A stretch of 64,000 bases of DNA from Kiritimatiellia bacterium (GCA_050949565.1 JBMNFY010000017.1:1664001-1728000), one strand, 5' to 3'. Positions 1 to 64,000 are shown, counted from the first letter of the stretch. The notes: generated by a model not told the origin, from the letters alone. Program-made: numbers and translations.

Positions 1-1
1 G

Positions 2-664
2 GTACGGCTCAGCGGTGCCAATCCTTCCGCGCTCGAGCAGATGTTCTCCACGCACCCGATGAGCACCGAGCGCTTGCAGACGGCGCAGGAGCGCGCCCGC
101 ACGCAGTACGCCGGCCAGAACAGCGGCGTGCTGAACCGCGAAGCCTACCTCGCTGCGACCGCCTCGATCCGAAAAAACAAGGAGGCGTTCAAGAGCTTCG
201 CCGCCGCCGAGGCGCAACTCGCCCGCAAGCAGTACGCTGCGGCCAAGGCCTCGGCCGAGCAGGGTCTGCGCCTCGCGCCCAACGATTATGTTGGCCTGAT
301 GCTGGTGGCGCGGGCTCACCAAGGAGCCGGCAACACCGCTGCTGCGCAGCAGGTCGCTGCGCAGGCCGCGCGTCTCTATCCCTCCGGGGCGCGTGCGCAG
401 AGCGTGCTCGCCCAGTGCGCGTTTCAGCGCAAAGACTACACCGGAGCATTGCAGCACCTCAACGCCTTCGAGCGTCAGGTGCCGGGTGAAGCCGCTACCG
501 CCTTTTACAAGGGACTGGCCTATGACGCACAAGGACAGCACCCGCAGGCTAAGCAGGCCTATTCTGCCTTTGTGCGCCGCAGCGGCACCGGTTCGAATCA
601 AGGCCGCTACGCCGCGCAGCGCTTGCAGCAGTTGCAGCCCGCCGCGCCGACGCAGCGTCGCTAA
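2..664 (+). CDS. M48 family (BepA/YfgC-like) metallopeptidase with C-terminal TPRs, 5'-truncated by window edge
   Basis: Open frame from position 2; FSTHP...ERL motif typical of the M48 C-terminal region, followed by TPR-like Ala/Tyr/Gly helical repeats; HExxH would lie upstream of the window. Confidence 0.7.
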   Translation, partial: VRLSGANPSALEQMFSTHPMSTERLQTAQERARTQYAGQNSGVLNREAYLAATASIRKNKEAFKSFAAAEAQLARKQYAAAKASAEQGLRLAPNDYVGLMLVARAHQGAGNTAAAQQVAAQAARLYPSGARAQSVLAQCAFQRKDYTGALQHLNAFERQVPGEAATAFYKGLAYDAQGQHPQAKQAYSAFVRRSGTGSNQGRYAAQRLQQLQPAAPTQRR

Positions 665-2049
665 TCGCGCATGCCGTATTTGCGGATCAGGCGCTGGAGG
701 TAGGCGCGTTCGATGCCGGCTTCACGGGCGGAACGCGAGATGTTCTGCTTGTTGCGGGCGAGCAGGTCGTTGAGGTAGGTTCGCTCGAACTCCTCGATCA
801 GGTCGTTCTTCGCGTCCTTGAAGGGACGGTCGGTCACGAAGTTGACCTCGGGCTCGGCAGATCTGCGTCCGGCGCGTAGGCTACCGAGGCTGAGGAAGGC
901 GCTGAGGTCCACGGGGCGGCGTTCGCTGTAGAAGGCCAGCTCGATCAGGTTGCGCAGCTCACGCACATTGCCGGGCCATTCGTGGCGCTTGAGGACGTCC
1001 ATGGTGCTGTCGAAGTCTGCGAGTTGGTTGATGGCGTCCTCGCCGTGTAGGTCGGTGAGGAACTTTTTGACCAGTAGCGGCACGTCCTCGCGGCGGCGGC
1101 GCAGCGGGGGCAACTCAAGATGGACCACTGAGAGGCGGTAGTAGAGGTCTTCGCGGAAGCGGCCTTCGTTGACCTCGTTGGCGAGGTTGCGGTTGGTGGC
1201 GGAGATGATGCGGACATCGATCTTGCGCACCTTGTTGCAGCCGACGCGCTTGATCTCGCGCTTTTCGAGCACGCGCAGCAGCTTAGGCTGGAGGTCGGGC
1301 GAGAGGTCGCCGATCTCATCGAGGAAGACGGTGCCGCCGTCGGCCAGCTCGAAGGCGCCCTGACGGTCGGCGTTGGCGCCGGTGAAGGCACCTTTGACGT
1401 GACCGAAGAGTTCGCTTTCGATCAGTTCCTTGGAGATGGCAGCGCAGTCGATGACGATAAAGGGCTTGTCGCGCCGACTGGAGTGGTTGTGGATCTCCTC
1501 GGCCAGAATCTCCTTGCCGGTGCCGGTCTCGCCGGTGATCATGACGGTCACGTCGGCGGGGGAGTAGGTCTCGGCCAGATAGAAGATGCGGCGCATCGGC
1601 ACCGAACGGCCGAGCATGGCGCCGAAAGCCTCGTTACGCGAAAGCGGGATGTCAGCGGCCTCTTGGAGCGGGCAGAAGACGATGCGGGTCTTGCCAAGCT
1701 GGATTTCGGAGCCCGGGGCGAGGTGGGCGGAGGAGACGCGTACGCCTTGGACAAAAGTGCCGTTGGTGCTGTCGCGGTCACGGATCAGGTAGCCGGACTG
1801 CTCGACCACAATTTCGCAATGGCGCTTGGAGACGGTGGAGTCTTCGATAATCAGGTCGTTGTGATTGCCGGAGCCGATCGTGAAGGTGTCACGGTTCAGG
1901 ACAAACTCCCGTCCCTGCAGCGGGCCGCTGATCACCAGTAGCTTGGTGCGGCGGACGCGGAAAAGGTTCTCTTGGTTTTCGCCGTCAGCGAGTACGAGGG
2001 TCCCGGAGGCGACGTTGTTGGTTCGGTCCTCAGCCATAAGTGTGTCCAC
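661..2049 (-). CDS. FHA-domain sigma-54-dependent transcriptional activator (FHA-AAA+-HTH)
   Basis: FHA motifs (IGS..VSKRH..STNGTFV), Walker [15 protein letters not shown] loop, [15 protein letters not shown]-terminal Fis-type HTH. Confidence 0.93.
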
Positions 2050-2209
2050 TATAACGCATGCCTACGGGAGTATGCAACCCGAAAGGCGCGGCGCGCGGAG
2101 TTTTTTCGAAATTTTTTAACGCAGAGACGCAGAGGCGCAGAGATTTTTTATGGGGTGGCGGCGTGAGCGCAAGCGCGACGAAAGAATTACGTTTTTTTTC
2201 AAAATGGCC

Positions 2210-2239
2210 TTGCCCGTCCGGTTTATCTCGTGCTACCAT
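2210..2239 (+). promoter_or_regulatory. Putative sigma70 promoter for the lipoprotein/giant-protein cluster
   Basis: TTGCCC-N18-TACCAT with TG extended -10. Confidence 0.35.
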
Positions 2240-2345
2240 CGAAAAATGACGGGGCTGTATGCACATCAATTTTAGCGGAGTGAGGCAGACGCCTTGATTT
2301 GACCTGAAAGAGACGGTTATGGTTGGGTTTTTGAGTGGAAAACGC

Positions 2346-2867
2346 ATGACAGGTGCTACCGAGCGGGCGGTTTGCGCGGGCAAGGCCCGAACTGTGTCAA
2401 TGCTTTTCGTGTGCTTGCTAACGGTGATGGCGGGCTGCAAGCGCCGCGCCGGACAGGGCGAGGGGCAGGGGGAGCAGAGCACCGAACCCGTTCTTGAGAC
2501 CGTCATCACCAATCGCATGCAGGACCCCGTTTACGTCAAAGCGTTGGTCGAGAGCCGCCGTGAACAGACCCAGGCGGCAGCGGCACGCTCGGTGGTGGTC
2601 GAGAAGATGGAGGCGATGATTGCGGAAGCCCGCGCGTCGCTACCGCCCGGAGCCGATGACGAGGCAGTTAAAAAAGAATTGGCGAAGCGTCCCGAGTGGA
2701 AGACGCTTGAGGCTGAGAACGAGCGCGCAATGGCCGAGATCAAGAAAGCGATGCAGGCAGCGCGGGAAAAGGTCCGCCGACGCATGGAGGCTGAGGCGCG
2801 CGACGTGAAGGCGGTGGCGGAAGGCCGGGCGGTTCCGGCGACGCCACAGGGGCAACAAAAGGAGTAG
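2346..2867 (+). CDS. Hypothetical helical lipoprotein
   Basis: Hydrophobic stretch ending in lipobox-like MAGC, followed by charged coiled-coil; start codon uncertain (2319/2346/2400). Confidence 0.7.
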   Translation: MTGATERAVCAGKARTVSMLFVCLLTVMAGCKRRAGQGEGQGEQSTEPVLETVITNRMQDPVYVKALVESRREQTQAAAARSVVVEKMEAMIAEARASLPPGADDEAVKKELAKRPEWKTLEAENERAMAEIKKAMQAAREKVRRRMEAEARDVKAVAEGRAVPATPQGQQKE

Positions 2868-2929
2868 GTTTTCTGCGCCGGGCGGTTCCGGACGACGTTT
2901 GATTTACGTTGAGAATCAGGAGAATACGC

Positions 2930-5900
2930 ATGAACATGAGCTGCATGAAAAATGTGTTTAAGAGGCTGTCGGTTCCGTTCGCGGCCTGCGGGATGTTGAT
3001 GGTCGCCACGGCGGCCTTGGCGCAAGATTACGGAGACATCCAGCGTATCTTCAAACACGAGGAGGGGGATCCCAAATATGCGGCACCGATCACAACGCCC
3101 GGTGAGACGGTGAGCTTCCGTATCCGGTTGTTCAGCCTCGCCGGGAATTTCGACAAGGTGTATATCGGCGGCGGCAGCGTAACTTACGATGAGGTTTACA
3201 ACCCGCTCATGATACGAATCGTGACCGGGCAGGGGCTGACGTACGCCAGGTTGTCTGGTATCAGCGCGATCAACGGTGAGCAGACCGACCTCGAGTTCAC
3301 CTACACGGTGCGTCCCGGTGACATGGCGCTACCGATGACGCTGTTCGGCAGCGCGGGTGCCGCAGGCACAGGTGACGCTTATCAGTTCTTGAACAACCAA
3401 AAATGGGCCATCCGTAATACGTCCGGCAGTAATGTTGTCTGGCGCTTCGTCCAGAGCCCGGTCAATGCCGATCCTACATTTGCCAAAGCCAACGTCCGTC
3501 TGCAGACGGTCGAATTCGAGCATGCGGATTGGGAGGTCCAGAAGACCACCACGCGACTGAACTGCTTGGTGCGGACCTCGACGGGCCAGCCGGTCTCCAA
3601 CACCGTGCCGCTCTACGTGTGGTCGGGTAACACCAACATCGCTCGGATCGTCGAGCAGCAGCCGGGGCAGCCCTCGGCGGCGGTGACGTTGCAACCGGGG
3701 CAAAGCGAGCGCGCTTTCCGTATTTACGGTCAGAACGAAGGAACGACGCTCATCTACCTCAGCCCCGTGCCGACCATGACGCCCGGCGTCACCAACTATA
3801 TCACCAAGACGGTCACTGTGACCCCGCCCCCGCCGCCGACGGTGGGTATCGCTCTAGACAGCTCGCTAGAGCCGGACGAACTCGGCTACGTGACGCTCAC
3901 AGAATCAGACGCGATGGATAAGCCGCTGTGGGTCACGCTCTCTGAACCTTATCCGCAGGACATCACGGTGCAGTTGGATGTCTCGCCCAATGCCGGCAAT
4001 ATCGCGTTTGACGCCTCACCCAAGACGGTCGTGGTTCCCAGTAACACGACCCAGTCGGCTGCGATCGCCTTCGCTGCCGCCGACGGCACCCCCCTGACGA
4101 GTTCGGCAGGGGTTACCATCACACCGATAATCCTTGGGGCAGCCGCCAGCAACTATTTCTACAACACCCCGTCCGTGGCGAAGATCAAGATCCGTAATGC
4201 GGCACCGACCTTCGACATACCGGTCGACGGATCGACCAGAAACGTGTACACCATGCGAAACATCCCGTTCGACTGGCAGATTCGGGACGTTGCGGCCGAC
4301 GTGGCCGCCGGTATAACCAACATTTGGGACTTCGGCGATGGCTCCGCCGATGTCGTGCAGGTCGGTGCCTCGGGGACGCACACCCACATGTATCTGAGCC
4401 CCGGCACCTACACGGTCAGGGTGTACGCCAAGGATAAGGACGGCGGCATCTCATCCACTGCCGTTTTCACGGTGAACGCCTCCCCCGCCCAGCCCGCGCC
4501 TTACGTCGAACCGGTGCTCAGTCGGCCCAGTTTCGATGAGACCAACGGCATCGGCGAGGTCTCGTTCGGGCTGTCACGCGACTATCCCGAGGATGTCTAC
4601 GTCCGGCTGGAAATTGAGCCCGCCGACCAGAGTAACGTGGTCTTTGAGACGTTGGGGCCGATCCCAATCTGGCAGGGCGAGACGAATTCCGTTGCCCTGA
4701 GGTTCCAAATTCTGGACGGCAATAGCCTCAGCAGTGGAGGCAACCTTATCTTCAAGCCGGTCATCACCAATGAGGCCGCTTTCGGATTCTTCACAGCGCG
4801 TTCGCGCCGTGTGCCGATCGAAAACGTACCGCCCATTGTCACGCGCGTTTTGGGTCAGCGCGTCGGCCAGATCACGAACAACGTTTCGGTGCCGGCTTCG
4901 GTGCCCAAGGTCTTCCCCTTTGAGGTCGCGGACGTCAACGCCGACCTCAATCCGGTCAGGACCTACTGGGATTTCGGTGACGGCACCTCCGAGGTTGAGG
5001 CGTTGGCTGTCTCCAATCGAAACGGCTTTGCCATCGGTTCGATCACCCACACCTTCACGACGCCCGGTGTCTACCCCGTCACCGTCCGTGCGGAAGACAA
5101 AGATGGCGGCTCCTCAGAAATAGAGTTCTATGTCTATGTGGCCGGTGCGCCTGCGGTCCGCATTCTGCCGCCTCCCGGGCCTATCTCCGAGAAGCCGAAC
5201 ACCGGCGAGAAGGACTATATCGTTGTGCAACTCACGTCGGCATACACCAACGCCGTGACGGTACAGTTGGATGTGGCACCTAGCAATTCGGCTGTCAATG
5301 GCACTCTGACCTTGATCCAAGATCAGGTGGTCTTCCCTGCCGGTATGATCGGTCAGGTCCGCGAGCAGAAGGTCTATATCGCCGACATCAAGGACGGCAC
5401 TGACCGATCGGCGGGTTACGGGTTCACGATTACGCCTTCCGTGATCGCGACGCCCGGAGCGGTCGCGTTTTACGACGGCAATTACTCTCCCGCCATTGTG
5501 CAGGTCCTGAATGAGGCTCCCGTGATTACAGCGCCGGTGGCGTCGGACATTCACGGAACCACCGTGGCCTATACCATCGCCCAAGATACCGACCATGCCT
5601 TCTACTGGAACATCAACGATGTGCAGCCAGACTGTTCCGGCACCAACATGCGCGTCACGTGGCAATGGGGTGATGGTTCGTCCACCGTCGTGTACGGCAA
5701 GAGCGGCAGTGTCGTCCATAACTACACGGGCGTCGGCGACAAGATCATCCATGTGATTGCCGAAGACAAGGACGGCGGGCGCGATGATGTCTACTTCAAG
5801 ATCCGCGTGGCCCCCTCCAAGCAGGTCAACGTTTCGCCGATCGGACCGATCATCGGCGCCGACTACGCCAGCGCACCGGGCCTCGGCTACGGCATGATCT

Positions 5901-8900
5901 TCTCGCCGGACGCGGCTTCCCGCTACATCGAGAACAACGTTTACCACTTCCGCTATGATCCGACGGCAACCTCCGCCGAGCTTGTGGCGGTACCCTACAA
6001 GACGTCATTTGACGGCGATGGCAACATTGTGCCTTATCGGGTCACGAACTATATCGCCCGGGTGACGGGCCTTCCCGGCAAGACCGCCTTCGGCCAGCCG
6101 AACGGACCGGAGATGCAGTACGACAGCTTCGTGTACGTGTGGCGTGGCTCTACCGAGGCACTGGGGCCTCAGGCGTTCATCTCCGTCGCGAAGCCGAGCG
6201 TGCTGGTCAACCTTCCTGAGGGTGGTGAGACCAGTGGCGAAGGCAACGCGCCGGCTCCTAAGGCGCTCGAAGTGGATGCTATCTTCAGTCGCGAATGGCG
6301 TCCCTCCGACAACTGCGGTGACATCAGTAATGACGGCATTCCCGATCTCATCGCCAACTATTACGGTCTGCCCGCGCTGGTCGGCGGCGATATGGCGAAC
6401 GCAGCCGATTACAACGGCGATAACGATTTCCTGCCGGGGGCGGCGGCTGACGAAGGCGGTATCATCGGCGGTATGGGGAATGTGTTCGGAACCGTCGGAC
6501 GGCCCTTCACGGCCTACTTGGAAGTACGCGGTTTCCACCCCGGCCTGAACCGGATCGATTACGGTTCGGACGATGACATGTCGCCTGAAGAAGAGGCGGC
6601 CGGTGCCCTGATCGGCCCGCAGACACAACCGGCGACCAAGGGTGCCGAGCGCCCGACCGACCCGACCAAGGAGGATACGGACGGCGACGGTTATCCGGAC
6701 GGTTGGGAGTACTTCTTCTGGTACAATTCGCTGGTGAATAGAATCAACGGTGTGCGTTACAATCCGTTGGATATCGCGACCGGCATAGAGATCCCGTGGA
6801 CGGATATCTATCTGAAGTTCGACCCGCTCGTCGCGGCGACCGATAAGCTTGAGGAGCGTGACCTTGATGGTGACGGGCTCACCGACTTCGAAGAGATGGT
6901 CATCGGTACCAACCCGATCCACTGGGATACTGATGGCGACGGTATATGCGACGGATGGGAGATCATGCGCGGTCTCGATCCGACCGATGCCCGTGATGCG
7001 CTTAATCCCGTCTATAACAATCCGGACGGCGACTATATGGCCATCTCGGTGGTGAAGCGCGATCTGGTGACCGCGCTGGACGGCGAGACCTATCTGGAGG
7101 ACGCCGACGGCAACCTGACGACGTGGTACCGCTACGGTTCCACGAACGAAACCACGCCGATCGCCGTGGGCCGCCCTGTTACGGGCGTGAATCTGGACGG
7201 CGATGTCGAAGCGGTCCCGGTCAATGCGCTCATCCTGCACTTCCAGGTCTATCACGAGTTTGGTTTTGATCCGCGCACGGCTTGGTGCGGTTCGGTCGGG
7301 CGCATGCCGGACTACGCGCGCAACCATCCCGTACCGGAGGGCTGGGCCGAGATCAGCAGCGCGCCGGGCTTCGAGCGCTTCGGCGCTTGGCTTGAAAGCG
7401 ATGCGGCCAACACGCGTCCCTTCACGTCGCTCGACGAATACTTGCTGATGAAGTTCATGTCCGAGCTACGTCTTGCCGGAGCGGGCGAGAGCATCGGCGG
7501 ATCCCGTAGGATCGCCGAAAAGACGGCTGATTGGGCGCGTTGGTCAACCCATCCGCTCACGCCGGACACGGACGCCACCGCGACGCGGATGGACGGTGTG
7601 CCAGACGGCTGGGAACTCTATGTTGCGTGCAGTCCTGGCACCTATGAGATGGGCATCTCGCCGTGGTCGCCTGAAGACGGCGATAACGATTCAGACGTAG
7701 GAGATCCGGTGGGCGACGGACTCACGGTCCAGCGTGAATTCGCGGGTACGGACTCGGTGGTCGGCTATGCGAACCCGGCGCTTTACGGCGCGGGGCTGGC
7801 AACGGTCTCGATCACGCGCCCTGCCATTGACGCGAACTGGATCAACAAGTTCTGGCCGACCGATCCGTGGGCGAAAGACACCGACGGCGACAAGCTGAAC
7901 GACGCCGCCGAGCGCGCCTTCATGTATGGCACGCCGGTCGACAACGGTTCGACCTGTATCGTCGGCGGTGGGCTGAACCCCTGCTCGATGGACACCGATC
8001 TGGACGGCCTGCCCGATGCCTTTGAGGTTGAATTCACGGGTACGTACCCCGCCGCTTCCGACGGAGCGATCACCGACGGCATGAACGGTACCGTCGCTGA
8101 CGCCAGCGAGGACTGGGATAAGGACGGTCTCTTGAACTATCAGGAGTATTATGTCCAAGCGGTGCGTCACTTCCGCTATGACGTTCCGACCAACGACCTC
8201 ACCGCCGCCAATTCAAGGTCGGGGATGGCTCAGGTCGGCGTGCCGATCGATGCCACGTTCCATCCTTCCAGCCTCTTCACGCGTGTCGACAATACGTGGG
8301 ATGTCGCCCGCTATCCGTGGGGTGACAAGAACCCGCAGCTCTGGGTGCTGCTGCCGGTAGGCCACGCCAACCGGTATATCTGCACCGACCCGCGTGATCA
8401 CGATACCGACCAGGACGGCATGGACGACTACTACGAGATGTTCCACGGCCTCAATCCGATTCTCGGTGCGGGTATTTTGGGCAGCGGTCTGGACGACCGC
8501 GTCGGTCGGGCGTACATTCAGGACGGTGGTTGGACCATCGACTACGGTTCACTGCTCATCGGCAACGACTGGGGCGCTGGTCTGCCCATGGACTTCGTGA
8601 ACTATCCGTGGCTGGCGGGTATGCCGTATGCTGATCCGGATGCCGATGGCTTGAATAACTTCGAGGAGATGCTTCTGGCCAACACGTCCGCGCCGGCGCA
8701 CTCTAATACCGACCCAACGCCGCTCTGGATGACCGATCTCGGCTTCTTCCCGCTCATGGGCTTTAGTCCGGAGAGTCTGACGGTGCGCTTCTATGGGCCG
8801 AACGGTGCCAGCTTTAGTGGACCGCGCATGTTCTTCTGGCCCGGTACGCGGATGCTACCGGATAACTATCAGATGTTTGACTTTGAGATGACGGAAGGGT

Positions 8901-11900
8901 TCGATACGGACAACGACGGTATCTCTGATAAGGCCGAACTGCTACAGGGCCCCAGCGGCAAATCGGATCCTCAGGATCATGACGATCCATTCCGCCGTCA
9001 GGCACTGTGGCTGGACGGTGTTCAGTCGGCTGCGCAGACGCTTACCGGGTTCAGCTACGATCCGTGGTCGTTGCTGAGCTTCACGGTGGAGCTGTGGGCC
9101 AAACCGGAAGACCTCAAGAGCGACACACAGGTGCTGATCGAGCGTCCTATCGTCTATACGCAGTCGGATCTCAGCACACCGTTGGCGTTCGTCCGCCGTA
9201 ACTTCCAGATCGGCATCCAAGGCGGCTCCGGGCGTGTTTTCGCCCGCTTCGAAAACGCCGGCATGCACGATGACGAAACCGGCATGGTCATTGCCGAAGG
9301 CCGCGCTCTCAAAATCAACGAGTGGGTGCATATCGCGGCCCGCATGGATGGTAATACGGGACGCTTTACGTTGTTGATCAACGGTGAAGAGGAGCAGATT
9401 GTCGACACGGATCTGTTGCCGGCCAATGGCGTGGTCAATCTGGCGATCGACCCCACCCCAGGTACCTCTGAACAGAGTGTTTATGATGTGGTAACGCCCG
9501 GTGTCATCGTTGTTGGTGCGGCCAATAACGATCCGGAGGCCCTGCCCGATTGGAGTGTGTACTCCAGTTTCTATCAGGGTTACGTGGACGAGGTCCGAAT
9601 CTGGGACGGCGCCCGTACCACCGAAGAGATTCGGGCTAACTACCGCAAGCGTTATCTCAAGGCTGATCTCCTCAGCAACCGCGAGGCGGTCGCGCGGCAG
9701 CGCGGCAGCGGTTACTCGCGTGTGATTGGTGATTCGCGGCAGTTGATGCCGGAGTTGCTCTACCACTACACGTTCGATAACCTCTTCAGCGCCGCGAGCA
9801 CCGCGCATGTCGCGACGGCGCCGCGCGGGTTCACCAGCCCCGACGTGACGATCAACAAGCCCAACGGCGGCGTGCCCGTGCCGTGGTGGGATTCCGTCTA
9901 CGGCATGGTGAACAGCCAGGTCTACACGGAGTACTCATATATCCCGTGGATCGAGAACGGTGTCCACCACCTGCCTGCTAGGTCGGGTCAGGTGCTCAGC
10001 TCGGTCTATTGGGCGCTCAATAGCACGGCCGGTGTGCCGGCGGACAACCGCTTCCCGTTCAGCAACGATCCCCACACGATGTGGTATCGCTCGCAGCCGA
10101 CAGCAGGTGCCAACGTTCAGATCAAGAGCGACCTGTTGCCGCTGGGTATGGCTTGGGCTAAGCAGACCGACGTGATGTGGGATGACCAGGGGGCCAGCAG
10201 CAACTGGACGGACTCCTCTGTCGATACCGACAATGACGGGCTGCCCGACTGGTGGGAGGATCTCTACGGACTGGATCCCAACAATGCCAACGGCGCGAAC
10301 GGCTGGTACGGCGATCCGGGTGATACTGGCGTGTCCAACGGTGAGCGCTATCTGCGTGATCTGGCCGCAGGTTACCTGCCCGGCGACACGCTGGGGTCGC
10401 CGAGCGGCCCGGTCCAGACTGCCGACTCCGATGATGACGGCATGCCCGATTGGTGGGAGCAGTTGTACGGGCTCGACCCGAACGACAGAACAGGCGAAAA
10501 TGGTACGTACGGTGATCCGGACGGCGACGGGCTCAGCAATTATGCTGAATATCTGATCTCCAGCACCCCCGGATATCCCATGGTCAATCCGCGCCTGTTC
10601 AGCACCACACGAACGGTTTCGGATTACTTCCTGAAGAAGGGCTCGCTCTATCTGGGCGAAATCTTCTCGGACCATGACTTCATGGAAGATACGTGGGAAA
10701 ATCAATACAACAAGGTCTCGCCTTGGGCTTACGATCCGCATCTTGATGATGACGAGGATGGTTGGTCGAATTGGGCTGAAGCGCGTTACTCCGCGGCGTT
10801 CGTGCCTGTCAGCCCTGACATTGGTGCGAGCCTGGAGCCGCTCGGCACGGACAAGTATGAGTTCCCCGTGCCGGTGGTCGAAACATTGCTGCGTTACAAC
10901 GGCCTCAGACTGAACAGCGGTAATGAGACAGACTATCAGGTTGTCATTCAGGCTTATGATAATCCTTCTATGGACGGGCCGCCGGACGCCGTCTTTAAGT
11001 TGGATCGTACGGCAACCCCGAGAAGTCTGCCGCTCGGTGCCTGGTCGGCCCGCGTGGTGTCAGGGACATTGTCGCCGGGCAACGTGGAGCCTGGGACCCT
11101 CGCGTTGGCCTTTACAGATAGCTGGACGCAACAAACTATGGAGACCGGTTTTGACCATGATGGTATCATCTATTCCGGTGCGATTACGGGCGCTAGAACT
11201 CCGATCGGGAAGATCAACTACCTGACAGGCGAGTTTGAGATTGATCTGACCTTCTACATGAACGACATTATCGTGCCGACAGGGACTCAGGATCCCTCAA
11301 CGGTGACGCGCGATCAGTACATCGATTGCGAAGTGTCGACGATTACCGTCAGCTACACCTCCAAGATGAGCGGGGTGTGGCCGCAACACCTCTACTTGGG
11401 CCGTGCCGACAGTGGTTACCTCCGTGAAGGTGAGAACTACTTCTTTGCCTTCTTGGACATCGATGGCAACGGCACATGGGACCCCGGCGAGCCTTGCGGG
11501 ATGCCTCATCCCTTCGCGACGCAGATCGGCTGGGACCGCAACGAGATCACCATTGAGCTGACCGATTACATGCAGGGATATGTGCGGATGGCGATCCCCT
11601 CGGGTGTGCGCTCTGAGGACGTCTTCCGTGGGGCGGCGGGTGAAGAAGGCGGCGGGTTTGGCGACGGGCAAGCAAGTGGTGCGTTTGAACAGCGCGTACG
11701 TATCCTTCGGACCGGTGTTGACGGCCTGAAGCAGTACCAAATGCTGGTCTTCGATAAGGTGGTTCGTGCACCCAACGCGTGGCTGAATGAAGCTTCCTTC
11801 TGGGCTCAGGGCGACCTCACCTTGGACTGGGGCCTGCCCAACGTGAATCCGCAAGAGGACCGCACACATCTGTCATACGAAGTGTTCTTGGGCGAGACCA

Positions 11901-19949: not shown

Positions 19950-21752
19950 CTAATCGTCTCTTCCGATGCGCACGATTACCTTCGACGCACCGAGGTTTTT
20001 CCAGCCCAGCGCTAGCAATGCGCGCTCGGCAAAGCCGCGGCCCTGGCAGATCAGATCCAAGATACGGATGTTATCTTTGCGGCATAATTCGAGGAAATCC
20101 TTGAGGGTGAAGAGATGGATATTGGGCGTGTTGTACCACTCGAAGGGAAGCTGCTTGCCCTTGGGCATGCGCCCTTTAAGGAGCAGTTCACGCCGCACTT
20201 CAAGGCAGGCGAAGTTCGGGAAAGAGATCACCGCTTCGGGTGCGACACGCAGGATCTGGTGCAAGAGTTCGCGCGGCCGTTTGATCGTCTGTAGCGTTTC
20301 ACTGAGCACGACAATATCGAAGCTGTCGTCCGGGATCATGGACAGGCCGTCGTCGATGTCTTCGAGCAAGATGTCGCAACCCAAGCCGATCGCATTGATG
20401 ACCTGATGGAGGTCGATTTCGACACCGTTGCCCGTGCAGTTCTGGTGCTGATGCAGAATGTTGAGTAGCGAACCATTGCCGCACCCGAGATCCAGCACGC
20501 GACTGCCCGGCGGAACCAGATCAACCACCTTCTGGTAGTGGCGCAACTGCCATTGGCGGATCACGCCGCACTCTGGCGCGTCTTCGGGCGGCAGAAATGC
20601 GCGCATCACGCGCTTCAACTCTTCGACATGGGTCAGAAAGGCATCATGGCCCGCCGTGATTTCGAGATGGCAGTACGAGACCCGTTTTTTCTGGCGCAAC
20701 AGCGCGGTTACGATCTCCTCCGACTGATCGGGCGTGAAGAGCCAGTCGCCGCTCAGCGAGACGATCAGCACACGCGCATCGACCTTTTCAAAGGCGGCTT
20801 CAAGGCTACCGTAGCTCTCCTCGATATCGTACTCATCCATGGCCAGCGTGATGTGCAGGTAGGAGTTGGCGTCAAAACGCTGAATGAACTTCTCGCCCTG
20901 GTGCTGCAAATAGCTCTCGACCTGGAAGAAGGTGCCGAAATTGCGGTCGATGGCATCGCGGAATTCTGAGTCGGCGGCCAACCACTCCGGACGTTTGTCG
21001 CGGCCGAACTTGGCTTTCATGAGTTGCTGTGAGAGGTAAGTGATGTGGGCCAACTTGCGTGCGCTGGAAAGCCCCATACTGGGCAGGCTCTCACGGTCGT
21101 AGTAATCTCCCGCGTTCCAGTTGGGATCCGCGACGATTGCATGGCGGCCGACGATGTCAAAGGCGAGCGCCTGCGAATTGAGGCTGGCGGCCGAGGCGAC
21201 CACAATCCCTTTGTCAATTTCGTCGGGATAGCGGATCAGCCATTCGAGCACCTGCATGCCGCCAAAGCTGCCGCCGATCACTGCCGCGAGCCGCGTGATG
21301 CCGATCTGTTGCAGGCAGAGGCGGTGCACTTCAACAATATCGCCCACCGTGATTTTAGGGAAAGCCGAGCCGTAGGGCTTGCCGGTTTCCGGATTGATCG
21401 AAGAGGGGCCGGTCGTGCCTTTGCAGCCGCCGAGAATGTTGGCGCAGACGACCTGATAGCGTTGCGTGTCGATGCCCTTTCCTGGACCGACCATGCCTTC
21501 CCACCACCCCGAGGGTTGGGTCTCGCCCGGCCGCACACCGGCTACGTGGGCATCGCCGGTGAGCGCGTGACAAACAAAGACCACGTTGTCGTTGGCGGCA
21601 GTGATCGCGCCGCAACGCTCGAACGTCACTTCGATTTCAGGCAATACGCCGCCCTTCTCAAGCTTGAAGCCTCCCGGCGGGAGTTTCAACTTGAGAGTCT
21701 GCGGCACGACAATTTCAGCCGTAGGTTTAGAGTGTTGTGTGTCCTTGAGCAC
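19950..21752 (-). CDS. metX: Homoserine O-acetyltransferase MetX fused to methionine biosynthesis protein MetW
   Basis: CHALTGDAH, GGSFGGMQ nucleophile, RFDANSY, GHDAFL; C-terminal VLDLGCGNG...SFPNF...WYNTPNIH (MetW). Confidence 0.92.
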   Translation of the reverse strand: MLKDTQHSKPTAEIVVPQTLKLKLPPGGFKLEKGGVLPEIEVTFERCGAITAANDNVVFVCHALTGDAHVAGVRPGETQPSGWWEGMVGPGKGIDTQRYQVVCANILGGCKGTTGPSSINPETGKPYGSAFPKITVGDIVEVHRLCLQQIGITRLAAVIGGSFGGMQVLEWLIRYPDEIDKGIVVASAASLNSQALAFDIVGRHAIVADPNWNAGDYYDRESLPSMGLSSARKLAHITYLSQQLMKAKFGRDKRPEWLAADSEFRDAIDRNFGTFFQVESYLQHQGEKFIQRFDANSYLHITLAMDEYDIEESYGSLEAAFEKVDARVLIVSLSGDWLFTPDQSEEIVTALLRQKKRVSYCHLEITAGHDAFLTHVEELKRVMRAFLPPEDAPECGVIRQWQLRHYQKVVDLVPPGSRVLDLGCGNGSLLNILHQHQNCTGNGVEIDLHQVINAIGLGCDILLEDIDDGLSMIPDDSFDIVVLSETLQTIKRPRELLHQILRVAPEAVISFPNFACLEVRRELLLKGRMPKGKQLPFEWYNTPNIHLFTLKDFLELCRKDNIRILDLICQGRGFAERALLALGWKNLGASKVIVRIGRDD

Positions 21753-21954
21753 GTTCCTTTCGCAAAGAGGTTAAAATAACATGCGTCCCCCTCTTGTGCC
21801 AGTGCAAACTGATTCCGTGTCGCGCGCGGTTTATCGGTCCTAGGTAAAATTTAACAGTTTTCTTACCAAAATAACGTGTTCGCCTAACGAGAATAAGGTT
21901 CACTGTACGTCTGGCGGGGATATGGCGAGAGTGTTGGAAAAGAGGATGGTTAAA

Positions 21955-23358
21955 ATGAGGGGTACCGTGCTTACACAAAGACTTGGGCTGTTGGTAATCT
22001 TTTGTTTGGTCACGCTGGGCACAACGGGCGCAAGGTGTGCCGAGACGTTGCCCAAGTACATCTTTCTTTTTATCGGGGACGGTATGGCCGAGACGCATGT
22101 GCGGGCCACGGAGTGTTATTTTAAAGATGCTCAGGTTCAGAGAGGTCTTGCCGCTGAAAAGGTAGCGGGGCTGACCATGCTGACGTTGCCGATGCGGGGC
22201 AGGGCGACGACCTTTGCAAAAGACAACGTGGTGACTGATTCAGCGGCTTCGGCTACGGCCTTTTCGTCGGGCTACAAGACCGATAACGGCGTGCTGAACA
22301 TCGATCTTGAAACGGAGCGCAAATTTGATGTCATGGCGCAATTTGTGAAGCGTCACGGCATGAAAGTGGGCATCATTTCAAGTGCTGCGCCGAACCATGC
22401 CACGCCCGCCGGTTTTTATGCCCATGCGAAAAGCAGAAACATGTATCCTGAGATCGCCATGCAGTTGGCGGCATCCGCTCTTGATTATGTGGGCGGCCCG
22501 CCCGTGTTGGGTGCCGAAGGCACGGATGACAAAGCTACGGATGCCAAGGCGAGGGAAGCTGCTTTGCAGAACGGGTACACGGTTGTGGAAGACCGCAAGA
22601 GCTTCGATGCTCTGAAGCCCGGCGTGCAGCGCATTTGGGTCAGGAGCGCCATGCCGTTGGCCATCGATGGCAAGCATGAGATTCCGCTGGCGGATCATGT
22701 GAGCAAGGCGATCGAGTTGTTAGCGGGGCCGGAAGGTTTCTTCATGATGGTCGAGGGGGCGGCCATCGATTGGGCCAGCCACTCCAATGACGGTGCCGCC
22801 ATGGTGCAGGAGTTGCTGGAGTTCGACCGTGCCATAGCCAGGGCAATCGAGTTTTACCGAGCACGGCCCGACGAGGTTTTAATTGTCGTGACGGCGGACC
22901 ACGAGTGCGGCGGGCTGTCGCTGATTGAGGGGCGGCTCACTGCGCCCGGCATGAGCAAGATTCTGGACGGCCAGAAAAAGTCGCGGAATGCCTCGGTCGA
23001 CATGTTCGAGACATTCGAGAAAGAAAAGATCTCGTTTGACGAGGCGCTGCCGCAGATGAAGGCGTTTTTCGGCATACAGTATCTGAGCGATGAGGAGTTG
23101 GCGGAGTGCCGTAAAATCTTCAAAAAGGGCGGCGGTGCGCAGGGGCAATACGCGTATGGCGACGAGCGCAGAATCAGCCTGTTCTGGTCGCGCCTCGTCA
23201 GTGCCCGGGCAGGACTCATTTGGGGTAGCTTGAACCATACCGCCGACCCCGTCCCGGTTTATGCGGTCGGTGCGCAGGCGGCGCGCTTTGCCGGCAATAG
23301 CGACAACGCGCTGATCGGCCGCTATATCCGCGATCTTATATCGGAGAGGAAGAAGTAA
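21955..23358 (+). CDS. phoA: Alkaline phosphatase (PhoA family)
   Basis: FLFIGDGM, VTDSAASAT catalytic Ser, HATPA, EGAAIDWASH, TADHE; signal peptide; start uncertain. Confidence 0.9.
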   Translation: MRGTVLTQRLGLLVIFCLVTLGTTGARCAETLPKYIFLFIGDGMAETHVRATECYFKDAQVQRGLAAEKVAGLTMLTLPMRGRATTFAKDNVVTDSAASATAFSSGYKTDNGVLNIDLETERKFDVMAQFVKRHGMKVGIISSAAPNHATPAGFYAHAKSRNMYPEIAMQLAASALDYVGGPPVLGAEGTDDKATDAKAREAALQNGYTVVEDRKSFDALKPGVQRIWVRSAMPLAIDGKHEIPLADHVSKAIELLAGPEGFFMMVEGAAIDWASHSNDGAAMVQELLEFDRAIARAIEFYRARPDEVLIVVTADHECGGLSLIEGRLTAPGMSKILDGQKKSRNASVDMFETFEKEKISFDEALPQMKAFFGIQYLSDEELAECRKIFKKGGGAQGQYAYGDERRISLFWSRLVSARAGLIWGSLNHTADPVPVYAVGAQAARFAGNSDNALIGRYIRDLISERKK

Positions 23359-23511
23359 TCCTAAAAAGATGGTTTTTCATGAAGTTTCATGTGTTTCATG
23401 GTTAAAAAACTCAAAACCCAGAAACCAGAACCAGAAAAAGCTATCCCATCCAGCCGCGATACGGTACCCTGTCCACGTTTGATAAGTATCTGCGTGTAAG
23501 AGGGAAGATCC

Positions 23512-25074
23512 ATGGCTAAGAGAGTTCGCGACGCCTGGGGCAGCCGTATCGGTGTCGTTCTGGCGGCTGCCGGCGGTGCGGTCGGTCTCGGTAATTTCCT
23601 GCGTTTCCCCGGCGTGGCCGCCCGCAATGGCGGCGGCGCCTTCATGATTCCGTACTTCGTCGCTTTTCTGTTTCTCGCTCTGCCGCTCTGCTGGATGGAG
23701 TGGGTCATGGGGCGTTACGGCGGACGCTTCGGTCACGGCAGCGCGCCGGGCGTGTTCGATGCGGTCAGCGGACGCCGTCGTCCTTGGATCAAGTATCTCG
23801 GCGTGCTCGGCATCACCGGTGCGTTGGGCATCTTTTTCTACTACATCTATATCGAATCGTGGACGCTCGCCTACAGCGTTTTCGCGATTACCGGCCGCTA
23901 TGCCTCAATAGAAACACCGGATTGCATGGGTGCTTTTCTCAGCAGCTATCTGAGTGGCAGTGGCGACTTTTTCCAGAGCCGGCTCCCCGCCTACATCTTT
24001 TTCCTGGTGACCTTTGCCGCTAACTTCTGGGTGGTTTATCACGGCATCAGCCACGGTATCGAGCGTTTCTGCAAAATTGCCATGCCGCTGCTCTTTATTA
24101 CGGCCATTGTGTTGGTGGTGCGCGTCTTTACGCTCGGTGCGCCGGTCAATCCGGAGTGGACGCTCGACCGCGCTCTGGGGTTCCTGTGGAATCCAGATTT
24201 CTCCGCGCTCAAAAATGGCCGCGTCTGGCTCGAAGCCGCCGGACAGGTCTTTTTCTCCACCTCGGTCGGCATCGGCGTGCTGCTGACCTATGCCACCTAT
24301 CTGAAGGCGAATGACGATGTCTTGCTACCGTCCTCGTCCGCCTCTTTTTTGAACGAGTTCTGCGAGGTCGTGCTGGGCGGGTCGATCGTCGTGCCTGCCG
24401 CTTATCTCTTTTTCGGCCCGGAAGGCACCGCGCAGGCCGTCGAGGGCGGTACGTTCGGTCTCGCCTTTCGCACCACGCCGCTGATTTTCAATCACATGGC
24501 GGGTGGTGCTTGGGTCGGTTTTGTCTGGTTCGTACTGCTCTTTGTCGCCGGCATCACCAGCTCGGTCTCGATCCTGCAACCTTCAGTCGCCTTCCTCGAA
24601 GAGGAGTTCGGCTTCAATCGCAAGCGCTGCGTGATTGTCATCGGGCTCATCTGCTTCGCTGCGGCGCATCTCGCGATTTTTGGCGACGGCGTTGTGGATG
24701 AGATGGACTTCTGGTTCAGCTCATTCGGGCTGCCGATGTTCGGCCTCTTCGAGGCGCTTGTCTTCGTCTTCTTTTTCGGTCCGGAGCGCGGTTGGCGGGA
24801 GTTGCACTTCGGCTCGTCACTGCGCTTGCCGGCCTTCTTCAAGCCGATCATGATCTTCGTGACGCCGGTCTTCCTCTTTGTGATCTTGGCCGGCTGGCTG
24901 GTTACCGACGGCTGGCAGACGATCATCATGAAGAAGTGGGTCGACGGCAAACTCGTGCCGCTCTATAGCGAGGCGCAGGTTCCGTGGGTCATCGCCACGC
25001 GCCTGCTCTGCCTCGCTATGATTGCGCTCACCTGCTTCTTCATCCACCGCGCTTGGAAAAAGCGTCGTTATTAA
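23512..25074 (+). CDS. Sodium-dependent transporter (NSS/SNF family)
   Basis: RDAWGSRIG...AVGLGNFLRFP, GGGAFMIPY, AAGQVFFS; multiple TM helices. Confidence 0.93.
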   Translation: MAKRVRDAWGSRIGVVLAAAGGAVGLGNFLRFPGVAARNGGGAFMIPYFVAFLFLALPLCWMEWVMGRYGGRFGHGSAPGVFDAVSGRRRPWIKYLGVLGITGALGIFFYYIYIESWTLAYSVFAITGRYASIETPDCMGAFLSSYLSGSGDFFQSRLPAYIFFLVTFAANFWVVYHGISHGIERFCKIAMPLLFITAIVLVVRVFTLGAPVNPEWTLDRALGFLWNPDFSALKNGRVWLEAAGQVFFSTSVGIGVLLTYATYLKANDDVLLPSSSASFLNEFCEVVLGGSIVVPAAYLFFGPEGTAQAVEGGTFGLAFRTTPLIFNHMAGGAWVGFVWFVLLFVAGITSSVSILQPSVAFLEEEFGFNRKRCVIVIGLICFAAAHLAIFGDGVVDEMDFWFSSFGLPMFGLFEALVFVFFFGPERGWRELHFGSSLRLPAFFKPIMIFVTPVFLFVILAGWLVTDGWQTIIMKKWVDGKLVPLYSEAQVPWVIATRLLCLAMIALTCFFIHRAWKKRRY

Positions 25075-25124
25075 CCCGGCCGCAAACAGTGTTTTTTCTC
25101 ACACGAAGGCACAAAGGGCACGAA

Positions 25125-25728
25125 GGTTTTTTGGGGGCAGGGCTCGGGTTTTTACATCCACAGATTACAGATTACGCAGATTTTTTGAGGCGCGGGCGGT
25201 GCGCGGGTTTGTTTAACCTAAAAAGAGCAGTTGAACCTTCAACTCTCTTTGGTTTCTGGTTTCAAGGTTTCATGGTTTCATCCAAATCGGGATCGGGATC
25301 GCTATCGGGATCGATTGTTTAACCACGGAACACACCGAACACACGGAAAGGCATGGCATGATTTTTCATGAAGTTTCATGTGTTTCATGGTTCAGGTTTT
25401 TTTAACGCAGAGGCGCAGAGGTTTTTTGGGGGCGGGGCTCGGGTTTTTACATCCACAGATTACAGATTACGCAGATTTTTTGAGGCGCGGGCGGTGCGCG
25501 GGTTTGTTTAACCTAAAAAGAGCAGTTGAACCTTCAACTCTCTTTGGTTTCTGGTTTCAAGGTTTCATGGTTTCATCCAAATCGGGATCGGGATCGCTAT
25601 CGGGATCGATTGTTTAACCACGGAACACACCGAACACACGGAAAGGCATGGCATGATTTTTCATGAAGTTTCATGTGTTTCATGGTTCAGGTTTTTTTAA
25701 CGCAGAGGCGCAGAGGTTTTTTGGGGGC
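25125..25728. repeat. Near-perfect tandem duplication, 295-bp period (two copies), built from short-repeat cassettes
   Basis: GGGTTTTTACATCC at 25146 and 25441; TTCAGG at 25391 and 25686. Confidence 0.9.
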
Positions 25729-25735
25729 GATTGGC

Positions 25736-26491
25736 TTAGAAATAGCCGCCCTTGTCGGTGATTTCTTTGACGGTCTCGCCGCTGGCGACCCAGCCGAAGA
25801 TCTTCTTCTCGTTCTCGCGGATCTCTTCGGCGCGCACCAGCACTTGGTAGGCGATGTCGCGCGGTATGCAGACCACGCCGTCACAATCCGCAAAGATCAC
25901 GTCGCCGGGCTTGATCACGACATCACCGATGATGATCGGGATCTGATAGTGCGTAATCAGGCAGCGGCCGAGCGAGCCGTTGGGGATGCGGTAGCGGTAA
26001 TAGATCGGGAAGGGCTTTTCAAGAATCTGCTTGGTGTCGCGGATGCCGCCGTCGATGCAGGCTGCCTTGACGCCCTTGCCGTAGGCGGTCGCCGTCATGA
26101 CGCCGCCCCAGAGGGTGGCCTTCATATCGTTCGAGGTGTCCCACACCACAAAGTGATTCTCGCCCATCTCGTCGAGCATCTGGCCGCGGAAGGTCATCTC
26201 GCCCGTGATCTGGACATTCGGCGCGCTCTTGACGGTGAAGGCGATGCCGGCGACCACGTCGCTGTCGCGCAGCGGCCGCAGGTGGCCGGGCAACGACTGA
26301 TCCAGCAGGGCAAGCTCGCGCAGCACGTCGCTGATCGCGCCGGTGTAGAGCTGCTCATAACGGGCCAACAACTCTTTCTCCGGCACTGGGAACGGTTTTG
26401 TTGAAACACCCTCGCGCACCGCAATCAGGTGCTCGAGATTCATCATCTTCGCTTCTTTCTGAAGCATGCCTTCTTCTCGCTTCTCTTGCAT
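25736..26491 (-). CDS. RraA/HMG aldolase family protein
   Basis: YTGAISDVL, WGGVM, IDGGIRD, PGDVIFADCDGVV. Confidence 0.88.
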   Translation of the reverse strand: MQEKREEGMLQKEAKMMNLEHLIAVREGVSTKPFPVPEKELLARYEQLYTGAISDVLRELALLDQSLPGHLRPLRDSDVVAGIAFTVKSAPNVQITGEMTFRGQMLDEMGENHFVVWDTSNDMKATLWGGVMTATAYGKGVKAACIDGGIRDTKQILEKPFPIYYRYRIPNGSLGRCLITHYQIPIIIGDVVIKPGDVIFADCDGVVCIPRDIAYQVLVRAEEIRENEKKIFGWVASGETVKEITDKGGYF

Positions 26492-26588
26492 ATCGCCTCC
26501 TATTGTGCGGACGAGCAGACGCTCGTCCCTCCCGAATGGTGAAAAAAACTCCTAACTCCTAAATCCTAAATTTCAACTCTTAACTCCT

Positions 26589-26689
26589 GAGGGTCTCGCA
26601 AAACCCCTTACCTACAGATGTGGCACGGGCATCTTGCCCGTGTTTCATGGGCGGGACGCCCATGCCACGAGGGGGTTTGCAAGAGCCTC
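26589..26689. mobile_element. ~100-bp MITE-like element with internal double palindrome
   Basis: Imperfect terminal IRs GAGGGTCTCGCAAAACC / GGTTTGCAAGAGCCTC around GTGGCACGGGCATCTTGCCCGTG-TTT-CATGGGCGGGACGCCCATGCCAC; related copies at 54650 and 60432. Confidence 0.6.
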
Positions 26690-26691
26690 TC

Positions 26692-27480
26692 CTATATCCC
26701 CATGCCGCCATCCACACGCAGCGTCACGCCGGTAATATAGCGCCCAGCCGCCGAACAGAGCAGAACCGCCGCGCCGGCTGCATCTTCCGGCATCGCGAAG
26801 TCGCGCAGGGGAATGCCGGCGCGCACCTTTTCGGCGTAGGTGGGGTTGTTGAGCGCATCGGCGTTGCGGTCGGTCGCGAAAACGCCGGGGCAGAGGTTGT
26901 TGACCGTGACGCCGTCGGGGGCGCACAGCTTGGCCAGATTGCGAACGAGGTTCTCGAGCGCCGCCTTGCTGGCCGCATAGATCGGCATGTCGGGATGAGG
27001 CCGTACTTCTTGTACGCTGCCAACCGAGATCAGGCGTCCCCAGCGCTGTTGGCGCATCGCGGGATAGGCAAGCTGGAAGAGCTGGTACGTCGCATGGAAG
27101 TTGACCTGCATCTGGAGCAACGCCTCGGATTCCGGCACTTCTAGCCAAGGACGCCGCACCTGGACCGAGGCGTTGGCGATCACGATGTCCGGCGCACCGA
27201 TTGCGGATGATGTCGCCTCGAACAACATCTGGGCGCATCCCGGCTCGCCGAGGTCGCCGGTCACCGCCGTACTCTCCGGCGTAAAGGCGCGCACATCGGC
27301 GAGCGATTGCTCGAGCGCGTCACTCGGCCGCACACCGTGAACGGCGACGGTCGCGCCGCACTCCGCGAGGGCGCGGGCAATCGCCCGGCCGATCCCGCGC
27401 GCCGAACCGGTGACCAGTGCGCGACGCCCTGCCAGCGAAAAAGATTCCATTACGCTTTTCTGATTTTCTTGCTTCATCAT
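26692..27480 (-). CDS. SDR family oxidoreductase
   Basis: TGSARGIG, YAASK, NNLCPG, VDGG. Confidence 0.92.
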   Translation of the reverse strand: MMKQENQKSVMESFSLAGRRALVTGSARGIGRAIARALAECGATVAVHGVRPSDALEQSLADVRAFTPESTAVTGDLGEPGCAQMLFEATSSAIGAPDIVIANASVQVRRPWLEVPESEALLQMQVNFHATYQLFQLAYPAMRQQRWGRLISVGSVQEVRPHPDMPIYAASKAALENLVRNLAKLCAPDGVTVNNLCPGVFATDRNADALNNPTYAEKVRAGIPLRDFAMPEDAAGAAVLLCSAAGRYITGVTLRVDGGMGI

Positions 27481-27520
27481 CTTCTCCCTTTGACTTCTTG
27501 TCCGTTCAAAACGATGCGTT

Positions 27521-28804
27521 TCATGCTTTTACCTCTTCACATTCACAATCTTTTCTGAAGAACAGGGTACACGCTATCAGAATGATCACGCCGCCCAGCA
27601 GATATGAGAGCGAGAGCGAGGCGAGCCCGAACGACAGCCCGAAGCGCGATTTCAGATAGCCCAACATCGTCGGCGAGAACGAGCCGACCAAAAAGGCAAA
27701 CGAGAGCATCAATCCGGTTGCGGTCGCACGGTATTGCGGCTTGATCACGTCAAAGAGCGATGCGAATAGATTGGAGTCGTAGATCCCGCGGAAGAATCCA
27801 AAGAGCCCGAGCATCGCGAAGCAGAACCACTCGGAAGAACCGCGAGTCATCAGATAGATAAAGGGTGCGCCCAAGAGCAGCCCCAGGATGTTCGCCTCGA
27901 AGCGGATCGTCTTGCGCCGCGCAGCCAGGCGGTCGGTCAAGCGCCCGCCCGCCATGACGCCGAAGAACGCGCACACGAAATGGAAGAAAACGGCTGAAAA
28001 GCCGGCCTTTTCCGGCGTGAAGCCGAATTTCTCAATCAGAAACGTTGGTGTCCAGGTTTTGAAGCCGACATCGACATAGACCATACAGCCGAACGCCAGC
28101 GCCAACAGCAGGGCCGAGCGCTTGCTCAGGATATGGCTCAACGTCTCGCGCACTGTCACGCGCGCGGCGCTACCCGCTGTCTTCTGATTGGGCGTGTCAC
28201 GCATGAAAATCAGCAGGACGAGCGACCAGAGAATACCGACCGCACCAAAGAGAACGAACGGCGCACGCCACTGCATCGAAGAGGTGCGTGAGAGATAACC
28301 GGAGAAGTAGCCGCTGAACATGATGCCGACATAGAGCGCGGTCTGATGGATCGAGAACGCGGTCGCGCGGCTCTTCTCATGGAACTGGCTCATGAGCGAG
28401 GTGGCCGGCGGATAATAGAATGCCTCGCCGACGCCGAACACCACTCCGTAGAAGAGGATCAGCGCGACAAGACCGCCGCTAAGGCCGGTCAGCAAGGTGC
28501 CGATGCTGAATATCAGGACGCTGAACAGCAGTTGCCATTTACGGCGCAGGCGGTCGCCCAGAAAACCGGCCAGCGGCACGCACAGCCCGTAACATGCGGT
28601 GAAGACCGAAGCCACCATGCCGGCCTGCACGTCGCTCAAACCCAACCCGCCGGCATCGGCGGCCGCCTTGATTTGTGTCAGGACCGTGCTGTAAATCTGG
28701 CGGTTGCCTTGGTTCAGAAAAAACGCCACGTACAGCAGGCCAACCAATTGCCATTTATATGACGGTGGAACCTGTTCGTTTGCCGCAATGCGGTCTTGCC
28801 CCAT
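27521..28804 (-). CDS. MFS transporter
   Basis: GFLGDRLRRK motif A, ~12 TM helices; AGGAGG RBS before ATG 28804. Confidence 0.9.
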   Translation of the reverse strand: MGQDRIAANEQVPPSYKWQLVGLLYVAFFLNQGNRQIYSTVLTQIKAAADAGGLGLSDVQAGMVASVFTACYGLCVPLAGFLGDRLRRKWQLLFSVLIFSIGTLLTGLSGGLVALILFYGVVFGVGEAFYYPPATSLMSQFHEKSRATAFSIHQTALYVGIMFSGYFSGYLSRTSSMQWRAPFVLFGAVGILWSLVLLIFMRDTPNQKTAGSAARVTVRETLSHILSKRSALLLALAFGCMVYVDVGFKTWTPTFLIEKFGFTPEKAGFSAVFFHFVCAFFGVMAGGRLTDRLAARRKTIRFEANILGLLLGAPFIYLMTRGSSEWFCFAMLGLFGFFRGIYDSNLFASLFDVIKPQYRATATGLMLSFAFLVGSFSPTMLGYLKSRFGLSFGLASLSLSYLLGGVIILIACTLFFRKDCECEEVKA

Positions 28805-28920
28805 GATGAACCTCCTACGTGTGATGTTCTGTCGATTCCTAAAACGGCCCACTCACCTTAGCGCAAAAAGGGGGAAAAAACCAGTGGCAAAGTGACTTAT
28901 TACCCATTACATCTTACCTA

Positions 28921-30183
28921 TTACTTGCTTTTACCTGCCAGCCGACCGGATGCGAACGCCCAAGTGAGATTGTACCCGCCGCAATGTCCATCAAGGTCGA
29001 CAACCTCGCCGGCACAGAAAAGGCCGGGGCGGCGGCGGCAGGCCAGCGTCCGGGGATCCAGTTCGTCGAGAGCCACGCCACCCCGCGTGACCATGGCGCG
29101 ATCCCAAGATTCGGTCGCGGTGACCTGTATCGGGCATTCGGCACAAAGGGAGGCGAGCGTTTCCAACACGTTCTTTTTGGCACGGGCAACGGCAAGGTCT
29201 TTCGCCTCTGCCAGCGTGCAGAGCGCGACGGCGAAGGCGCGCGGGAACTCTCCGGACAATAAGTTGTGCAACGCCCGGCCACCGTGGCGCTGTCGCCACG
29301 TCTCGAAACAGGCGCGCCAATCGGCTGCACGGCGTCCGGCCTGGCCGGCGAGACGAAGTGTAACGGTATGAGGGGGCGGCTGACCGGCGTCGCGCGCGGC
29401 GGCCAGCAGGGAGTTGACCGTGCCCGAAAGATCGAGAGCCGGAACGCCGCTGACCCCTTTGTGGGTAAAGAGTACGGGACCAGTAAGCCAGGCTTTCGGG
29501 TGGCCCGGCACATCAAGTCGCAGGGCGGCGTGTTCCAGCACAATGCCGGACAGAGTTGCGGGCCAACTCTCCAGCGTGTGGAGGCCGGCAAGCGCGGGCA
29601 ACGGCGGCGTGACCGTCAGGCCGATATCGCGCGCCAACGCAAAGCCCGATCCATCTGCGCCGAGCATGGGATACGACTGGCCGCCTGTCGCCAAGATCAC
29701 GCGACGGGCATGAAGAGTGCCGTGGGACGTCACCGCACCGATCACGCGCGGGGTATCGGTAGCCTCGTCGTCCGTCGCAAGAAGCAGACGTTCGGCGCGG
29801 ACACCACAACGCAGCTCGGTACCGGTGTCGCGCGCGGCTTGTTCGAGCGCCTGGCAGACGTCTGTGGCGCGCTGCGAAACCGGAAAGACGCAACCGTCTG
29901 GGTCGGCTTGGGTCTCGATATCGAGCGCATCGAAAAAGTCGCGGATCGCGTCGGGCGGAAAGGCGTTCAACGCGGCGGCCATGAAGCGCCCTTGGCGACC
30001 GAAAGCCGCCATGATCCCCGCCACATCGGTCGCGTGCGTCAAATTGCAGCGGCCGCCGCCGGTGGCCGCGAGTTTGCGGGCGGGGGAAGCCAGCCGTTCG
30101 ACAACGATAGCGGGCTGGGCACAAAAACAAGCGGCGGTCAGCCCCGCAGGGCCGCCGCCGATAATAAGCGTGGAATACGTCAT
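28921..30183 (-). CDS. HI0933/BaiN family flavoprotein
   Basis: GGGPAG, TGGGRCNLT, ATGGQSYP, LFTHKGVSG, VTRGGV, GGYNL. Confidence 0.92.
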   Translation of the reverse strand: MTYSTLIIGGGPAGLTAACFCAQPAIVVERLASPARKLAATGGGRCNLTHATDVAGIMAAFGRQGRFMAAALNAFPPDAIRDFFDALDIETQADPDGCVFPVSQRATDVCQALEQAARDTGTELRCGVRAERLLLATDDEATDTPRVIGAVTSHGTLHARRVILATGGQSYPMLGADGSGFALARDIGLTVTPPLPALAGLHTLESWPATLSGIVLEHAALRLDVPGHPKAWLTGPVLFTHKGVSGVPALDLSGTVNSLLAAARDAGQPPPHTVTLRLAGQAGRRAADWRACFETWRQRHGGRALHNLLSGEFPRAFAVALCTLAEAKDLAVARAKKNVLETLASLCAECPIQVTATESWDRAMVTRGGVALDELDPRTLACRRRPGLFCAGEVVDLDGHCGGYNLTWAFASGRLAGKSK

Positions 30184-30190
30184 CCGCTAA

Positions 30191-30706
30191 TTAGAGCTGC
30201 TGCTCTTCGCCGATCAGGGCGATCATGCGGTTGAGCGTGTTGGTCATATCACCTTGCAGCTTCAAGCCGCTCTGGCACATGCCCACCAGTTCCGCGCAAC
30301 GGTGAAGGGTCGTCATGCGGGACTTTTCCAGCTCCGTCCGACGCAACTTGACGCCAGCGAGCATCTCCTCCAGCTCCGTGATACGCTGTTCGCTTTTGAC
30401 CAGCATGCGCCTCGTCTGGAAGAGCTGCGTCAGCAACTCCCCGGGCGAAAGATCGAGATCGTCGATCTTCATACCGTCGGGAATAGGCACCAGCGACGCC
30501 TCGCCGCAGGCCACACAGTTAATCTGCAAGCCGGCACCGCGGTAGTCGATGGCGTGGTTATGGCCGCAGTGCGGGCAATCGAAAACGATGTCCGTTGGAC
30601 GGATCTCATCGCCTTCCGATTCTTCAGACTGGACATCCGCCGAAATCAGGACATCCTCGCCTTCCAACTCCTCGAGAATTTTCGCATCGTCCGTATCGTT
30701 CGTCAT
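30191..30706 (-). CDS. Hypothetical zinc-ribbon / coiled-coil protein
   Basis: Acidic N-terminus, CPHC...CVAC, heptad-rich C-terminus. Confidence 0.75.
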   Translation of the reverse strand: MTNDTDDAKILEELEGEDVLISADVQSEESEGDEIRPTDIVFDCPHCGHNHAIDYRGAGLQINCVACGEASLVPIPDGMKIDDLDLSPGELLTQLFQTRRMLVKSEQRITELEEMLAGVKLRRTELEKSRMTTLHRCAELVGMCQSGLKLQGDMTNTLNRMIALIGEEQQL

Positions 30707-30785
30707 GCCGTTCCCCTCTCTTTATGAGGTTCCGTGCCCGTGTCACATTCGCAGGCTCAAGGCCCGCACCCGCCGTTACACCGCT

Positions 30786-31016
30786 TCAGCCTTTGACAAC
30801 CTTGCCCTGCCTAATGCAGGCTGCGCAGACTTTCATGCGACGTACGCCGCCGCCGTCGACTTTTGCGCGGACACTCTTAATGTTCGGCAGAAAGCGACGT
30901 TTCGAAATTCCCGTCGTATGCAGACCAATCCCGCCTTTATGCTTCTCGAGGCCGTGGCGGATGATCCGACTTCCTGTACGTGGCCCCTTGTTGCAAATCT
31001 CACAAACTCTGGACAT
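30786..31016 (-). CDS. rpmB: 50S ribosomal protein L28
   Basis: MSRVCEICNKGP...KRRFLPNI...KVCAACIR; AGGAGGAG RBS. Confidence 0.95.
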   Translation of the reverse strand: MSRVCEICNKGPRTGSRIIRHGLEKHKGGIGLHTTGISKRRFLPNIKSVRAKVDGGGVRRMKVCAACIRQGKVVKG

Positions 31017-31332
31017 AACCAACTCCTCCTTAGGAAAAGGGAAGAAAGATTAACATCTGGCACCCCGCTAGACAAGCGTAAACCTAACGAAAAAGATCCA
31101 TTTGAGAGGTGACGCTTTCAATCTCGCCTTGTATAATCGCACTCAACAACGGGACGTCGGGCTGTTTTCAGTGTTGTCCAAGGGACGGTAGCGGGGTGAG
31201 GTTATGAAAAAACGCTCATGGCTTTGCGGGTGCGCGGCGCTGCTTGTCGCATCCCGGGAAAGAGAAGCGCGACTGGTTCCGTTGCTGCAAAGGACGCTAC
31301 GTCTGCTAGAGAAAGAATGATGGAGGACTGAC

Positions 31333-32286
31333 ATGATGAGGGCATTTGCGATTGCCGTTTTCGGGGTGTGTGTCGCCTGTGCGGCGCAAGCCGGGAACGG
31401 GTGGCTCAAATATGAAGGGAACCCTGTGATGGGTGATCCCGTGAACCTTGGCACGTGTTTCGACGTGAACGTCATCAAGGGGAGCGATACGGCGTTCAGC
31501 ATGTACTTCTCGTGGCGACCGAAGAAGGCAATCGCGCTTGTGAAGGGCGATGACGGGGCGACATGGTCGAAGCCGACGATCTGCCTGGCGGCTGATCCGG
31601 TGTCGGGTTGGGAAGACGATCTCAACCGCTCATGTACCGTATTCAAAGACGGCGTCTATCACATGTGGTACACCGGTCAGGCGCGCGGATACTCGAAGAT
31701 CGGTTACGCAACTTCGCGGGACGGCGTGGCGTTCACCCGGGTCTCGAAGCTGCCGGTCATGATCTCCGAACATCCGTGGGAGGGTTTCTCAGTGATGAAT
31801 CCCTATGTCCGTTGGGATGCGGCGCGCGGGGTGTGGCGGATGTGGTACGCCGCGGGCGAAACCTACGAGCCAAACGTCCTCTGCTATGCGGAGTCGAAGG
31901 ACGGGCTCAAGTGGGAGAAGTCGCTCCTGAACCCGATCTTCGTGAAGGGCGCGAAGGACTCATGGGAGCAGGATCGCATCGGCGGTTGCGAGGTGCATCC
32001 GTTGCCGGACGGACGCTGGGTGATGTTTTACATCGGTTATTCCGATATCCATACCGCCCGCATCGGTGCTGCGATTTCACCGGACGGCGTCACTCGCTGG
32101 ACACGCCTCAAGACGAACCCAATCGTCTCGCCGACGCCCGACACCTTTGACGCCTCGGCCTGCTACAAGCCGTCCGTCTTCCGCGATGAGAAGGGCGACC
32201 GCTGGCTCCTGTGGTACAATGGGCGCAACACGAACAAGGGCGAATACATCGGTTTGGTTATCCACAAGGGGCTTGATCTGGAATGA
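31333..32286 (+). CDS. Secreted five-bladed beta-propeller glycosidase (GH32/43/130-like)
   Basis: Repeated WxKxxxNP and MWY...YATSxDGxxW blades; signal peptide. Confidence 0.8.
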   Translation: MMRAFAIAVFGVCVACAAQAGNGWLKYEGNPVMGDPVNLGTCFDVNVIKGSDTAFSMYFSWRPKKAIALVKGDDGATWSKPTICLAADPVSGWEDDLNRSCTVFKDGVYHMWYTGQARGYSKIGYATSRDGVAFTRVSKLPVMISEHPWEGFSVMNPYVRWDAARGVWRMWYAAGETYEPNVLCYAESKDGLKWEKSLLNPIFVKGAKDSWEQDRIGGCEVHPLPDGRWVMFYIGYSDIHTARIGAAISPDGVTRWTRLKTNPIVSPTPDTFDASACYKPSVFRDEKGDRWLLWYNGRNTNKGEYIGLVIHKGLDLE

Positions 32287-33845
32287 ATGTTCTCGCTACA
32301 TCCGCGACCTGTCTGGTCACGCTGTTGAATAGCTATGTCGCAGAGTTCAACGCGGCCGACGAGGAGCTTTACACCAACACGATTCCCAACTCCGCCGCCG
32401 CGGAATTTCTCGCGCAGAGCATACCGCTGTTCGAGTGTCCGGACAAAACGATAGAGCGCACCTACTACTTTCGTTGGTGGACATATCGCAAGCATCTCCG
32501 CAAGACGCCGTCTGGCTGGGTGGTGACGGAGTTCTTGCCGGAGGTGGCGTGGGCGGGTAAGTACAACACGATCTCATGCCCGTTCGGCCACCATCTGCGT
32601 GAAGGCCGTTGGCTGCGGCAGACGTCGTATCTTGACGACTATATCCGCTTCATGCTCACCGAGGGCACCGTGAACGGCCCGCGCGCCTACGCATCTTGGC
32701 CGGCGTGGGGTACGCTCGAACGTGCCAAAGTCACCGGCGACTTCGGCTACGCGACGAATTACCTGCAGAAGTTTGTTGCCAACTACGAGGCGTGGGAGAA
32801 GGGATGGACGACGGGCGGCATGAGCCTCCGTGATGTGGCGAAGGGTCTCCGAGGAAGAAAGATTAAGACGGGATTCCGCGCAGATCGCGGACTTTTCGAT
32901 TTTACCGGCAATCGCGAAGGCAGCGAGTTTGCGCTTTCCCACGACGGGGCGCGCCCGCTGGTCAATGCGGCGATGTGGGCCGAAGCGACGGCGATTGCCG
33001 AGATTGCAAAACGCTCCGGCGACGCCGGACTCGCCACTCGCTTCACCGAGAAGGCGGCGGCACTCGAAAAGAGTATCAAGGAGAAACTCTGGAACAACGA
33101 CAAGCGATTCTTCACGGTGCTTTCCGTGGAAGGTGAGCATGACGACGTCTGCGAACTCAACGGGTACGCGCCGTTCTATTTTCGGATGCCTCTCGCCGGA
33201 TACGAAGCGGCGTGGAAGCCGCTCGTCGAAGAGACGGGATTCGCCGCCCCGGTGGGGTTGACGTTCCCGGCGCGGAACACACCGGGCTTTGATCTGCGCA
33301 TTGACCTCTCCAAGCATGAGTGCCTGTGGAACGGCCCGAGCTGGCCGTATGCGACATCGCTCGCACTCACCGCGCTGTACCAATCGCTACAGGGTCCCAA
33401 TGCCGCCGCCATGCCGGTCGGGGCTTCCGACTTCGCGAAACTTCTCCGTCAGTACGCCGCCCAACAGAAACTCACGCTGCCCGACGGACGCGTAGTGCCG
33501 TGGATTGACGAAAACCTCGATCCCATCACCGGCGAGTGGATCGCGCGCAAGGTGATGATCGCTTGGGATCGCGAAGGCATCCGTCCGCTCAAATACCGTG
33601 AGCGCGGTAAGGATTACAATCACTCGACATTCTGCGACTTGGTGATCGCCGGGCTTATCGGCGTGCAGCCGAAAGCCAACGGCATGTTCGAGGTGAAGCC
33701 GATGATCCCGGATACTTGGGACTGGTTCCGTCTCGAACATCTCCACTACCACGGCAAGTCTTACACGATCATCTTTGATCGCACCGGTAAACGCTATGGC
33801 GGCGGCGCCGGGCTGAGAGTGGTTGCTGGTCGACAGGTGCTATGA
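32283..33845 (+). CDS. MGH1/GH63-like (alpha/alpha)6 glycoside hydrolase
   Basis: YYFRWWTYRKH, ISCPFGHH..EGRW, WNGPSWPY, DYNHSTF. Confidence 0.8.
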   Translation: MNVLATSATCLVTLLNSYVAEFNAADEELYTNTIPNSAAAEFLAQSIPLFECPDKTIERTYYFRWWTYRKHLRKTPSGWVVTEFLPEVAWAGKYNTISCPFGHHLREGRWLRQTSYLDDYIRFMLTEGTVNGPRAYASWPAWGTLERAKVTGDFGYATNYLQKFVANYEAWEKGWTTGGMSLRDVAKGLRGRKIKTGFRADRGLFDFTGNREGSEFALSHDGARPLVNAAMWAEATAIAEIAKRSGDAGLATRFTEKAAALEKSIKEKLWNNDKRFFTVLSVEGEHDDVCELNGYAPFYFRMPLAGYEAAWKPLVEETGFAAPVGLTFPARNTPGFDLRIDLSKHECLWNGPSWPYATSLALTALYQSLQGPNAAAMPVGASDFAKLLRQYAAQQKLTLPDGRVVPWIDENLDPITGEWIARKVMIAWDREGIRPLKYRERGKDYNHSTFCDLVIAGLIGVQPKANGMFEVKPMIPDTWDWFRLEHLHYHGKSYTIIFDRTGKRYGGGAGLRVVAGRQVL

Positions 33846-33972
33846 CAACATGTTCCTCGCACTAAGGGACAGGTATTTAGACGCATCCATGCTTCTTAGT
33901 TGCCCGGGAAGAGATTTCATGTATGATGGTAGTTCATCGTTGTGAAATCTTGTAACCAGAAAGGTGACTCAT

Positions 33973-34860
33973 ATGCAAACAGCATCCATGAACCTCTCGC
34001 GTCGTGACGCGTTCCGCCTTGCCGGGGCTGCGGCGGCGACGGCTGCGCTGGCGCCGACGGCAGCACGCGCGCAAGAACAGACGCCGAAACTTAAAGGGCG
34101 TATCCGTCAGTCGGTCACATGCTGGCCGCTACGCAAGATCCCGCCGGCGGACCTTTGCCGTCAGATCAAAGAGATGGGGATGGTCGGTCTGGATCTGGTG
34201 GGCGACCGCAACCTCTGGCCGGTCCTCAAAGAGCACGGGCTGGTAGCCACGATGGTGCCCGGCGCGGGCGGCATCAAGGACGGTATCAACAACACCGCCA
34301 GACATCCGGAGTTCCTCAAGCATTTCCGCGAGAATATCGCCGCAGCCGCTAAGTTCGGCTGGAAGCGCGTCATCACACTGGCCGGCGACCGCAAGGGCAT
34401 CAGCGATGCCGACGGCATGGCCGCCTGCGTGCCGATCTTGAAGGAGGCGGTCAAGATCGCGGCCGACCATGACGTGACCATCTGCATGGAGCTGCTCAAC
34501 AGCAAGGTGGACCATCCCGGCTACATGTGCGACCGGACGGCGTGGGGCGTGGAACTCTGCAAGCGCGTGGAGTCGCCGCGCTTTAAGCTGCTCTATGACA
34601 TCTACCACATGCAGATCATGGAGGGCGATATCATCCGCACGATCCGCGAGAACATCGAGTACATCGGGCACTTCCATACCGCCGGCAATCCCGGACGTAA
34701 GGACCTCGACGAAGATCAGGAGTTGTACTATCCCGCGATCATGCGCACCATCGCGCAGTTGCAGGAGGAAGGCAAGTTCGACGGTTACGTGGCGCATGAG
34801 TTCACGCCGAAAAACGGTATGGAGTCGCTGCGCAAAGCGGTTCAGATCTGCGACGTGTAG
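33973..34860 (+). CDS. Hydroxypyruvate isomerase family TIM-barrel protein, Tat-exported
   Basis: SRRDAF Tat motif; ELLNSKVDH, LYDIYHMQIMEGD, HFHTAGNPGR. Confidence 0.88.
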   Translation: MQTASMNLSRRDAFRLAGAAAATAALAPTAARAQEQTPKLKGRIRQSVTCWPLRKIPPADLCRQIKEMGMVGLDLVGDRNLWPVLKEHGLVATMVPGAGGIKDGINNTARHPEFLKHFRENIAAAAKFGWKRVITLAGDRKGISDADGMAACVPILKEAVKIAADHDVTICMELLNSKVDHPGYMCDRTAWGVELCKRVESPRFKLLYDIYHMQIMEGDIIRTIRENIEYIGHFHTAGNPGRKDLDEDQELYYPAIMRTIAQLQEEGKFDGYVAHEFTPKNGMESLRKAVQICDV

Positions 34861-34884
34861 ACTGCTCCCGCAGTGAGGCCGCGA

Positions 34885-36168
34885 ATGCGCATTCTGTACA
34901 TTCTGCCGGGATCGGGCGGGTCGTTTTACTGCCAGAACTGTCTGCGTGATATGGCGCTGGCGGATGCGCTGCGCCAGCGCGGCCACACTGTTATCTCAAT
35001 GCCGCTCTATCTGCCGGCGACGGCGCAGGCCGCAGCACCGGATGCCGTGCCGGTCTTTTATGGCGCGGTCTCGCTGTATCTGCGTCACCGCTTTGCCGTA
35101 TTGCGCCGTCTGCCGCGTGCGTGGTTCGCGCCCTTGGATGCGTGGCCGGTGTTGCGCCTCGCGGCGCGTTTTTCAGAATCGACATCGGCGGCGGGGCTCG
35201 AAGACCTGACGCTCTCGATGCTGAGTGGCGAGGAGGGGCGACAGGCCGAAGAGCTGCAGCGCGTGGCCGAGTGGATCACCGCGTTGCCGTCACATGAAAA
35301 GCCCGAGTTGATCGTGCTCTCCAATGCGCTGCTGATTGGACTGGCGCGGACTCTCAAACAGGCCGCCCGTTGTCCGTTGGTCTGCTGGCTTCAGGATGAG
35401 CATGTCTGGCTCGACGCGATGGACGCCGCGCTGCGGAGCGCTGCGTTGCGCGTGATGGCGGCGCGTGCCGATGCCGTCGACCGCTTCGTCGCGGTCAGCG
35501 CCTCTTACGCCGACCGTATGGCGGAGTGGCTGGCGCTTGACCGCAGCCGCTTCCGCGTGGTCTATCCGGGGCTTGATCCATCGTTCTACCGGCAGGCCGA
35601 TCCTACCCGACAGCCTCCCGTGATCGGTTTCTTGTCGCGGTTGTCCGCCGAAGAAGGCTTCGATCGTTTTGTGGACGCCTTTCTGCTACTCCGCCGCGAT
35701 TCGCGTTTTTCGGATGTGCGGCTCGCCGCGACCGGCGGTCCTTCAGCGGATCGCCGCTTCCTGAAACGGCAGCGCCGCAAGCTGGCCGCAGTAGGCGCGC
35801 TGGCCGATGCCGAAATCACGCCGGACCGTTTCGCGCACGACCGCGTGGGATTTCTCGCCGGGCTGAGTGTGCTCTCGGTTCCCGGTGGCTCTGCGCCCGA
35901 AGCGCTCGGCTACTATGCGCTGGAGGCGATGGCGGCCGGCGTGCCGCTGGTGCTGCCGGCGCACGGTGCGTTTCCCGAGTTGGCCGACCTAGCACGGTGC
36001 GGCGTACTGACGCCCGACGCACAGCCGGAAACCCTGGCCCGCGCATGGGCTGAGCTACTGGCTGATCCGGAACGCCTGCGCCGGGAATCCGAACGCGGTC
36101 TGGCTGCGGCGCGGACGCATTTTTCACACGACGCATGCGCGGCCGCGTTTGAACGCACTGTCGTGTGA
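34885..36168 (+). CDS. Glycosyltransferase family 4
   Basis: MRILYILPG..YCQNCLRD, IGFLSRL, EALG..ALEAMAAGVP. Confidence 0.88.
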   Translation: MRILYILPGSGGSFYCQNCLRDMALADALRQRGHTVISMPLYLPATAQAAAPDAVPVFYGAVSLYLRHRFAVLRRLPRAWFAPLDAWPVLRLAARFSESTSAAGLEDLTLSMLSGEEGRQAEELQRVAEWITALPSHEKPELIVLSNALLIGLARTLKQAARCPLVCWLQDEHVWLDAMDAALRSAALRVMAARADAVDRFVAVSASYADRMAEWLALDRSRFRVVYPGLDPSFYRQADPTRQPPVIGFLSRLSAEEGFDRFVDAFLLLRRDSRFSDVRLAATGGPSADRRFLKRQRRKLAAVGALADAEITPDRFAHDRVGFLAGLSVLSVPGGSAPEALGYYALEAMAAGVPLVLPAHGAFPELADLARCGVLTPDAQPETLARAWAELLADPERLRRESERGLAAARTHFSHDACAAAFERTVV

Positions 36169-36218
36169 CCGTATAGCTTGATACGCACAGCACCCCATTT
36201 CCAGCGGGATAACAGCGA

Positions 36219-37187
36219 CTAATACGAAACCTGATACCAAGCGAGCACACGCATGAAATCATCAGGCGGTGGTGCGTGGAAATCGAGCGCGACACCGCTG
36301 ATGGGATGCGCGAAGGCCAGATGCGCCGCATGTAGCATCTGCCGCTGCGGCGGCTGCGGCAGACGCCGGTCGGCCGCTGACCGGCCGTACAACGCATCGC
36401 CGACCAGCGGACACCCCAACGCCTGCATGTGGACGCGGATCTGATGGGTGCGACCGGTCTCGATGCGGCAGCACACCCAAGAGATGTCCTGCCCCAAACG
36501 TTGCTTCAGCGTGTAGTGGGTGACCGCTCGCCGCCCATTGGTACGTACCACAGCCATGCGTTTGCGGTGTACCGGATGCCGACCGATCAGCCCGCTCACG
36601 GTCCCCGAATCGTGCGGCGGCGCGCCGTGTACCAGCGCATCGTACTCCTTGATGATCTCCCCACGTTGAAACAATCGCACCATGCCCGCCATCGCTGTAT
36701 CGTTCTTCGCGACCACCAACAGGCCGGATGTTTCCTTGTCTAGCCGATGGACAATGCCCGGGCGTTCCACGCCGCCGATGCCGCCTAGGTCGCGGCAGTG
36801 GTGCAGCAGGGCGTTGACCAACGTGCCGTCGGCATGTCCCGGCGCGGGATGCACCACCATCCCGGCTGGTTTGTTGAGCAGCAGCAGGTCGCGGTCTTCG
36901 TAAAGAATGTCGAGCGGGATCGCCTGCGGTTGCGGGATCGCTGGCTGCGGCGGGGGCACATCGATCTCAAACACCTGTCCCGCTTTGATCGACGCGTTGG
37001 CCTTGACCGTTTCCCCTGCGCACGTCACCCGGCCCTCTTTGATCAGTGCCTGGATGCGTGCGCGTGACAACTCGGAGGTCTGCGCGGCGAGCCAAGCGTC
37101 GAGCCGACCGGTCGCGCCCTCCGGCACCGTGAAAACCAAGACGGTGTCGTCCTCGTCCTCTATGTTTTCAAAAAGCTCTTCTTGCAT
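36219..37187 (-). CDS. rluD: RluA/RluD family pseudouridine synthase
   Basis: S4 domain (RLD..SRARIQ), NKPAGMVVHP, HRLDKETSG, TGRTHQIRVH, QMLHA. Confidence 0.93.
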   Translation of the reverse strand: MQEELFENIEDEDDTVLVFTVPEGATGRLDAWLAAQTSELSRARIQALIKEGRVTCAGETVKANASIKAGQVFEIDVPPPQPAIPQPQAIPLDILYEDRDLLLLNKPAGMVVHPAPGHADGTLVNALLHHCRDLGGIGGVERPGIVHRLDKETSGLLVVAKNDTAMAGMVRLFQRGEIIKEYDALVHGAPPHDSGTVSGLIGRHPVHRKRMAVVRTNGRRAVTHYTLKQRLGQDISWVCCRIETGRTHQIRVHMQALGCPLVGDALYGRSAADRRLPQPPQRQMLHAAHLAFAHPISGVALDFHAPPPDDFMRVLAWYQVSY

Positions 37188-37196
37188 GAAACCTCG

Positions 37197-38363
37197 CTAG
37201 GGTTCCGGACGGAACGTCAGCAGGAAGCCGCCGTCCTGCGCCAAATCCAGCGCGACGCGCACATCCGGTGCCTGCTCCGTGAACGTCTCTTCGACGACCT
37301 CACCCTCTTCACCGACAATCGGGTCGCGCAGGATTTGAACCGTGTACCGCAGTGCCCGCAATTCGACCGGCGTGCGCAGCCAAAGGTCTTCAAAGCGTAC
37401 CGTCAGCGTTTTTGACGCAGCGGTGATGCCGGCCACGCGCCACACCTTGCCCTGTCGGCGCGCCCCGACCGCGAACTCGCCCGGTTCACCGCGTATCAGC
37501 CAAAATGCGTCGCAGGGCGTGTTGCGATCGATCAGCATCATAAACGCCGCGCGGTAGGCGGGCGTGAGTGTCGCGCCGAAAGTCGGCTCCGGCAATGCGG
37601 CTTCGGTGAACGGCACCGTAAAGAACAGATGCTCGCAGCCTTGCTTACCGTCTGCGACCTCCAGTTCCGCGATATGCTCCAGGGCCGGGAAGCGGCTCTC
37701 CGCCAGATCGCCCGGACGGTCAAAGGAGGCCGTGCGCCGCTCCGATCCCTGCATCCAGCACGCGACCACCTTGCCGTCTGCTGTGAACCGCACTTGCGGT
37801 CGCTCCGGCACAATCTCCGCCAGCGCGGCGTGGAGCGACGGGTAGACGGGAATGTGATGCTCATCGCAGAAGGCGCGGGTCTGCTCGTTGAAGAGCGTCT
37901 CATTGTGGATCAGCACAGCGGCGATCCCGGCATTCACACCGGCTTCAAGATCGCTCAGCCGGTCGCCGATCATCCAGCACTGCGCGGGGTCCAGTCCGTC
38001 GGCAGCGATGCGTTCGAGGATGAACGCGGGCGAGGGTTTGCGGTAGACGGCAGGCTGTTCCGGCGTTTCCGGCGCGATGCACACCGCCATGAATCCCGGC
38101 TCGGGCAACGCCAGCAGTTCCATCATGCGCGCGTTGACCGCCTGCGCCTGCTCCAACGTATAGTAGCCGCGTCCGATCCCGCTTTGGTTGGTGAAGAGGT
38201 AGAGGTGATGGCTGGCGCAAACGCGTTGCAGCGCTTCCTTTGCGCCGTCCAGCAGCTCGACACCGTCCGGATCGCTCAGATAGCCCATATCGCGGATGAT
38301 GGTACCGTCGCGATCTAGGAAAAGCGCGGATCGGGTTTTGGCAGAGTGTGCGGCTTGCGGCAT
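37197..38363 (-). CDS. gmhB: HAD-IIIA heptose-bisphosphate phosphatase (GmhB-like) fused to an extra C-terminal domain
   Basis: FLDRDGTI, TNQSGIGRG, RKPSP, MIGDRLSD; additional ~190 aa C-terminal region. Confidence 0.8.
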   Translation of the reverse strand: MPQAAHSAKTRSALFLDRDGTIIRDMGYLSDPDGVELLDGAKEALQRVCASHHLYLFTNQSGIGRGYYTLEQAQAVNARMMELLALPEPGFMAVCIAPETPEQPAVYRKPSPAFILERIAADGLDPAQCWMIGDRLSDLEAGVNAGIAAVLIHNETLFNEQTRAFCDEHHIPVYPSLHAALAEIVPERPQVRFTADGKVVACWMQGSERRTASFDRPGDLAESRFPALEHIAELEVADGKQGCEHLFFTVPFTEAALPEPTFGATLTPAYRAAFMMLIDRNTPCDAFWLIRGEPGEFAVGARRQGKVWRVAGITAASKTLTVRFEDLWLRTPVELRALRYTVQILRDPIVGEEGEVVEETFTEQAPDVRVALDLAQDGGFLLTFRPEP

Positions 38364-38371
38364 GGACGGGT

Positions 38372-39346
38372 TCAGGTTCCTTGGGTTCGGGCGGCGTGGG
38401 CCAGAATTTCATCCGGTGTGGCGGTGGCGGTGCCGAGTTTGCCGACCACCACGCCGGCGGCGAGATTGGCCAGTGTTGCGGCGCGCTCAATGTCCGCGCC
38501 GGTGGCCAGCGCGGCGGTCAGCGTAGCGATCACGGTATCGCCTGCGCCCGAAACGTCAAAGACCTCGCGCGCGGTCGTGGCGAGATGGCGGCCGGGACGG
38601 CCGCCGGTGCTGAGCAGCATGCCGTCGGCACCCAGAGTCACCACCAGATGCTCCGGCGCGAACCGCTCATGGAGGCGCGCGGTCACTTCGGCTTCCGGGA
38701 ACGCCCTGCTTTCTGTGCCCTGCATGCCAGCAAGCTGGAGGGCCTCGCTGCGGTTGGGCGTCATCAACGACACGCGCGCGAAATGCAGGTCCGGTCGCGG
38801 TTTGGGATCGATCGCCACGATCTGTCCGGGGCGCGCCATCTCTTGCACGCGACGGACCAACTCGCTGGTGACGACTCCTTTGGCGTAGTCCGAAAGAATC
38901 ACGGCATCTGCCGCCGCGATCCGGTCGCGCAACGTCTCGAATGCCGCCTCTGGCATGGCGTAGGCCTCCGGCCGCTCCTCGCGGTCGATGCGGCACAACT
39001 GCTGGTTGCGGCACATGACGCGGGTCTTGACGATCGTGGCGACATGCCCGCTACGGCAGGCCGCGTCGCAGCCTACGCCGCGTTCGGCTAGATTTGCCTG
39101 GAGCATCCGCCCGTTCGCATCGGTGCCGAAGACACCGGCGACCTCCACCGCGACACCCAACGCGCGCAGGTTGGCCGCCACGTTCGCGGCGCCGCCTGCC
39201 GTGTAGGCGTCATGACCGACCTTGACGATCGGCACCGGTGCTTCCGGCGAGAGGCGCACGGCATCGCCCCACACGTAGTGATCGAGCATCAGGTCGCCCA
39301 CCACCAACACATGCAGGCGGGGAATTGCATCTAAAAGCTGTTGCAT
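38372..39346 (-). CDS. hldA: D-glycero-D-manno-heptose-7-phosphate kinase (RfaE/HldE domain I, HldA)
   Basis: VVGDLMLDHY, RLSPEAPVP, LSDYAKG, TPNRSE, DVSGAGDTV. Confidence 0.92.
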   Translation of the reverse strand: MQQLLDAIPRLHVLVVGDLMLDHYVWGDAVRLSPEAPVPIVKVGHDAYTAGGAANVAANLRALGVAVEVAGVFGTDANGRMLQANLAERGVGCDAACRSGHVATIVKTRVMCRNQQLCRIDREERPEAYAMPEAAFETLRDRIAAADAVILSDYAKGVVTSELVRRVQEMARPGQIVAIDPKPRPDLHFARVSLMTPNRSEALQLAGMQGTESRAFPEAEVTARLHERFAPEHLVVTLGADGMLLSTGGRPGRHLATTAREVFDVSGAGDTVIATLTAALATGADIERAATLANLAAGVVVGKLGTATATPDEILAHAARTQGT

Positions 39347-39478
39347 ACGGATAGTGTCGAAAACCCCCGCGCCGGTGTCAAGTCGCAAGGTCAAACCACA
39401 AACCAAACCACAAACCACAAAACCGATTGCGTGTTCAGAACGATTGTCCTACAATCCCCCGCATTCACCGATTGGACT

Positions 39479-39555
39479 CGGGGCGTTGCACAGCCTGGTA
39501 GTGCGCCAGCTTTGGGAGCTGGATGTCGGGGGTTCGAATCCCTCCGCCCCGACCA
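39479..39555 (+). tRNA. tRNA-Pro(UGG)
   Basis: CGGGGCG/CGCCCCG acceptor stem, CCAGC-TTTGGGA-GCTGG anticodon arm, GTTCGAATC T-loop, encoded CCA. Confidence 0.96.
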
Positions 39556-40167
39556 TTTTTCAAGCCGTTTCCGGCTCTTATATGTCAAAAAACCCCAATA
39601 AAAACGGGGGTTTCAGCGTTTCCGGCTTGTCCGCTCCCTTTTTCTGCAACATTCTGAAACACGCTGATTTACAAGGGGCAATTACACAAACAAACACACA
39701 AACAAACACAAACGCCGGAAGTCAATAATATGCACGCCCGCTTGGGTTTTGACGTTGTAAGCCGGGAGCCATTCCCCCTATAACGCGGGACAGAAAAGCC
39801 CGAATAAAACCCAAAACGCCCAAATACGGGAGGTGTCGCCGTGACAAGGGACAAAAAACCGCCATCATTTGTTTAGGTCGGTCGGCTCGTGATGGATTAA
39901 AGAACGGGATCGAATCCCGGACAAGGGCCGCGCCAATCCGGCGTGACTCGCTTCCCGATACCGGCCCTGCATCCGTGCTTGCCGCCGGTGGGTTGCCAGT
40001 TCCAACAGTCCCGACACCGCCCCGCCCCGGTCGGCCCGGTCGGCCCGAGTTCGGCCTAGCACGCCGTTTCTGAACCGCAAAATCTCGCGCCTGTTGCGTC
40101 CGCGCCGATAGCCTAGGGGAATGTACCGCCCAAGCCCTAAAACGCGCCAGATGCGATTCTGACGCGA

Positions 40168-40491
40168 TTAGCGGCCAAGCCGCCGTTTTATGTCGGCGAC
40201 CAGGCCGGCCATCGCCAAACGGAGCCTGCCGCCCGGCCCCCAGGCCTCGGCCTCTTCGAGAAAAAATCTCGCAAGCTGCCGGTGCCCGGCCCGCCGTATC
40301 GCCTCGAGTGCCGTCCGTTCGCCGTCGTTAGCGGCCTCGGACATTAGCCCGGCAAGCCTTGCGTCAAAAGTCACGCGCCGCATAGAAGCGAACCGCCTCG
40401 CCGCCGCAATGCAACTTGCCGCCTCGGCTTCAGGGTCTAGGGCTTCGAGGTTTGCCAGTGTTGTTTGAAGGGTTTCGGTGTCGTTTTTCAT
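40168..40491 (-). CDS. Hypothetical helical protein of the integrated element
   Basis: 107-aa ORF with upstream AAAGGCG; last gene of the element's unidirectional array. Confidence 0.6.
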   Translation of the reverse strand: MKNDTETLQTTLANLEALDPEAEAASCIAAARRFASMRRVTFDARLAGLMSEAANDGERTALEAIRRAGHRQLARFFLEEAEAWGPGGRLRLAMAGLVADIKRRLGR

Positions 40492-40685
40492 GGTGTCGCC
40501 TTTGTGGTGGGGGGCGCGTTCGGTTACTCACTTTTTATGCGTTACTCCGCCCTCCGGGGTCTCGTCGTAAACAGTGTTGGAAAGGACCCACAGGGGGGGG
40601 TGGGTGCCTGAAAAAAGGCCCGGTGCGGTTTTTTAGGGGCCGGGCACGCTCCCTGAAAGGTGTCGGCAACCGCTGCCGCTGACGT

Positions 40686-40939
40686 TCAGTCCGCCAACGG
40701 GTCGGGCATCGAAAGGCCGTGCGCCTTCAACAATGCCGCCACGTCTGCTTTCGCGCAGGCAAACCGACCCGCTCCCAACCCGGGTCGCGGGTGATCATCA
40801 GCCTCGCCCGTTCGCGGTCTTTATGCGTTGGAAACCGCTTAAAACCGGCCAGTGCGCAGGCATATGCAAACACCAGCCTGTCCAGAAGGTCGGTCGTGCT
40901 TGGGTCAACGATGATCGGTTCCAGTTGATTCGTAGACAT
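40686..40939 (-). pseudogene. Small hypothetical protein (frameshifted near the C-terminus), paralog of the upstream ORF
   Basis: AGGAGG RBS, MSTNQLEP...; continuation KADVAALLKAHGLSMPDPLAD* in another frame. Confidence 0.55.
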
Positions 40940-40949
40940 GATTTCCTCC

Positions 40950-41207
40950 TTCTTAGGGTTTTTTTAACGCGGCGGACAACGGGCGGCGTGAAGCCGTGTT
41001 GCCGCAGCAGCGCCGCGCACTCGGATTCGGTCGGCGCGAAGAGTTTTGCGCACGCCGGATCGTTGACGATTTGCTGCCGCGCCGCAGCCACCTCGCCCGG
41101 CTTAGGATACCCGCCGCCGTGATGCGCGCGGTACTTCAGGAACGCGTGCGCAACGGCCAGCTTTTCGACAAGCGTGTCGCGCTCGCATTGTGTCTTGATG
41201 TGCCATG
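40950..41207 (-). pseudogene. Small hypothetical protein (frameshifted), paralog of the downstream ORF
   Basis: GAAGGA RBS + MAHQDT, then ERDTLVEKLAVAHAFLKY...CAALLRQHGF in a shifted frame; 3' end approximate. Confidence 0.5.
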
Positions 41208-41277
41208 TTTTCCTTCACTTTCTGCCGGGTCGCCCGGCGTTGTTCTCCAGCGCACCATGCGCTGGAAGCTGTTCAAA

Positions 41278-42099
41278 TCAAAATTCCCTGCAATGCTCGC
41301 AGCTTTTCGGTTCCGTCCGCACAAACTTTGAGCACCATCTTTTTTCGGAGTCCCAGTGGCGGCACCGACGGGCGCAATCCTGCCAGATAGGGCGTTCAGG
41401 CTTCACCGCTGCAGGTGCCGCCGACGGTATGGGTGCCACTCGCTCGCGTCTCGCCCAAGTTGCGATTCGCCGCGGCAACTCGAAAAACTTTTCACTTTGG
41501 AACCGGCAACGGCCTTTCGGGTCGCGCTCCAACCAATAATCGCAAAACGCCTCAAGTTGCGGCGCAGTCAGCCGATCAGCATTTGCTGCCTGTGCCCTTT
41601 CGGAAAAATTCTCTGGCGTGAGTTTGCCAGCGGCGTCTGCCGCTCTCTCTCTTGTTCCTTTGTTCTCTTCGTAAGAAGAGTTGTTATATGTCTCGGCACT
41701 CAGCGGCGGATTACAAGCCACAAGGGTTGTGTCTTTAGAGCCTAACCCTCGTGGCTTGTCGCCACAAGGGGGCGTACTCGCTTTCACGCGATAAAGGCTC
41801 GGCTCCCTGCCCATTTTGCCAAGGACGCGCCGCTCTTCAATTTCCAAAAGATTCATGCCCGCCAGCGAGTGCAGTGCCCTCAGCGTCGCTTTGTAACCTA
41901 GACCAGCCAGCCGTGCAACCATTCCGACCGGCGCAATCAAATCACACGTTTGATGCAAGTTGCATAGACTGATGACAGCCGCCCACACCGTGAAAAGTGT
42001 TGTGCCGTCGCGTTCACCGGACGATGTAAGGATCGTCTCCATGTCCCGCCGCCCAATCGGGAACCAGCCGCCCGCGCCTGCTGCCGCCGCGCCGTTCAT
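41278..42099 (-). CDS. Phage-type replication initiator / replisome organizer-like protein
   Basis: N-terminal winged-HTH-like segment (VARLAGLGYKATLRALHSL), low-complexity linker, FCDYW...RFQSEKFF...RRIATWARRE motif, Cys-rich tail. Confidence 0.6.
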   Translation of the reverse strand: MNGAAAAGAGGWFPIGRRDMETILTSSGERDGTTLFTVWAAVISLCNLHQTCDLIAPVGMVARLAGLGYKATLRALHSLAGMNLLEIEERRVLGKMGREPSLYRVKASTPPCGDKPRGLGSKDTTLVACNPPLSAETYNNSSYEENKGTRERAADAAGKLTPENFSERAQAANADRLTAPQLEAFCDYWLERDPKGRCRFQSEKFFELPRRIATWARRERVAPIPSAAPAAVKPERPIWQDCARRCRHWDSEKRWCSKFVRTEPKSCEHCREF

Positions 42100-42353
42100 T
42101 CAGCGCCCCCTTCCTTTGCGCCGCGTCCCATGACTTCGGCAATCAGCCGCTCGGCTTGCCGCAAACGCCATTTTTCAGCCGCCGCAGCGGCGCGGGCGCG
42201 TTCCCGCGTGCCGCACGCGTGGCAGATGTCCGGCGCATGATCGAACACGCGAAGGACACGCCCGCACGACCGGCATCTCGGAAGTTTCCGGCATGCCGCG
42301 TTCGACAAGTGTTGGCAATGGCAGACTTTCGCAGGGAGGGTAATTGTTCTCAT
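42096..42353 (-). CDS. Small Cys-rich (zinc-finger-like) protein
   Basis: ATGA-coupled to both neighbours; CHC, CRSC, CHAC motifs. Confidence 0.6.
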   Translation of the reverse strand: MRTITLPAKVCHCQHLSNAACRKLPRCRSCGRVLRVFDHAPDICHACGTRERARAAAAAEKWRLRQAERLIAEVMGRGAKEGGAE

Positions 42354-42635
42354 TGCGCCACCTCGCCTTTCACAAACGCCGTGATCGCTTCGGACGGGAT
42401 GCGCCGTGAGCCTTTCCGCAACTCGATAAACGGCAACCTGCCGTCGCGCAACAACCGCCAGATTGTCGTTCTTGAAACGCCCAGGGCGTCCGCCGCTTGC
42501 TGTATTGATAGACAGCCGCCTGTCGCCGGGGTCGGTCGCGCCCTCGGTCGGTTCGCCGGTTAACACGCGGTCAACGCGCCGCAGCGTGTCGGGGGTTGCC
42601 GCAAGCAGCAGGGTCATTCGTTGTTCTGTAGTCAT
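42350..42635 (-). pseudogene. Excisionase/AlpA-like HTH protein, one frameshift
   Basis: AAGGAG RBS; after a frame change near 42512 reads SIQQAADALGVSRTTIWRLLRDGRLPFIELRKGSRRIPSEAITAF (HTH_17 pattern). Confidence 0.75.
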
Positions 42636-42973
42636 GGGTGAGTCTCCTTTTATGGGTTGCTTCGTTTTTCCTCACCCTGCCACCAAAATGTCCCGTTTGT
42701 GTCCCGTTTCCCTACACGCTAAACGCGCCCGCGCCCGCGTTTTCATTGGCTTAAAAAAAGTTTCGGCATGTCCTTTTGTGTCCTGTTTCGGGACAAAAAA
42801 AAGACCGCCCCGCATGAAGCAGGACGGCCAAAAATACACCGTTGTGTTGCTCAGATAATCGCTTGATCGGTACCCGGTCGCGCCGCGCCGTGTCATCTCG
42901 GCTTGCCACATCGGCAATTCTGATAATCTTTTGCAGCGTGCACACGGGCCATGTCACGCGCCAATCGTCTCTT

Positions 42974-43524
42974 TCAAGGCCCCCTTTTATGCTTGCGGCT
43001 GCCTTGCGCCGCGCCGCCCAATGCCCCTAATGCTACAGCGTCACCGCGCCCCGGATAATCTTCCGGTGTAGCTTCTCCTTTTTCCCATCGGCGGATTGTC
43101 TTTTCTGTCACGTTGCAAAGTTGCGCCGCTTCGAGTTGCGTCACGGCTTGCCGTTGCTTGGTTTTCGGCTTGTTGGCCGGGGCCGCGTCCGCCTGTTGCA
43201 TCCGCTCGGCAATCGTTCGCAGGTCGGCGCGTTCACGCTCCCGGTCTGCGGCCTCTTTCACCGCAGCCGGATTCGAGCCGACCAGCAGCCACTTCTGTGA
43301 GCGATTTTGTGCGCGTCGTTAAACGTCCGAGGATGTCCGCCCGTCCCGGCTCACAGGCATTTTGTCATAGTGCCGGGTAATCATGCAGCACCGATCTAAT
43401 GCCGTCCGGTGTCGGCTGGTTGTCGGCCAGCCATCGCAAGGCGTTGTCAACGACCGCTTGGTAATGCGGCCCTCTTTGGGAGCGTTTGGTTGTAAGGCGG
43501 TGCAGGTTCGAAGTACTAGCTCAT
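42974..43524 (-). pseudogene. HTH DNA-binding protein, multiply frameshifted
   Basis: ATG overlapping integrase stop; C-terminal VTQLEAAQLCNVTEKTIRRWEKG HTH; boundaries approximate. Confidence 0.55.
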
Positions 43525-45162
43525 TGTTCGCCCTCCTTCATAAGTTCCGCCAGCCGCGCCCGGTCAGCCGGCGACAAGGCTTTCAGTTGCTCGGCAAGGT
43601 CGGCGACCGTGCCGCCCGCGCCGATCTGTTTTGGGGGCGCACCGTTGCCGGTCAGCACTGCGGGGAGTGCCGCTTCAAGCTCGGCCCTTGAATCCGTGCC
43701 CCTCGGTTTGTAGTAGTGCCGCATGACGGTTTCAACAAGGCTGTGCCCGGTCAGTGCCTTTAGCTTTTCAACGCTGATACCCGCGTTCAGTGCCAGCGTG
43801 ACAAAGGTTGTTCTCAGCGCGTGGAAGTCATACCGGCTTGCCGCTTTCAGACCGACCGCCCGCCGTGTCCGGGTCACGTCCCGAATTGCCGCATTCACGC
43901 CGGGGGCTTGCGCGTCGGGAAGGAAGCGCACTCCGGCCAGCCGTTCGGCTTCGTGCATCAGCATGGAGATTCCGCCCCGCGATATGCGCCGCGTCTTTTG
44001 GATGTCCCGGTAGGATTCTCCGCCCGCGTACCGGGTCAGAAGGTCAATCATCTTAGCCCGCTTGGTTTCGGTCATTTTCGCGCTCTGTACGGCTTGCAGC
44101 ACTTGGGGGAGTATGCGGGCAAGGGGGACACGCTCCGGCGCGTCCTGTGCGGCCTGTGGCGCGTCCTGTGGCTTGGCAAACGCCAGCGCGAAAGCTTTTT
44201 TAATCCGGCGTGACACGCCGCTCGGGTTCGTCCGCAGTTCCCGCTCGGCTTCCGGGAACACAAAGACCGCGTCTTCGGCCCGTTCGGCAAGCCGTGCTTC
44301 CAGCACTTCCCGCAGACGGGGCAAAATCGGCAAGTAAAGCTCGGCTTTCGTTTTGGACGTGACCAGCCGCAACACGCCGCCCCGCAGGTCAACGCTTTCC
44401 CACCGCAACCGGCACACGTCCCCGCGCCGCAGTCCCGTTGAAAGCCCGGCAACGATCAAATCAAACGCCGTGCGGTCGCCCGCCGCCGCTTCGCAAGCAG
44501 GGTTTCGACTCTCGGCGGGGTTCAACGGTCTCGCGGTTGTATACCCGGTCGCCCTCGGTAGCGTCCACCGCAACGCCCGAAAACGGGTTTTCTACGCCGT
44601 GGGGCAACGCCCGCTTTAGAGCCTGACCGATTGCCGCCTTGTGTTTGCGGATGGTTGCCGCCGTCATTGTGCGCCCCGCCTCGTTCGGCACGTAAAGGCT
44701 TTCGATATACTCCCGCGCAATATCCGGCGTGATTTCAAGCACCGTGACCAGCCCGCGCCGGGAAACCCAATCCGCAAAGGCTTCAACCGTGCGCCGCTTC
44801 CAAGTCTCGTGTTGCTGTGACCGAGCCCGGCGCGTGTTGCCCGCCGTCATGCCGGGAAGGTCGGCAAGCGGGGTTTCCTTCCATTCGCGCCCAGTTTTGA
44901 TCGAGACAAGCTTGGCGGTAAGGTCTGCCGCCCGCCCCTTTGTCCGCGCTTCCCTCTGGAAGGTTTCGAGTTCCTTTTCCGCCCGCGCCCGGCTTGCCTC
45001 AAAAATGGCGTTGCCGGTTTCCCGCAGACTGCCGGGGTAGTGCTTGACCGGTAGCCGCTCGGTCAACGCGACAACCCGCCGCTTGCCGTTGCTGTCTACA
45101 AAAGAACCGTACCAGTTCCCGATCAACTGACCGTCCCGCCCGCGTCTGATTTCAAGTGCCAT
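43521..45162 (-). pseudogene. Tyrosine recombinase/integrase, frameshifted near 44490-44530
   Basis: MALEIRRGRDG..WYG start at 45162; TGLRRGD (R), TSKTK (K), FHALRTT (HxxR), LTGHS, RHYY; split across two ORFs. Confidence 0.85.
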
Positions 45163-45314
45163 AGCTGCGTTCCTTCCGGTTGTTTGAAACAATGGAACAC
45201 AGTTTGAACCAAGCGGCATCGAATGGCAAGCAGAAAACACAAACAAACACAAAAACACGGTTTTAACCGTCAAGAAAATGCCGCTTTTATTGGGGTTTTT
45301 GCGGTTTGGCTTTA

Positions 45315-45367
45315 AGCTTTGGGAGCTGGATGTCGGGGGTTCAAATCCCTCCGCCCCGACCATTTTT
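45315..45367 (+). repeat. attR: duplicated 3' half of tRNA-Pro
   Basis: AGCTTTGGGAGCTGGATGTCGGGGGTTCAAATCCCTCCGCCCCGACCATTTTT. Confidence 0.93.
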
Positions 45368-45392
45368 TTTGCTCGTACGGTGAGGGAGCGGA

Positions 45393-48300
45393 ATGGATCC
45401 GGTTGAACGGTATTTGAGCGACATAGGGGAGATTCGCGCCACAGGCGCGGGTACTGTCGAAACGTCCTACTACCCCGCGCTTTCCACGCTCTTGAATGAG
45501 ATCGGCAAACGGCCAACCCCCAAAGTCCGTTGCGTGATCCAGCTCCAGAACAAGGGCGCGGGTATGCCCGACGGCGGCATGTTCACCGCCGACCAGTTCA
45601 GAAGCAAGGCCGCCAAACAGAACGCCGGGGCTAACCCGCTCGAAACCCTTCCGCCCTCCCGTGGCGTGATCGAAGTCAAATCCCCCGCCGAGGATCTGGC
45701 GGACATCATCGCAAGCGAACAAATTGCCCGCTATTGGGATTATTACGGCCTCGTGCTGGTCACGAATTACCGCGCCTTCACGCTGATCGGACGCACGGCC
45801 ACCGGCCACGCCGTAGAGTTGGAACGCTTCACGCTGGCTGCGACCGAAGCGGAGTTCTGGAAACTGGCCGCGCATCCGCGCACCTGCCCCGACGGACTGC
45901 GCGAACGTTTCGCCGAATATCTATACCGCGCCATGACGCACAACGCGCCGTTGGCCAAGCCCCACGATGTGGCCGCTATCCTCGCTTCCTACGCCCGCGA
46001 CGCCAAGGCGCGCATCGAACACGCTGACCTGCCTGCGCTGGCCGGACTGCGCGAAGCCCTGGAACTCGCCCTCGGCCTGAAATTCGAAGGCGAGAAGGGC
46101 GAGCATTTCTTCCGTTCTACGCTGATTCAGACCCTCTTTTACGGCATCTTTTCCGCATGGGTGCTGTGGGCACGCAAGCGCGCGTCAACCCCCGCCGCGT
46201 CCACCAAGGAAAAGACGCTCAAGTATGAGCTGAAAGAGTCGGCGACAGCCTACCGCACGGACGCCAAGCATTTTGACTGGCGCACCGCCGTGTGGCACTT
46301 GCGCGTGCCGATGATCCGCGCTCTGTTCGTGCAGATCGCCACCCCCGAACGGCTCGGCTCCTTGGGGTTGGCGGAAGTTCTCGACTGGACCGCGTCCGCC
46401 CTGAACCGCGTGGACGGCGATGCGTTCTTTGCGGCCTTCGATGAGGGCCACGCCGTCCAGTATTTCTACGAGCCGTTCTTGCAGAAGTTCGACCCCGAGT
46501 TGCGCAAAGACCTTGGCGTGTGGTACACGCCGACCGAGATCGTTGAGTATCAGGTTGAGCGCGTGGATACCGTTCTGCGCGAAGAGCTGCACATTGCCGA
46601 CGGACTGGCCGACCCGCGCGTGATCGTCCTCGATCCCTGCTGCGGCACCGGTGCGTATGTGCGCGCGGTGCTAACCCGCATCGCCAAGACGCTGAACGAC
46701 AAAGGCGGCGACAGCCTGACCGCGCAAGACCTGAAAACCGCCGCGCTTGAACGCGTCTTGGGCTTCGAGATTCTGCCTGCGCCCTTCGTCATTGCCCACT
46801 TGCAAATCGGCCTTTTGCTAGAAACACTCGGCGCGCCGCTCAACGAATCCAAAGACGAGCGCGTCGGCGTCTACCTGACCAACGCCCTGACCGGCTGGAA
46901 ACCGCCGAAAGAGCCCAAGACGCTCTTGCTCTTTCCCGAAATGGCGGAGGAGCGCGACGCCGCCGACCGCATCAAGCGGCGCGACAGCATTCTCGTTATC
47001 CTCGGCAACCCGCCTTATGATGGCTTTGCGGGGGTCGCCGTAACCGCCGAAGAACGCGCCCTCTCGGACGCCTACCGTGCGACACGCCTCGCGCCACCGC
47101 CGCAGGGACAAGGACTCAACGACCTCTATGTCCGCTTCTTCCGCATGGCCGAACGGCGCATCGTGGAAATGAACCAGCCGCAAAAAGGCATCATCTGTTT
47201 CATCTCCAATTACTCGTGGCTCGATGGGCTGTCTTTCACAGGCATGCGCGAACGCTATCTTGAGGTTTTTGAGCGTATCGCCATCGACAACCTGAATGGC
47301 GACAAGTACAAGACCGGCAAGCTCACGCCCGAGGGCGATCCCGATCCCAGCGCCTTCTCCACCGAGTACAACCGGGAAGGCATCCAAGTCGGCACGGCCG
47401 TCACGCTGCTGGTCAAAAACGGTGTTCCCCTGGCAGGGGCGGCACCCCGGTCTATCCGCTTTCGCCATTTCTGGGGCAAAAACAAACGCGCTGACTTGCT
47501 TGCTGATAACGTCCCGTATCAAGAACTCATCCCGGTCGCTGAAATCGGATATCCCTTCTTGCCCGGACTCATCGCCTCCGGCTATACCACATGGTCCGCG
47601 CTGCCCGCGCTCTTCCCGACGTCCTTCCCCGGCGTGAAGACGAGCCGCGACGACTTCCTTGTGGATATTGACCGGGATCGCCTGTTGGCCCGTCTCCAAA
47701 CTTATTTCGATCCAGACGTATCCCACGCAGAAATGCGCCAGCTCAACCCCGGCGTGATGGAAGACACGCCGCGTTTCAAAGGCGAGGCTGTGCGCGACAC
47801 CTTGCGCAAACGTGGCTTCCTGCCCGACAACATTGTCCGCTACTGTTACCGCCCCTTCGATACGCGCTGGCTCTACTGGGAGCCGGAAACAAAGCTGCTC
47901 GACGAGAAACGCAGCGATTATTTTCCGCATGTCTTCGAGGGAAATATCGCTCTCGTGTCACAACAAAAGCCTCGTCGCGAATGGCAACCGTCACAAGTAA
48001 TTTGCAGGATAGGTTGTCTGGACCTCATGGATCGTTCGGCATCCTTCTTCCCGCTCTATCTGCACTCCGACGGCTCATCCCTGCTTGAGCCTGTAGGCAA
48101 GCGACCGAACCTGAGCGATACGGCAGCCGCCTATATTGCCGATTTGGATGTCGGTCCCGAAGACCTTTTCTATCACGCGCTGGCCATCATGCACGCCCCC
48201 GCCTACCGTACTGAGAACGCGGGTGCGTTGCGGCAGGACTGGCCGCGCATTCCGTTGCCCGCGACGCAAAAGGCGTTGTTGGCTTCGGCGGCGTTGGGGC

Positions 48301-48845
48301 GGCGGGTGGCGGCATTGCTGGACACGGAAACGCCCGTCCCGGGCGTGACCGCCGGGAGTATCCGCGAGGAGCTGAAAGCTGTCGCGGTCTTCACGCGCAC
48401 AGACGGCAAGCAGGCCCGTTCAGATGCAGGCGATTTAGATGTGACGGCGGGCTGGGGTTACGCCGGCAAAGGCGGCGTGACCATGCCGGGGCGGGGGAAG
48501 ATTGAAACGTCGAACGCAGAACGCAGAACGCCCAACGCAGAAGGGCACTTCAATGTTCAGAGTTCGACGTTGGACGTTCAACGTTCTTTCGATGTGTACC
48601 TCAACGACCTGACCTGTTGGCGCAACGTGCCTGTGTCCGTATGGGAATACACGATAGGCGGGTATCAGGTCATCAAAAAATGGCTTTCCTATCGCGAAAA
48701 GCCCTTGCTGGGGCGCGGCCTGACCGTGGCCGAGGTGCGGTATGTCACCGAGACCGCCCGCCGCATCGCGGCGTTGATTGCGATGCAGGCGGAGTTGGAT
48801 GAGAATTACCGTATTGTGGCCGCAGACACTTATACAATCTTTTAG
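45393..48845 (+). CDS. Single-chain restriction-modification enzyme (type IIG / type ISP-like, no helicase): nuclease + N6-adenine MTase + specificity domain
   Basis: PD...IEVK N-terminal nuclease motif, GVWYTP, LDPCCGTG (motif I), GNPPY (motif IV), YRPFD and WEYTIGGYQVIKKWL as in LlaBIII-type C-termini. Confidence 0.88.
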   Translation: MDPVERYLSDIGEIRATGAGTVETSYYPALSTLLNEIGKRPTPKVRCVIQLQNKGAGMPDGGMFTADQFRSKAAKQNAGANPLETLPPSRGVIEVKSPAEDLADIIASEQIARYWDYYGLVLVTNYRAFTLIGRTATGHAVELERFTLAATEAEFWKLAAHPRTCPDGLRERFAEYLYRAMTHNAPLAKPHDVAAILASYARDAKARIEHADLPALAGLREALELALGLKFEGEKGEHFFRSTLIQTLFYGIFSAWVLWARKRASTPAASTKEKTLKYELKESATAYRTDAKHFDWRTAVWHLRVPMIRALFVQIATPERLGSLGLAEVLDWTASALNRVDGDAFFAAFDEGHAVQYFYEPFLQKFDPELRKDLGVWYTPTEIVEYQVERVDTVLREELHIADGLADPRVIVLDPCCGTGAYVRAVLTRIAKTLNDKGGDSLTAQDLKTAALERVLGFEILPAPFVIAHLQIGLLLETLGAPLNESKDERVGVYLTNALTGWKPPKEPKTLLLFPEMAEERDAADRIKRRDSILVILGNPPYDGFAGVAVTAEERALSDAYRATRLAPPPQGQGLNDLYVRFFRMAERRIVEMNQPQKGIICFISNYSWLDGLSFTGMRERYLEVFERIAIDNLNGDKYKTGKLTPEGDPDPSAFSTEYNREGIQVGTAVTLLVKNGVPLAGAAPRSIRFRHFWGKNKRADLLADNVPYQELIPVAEIGYPFLPGLIASGYTTWSALPALFPTSFPGVKTSRDDFLVDIDRDRLLARLQTYFDPDVSHAEMRQLNPGVMEDTPRFKGEAVRDTLRKRGFLPDNIVRYCYRPFDTRWLYWEPETKLLDEKRSDYFPHVFEGNIALVSQQKPRREWQPSQVICRIGCLDLMDRSASFFPLYLHSDGSSLLEPVGKRPNLSDTAAAYIADLDVGPEDLFYHALAIMHAPAYRTENAGALRQDWPRIPLPATQKALLASAALGRRVAALLDTETPVPGVTAGSIREELKAVAVFTRTDGKQARSDAGDLDVTAGWGYAGKGGVTMPGRGKIETSNAERRTPNAEGHFNVQSSTLDVQRSFDVYLNDLTCWRNVPVSVWEYTIGGYQVIKKWLSYREKPLLGRGLTVAEVRYVTETARRIAALIAMQAELDENYRIVAADTYTIF

Positions 48846-49028
48846 CCTAAAAAGAGCAGTTGAACCTTCAATTCTCTTTGGTTTCTGGTTTCAAGGTTTC
48901 AAGGTTTCATGGTTTCATCCAAATCGGGATCGGGATCGCTATCGGGATCGATTGTTTAACCACGGAACACACCGAACACACGGAAAGGCATGGCTCTGTT
49001 TCCGTATGTTTAGTGTGTTCCGTGGTTC
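48846..49028. repeat. Dispersed copy of part of the 295-bp repeat unit, ending in an inverted-repeat hairpin
   Basis: CCTAAAAAGAGCAGTTGAACCTTC...AACCACGGAACACACCGAACACACGGAAAGGCATGGC matches 25217-25358; closed by GTGTTCCGTGGTT. Confidence 0.85.
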
Positions 49029-49383
49029 CCATCAGAAATTGCGTTCTGCACCAAATAGGTGCGGCGCGAATCTCAACGGAAGCCAATGTTTACGGGGCTT
49101 TGCTCAAAATCTGCATGCTCAACTGCTCTTTTTAGGCTTAGTCGATTGCGCCAGCGACGAAGTGTTTCGACGAAGTGTTTTGGACGACGAAGCGGAGGGA
49201 CGAAGTGTGCCTCGCGGCACCGCTTTTACGCGTCGCCCTGCCACCACACTCGTGCTTAAAAAGCGGCGTCGCGCGGAATACCGCTTGCCGCCGCACTCCA
49301 TATCTTTTCGCCTGACTTATGAGTGCCGAAATGGGCACAAACCACGCACTAAACTCGCCCCCCGCGGTCCGTCAAATAGAAAA

Positions 49384-50799
49384 GACACCGTAGGTTTTTT
49401 TGAGGCGGTGACGATCCGTCAAATACTGGACACCGAGGGGGTCAAGGGACGAGGGGCTGGTCAACGGCGTGAAGGGTGGCCGGGTTCCGCGCCCTGTCCC
49501 GCCGGTATTCCGGCGGGACAGGGCGCGGAACCCGGGGTGGTCATCCCTTGCGCTTCGCGTTTGGCGAGCTTGTTCTGCTTGCGCAGGATCAGCGCGTATC
49601 GGCGGCGGATGTCCTCAGGGAGGCGGATCGGATTGGTCTTTTCGCGGAGCGCGGTAAGACGCCGGATCACGGCGGGGTCCGCGTATCCCGACGCAATCAC
49701 CCTGTCGAGGGGCGTGGCGGGCTTGTCGTAACGCTTGGAGAAGCCGTGCGAGTCCGGCCTTTTGGTTTTGGAGATGAGCCGCTTGCAGGGGCGGAAGAGG
49801 TTGTTGTACAGCGATATCTTCGCGCACAGGACGTCCATGTCCTTCTTGAGCTCGAGGCGGTCGATGCGCTCGTAGCCGAAATACTCGCGGACGACGGAGG
49901 CGTTCTTCTGCTCCACGCGGGCGTTGTCGTTCTTGTTCCCGGGGCGGGAACGGGTGAAGGCGAGGGGGCGGGGGCGGTCCCGCGCGTAGCCGAGCACGTG
50001 GGCGTTGAGGAACTCCAGCCCGCTGTCCGAGTGCATGGCCGTGAGCGGGAACGGGAACGCGGCCTCGGCGTCGGCGAGGCCTTCCTTGGTCGCGGCCGCG
50101 CCGCGGTTCCAGACGCAGCGCAGCTCCGTCCACTGCGTCAGGCGGTCCGTGAGCGTGAGGATCCAGAAGAAGTTGCCGCTCATGTCGCCCCCGCAGAGCG
50201 CGACCGTGTCGACCTGCGTGTCGCCGGGGGCGGCGGGCGGCAGCGCCTCGCCCGGGACGCAGGGGACGCTCGACGCCAGCGCGTTCGCCCCGCTGCGGCG
50301 GTTGCGGCGGCGCGGGGCCTCGCGCGGGTGCTTGCGGAGGATGCGCTCCATCGTCGACGCGCTCATGCGCAGAACCTGCGCCGCGGCCGCCTCGTCGACA
50401 TGCTCGAGCTCGCGCAGCGCGGCCATCTGGCGGTCCGCCACGGTCACAAGGTACTGGGGCGTCATGCGTCCCGAGGCGCGCCAGAGACGCAGGAACAGGG
50501 CTTCCGCCCCGGGCGTGTACGTCTTCCCGCGCCCGGCGTGATCGCGGTACTTCCGGTTGCCGGTCAGCAGCCGGATGGCGTATTTGCGCTCGGCCCCCGT
50601 GACCTGGCAGAAGTCGTCGATCGCGGCACTCTTGGCCTTCTTGCTCTTCAGTTTTGAATAGGCGCGACGCTTCGCGCCGACGTATTCCATCGTGGCTTTC
50701 CGTGACATCTCGTTTCTCATGCGAGCCGATTCTAGCACGGTGTCCAGTATTTGACGGATGCGCTTGATTTCCGGACACCGCGATTTTGGCTACGGTGTC
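49384..50799 (-). mobile_element. Insertion sequence (ISNCY-like DDE), ends approximate
   Basis: Perfect 22-bp IR 49414-49435 / 50738-50759 and outer GACACCGTAG / CTACGGTGTC IR around a transposase. Confidence 0.8.
49461..50720 (-). CDS. DDE transposase / integrase core domain protein
   Basis: DTVALCG, LTLTD, HSDSGLEF, FTRSRP..KNDNARVEQKN. Confidence 0.9.
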   Translation of the reverse strand: MRNEMSRKATMEYVGAKRRAYSKLKSKKAKSAAIDDFCQVTGAERKYAIRLLTGNRKYRDHAGRGKTYTPGAEALFLRLWRASGRMTPQYLVTVADRQMAALRELEHVDEAAAAQVLRMSASTMERILRKHPREAPRRRNRRSGANALASSVPCVPGEALPPAAPGDTQVDTVALCGGDMSGNFFWILTLTDRLTQWTELRCVWNRGAAATKEGLADAEAAFPFPLTAMHSDSGLEFLNAHVLGYARDRPRPLAFTRSRPGNKNDNARVEQKNASVVREYFGYERIDRLELKKDMDVLCAKISLYNNLFRPCKRLISKTKRPDSHGFSKRYDKPATPLDRVIASGYADPAVIRRLTALREKTNPIRLPEDIRRRYALILRKQNKLAKREAQGMTTPGSAPCPAGIPAGQGAEPGHPSRR

Positions 50800-50906
50800 C
50801 ATGACTATGACATGCCGCGAGCGCTTGATGAATCCGATCTTTTGGTGTGCGAAGCCAGCACGTTATGGTACGCTCTTCAATCAATTACTGCTTGTCGGGT
50901 GATTTG

Positions 50907-51338
50907 ATGAATGGGCGTTACAGACAATTCAATCCCAAACGGAGATTCCTCGCGGTCGACACGGACGTGTTGAAACGTCTGGATGACCTGTCGAAAAAGG
51001 TCAGTTACGGGGGAAATCCTGAACACAAGAAGAATCCGGGTGACTTCGGTCTGACACCTCCGGCGTCTCCCTGACAGGGGAAATCGCTCTGTGATGTCGC
51101 TGATGTTTTCACTCGGCACGAAGCGCTGAACCTGCTTCAAGAAGGCATGCGAAGGGGGTTGGTTAGTGATAGGGAAGAACAGGGCTGGCCCAAGAATGTG
51201 TGGTCTGTGACAAAAAGCGACATCCCGCTGGAAGCGCAGCTCGAAAATCCGGCGACAGGCTGTTACCATGGCTACCCGATGCCGGGAAGCGATCCGTTGG
51301 CGGCTGAAGTACTTGCGCGATGGAGGCAACATGTCTAA
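50907..51338 (+). pseudogene. Small toxin-like protein (~143 aa) interrupted by an in-frame TGA at 51072-51074
   Basis: ORFs 50847-51074 and 51147-51338 are in the same frame; read-through gives SYGGNPEHKKNP...TPPASP*QGKSLCD...WPKNVW...YHGYP. Confidence 0.7.
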
Positions 51339-52635
51339 CCTAAACTTTTCCATAGATTGGTTGTCGTCGGGGAGTGCCGACCCCGTTTTGCGCGATACTT
51401 CCGCTCAATTGTCAATCCATTTGGATCATGTCTGCCTAACTCGGAACGAGGATATCTGGTCGAAAACGGTACGCGACTCGATCTTGGTGTCGGTTTACCC
51501 ATTAGCGTTCTGGTTGGCGGGTTCATGGTGGAGATTGAACAACGAGCCGCTGCCGGCCTCTGGAACCAGGCCGCCTCTCGCTTGGCGCATGGCTCATGAA
51601 TTGGGAGCCGCCAATCACGGTTTTGTGTGGCCCAGGATCTTGTTTGTTCCCGACGGCGAATCGATGAGCATCTGGGCGGAACCGATCGCGACGCCGGGGC
51701 AATCCGTAAACTATATGACGGGGCTCGACACCGTAAAGACGCTCTCGATGAAAGATTTTCAGCGTTCGACCGATGACTTGGTCGAAAACGTATTAAGTCG
51801 GTTGGAAGCGGTTGGACAGGGCCAAACGGAGTTGGCTTCACTCTGGGCGCTCGTAAAAGAAGACAGAAACGATGCCAAAGCAAGTAGGGTACGGCAATTA
51901 GAAGCTCAGATGGGGTTTGACCCGGAAGAGTGCTCACCCGCGATTATTGAAGAAGCCCTGAGTATGCAAGCGACAACCGGGCAATCAGCCATGTCAGAAT
52001 TGGCTCCCGTCTTTAGCGATGAGATTTCCAGAATAGGCGATCTCCAAGGGCAGTCTGGACTAAAGGGGCGTCCGCGGGTGACTTCTGCCGACATCGACAT
52101 GTCCGCCATACGGGCGAGACCCTGGGAACAAGGCGTGGCGGCGGCTAAACGGCTTCGAGAACGCCTAGACAATAGTGCGGCTCCTATTTCTGATGCTATT
52201 CTGCTCGATCTGCTAGGTATCTCCCAAAAAGAAGCGGCGCGGTGGGAGCCTGCCAAGACTCCCGTGGCGATTGCCAAGCCCGGTCATGCGGGACACTGGG
52301 ATCTCATTCCCAGAAAGGCGCACCCGATTGCCAAACGGTTTGAGTGGTCTCGTTTTCTCGGGGATGTCCTTTCCCAACCTGAGGGGAGCGCGGATTGGTT
52401 GGTTTCCTCTGACCTTGCAACCGCACGTCAGAAACGCCAACGCGCGTTTGCCGCAGAATTCCTTTGTCCGATTGATGCGCTCGTCGATGTGCTCAACGGC
52501 GACTATTCGGAAACCGCGCAAGAAGAAGCAGCGGAGTATTTCAAGGTCAGCGAAAAAACAGTCGAGTCCCATCTGGCAAACCATGATTACATCGAGCGCG
52601 TGGAGCCGCAACTTCCCTATAGATTGGCCGTGTAA
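51331..52635 (+). CDS. ImmA/IrrE-like (DUF955-type) protein with degenerate zinc site and large N-terminal domain
   Basis: GGAGG RBS; C-terminal KRFEWSRFLGD and RAFAAEFLCP plus HTH (AAEYFKVSEKTV); no HExxH. Confidence 0.7.
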   Translation: MSNLNFSIDWLSSGSADPVLRDTSAQLSIHLDHVCLTRNEDIWSKTVRDSILVSVYPLAFWLAGSWWRLNNEPLPASGTRPPLAWRMAHELGAANHGFVWPRILFVPDGESMSIWAEPIATPGQSVNYMTGLDTVKTLSMKDFQRSTDDLVENVLSRLEAVGQGQTELASLWALVKEDRNDAKASRVRQLEAQMGFDPEECSPAIIEEALSMQATTGQSAMSELAPVFSDEISRIGDLQGQSGLKGRPRVTSADIDMSAIRARPWEQGVAAAKRLRERLDNSAAPISDAILLDLLGISQKEAARWEPAKTPVAIAKPGHAGHWDLIPRKAHPIAKRFEWSRFLGDVLSQPEGSADWLVSSDLATARQKRQRAFAAEFLCPIDALVDVLNGDYSETAQEEAAEYFKVSEKTVESHLANHDYIERVEPQLPYRLAV

Positions 52636-52817
52636 GACTCTCGGGGCCACCCCTTGGTATCCCCGGCGTCTTGGCGGTTTGCTTAAGTGGCTCGCGGGGA
52701 CGCTCGCCCTCCCGGGGCTCCGCACTTGAAAGTTGAGAGTTGGTGTTTTTTGCGGCCTATAATGCGGCATTGAAATTTGGGTTGCTGTGCGCAGCCGCGC
52801 CAGAGGAAGCTTAAACC

Positions 52818-53519
52818 ATGCGTGAATACCTGAATGAGATTACGGCGATCCTGAATCGGATCGAGAATGAAGAGCCGGAGAATCTGGCGCTAGCCTCGGA
52901 TGCGGTGGCGGACGTCATCTGCAACGATGCGCTCGTGCATATCTTCGGCTGCGGACACTCCCATCTCGTCGCGCTCGACACCTTTTACCGTGCGGGCGGG
53001 CTGGCGTGCGTGTCGCCGCTTCTCGACGAGGATCTGATGCTCCATGATGGCGGCGCGAAGTCGAGCCGCATGGAGAAAATACCGGGCATTGGCGCGGAGG
53101 CTTTCCGCCGGCACGCGGTGAAGCAGGACGACCTCGTGGTCGTCATCTCCGCGAGCGGCAAGAATGCCGCGCCGGTCGAGGTGCTCCGGTGCGCCAAGAC
53201 CGCAGGCGTGAAGACCATCGCCATTTCGTCGTCTGCGTACAAGACGCACGGCGCGGTGCTGCTGGACGAGGCGGATATCGGCATTGACTCCAAGGTCGTC
53301 TACGGCGATGCGGTCATCCCGGTCGGGGACGTGATGATGGGCGGCATGTCCACGTTCGCCGGGCTTTTCATTCTCAATTCCGCCCTCATCGAAGGCGCGC
53401 GCAAAGCGCTCGCGCGCGGCGTGACGCCGCCGATTTATCGGAGCGGCAATGTCGAAGGCGGTACGGCGCTGAACGTGGCGCTTGAAGAGCGGTATTTCGG
53501 ACGCATAAAACGGCTCTGA
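52818..53519 (+). CDS. SIS domain sugar isomerase (UPF0309-like)
   Basis: IFGCGHSH, FYRAGGL, ISASGKN, SGNVEG. Confidence 0.88.
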   Translation: MREYLNEITAILNRIENEEPENLALASDAVADVICNDALVHIFGCGHSHLVALDTFYRAGGLACVSPLLDEDLMLHDGGAKSSRMEKIPGIGAEAFRRHAVKQDDLVVVISASGKNAAPVEVLRCAKTAGVKTIAISSSAYKTHGAVLLDEADIGIDSKVVYGDAVIPVGDVMMGGMSTFAGLFILNSALIEGARKALARGVTPPIYRSGNVEGGTALNVALEERYFGRIKRL

Positions 53520-53520
53520 T

Positions 53521-54330
53521 ATGGCGAACATTGCAATCATAGGACTGGTGGGCAAGTCGATGTTCTTCGACGTGCCGCGTTTTCACACGGGCGGCGAAAC
53601 GATTACGGCCTGCGGCTATTACGAAGAGTGGGGCGGCAAGGGCTTCAACCAAGCTATCGCTGCGGCGCGACAGGACGCGGAGGTGGCGTTTCTCGGCGCC
53701 TGCTCGACCGATGACAAGAAACCGATCGAGGCGTTTTGCAGGAACGAGGGCGTCATGGCGCGCATGTGCGTCAAGAACCGACCATCAGCCTGTGCAGCCA
53801 TCCTGACGGACGGAACGGGCGAGACACGCGTCACGGTCCATCCCGGTGCTGAGCTCGCGGCAAAGGACGTCGACGGTTTCGCCGGATCGATTGCCATAGC
53901 CGATTTCCTCCTGCTCAACAACGAAGTGCCGGAGGACGTCAATCTTGCGGCGATCGAGATCGCCCGTCGGTATGGTATCAAGATCATCTTCAATCCGGCA
54001 CCGGCACGCCCGTTGCCGCAGGCGATTCTCAACGCCGTCTCGATCTTCACGCCGAACGAATTCGAGGAGTCCTCTCTGCCACATTCTTCCGCTGAGGTTG
54101 TCACGACCCTTGGCGCGAAAGGTTGCCGTGTCCGTTCGACGGGCGAAATCATCCCGGCGCCGGTGACGCAAGCCGTCGATTCGACCGGGGCGGGAGACAC
54201 GTTCAATGCGGTGTTGGCCGTGCGGCTCGCCGAGGGCGCAACACTGCGCGAGGCTTGCGTTGCGGCGAACGCCGCAGCCGCGCAGTCCGTTGCTGTCAAG
54301 TACGTCATGCCATCCCTGCCCCGGCGTTAG
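53521..54330 (+). CDS. Ribokinase / PfkB family kinase
   Basis: GGKGFNQAIAAAR, NPAPA, PNEFE, DSTGAGDTF. Confidence 0.9.
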   Translation: MANIAIIGLVGKSMFFDVPRFHTGGETITACGYYEEWGGKGFNQAIAAARQDAEVAFLGACSTDDKKPIEAFCRNEGVMARMCVKNRPSACAAILTDGTGETRVTVHPGAELAAKDVDGFAGSIAIADFLLLNNEVPEDVNLAAIEIARRYGIKIIFNPAPARPLPQAILNAVSIFTPNEFEESSLPHSSAEVVTTLGAKGCRVRSTGEIIPAPVTQAVDSTGAGDTFNAVLAVRLAEGATLREACVAANAAAAQSVAVKYVMPSLPRR

Positions 54331-54649
54331 AGGCCGAGGTGGGGGAACGCTCAACGCTCAACGTTCAACTCACAAACAGCGCGGCTCGTGGGGACACTCG
54401 CCCTCCAGTGCTACAGTCTGGATTCGCGAAGCACCGGGAGGGTCAAGCGTCTGCTTGACCGGCGGCGGTCACGCCGCCACTCCCGTGGTGTCGGCAAAGC
54501 CGGCAGCCGAGCCCAACTCCTCACTCCTCAATCCTCACTCCTCAATCCGCACGCGACGCGGAAGGCGGCGCGTGCGGTCCGAGTGCCGCAGTTGTGTTCC
54601 ATCCGGTTGTTTGCCATAATAGAACACGGTTTTGAGATGAGTTGCATCT

Positions 54650-54740
54650 GAGGCTCTTGCAAAACCTCTCGCCTGCGGGTGTGGCACGGGCATCTTGCCC
54701 GTGTTTCATGGGCGGGACGCCCATGCCACGAGGGGTTTTG
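54650..54740. repeat. Second copy of the MITE-like double-palindrome element
   Basis: GAGGCTCTTGCAAAACC...GTGGCACGGGCATCTTGCCCGTGTTTCATGGGCGGGACGCCCATGCCACGAGGGG. Confidence 0.8.
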
Positions 54741-54803
54741 AGGTGAGTTGCATCTGGTAGCAAGCGAAACACACACAACACACACACACATTTTTACGCG
54801 ACA

Positions 54804-55628
54804 ATGATTACTGAACGACATCGAAAATCTCTTATCCGAGCGAATTATCACACGCACACAACGTGGTGCGATGGGGCGCATGCACCCGAAGCGGTCATCC
54901 TGTCGGCGATAGCCAAGGGATTTGAGGCGATCGGATTTTCATCGCATGTGGCATTCCCGGAGCGGATTCTGGGAATGCTTGATCCAGATAAGGGTTTGGA
55001 ATATGCGGCGGACATTCGTCGCCTTCAAGCCAAGTACGCCGACCGCATCAAGGTGTTTCTGGGAGTGGAAGCCGATTACATTCCCGGGGCGACCGCGCCC
55101 GAGCGTTCGCGTTACGCCGCCTTGAATCTCGACTACATGATCGGCGCCATTCACTACGTGGTCACGGACGATGGCTCCCGCGTTCCCGTGGATAATCTGC
55201 CTCGGATGACGATGGAGGGCATCGCCGCGCACTTCCAAGGTAGCGTGGAGGCGTACATCAGGGCCTACTTCCGGCAGTTGCGCGAGATGGTGTCGCGGTA
55301 TGAGTTTGAGATTGTCGCGCATCTGGACCTGGTCCGGAAGTTCAACGTCCGGAACCCCTATTTCGACGAAGACGCGGCATGGTACCGGGAAGAGTTAGAG
55401 CAGACGGCGGATGTCGTTGCCGCATCCGGCAAGATCGTCGAGGTCAACACCGGCGCTATCTCCCGTGGGTGGCTGGATGATGCGTATCCGTCGCGACCGT
55501 TCCGTGATCTGCTGCGCAAACGCGGTGTGCGCTTCATCCTCTCTGCCGACGCCCATGCCGCCGACACGATCGACTGCGCCTTTGATCGCTTTTCCTTGGA
55601 GGAGCGCTTTTTGGAAATGCTGCCCTAG
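54804..55628 (+). CDS. Histidinol-phosphatase, PHP family (HisJ/HisK-like)
   Basis: NYHTHT..CDG, GFSSH, GVEAD, AHLDL, EVNTG, SADAH. Confidence 0.85.
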   Translation: MITERHRKSLIRANYHTHTTWCDGAHAPEAVILSAIAKGFEAIGFSSHVAFPERILGMLDPDKGLEYAADIRRLQAKYADRIKVFLGVEADYIPGATAPERSRYAALNLDYMIGAIHYVVTDDGSRVPVDNLPRMTMEGIAAHFQGSVEAYIRAYFRQLREMVSRYEFEIVAHLDLVRKFNVRNPYFDEDAAWYREELEQTADVVAASGKIVEVNTGAISRGWLDDAYPSRPFRDLLRKRGVRFILSADAHAADTIDCAFDRFSLEERFLEMLP

Positions 55629-55674
55629 CCTTCGTCAGTTGCCCCGGTACCGGGATTTCCTTTACCATACCGGC

Positions 55675-58056
55675 ATGAAACACATCGGATGCGCGTTGAC
55701 GGTATTTTTATTCTTGCACACCTCGGGATATGCGGCGCTTGCGGTTGACAACCGTCCCGCGTACGCTGACGAGTGGGGCTATCGGCCGACCGATGGCTCT
55801 ACGGCGGTCATGAATCCGCCCTCCTTCACTTGGATCCACGACAAACGTGCCGAGCACTACCAGATCGAATGGTCGCGGACGCGCGACTTCGCCGCTCCCG
55901 GCACCGCCAAAAAAGTGCCTTGGTGCGTCTACACCCACCATGAGCCGCTTGAGCCGGGCGTCTGGTTCTGGCGCTACCGTTTCACTACCCCCAAGCAGGA
56001 GGTGTCGACGTGGAGCGCGGTGCGGAGTGTGACCATCCCGGACAACGCGATCCTCTTTCCTATGCCGACGCGCGCTCAGCAGCGTGAGCGGTTGCCGGAA
56101 AAACATCCGCGCCTCTTTATGCGTCCGGAGGATCTGCCGCGGATGCGCGCCGCCGCGCAGGATGGGCCGGCTGCCGCACGTTTCGCCGCACTCCGCAAAG
56201 CAGCCGACGACCTGATCAAGAAGGGTCCGACGCCTGAACCGGCGCATCGTGGATCGGCCCGCAACAAGGATGACGACGAGGCCGTCAAACATTGGTGGCC
56301 CAACCGCCTGATCGGCGACCGCGCCAGCAACGAGGTCGAACTGCTCGCCTTTGTTTGGCTGATGACTCAGGATGCGCGTTATGGCGAGGCGGCCCGCTCG
56401 TTCCTGATGGCGCTCGCCGCGTGGGACCCGGACGGCCCCAGCAACTTCGCGCTGAACTGCGAGGCAGGCAAGGCCGTACTCTATCGTCCGGCGCGCGCGT
56501 ACGACTGGATCTACGACATTCTCACCGAGGCGGAGCGCGCCCGTTTCCGCGCGGTGTGGTCGCGCCGCGTGGCCGACGCCTGGAAGAGCGGCGAGGTCGG
56601 TCACGGCAACGGCCACCTGACGCGTCCGCTCAATAGCCACGGCAACCGCATCTGGCACAAGATCGCTGAAGTCGCCATCGCTTTCTACGGTGAGGTGCCG
56701 GAGGCCGAGACCTGGCTCGATTACGCCGTGAACAAATTTTACGCCGCCTATCCGGTCTGGGCGGATGATGACGGCGGCTGGCACGAAGGCGTCCACTATC
56801 TCACCGGTTACATGAACAAAGTCACGCCTTGGATGCAGATCGCGCACAGCGCGCTCGGTATCGACGGTCTTAAGAAGCCGTTCTTCAACCAGATCGGCAA
56901 CCTTCCGCTTTACGTCATGCCGCCTCACTCGCCCAACGCCGGCTTTGGCGACCTCTCCTACCGTCCGCTCTCCTGCGCGTATCTCCACTACTTCGCTCGC
57001 ATGAAAGGGGCCGATCCCGCTGGCGCGGCTGCGGCGGCCAACTGGTCGTGGTGGCTCCAGCAGACCCGTGCGGGCACCCCCGGCGGCGTCGAGGGCTTTC
57101 TGTACGCCGTCAATCTGCCGCCGCTGCCCGCGCCCGTTGCGCCGGCCAACCGGCCGCAGTCGATGGTCTTCCGCGGTACGGGCATTGTCAGTCTGCATGC
57201 GACCCTGCTCGACAGTCGCGACGACGTGCATCTGCTCTTCAAGGCTGCTCCTTTCGGCACCAGCAGCCATGGCCACAATGCGCAACTCGGCATTCAACTG
57301 AACGCTTTCGGCGACTGTCTGCTGCCCGCCTGTACCTACCGCGATCTGCACGGCAGTGCGTTCCACTACAAATGGGCGCACGCCGCGCGTTCCCAGAACA
57401 CGGTGCTCGTCAATGGGGGCAACCCGCGCATGCACTCGGCCGCCGCCACAGGCAGCATCCTCGACGCGCGTTTTTCCCCTGAGTGGGACTACGTGCGCGG
57501 AGAAGCGACCGCCACCTACACCGGTGCCGTGACACGGGCCGAGCGCGCCGTGCTTTTCGTCAAGCCCGACATCGTGGTGCTCTACGACGATTTCGCCGCG
57601 CCCGCGCCCGCCACCTTCCAGTTCATGTCGCACGGGCTCAGCGCCTTCACGCTCGACGAAGCCGCGCAAACTCTGCGTCTCTCCCAGCAGAACGCCAGCC
57701 TTGAGGTCCGTTATTTCGCGCCCCAGCCGCTCATTTTCACGCAGACCGACGGCTTCGACCCGCCGCCCAAAATGCGCAACGGACGCCCCCCGTTCCCCAA
57801 TCACTGGCATGTCGAGGCCGCGACACGCAAGCCCGCCACGACCAGCGACACCCTCACGCTATTGCTTCCCGCACGCGTTGGCAAAGAGGTGCCTTGCCAG
57901 GCTGAACGCATCGACTCGCCCACCGCCAGCGGCCTGCGCATCACGCGCGGCGGCAAAACGCTGCGCATCGCCTTCCGAAAGCATGGCGTCAGCGCCGCAG
58001 AGTGGGACGGCACAGCGTTTGATGGGCCGGTCTTCGTTAGTGCATTAGTGCATTAG
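55675..58056 (+). CDS. Secreted DUF4962 / heparinase II/III-like polysaccharide lyase
   Basis: Signal peptide, NPPSFTW, HPRLF, DGGWHEGVHY, GFGD, SHGH, QNTVLVNG. Confidence 0.8.
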   Translation: MKHIGCALTVFLFLHTSGYAALAVDNRPAYADEWGYRPTDGSTAVMNPPSFTWIHDKRAEHYQIEWSRTRDFAAPGTAKKVPWCVYTHHEPLEPGVWFWRYRFTTPKQEVSTWSAVRSVTIPDNAILFPMPTRAQQRERLPEKHPRLFMRPEDLPRMRAAAQDGPAAARFAALRKAADDLIKKGPTPEPAHRGSARNKDDDEAVKHWWPNRLIGDRASNEVELLAFVWLMTQDARYGEAARSFLMALAAWDPDGPSNFALNCEAGKAVLYRPARAYDWIYDILTEAERARFRAVWSRRVADAWKSGEVGHGNGHLTRPLNSHGNRIWHKIAEVAIAFYGEVPEAETWLDYAVNKFYAAYPVWADDDGGWHEGVHYLTGYMNKVTPWMQIAHSALGIDGLKKPFFNQIGNLPLYVMPPHSPNAGFGDLSYRPLSCAYLHYFARMKGADPAGAAAAANWSWWLQQTRAGTPGGVEGFLYAVNLPPLPAPVAPANRPQSMVFRGTGIVSLHATLLDSRDDVHLLFKAAPFGTSSHGHNAQLGIQLNAFGDCLLPACTYRDLHGSAFHYKWAHAARSQNTVLVNGGNPRMHSAAATGSILDARFSPEWDYVRGEATATYTGAVTRAERAVLFVKPDIVVLYDDFAAPAPATFQFMSHGLSAFTLDEAAQTLRLSQQNASLEVRYFAPQPLIFTQTDGFDPPPKMRNGRPPFPNHWHVEAATRKPATTSDTLTLLLPARVGKEVPCQAERIDSPTASGLRITRGGKTLRIAFRKHGVSAAEWDGTAFDGPVFVSALVH

Positions 58057-58089
58057 TGCCTTATCGGCCCGACAAGCGCGATAAAAAAC

Positions 58090-58521
58090 AAGTTGTTTCC
58101 TCGCACGAAGGCACAAAGGGCACTAAGGTTTTTTTGGGGGGCAGGGCTGGCCGCAAGTCGCAAGTCGCGGGTCGCGAGTCAACCACTCTTATTGCGACTA
58201 CGCAGTGGCTCGCAATCTTGAGAGTAAAAGCGCTGCTCTGTTTTTTGGAACCGCCAAGACGCCAGGAACGCCAAGGGGTTGGGGAGGGCGCTGCTCAGTT
58301 TTTTAGCCGCAGAGAACGCAAAGATCGCAAAGGTTTTTGGGGGCATGCACCGCCTTCTGTGAACGCCGAACGCCGAACTCAGAACGCCGAAGTGAAAATC
58401 CCAAATCTAAAATCTCAAGCCCGCGCACCGCGCGGCAAGGGGGAGTCCCCGATTTTCATGAAGTTTCATGTGTTTCATGGTTAAGAACGGGTCTCGACAA
58501 CCAAGGGACAGGTATTTAGAC
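58090..58521. repeat. Mosaic of short-repeat cassettes
   Basis: Successive 7-9-nt unit triplets (CACGAAGG, CAAGTCG, CGCCAAGA, CGCAAAGA, AACGCCG, TTTCATG). Confidence 0.75.
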
Positions 58522-58695
58522 CCCTGCCAGTATTCACCACTTGCCGCTCCCTGAGCCAAAATGTCACACATGCTCAGGACATCCTGTCGCATGAATGCAT
58601 GACGGGGCGGCGCTTACTTGTTAGAGTGGGCTAAGTTTCGCGCTAAATGGGCAAAAAATCGCCGTTGTTTTGAAAATTTTCGTGATTGTGGCGGT

Positions 58696-58710
58696 TGGCA
58701 CGCGGATAGC
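58696..58710 (+). promoter_or_regulatory. Putative sigma-54 (-24/-12) promoter upstream of degP
   Basis: TGGCAC-GCGGA-TAGC vs consensus TGGCAC-N5-TTGC. Confidence 0.5.
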
Positions 58711-58881
58711 TTGTTACTAAAGCGCCGAAGCGAGAGACGGCAAAAGGTTGACAAAAACAGGTCCGTATAGGCCATAACCCCTTTCACTCGCCAGGCCGTT
58801 GGTTCATATAGGTTGCCGTCTGCTGACTGGGGTTATGGCCTAGTTTTTACACTTTGTTCAAAAGGTTATAGGAGGTGCCGC

Positions 58882-60351
58882 ATGAAGATGAAAGGTACAC
58901 GAATGGGGAGCAGCGTTCTTTTAGCGGCGTTGCTGATCGGATCAAGCGTTTTCGCCAAAGAGGCTGGTGCGCTTGATTTTCGCAAGGGTTTTTCGGGAGT
59001 CGCGGCGAAGGCGACGCCGGCGGTTGTGTTTATTCAGGTGGAGAAGCAGGTGCCGGCCGGGCACATGTATCAATTCAACAATCCCTTCGATCTGTTCGGC
59101 GATGATTTCGCGGAGCGGTTTTTTGGCGTGCCGCGCAGGCCACGTCCGGATCGCAGAGCGCCCAACCGCAATCGCCAGCCGATGTTCAAGCAGACCGGGC
59201 AAGGTTCGGGGTTCATCATCAGCAAGGATGGCTATATTCTGACCAACACCCACGTGGTGGGTGATGTAGACACAATCACGGTGCGCCTGTCAGACGGACG
59301 GGAGTTCAAGGCGAAGCGCATCGGTGCCGACCCGCGGACAGAGGTAGCGCTGATCAAAATCGAGTCTGAGGGCGATCTCCCGGTGCTGGAAATCGGCGAT
59401 CCGGAGAAGTTGCAGATCGGTGAGTGGGTGATTGCGATTGGCAACCCCTTTGGACTAAAGGAGACACTTACGGTGGGTGTAGTGAGTGCTAAAGGACGCA
59501 GTAACATCGGCATCACGGACTACGAAGATTTCATCCAGACCGACGCCGCGATTAATCCCGGCAACTCGGGCGGACCGCTCCTGAACATCGACGGCAAGGT
59601 TGTCGGAATCAACACGGCGATCTACAGCCGTAGCGGCGGCTACATGGGAATCGGGTTTGCGGTGCCGATCGATATGGCAATGCGCATCAAGGATCAGCTC
59701 GTCACAAGTGGCAGAGTGACAAGGGGTTACGTCGGCGTGTACCTCAATCCCGGCGAGGTTACCGAAGAGATGGCCAAGTCCTTTGGGCGCAACGAAGCGG
59801 GCGGCGTACTGATTGCCGAAGTGGAAAAAGACGGGCCTGCCGACAAGGCCGGCATCCGCAGCGGCGACATCCTGACCGAGTTGAACGGCGTCAAAATCAA
59901 AGGAAACACCTCGTTTCGGAACGATGTGGCACGGATCATGCCTAACACCAAAGCCGAGATCACGCTGTTCCGTGAGGGCAAGCCCAAGAAGGTGACGCTG
60001 ACTGTGGGGACATTCCCCGACGACGATGCGGTGGCGGGCCAGACCGAGGGCGGCGGCGAACTGGCTGAGAAGCTGGGGTTCCAGGTGCAAGAGTTGACAC
60101 CGGACATCGCGCGGGAACTCGGTTACGAAGACGATGACGAAGGCGTGGTGGTGTCGGAGGTGGACCCGGCTTCGGTCGCGTACGAGAAAGGATTGCGACC
60201 TGGGATGTTGATCATCGAAGTCAACCGGAGCGAGGTAGAGAACCTGAGAGACTTTAAGAATGCGGTAGGCAAGAGACGCGGGAAGGGCGTGTTGCTGCGG
60301 GTCAAGACCCGCGGGGGAACCGTCTTCATGAACCTGCCGGTGAACGATTAA
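58882..60351 (+). CDS. degP: DegP/HtrA (Do family) serine protease, two PDZ domains
   Basis: GSGFIIS, TNTHVV, IQTDAAINPGNSGGPL, two PDZ regions; AGGAGG RBS. Confidence 0.94.
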   Translation: MKMKGTRMGSSVLLAALLIGSSVFAKEAGALDFRKGFSGVAAKATPAVVFIQVEKQVPAGHMYQFNNPFDLFGDDFAERFFGVPRRPRPDRRAPNRNRQPMFKQTGQGSGFIISKDGYILTNTHVVGDVDTITVRLSDGREFKAKRIGADPRTEVALIKIESEGDLPVLEIGDPEKLQIGEWVIAIGNPFGLKETLTVGVVSAKGRSNIGITDYEDFIQTDAAINPGNSGGPLLNIDGKVVGINTAIYSRSGGYMGIGFAVPIDMAMRIKDQLVTSGRVTRGYVGVYLNPGEVTEEMAKSFGRNEAGGVLIAEVEKDGPADKAGIRSGDILTELNGVKIKGNTSFRNDVARIMPNTKAEITLFREGKPKKVTLTVGTFPDDDAVAGQTEGGGELAEKLGFQVQELTPDIARELGYEDDDEGVVVSEVDPASVAYEKGLRPGMLIIEVNRSEVENLRDFKNAVGKRRGKGVLLRVKTRGGTVFMNLPVND

Positions 60352-60393
60352 CCACACAACCAAAGTATATATAGACCACTCCTGTCATGCAGC

Positions 60394-60426
60394 ACCGGGG
60401 CCGGGTAACACCGGCCCCGGTTTTTT
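60394..60426 (+). terminator. Rho-independent terminator after degP
   Basis: ACCGGGGCCGG-GTAACA-CCGGCCCCGG followed by T-run. Confidence 0.85.
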
Positions 60427-60583
60427 GCCCTGAGGCTCTTACAAAACTCCTTGCTTGCAGGTGTGGCACGGGCATCTTGCCCGTGTTTCTTGCGTTCTGC
60501 GTTTTTCTGTTTTTGGGGTTGTCAAGTGCCACTGCTTTTTTTATCCTGAAAGACCAAGCTTGCGGAGAGAAAGAGAGGTTCGA

Positions 60584-61117
60584 GTGATTTTACCAGTGGT
60601 GACATACGGAAACGAGATCTTGCGGCAGAAGGCCGTCCCGATAGCGCAGATCACGGATGAGATCCGGCAACTGGCCAGCGACATGCTGGAGAGCATGTAT
60701 GCGGCCAAGGGGGTGGGGCTGGCCGCCGAGCAGGTCGGGCGCACCGAGAGCATCTGTGTGATCGACGTGCCGCGCGAGGCCGAGAAAGAGGAGTGCCGCG
60801 ACTTCAACGCTGAGATCGCCATGCCGCTGGTTCTGATCAATCCTGAGATCATCGAGACCGAAGGCTCGCAGCGCAACGAAGAGGGGTGCCTCAGTTTCCC
60901 GGAGATCGGTGCGCCGATCACGCGCGCCGACACCGTCGCAGTAACCTATCTGGACCTCGAAGGCCGTCGCCAGACCATCAAGGCGCGCGGACTGCTCTCG
61001 CGTGCCATCCAGCACGAGACCGATCATCTCAACGGCGTGCTACTGGTAGACCGCATGAGTCCGATGCAGAAACTCTCCGTCGCCGGCCAGCTCAAACGCC
61101 TGCAAAAAAAATCCTGA
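60584..61117 (+). CDS. def: Peptide deformylase
   Basis: GVGLAAEQVG, EGCLS, QHETDHLNG; GTG start after AGAGG. Confidence 0.95.
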   Translation: MILPVVTYGNEILRQKAVPIAQITDEIRQLASDMLESMYAAKGVGLAAEQVGRTESICVIDVPREAEKEECRDFNAEIAMPLVLINPEIIETEGSQRNEEGCLSFPEIGAPITRADTVAVTYLDLEGRRQTIKARGLLSRAIQHETDHLNGVLLVDRMSPMQKLSVAGQLKRLQKKS

Positions 61118-61136
61118 AAAATTTTCATTTTCCCCG

Positions 61137-61355
61137 TTGACTCCCTTGGCGGGGCTGTGGTAATGTGTGCGGCTCTTTCCGGGGCACCAGGCGGCGCGCG
61201 CCGCCCGGGGCGCCGGGGGGGCGGCGGAGGGGGTTGCGGTTTTTCCGCGATTTTTTCCGCCGGGGGGTTGACAGGGCTCCGGCTTTTTTGCTAAAGTCCC
61301 AACCCGCGCTTGCAGAAGGCGGCGACGCCGCGCGGCGCGAAATTGCTCTATGACA
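61137..61355 (+). promoter_or_regulatory. Tandem rRNA promoters and boxA-like site
   Basis: TTGACT-N18-TAATGT (61137), TTGACA-N18-TAAAGT (61268), TGCTCTATGACA (61344). Confidence 0.6.
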
Positions 61356-61522
61356 TCCGGTCGTTCAGGCGCTGAACCGCGTCGGGTCCCGAATCTTTTC
61401 AGAGGCGGGCCGGCGGGGATGCGGGAGAATAGGAAGCTTGTGACGAACCTGTCCGGAATCGAAAATGAGAGAAGGCGCGCGGCGCGGGGCCTGCGGGCTC
61501 TGGCGCGGCGCCTTCGCGAGAT

Positions 61523-63082
<1,560 letters not shown>

Positions 63083-63254
63083 TAAGGAGACAGGCCCCGC
63101 CGGGAGGCGGCGGCCGAAGGTGGAACGCCCTTTTTCAAAGAGGGCGTCCGGACGGAAGCGAAGCAGGCGGATGATTCTCCCGCACCCCCCCCGGGCCGCA
63201 GAGGCGGCCCGCCGCGAAGCGCCTGGACACGCGTCGAGAGAGACGCCCCGCGCC

Positions 63255-63330
63255 GGGGGCATAGCTCAGTTGGTAGAGCGCCAGCTTTGCAAGCTGGATG
63301 CCGCCGGTTCGAGCCCGGCTGCCTCCACCA
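63255..63330 (+). tRNA. tRNA-Ala(UGC)
   Basis: GGGGGCA/TGCCTCC stem with G3:U70, CCAGC-TTTGCAA-GCTGG, CCA end. Confidence 0.96.
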
Positions 63331-63450
63331 CCACGGGGTTTGTGGTTTGGGGTTCGGGATTTGTGGTTGCCGCGCATGCGGCGCTTTTCAATTCCTGAAT
63401 CCTAAATCCTAACTCCTAAATCCCGGAGGGAGCGCCGGCGCCCCGGAAGC

Positions 63451-63527
63451 GGGCGTGTAGCTCAGTCGGTTAGAGCGCGTCCCTGATAAGGACGAGGTCC
63501 CTGGTTCGATTCCAGGCACGCCCACCA
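63451..63527 (+). tRNA. tRNA-Ile(GAU)
   Basis: GGGCGTG/CACGCCC stem, CTGATAA loop, CCA end. Confidence 0.96.
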
Positions 63528-63676
63528 CTCAGCGGAAGGGTTCTCTCGGCAAGGCGCGGCCGGCATGGTTTTCCTGCCCCGTTTGCGGGGCGGGTTTTGA
63601 TCTTTGACAACTGCACAGTCTGGGTATCAATTTAAGAGTTGCAACGTAAGCGAGATTGGCGAGGGTTTCGATCTTC

Positions 63677-64000
63677 GGCCAAGCGTATACGGGCACACGA
63701 CGGATGCCTTGGCATCACGAGGCGATGAAGGACGCGGCAAGCTGCGAAAAGCCCCGGGGAGCGGCAAGCTCGCTCAGATCCGGGGGTGTCCGAATGGGGC
63801 AACCCCGCACCCGTCATGGGGTGCGATCCCGCGCTGAACACATAGGCGCGAGGAGGCGACACCGGGGGAAGTGAAACATCTCAGTACCCCGAGGAAGAGA
63901 AATCAACAGAGACTGCGCAAGTAGTGGCGAGCGAACGCGCAAGAGCCCAAACCGGACGGTTCACCGTCCGGGGTTGCGGGACCGCGGCGCGGCACGCGCG
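63677..64000 (+). rRNA. rrl: 23S rRNA, 5' part (truncated by window)
   Basis: GGATGCCTTGGC, GATGAAGGACG, CCGAATGGGGCAACCC, GAAGTGAAACATCTCAGTACC. Confidence 0.97.

Follow-up and report, generated by a model that had tools for sequence, protein, structure and literature searches.

A very small island in a tRNA-Pro gene of a Kiritimatiellia bacterium represents a previously undescribed family with a predicted phage-type replication initiator

A 5.8-kb segment in a tRNA-Pro gene of a Kiritimatiellia bacterium belongs to a family of tRNA-inserting islands that are very small, have not been described before, and carry their own predicted phage-type replication initiator. The segment lies in the window, the whole stretch of 64,000 nucleotides analyzed here (GCA_050949565.1, JBMNFY010000017.1:1664001-1728000), and is very probably a discrete integrative mobile element or replicon. 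To judge from its reading frames, the window copy is pseudogenised and decaying; an intact sibling is inserted at a tRNA-Asn gene on contig C21 of the same genome, with 74-88% nucleotide identity to the window island. The features of the island are listed in Table 1.

Table 1. Annotated features of the island, numbered from the first nucleotide of the window
Feature	Position	Strand	Basis or remark
tRNA-Pro(tgg), integration target	39479..39555	+	ARAGORN; Rfam tRNA, 63 bits
attL core, 53 nt, tRNA 3' part from 39508 onward	39508..39560	+	direct repeat
Non-coding tRNA-proximal arm: inverted-repeat arm, CA-rich run (~39684-39712), conserved block	39561..40167	-
Conserved block: operon-terminator hairpin plus ~60 nt conserved across the family	40053..40167		sequence read; alignment
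Orphan ORF, 107 aa, intact	40168..40491	-	85% aa identity to sibling
Paralog B, 80 aa in sibling, frameshift near 40751-40754	40689..40939	-	tblastn, two frames
Paralog A, 83 aa in sibling, broken start region	40957..41208	-	two-frame tblastn
Rep, 273 aa, intact: winged-helix N-terminus (type B), linker, conserved C-terminal domain with Cys cluster	41278..42099	-
Putative origin inside rep	41640..41770	.	inverted repeat, repeated motif, lower-GC stretch
Zn-finger-like ORF, 85 aa, Cys-rich, intact	42096..42353	-	no Pfam family
AlpA/excisionase-type HTH gene, frame-broken near 42513-42529	42350..42635	-	two-frame tblastn
Remnant of int-overlapping gene, 207 aa in sibling; stop and frameshift	42974..43520	-	tblastn
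Tyrosine integrase, frame broken between 44492 and 44575	43521..45162	-	PF00589, 2.5e-19; two frames
int-proximal arm: promoter-like block, CA-rich run, inverted-repeat arm	45163..45314	-
attR core, native tRNA-Pro 3' part left by integration	45315..45367	+	direct repeat; tRNA-like Rfam match

The two att cores form a direct repeat with one mismatch and a start-to-start distance of 5807, the spacing given in the earlier note. A 28-nt core pattern (up to three mismatches) occurred at two places in the window, compared with 0.00 expected from 100 shuffles. An empty site was present in a genome of the same genus (G203), to which window segments 39425-39560 and 45315-47036 mapped with an overlap of exactly 53 nt; the island boundaries were thus independently confirmed, as was the precise insertion of just this unit. 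The attB of G203 was identical to the window attR, flank included. The T-loop position 39535 is G in attL and A in both attR and the empty site, and this departure from the native site indicates that the tRNA 3' part at attL was supplied by the element. Each end of the island also bears one arm of a 27-nt inverted repeat (39588-39614 and 45274-45300).

All recognisable genes lie on the minus strand in the order int, HTH ORF, AlpA-type gene, Zn-finger ORF, Rep-like gene, paralog A, paralog B, and orphan ORF, the one-strand order first read from the DNA. Pfam and PHROGs matches on the window island ORFs were limited to the integrase, weak HTH matches, and one unknown PHROG on Rep. The integrase domain on 43521-44573 scored 70.1 bits, above the curated cut-off of 27.1 (phrog_1, 1.2e-24), and that of the intact sibling scored 50.6 bits. 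The sibling AlpA protein matched HTH_17 (PF12728) at 8.5e-12, and the surviving 95-aa ORF of the int-overlapping gene (42974-43261) holds an HTH that matched HTH_3 at 1.1e-4, under the Pfam cut-off. The paralogy of A and B was visible in alignment. The Zn-finger ORF is coupled by ATGA overlaps to alpA upstream and rep downstream, and an ATGA overlap between int and the next gene was found in all five elements checked. On the island ORFs of the window and the intact sibling, these scans yielded no family of capsid, terminase, tail, relaxase, or T4SS proteins, in agreement with the initial reading. Nor were terS, capsid-remodelling, or other hijacking genes recognised among the island proteins; phrog_57 (terS) matched at the HTH level only, at 1.5e-3 for the HTH ORF and 5.8e-3 for AlpA, among many other HTH families. 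Four small island proteins had no family; the orphan matched nothing in Pfam or PHROGs and the Zn-finger-like ORF nothing in Pfam (window and sibling). Searches with the unknowns gave best E-values of 0.64 (BFVD) and 0.85 (Atlas).

The non-coding parts also contain conserved elements. In the int-proximal arm, a promoter-like block (TTGCCA, 17 nt, CAAACT) is conserved, and the orphan ORF has its own promoter-like block upstream. The conserved block of the tRNA-proximal arm was found at 19 places among the loci, with a mean column identity of 80% and no covariation in the alignment; the ~60-nt element beside the terminator showed no similarity to anything with which it was compared. In the spacer between paralog B and the orphan (40492-40688), where a cos-like site had been proposed, visual inspection revealed nothing beyond a hairpin resembling a terminator and a short, conserved block resembling a promoter. 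A consensus scan listed neither of them, and the proposal was not supported.

Five genes (int, the int-overlapping gene, alpA, and paralogs A and B) aligned in two frames to the sibling proteins by tblastn, which bears out the claim that frameshifts hide most of the genes; Rep, the Zn-finger ORF, and the orphan ORF are intact. The ATG of paralog A at 41206 does not share a frame with the rest of the gene, whose stop has disappeared, leaving the frame open as far as 40801. Digester contigs carry two additional nucleotides at 41241/41246, which by arithmetic would restore the frame of paralog A, and an int allele with indels at 44490/44509/44529 (net -4 nt) that reads through as 545 aa. Island-specific pieces in these Logan contigs, which break at the att core, were no deeper than their flanks, giving no sign of amplification by contig depth, a weak measure. 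Because the window copy is pseudogenised, the description "minimal satellite" suits the small gene set of the family, as in the C21 sibling, rather than a working element at this locus.

The earlier note had called for a search for intact relatives with the same gene order. Besides the sibling, this search recovered 58 metagenome loci, many with the same order and none carrying structural genes. They included a complete 5.5-kb relative at tRNA-Val between 46-nt repeats, further relatives at tRNA-Pro(tgg), tRNA-Pro(ggg), and tRNA-Asn, and one locus (L021) with an attP-type joined end. The shared order and size (5.5-5.8 kb) agree with the proposal of an undescribed family and differ from full prophages; the maintenance of the order at four tRNA species indicates a mobile family rather than a prophage remnant. 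No relatives were found in IMG/VR, among 50,697 phage records, or among 72,556 plasmid records, and no virion evidence came to light. Units of 2.1-3.5 kb lacking int, with the arrangement alpA-(znf)-rep-(paralogs), were also detected, and the ends of one int-less contig of 2449 nt overlapped by 105 nt, which implies a circle of 2344 bp. Tandem mini units differed by ~7%, and accretion arrays or assembly walks are possible instead of circles.

Next, we focused on Rep. The winged-helix N-terminus was identified from the predicted fold. The sibling Rep matched the replication-initiation families phrog_270 (3e-5) and phrog_1032 (1.9e-4), and its matches to O-like PHROGs were marginal (phrog_391, 3.3e-3; phrog_8540, 0.033; phrog_345, 0.058), with generic initiator families scoring better. 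A Pfam family was present in 12 of the 40 distant homologs scanned: HTH_36 in six, DUF6291 in four, DnaD_N in two (both also with HTH_36), and Lin1244_N and HTH_11 in one each. The putative origin comprises a 16-nt inverted repeat (41713-41728 / 41744-41759), two copies of GCCACAAGGG at 41717 and 41761 (44-nt spacing), and an adjoining lower-GC stretch. Repeats were located in the linker-coding part of all six rep genes examined, and across 45 rep genes the motif tracked the N-terminal type, with at least two cognate copies in 6/7 type-A, 5/6 type-B, 7/12 type-C, and 12/14 type-D genes and two copies of another type's motif in no gene of these four types. Since kin are not independent, this association could reflect inherited linkage. 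By sequence, these genes have the hallmark of lambda-O-like initiators, namely that the initiator gene itself contains an AT-rich patch and iterons specific to the N-terminal type, and Rep is probably an O-like protein with an intragenic origin. The PHROG initiator matches, the Pfam families of the homologs, and the type-specific intragenic repeats all favor the replisome-organizer-type Rep originally suggested in place of a primase; DUF3987 (PF13148) and DUF5906 (PF19263) primase domains were found on no island ORF of the window or sibling at E-values up to 0.1.

The Rep C-terminal domain was 70-78% identical in amino acids to that of Rep on phage-like contigs, which also carry genes for RecT/Bet (8e-50), Dam methylase (5e-44), ParB-like, HNH, and resolvase proteins. 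Host CRISPR spacers matched the Rep and ParB-like genes of these contigs at 32/32 with an AAG PAM, and further matches were 30/32 and 31/32. When the island was compared at the DNA level with 49.6 kb of phage-like fragments, sharing was confined to the C-terminal part of rep, and the comparison revealed no pac or cos sequence in common. A strongly conserved gene follows rep in those phages and is absent from the island. No match to Phage_capsid, TerL_ATPase, Terminase_6N, or Phage_portal was obtained in the 92%-complete host assembly, so that no resident helper was seen.

These data suggest the following life cycle. The tyrosine integrase inserts the 5.5-5.8-kb island into the part of tRNA genes from the anticodon stem to the 3' end. 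In working members such as the C21 sibling, one leftward operon would be transcribed from the conserved promoter, encoding Int, the ATGA-overlapping gene product, an AlpA-type excisionase or regulator, the Zn-finger protein, Rep, and the two small paralogs, followed by the separately promoted orphan. Int and AlpA, perhaps with the int-overlapping gene, may mediate excision; the lambda-O-like Rep would then bind the type-specific iterons in its own gene beside the AT-rich patch, and its near-invariant C-terminal domain would recruit the helicase-loading machinery to replicate the circle. Exit from the cell would most likely occur in a satellite-like manner inside helper-phage capsids, the most conjectural step, with the phages that share the Rep C-terminal domain and are targeted by the host CRISPR arrays as candidate helpers. 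That the island is a phage satellite is accordingly a reading we hold tentatively, at somewhat less than an even chance.

The same evidence could describe an integrative plasmid-like replicon with no dedicated helper, in which the int/AlpA module would lodge a small replicon of the theta type at a tRNA gene, and the element would persist as a chromosomal copy or small circle and spread solely by chance, for example through generalised transduction, vesicles, or transformation. We consider this rather unlikely. The self-contained Rep and iterons, the int-less units with one implied circle, the lack of recognised packaging or hijacking genes, and the absence of the element from the virus collections searched are in its favor, but the island has no partition, mobilisation, or copy-control genes, the plasmid records returned no match, and the tandem units, which differ by ~7%, may reflect accretion or assembly walks rather than circles. 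Moreover, the origin in the initiator gene and the C-terminal domain common to phage-like contigs mark the replication module as phage-type, and at four tRNA species the islands hold to a strictly small size and a PICMI-like order. An origin-only passenger of the iOriT type, with an excised circle that a co-resident conjugative element's relaxase would nick at an oriT in cis before conjugative transfer, is distinctly improbable. Relaxase-less islands of this type are described as common in the available part of a preprint (bioRxiv 10.64898/2026.01.13.699239), and non-coding blocks are strongly conserved in the family. Against this, the island has no relaxase, coupling-protein, or T4SS gene, the host assembly (92% complete) gave no match to Relaxase (PF03432) or VirB4 (PF03135), the conserved block looks like a terminator together with the ~60-nt element, for which the comparisons gave no similarity, and the replication module and gene sharing point to phages.

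Least credible of all is a deletion remnant of a larger prophage, left with int, xis, and early replication genes. The phage-like Rep module and the visible decay of the window copy would fit such an origin, but the same set recurs independently between att repeats at tRNA-Pro, tRNA-Asn, and tRNA-Val, the G203 site marks the exact insertion of this unit alone, and structural genes are missing from every metagenome locus. Returning to the satellite reading, the near-identity of the island Rep C-terminus to that of the phages, taken to infect the same host, together with the lack of the gene following rep, possibly a P-like loader, raises the speculative possibility that origin firing needs a phage. 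It is conceivable, though improbable, that these islands are a new PVC-group satellite family depending on its helper via replication, with the int-less mini units as second-order parasites. If so, the island would fire its origin only when a phage supplies the possible loader and would then leave in phage capsids, and the tandem mini units would depend on full-length elements for the integrase that moves them.

Finally, we compared the island with known systems. In phage lambda, the origin iterons lie inside gene O, and the O protein has an N-terminal domain that determines iteron specificity and a C-terminal domain that binds P. The island Rep resembles lambda O in its swappable N-terminal DNA-binding domain, conserved C-terminal domain, and the presence of type-specific repeats and an AT-rich patch where its own gene encodes the linker, whereas sequence similarity is no more than marginal (E-values of 3e-3 to 6e-2), the island C-terminus has a Cys cluster, and no P/DnaC-like gene accompanies it. 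The satellite plasmids pSSVi and pSSVx of Sulfolobus (~5.7 kb) encode an integrase acting on a tRNA gene and are packaged by a helper virus; they are analogous in size and tRNA integration, although archaeal and with unrelated proteins.

The Vibrionaceae phage-inducible chromosomal minimalist islands, called PICMIs, as characterized in the available part of PMC10803314, are ~6 kb in size and share with the island a one-directional layout of int, an ATGA-overlapping gene (iolg in PICMIs), alpA, a small gene, a replication gene, and small unknowns, and both are without capsid-remodelling or structural genes. The tandem mini units are reminiscent of PICMI loci with several alpA copies, which that source explains by repeated integration, loss, and recombination. 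In the SatelliteFinder PICMI model, the integrase was matched by the island and AlpA (PF05930 or PF12728) by the sibling protein. The PICMI replication gene, however, is described as a DUF3987/DUF5906 primase and the PICMI site adjoins fis, whereas the island has a lambda-O-like initiator with intragenic iterons and its family occupies tRNA-Pro, tRNA-Asn, and tRNA-Val genes; membership was rejected on both counts. The PICI/PICMI likeness initially proposed therefore holds for the layout, including the ATGA-overlapping gene, and not for the primase or the fis site. PICMIs, which undergo helper-induced excision, replication, and packaging as concatemers, show no sequence relationship to the island, and the island host is a PVC-group anaerobe.

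Elements of the PICI/SaPI type, as far as SatelliteFinder (PMC10085698) describes them, likewise combine an integrase, an AlpA-type regulator, and their own replication module without tail or lysis genes, but the island is about half their size or less and has no recognised terS or capsid-morphogenesis gene. In that scheme it would be at best an ambiguous "Type C" with three core genes, a class that its authors call uncertain. The tycheposons, compared by description from the available part of bioRxiv 10.1101/2020.12.28.424599, resemble the island in their tyrosine recombinase, tRNA targets including tRNA-Pro(tgg), partial tRNA repeats, replication genes, and accretion and decay beside tRNA genes, and some are PICI-like; in contrast to the island, they are 10-20 kb elements with primase/helicase modules and often cargo, terS, or MCP.

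The boundaries of the island were resolved by comparison with G203, a genome of the same genus whose flanks were 96–99% identical to those of the window and in which the tRNA ran straight into the window's right flank, as an empty site. Window segments 39425–39560 and 45315–47036 overlapped on G203 by exactly 53 nt, which fixed the mobile unit at precisely the coordinates proposed in the earlier note, 39508..45367. The 53-nt repeat begins in the anticodon stem of tRNA-Pro and runs five bases beyond its 3' end, and its 28-nt core pattern (up to three mismatches allowed) occurred at two places in the window, both of them att cores (expected, 0.00 from 100 shuffles). A third att copy, or a composite island including the downstream restriction gene, was looked for and rejected, as no further core was found in the window. 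The native site of G203 carries an A in the T-loop (GGTTCAAATCC), as does attR of the window, whereas the tRNA at attL has G; after integration, the 3' part of the tRNA is therefore that of the element, with the crossover located 5' of position 39535. Inverted-repeat arms accompanied by CA-rich runs lie inside the cores, a symmetry of the kind that would be expected of attP arm sites.

Coordinates of the island, its sibling at tRNA-Asn (contig C21, locus L009, own genome G000) and associated features; other L-numbers denote metagenome or MAG loci
Feature	Position	Description
tRNA-Pro(tgg)	window 39479-39555	ARAGORN
att cores	window 39508-39560 / 45315-45367	53-nt direct repeat, 1 mismatch, spacing 5807
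Inverted-repeat arms	window 39588-39614 and 45274-45300	27 nt, 85% complementary, just inside both cores
Integrase gene, window	window 43521-45162	
Integrase gene, sibling	L009 7882-9501	539 aa
Sibling genes, in order		int 539 aa; 207-aa gene; alpA 96 aa; 78-aa Cys-rich ORF (znf)
Sibling genes, continued		rep 269 aa; two paralogs (83 and 80 aa); orphan 107 aa
Sibling att repeat	C21 40049-40073 and 45648-45672 (L009 4049-4073, 9648-9672)	25 nt, tRNA-Asn anticodon stem-loop
int-like stretch	G000:C17:1417837-1418029	193 nt, 72% identical to island int, same contig as window
Inverted repeat in window rep	41713-41728 / 41744-41759	16 nt
Spacer match in window rep	41332-41363	29/32
Non-coding block behind orphan	window 40053-40167	18 more places in loci (alignment A3)
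Gene in place of orphan	L023 1170-1550, L039 883-1305, L031 3512-3889, L068 729-1148	125-143 aa
Gene in place of 207-aa gene	L031 384-1226, L020 956-1801	280 aa
Type ISP enzyme gene	window 45393-48845 (+)	1150 aa, Type_ISP_C 7.4e-52
Genes outside sibling attR	C21 45869-49476 (L009 9869-13476)	MTaX1-HNH, N6_N4 methylase, Mrr-type endonuclease
pfkB-family kinase gene	window 38372-39418	left of tRNA
Gene at kinase position in G203	L082 (G203:C45) 2432-5648, window orientation	1000 aa, repeat-rich, secreted-looking
CRISPR arrays of G000	C8:398306-403650, C10:1-4764	81 and 75 repeats

An intact relative, the sibling, was found on another contig of the same genome beside tRNA-Asn(gtt), with 74–88% DNA identity to the window copy. 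All eight of its genes were intact and tightly packed, with ATGA overlaps between int and the next gene, alpA and znf, and znf and rep, and its AlpA matched HTH_17 at 8.5e-12. The att repeat of the sibling is the shorter one, and a terminator-like hairpin lies beyond its distal copy instead of the expected original tRNA 3' half; G000 has one tRNA-Asn only. The missing half possibly reflects a later rearrangement.

The genes of the window island all lie on the minus strand. Pfam and PHROGs searches of its ORFs identified a tyrosine integrase (PF00589, 2.5e-19; phrog_1, 1.2e-24), weak HTH signals in the 95-aa ORF behind int, and one unknown PHROG for the Rep-like ORF, and returned no capsid, terminase, tail, relaxase, or T4SS family. 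Alignment to the sibling proteins split int (break between 44492 and 44575), the gene following it, alpA (break at ~42513–42529), and paralog B (break at ~40751–40754) into two frames each, and paralog A had lost both its in-frame start and stop; Rep, the Zn-finger ORF, and the orphan were intact. These five broken genes bore out the suggestion that frameshifts hide genes here and indicated that the window copy is decaying. The cos-like site of the earlier note was not supported: inspection by eye of the spacer between paralog B and the orphan showed just a hairpin resembling a terminator and a promoter-like block, neither of which was listed by a consensus scan. The integrase is long (539–545 aa), with ~120 residues inserted within its catalytic domain that weakly matched HTH_38 and HTH_58 (E = 2.8e-4 and 9e-4), and the int-like stretch elsewhere on the window's contig may belong to another integrase of the same clade.

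The stretch was represented in 20 public runs (16 studies, bioreactor or digester metagenomes throughout), with 46–65% of the words sampled from it present. Alleles were compared in Logan contigs, rather than reads, from four of these runs. The flanks showed no differences over ~1 kb, and several island pieces were also exact; flank contigs in the four runs ended at the att core, and no Logan contig spanned the whole island, so neither an attB nor an attP junction was visible in them. Two alleles occurred at the int break, one window-like and one shorter by 2+1+1 letters at 44490, 44509, and 44529, the latter at depths of 274/428, 15/30, and 28/28 in runs X2, X3, and X1, respectively. Deleting the four letters in silico gave an uninterrupted 545-aa int frame, and, by arithmetic, the two additional letters that some contigs have at 41241/41246 would put paralog A back in frame. 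Thus, the broken int allele exists in nature alongside a more intact one. Island pieces had no depth excess over the flanks in the contigs examined, a weak measure given that these depths are not copy numbers.

The two elements belong to a wider family. Rep homologs numbered 137 (E ≤1e-3) in a 90%-clustered collection and 233 (E ≤1e-3; 17 at E ≤1e-10) in a 50%-representative library, and a scan of metagenome contigs yielded 58 loci. Searches with the eight sibling proteins (tblastn) showed the recurrent order int, 207-aa gene, alpA, znf, rep, paralog A, paralog B, and orphan. Locus L033 contains a complete ~5.5-kb element between 46-nt tRNA-Val(gac) repeats within a 36.9-kb contig, elements end at tRNA-Pro(tgg) in L031 and tRNA-Pro(ggg) in L072, and L010, a Victivallaceae MAG contig, terminates at tRNA-Asn. 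The family was rare in species-representative genomes (three MAG contigs), and an order-level search beyond G000 gave only weak matches (E = 1e-5 to 8e-5) in three of 200 genomes. The paralog B model (pLDDT 74) had no match better than E = 0.64 in BFVD, and the int-overlapping protein of L010 scored at best 0.85 in the ESM Atlas, under the useful range.

Several contigs carried units devoid of int, built from alpA and rep; znf was present in some of them, as were the paralogs plus an alternative orphan gene. These 2.1–3.5-kb units occurred in tandem (L032, L030, L023, L039, L044, L025, L021, and L068), and their head-to-tail joints were formed by two conserved non-coding blocks. L032 contained three units ~93% alike with a period of ~2060 nt, and the periods of L023 and L021 were 2885 and 3517 nt. 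L021 showed an attP-type junction (orphan end, tRNA-Pro core, int end) in which the int behind was reduced to 94 codons, and some other units started with the stump of a second integrase type. Our reading is that elements accreted and decayed in tandem at tRNA sites; small circles, or an assembler walking through variants, could also have produced such tandems, and the 105-nt terminal overlap of L068 (2449 nt) is as expected of a 2344-bp circle. The alternative genes in place of the orphan and of the 207-aa int-overlapping gene had no Pfam family; in L020, the 280-aa gene shares the C-terminal part of the 207-aa gene that it replaces.

The non-coding block behind the orphan was 73–98% identical across elements otherwise 55–85% identical, and its central part has at least two alternative versions. 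It is a candidate origin, regulatory, or transfer site. A structured RNA gained no support: none of 12 pairs predicted by RNAalifold showed a compensatory change, and Rfam gave nothing beyond the tRNA, a tRNA fragment at attR, and one chance miRNA row.

Next, we focused on Rep. An alignment of 29 homologs showed that the last 110–120 residues, including a Cys cluster, were nearly invariant, and that the first ~100 residues fell into at least four unrelated-looking types (A–D; type B in the window). In the AlphaFold model (pLDDT 66), the N-terminus formed a winged helix with generic winged-helix matches only in the PDB (best Foldseek E, 0.01; best VIA Z, 8.9 over residues 24–104), comprising initiators and DnaD/DnaB-type proteins amid many regulators. 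PHROGs gave weak matches to replication-initiation families, 'O-like' ones included, and 12 of 40 distant homologs had a Pfam family (HTH_36 in six, DUF6291 in four, DnaD_N in two that also had HTH_36, and Lin1244_N and HTH_11 in one each), the remaining 28 having none.

The linker-coding part of rep contained short direct or inverted repeats in all six genes examined, with spacings of 11, 21–22, 35, or 44 nt: an inverted repeat and two copies of GCCACAAGGG in the window, and two 21-nt repeats 22 nt apart plus a perfect 15-nt inverted repeat in the sibling, where a patch of 27% G+C follows. Among 45 rep genes, which are kin and so provide no independent statistic, at least two copies of GTCAAAACTCC were found in 6/7 type A genes, of CCCTTGTGGC in 5/6 type B genes, of ATTTTGCC in 7/12 type C genes, and of GTCC[CG]GGAC in 12/14 type D genes; six genes fell outside every type. 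No gene of types A–D had two copies of the motif cognate to another type. Type-specific repeats at the same place in rep look like cognate iterons, and an origin inside rep is probable on this pattern. In phage lambda, ori-lambda lies inside the O gene; the island rep, with its candidate origin, has the same arrangement.

Type D Rep contigs carried typical phage early genes, including RecT/Bet (phrog_252, 8e-50), Dam methylase (phrog_111, 5e-44), phrog_874 (1e-72), a ParB-like protein, an HNH endonuclease, and a resolvase. The C-terminal 120 residues of type D Rep were 70–78% identical to those of the island Rep, and the corresponding part of rep was the only DNA common to the islands and 49.6 kb of phage-type fragments. 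Behind rep, phage-type contigs have a highly conserved gene of 116–137 aa (88% mean column identity); this gene also stood behind an island-type Rep in three contigs, indicating that the modules recombine. One idea is that the Rep C-terminus would contact this post-Rep protein. The protein was rejected as a relative of paralogs A and B (hhalign probability, 0.1%).

Spacers from the two CRISPR arrays of G000 matched the same contigs. Two matched at 32/32 next to an AAG motif: the target of the first lies in the C-terminal region of rep, both in phage-type contigs and in one island (L020), and that of the second in the ParB-like gene of L058; more spacers matched at 30/32 and 31/32. A spacer of the other array matched the rep C-terminal region at 32/32 in three phage-type contigs and less closely in the window rep. 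The host lineage therefore meets these phages, with which the islands have a domain in common.

Restriction or defence genes lie directly outside attR in both the window copy and the sibling; they are not established as cargo because no further att copy was found. Independently of the island, the locus differs at a second point: the kinase gene left of the tRNA is absent from G203, which has another gene there.

The island is very probably an integrative, self-replicating mobile element. The earlier note took it for a capsid-less phage satellite, a reading we hold tentatively, at somewhat below even chances. Its strictly small size, the complete lack of a transfer gene, the phage-type replication module, and the host shared with the phage group favor a satellite, but virion evidence is absent, Rep had no match in IMG/VR, the phage collection, or plasmids, contig depth (a weak measure) did not exceed that of the flanks, and the genome, 92% complete, had no resident prophage markers (Phage_capsid, TerL_ATPase, Phage_portal, and Terminase_6N). 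An integrative replicon that does without a helper is possible but rather unlikely.

It is doubtful that the island is an oriT-only hitcher of the kind outlined in bioRxiv 10.64898/2026.01.13.699239, since neither Relaxase nor VirB4 was found in the 92%-complete genome. The earlier note recognized that relatives in the form of full prophages or relaxase carriers would contradict a satellite; neither was found, as none of the example relatives (L033, L031, L072, and L010) lay within a larger prophage or had a relaxase, and a prophage remnant is highly improbable.

Small islands that depend on a helper are believed to be much more varied than the handful of families described so far. The result for the window itself is modest, its copy being a decaying passenger. 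The family, however, is a compact, conserved eight-gene set, five of whose proteins matched no Pfam or PHROGs family, with a clear candidate origin in rep and a three-way connection among host CRISPR, a phage group, and islands, all of which would allow a direct test of the satellite hypothesis in the communities of anaerobic digesters. The element also shows how a tRNA integrase and a replication module of the lambda type can fit together in a 5.5-kb mobile unit.

Among known systems, PICMIs are the closest parallel. According to PMC10803314, int is followed in a PICMI by a gene that overlaps it at ATGA and is required for excision, then by alpA, a small early gene, a primase, and another small gene; a virulent helper packages the element in the form of concatemers. 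The island layout closely resembles that described there and differs in the primase and the fis site, which exclude it from membership. By the SatelliteFinder cores (PMC10085698), no terS or morphogenesis gene was recognised that would make the family a PICI; three-core 'Type C' PICI calls are described as ambiguous by the authors of that paper. Our search of open-access papers and bioRxiv found no description of satellites or islands in Lentisphaerota or Kiritimatiellia. The kind, a small replicative island that integrates at a tRNA and may depend on a helper, is already known; what is new is the combination of a lambda-O-type Rep and a candidate intragenic origin with a PICMI-like frame in anaerobes of the PVC group.
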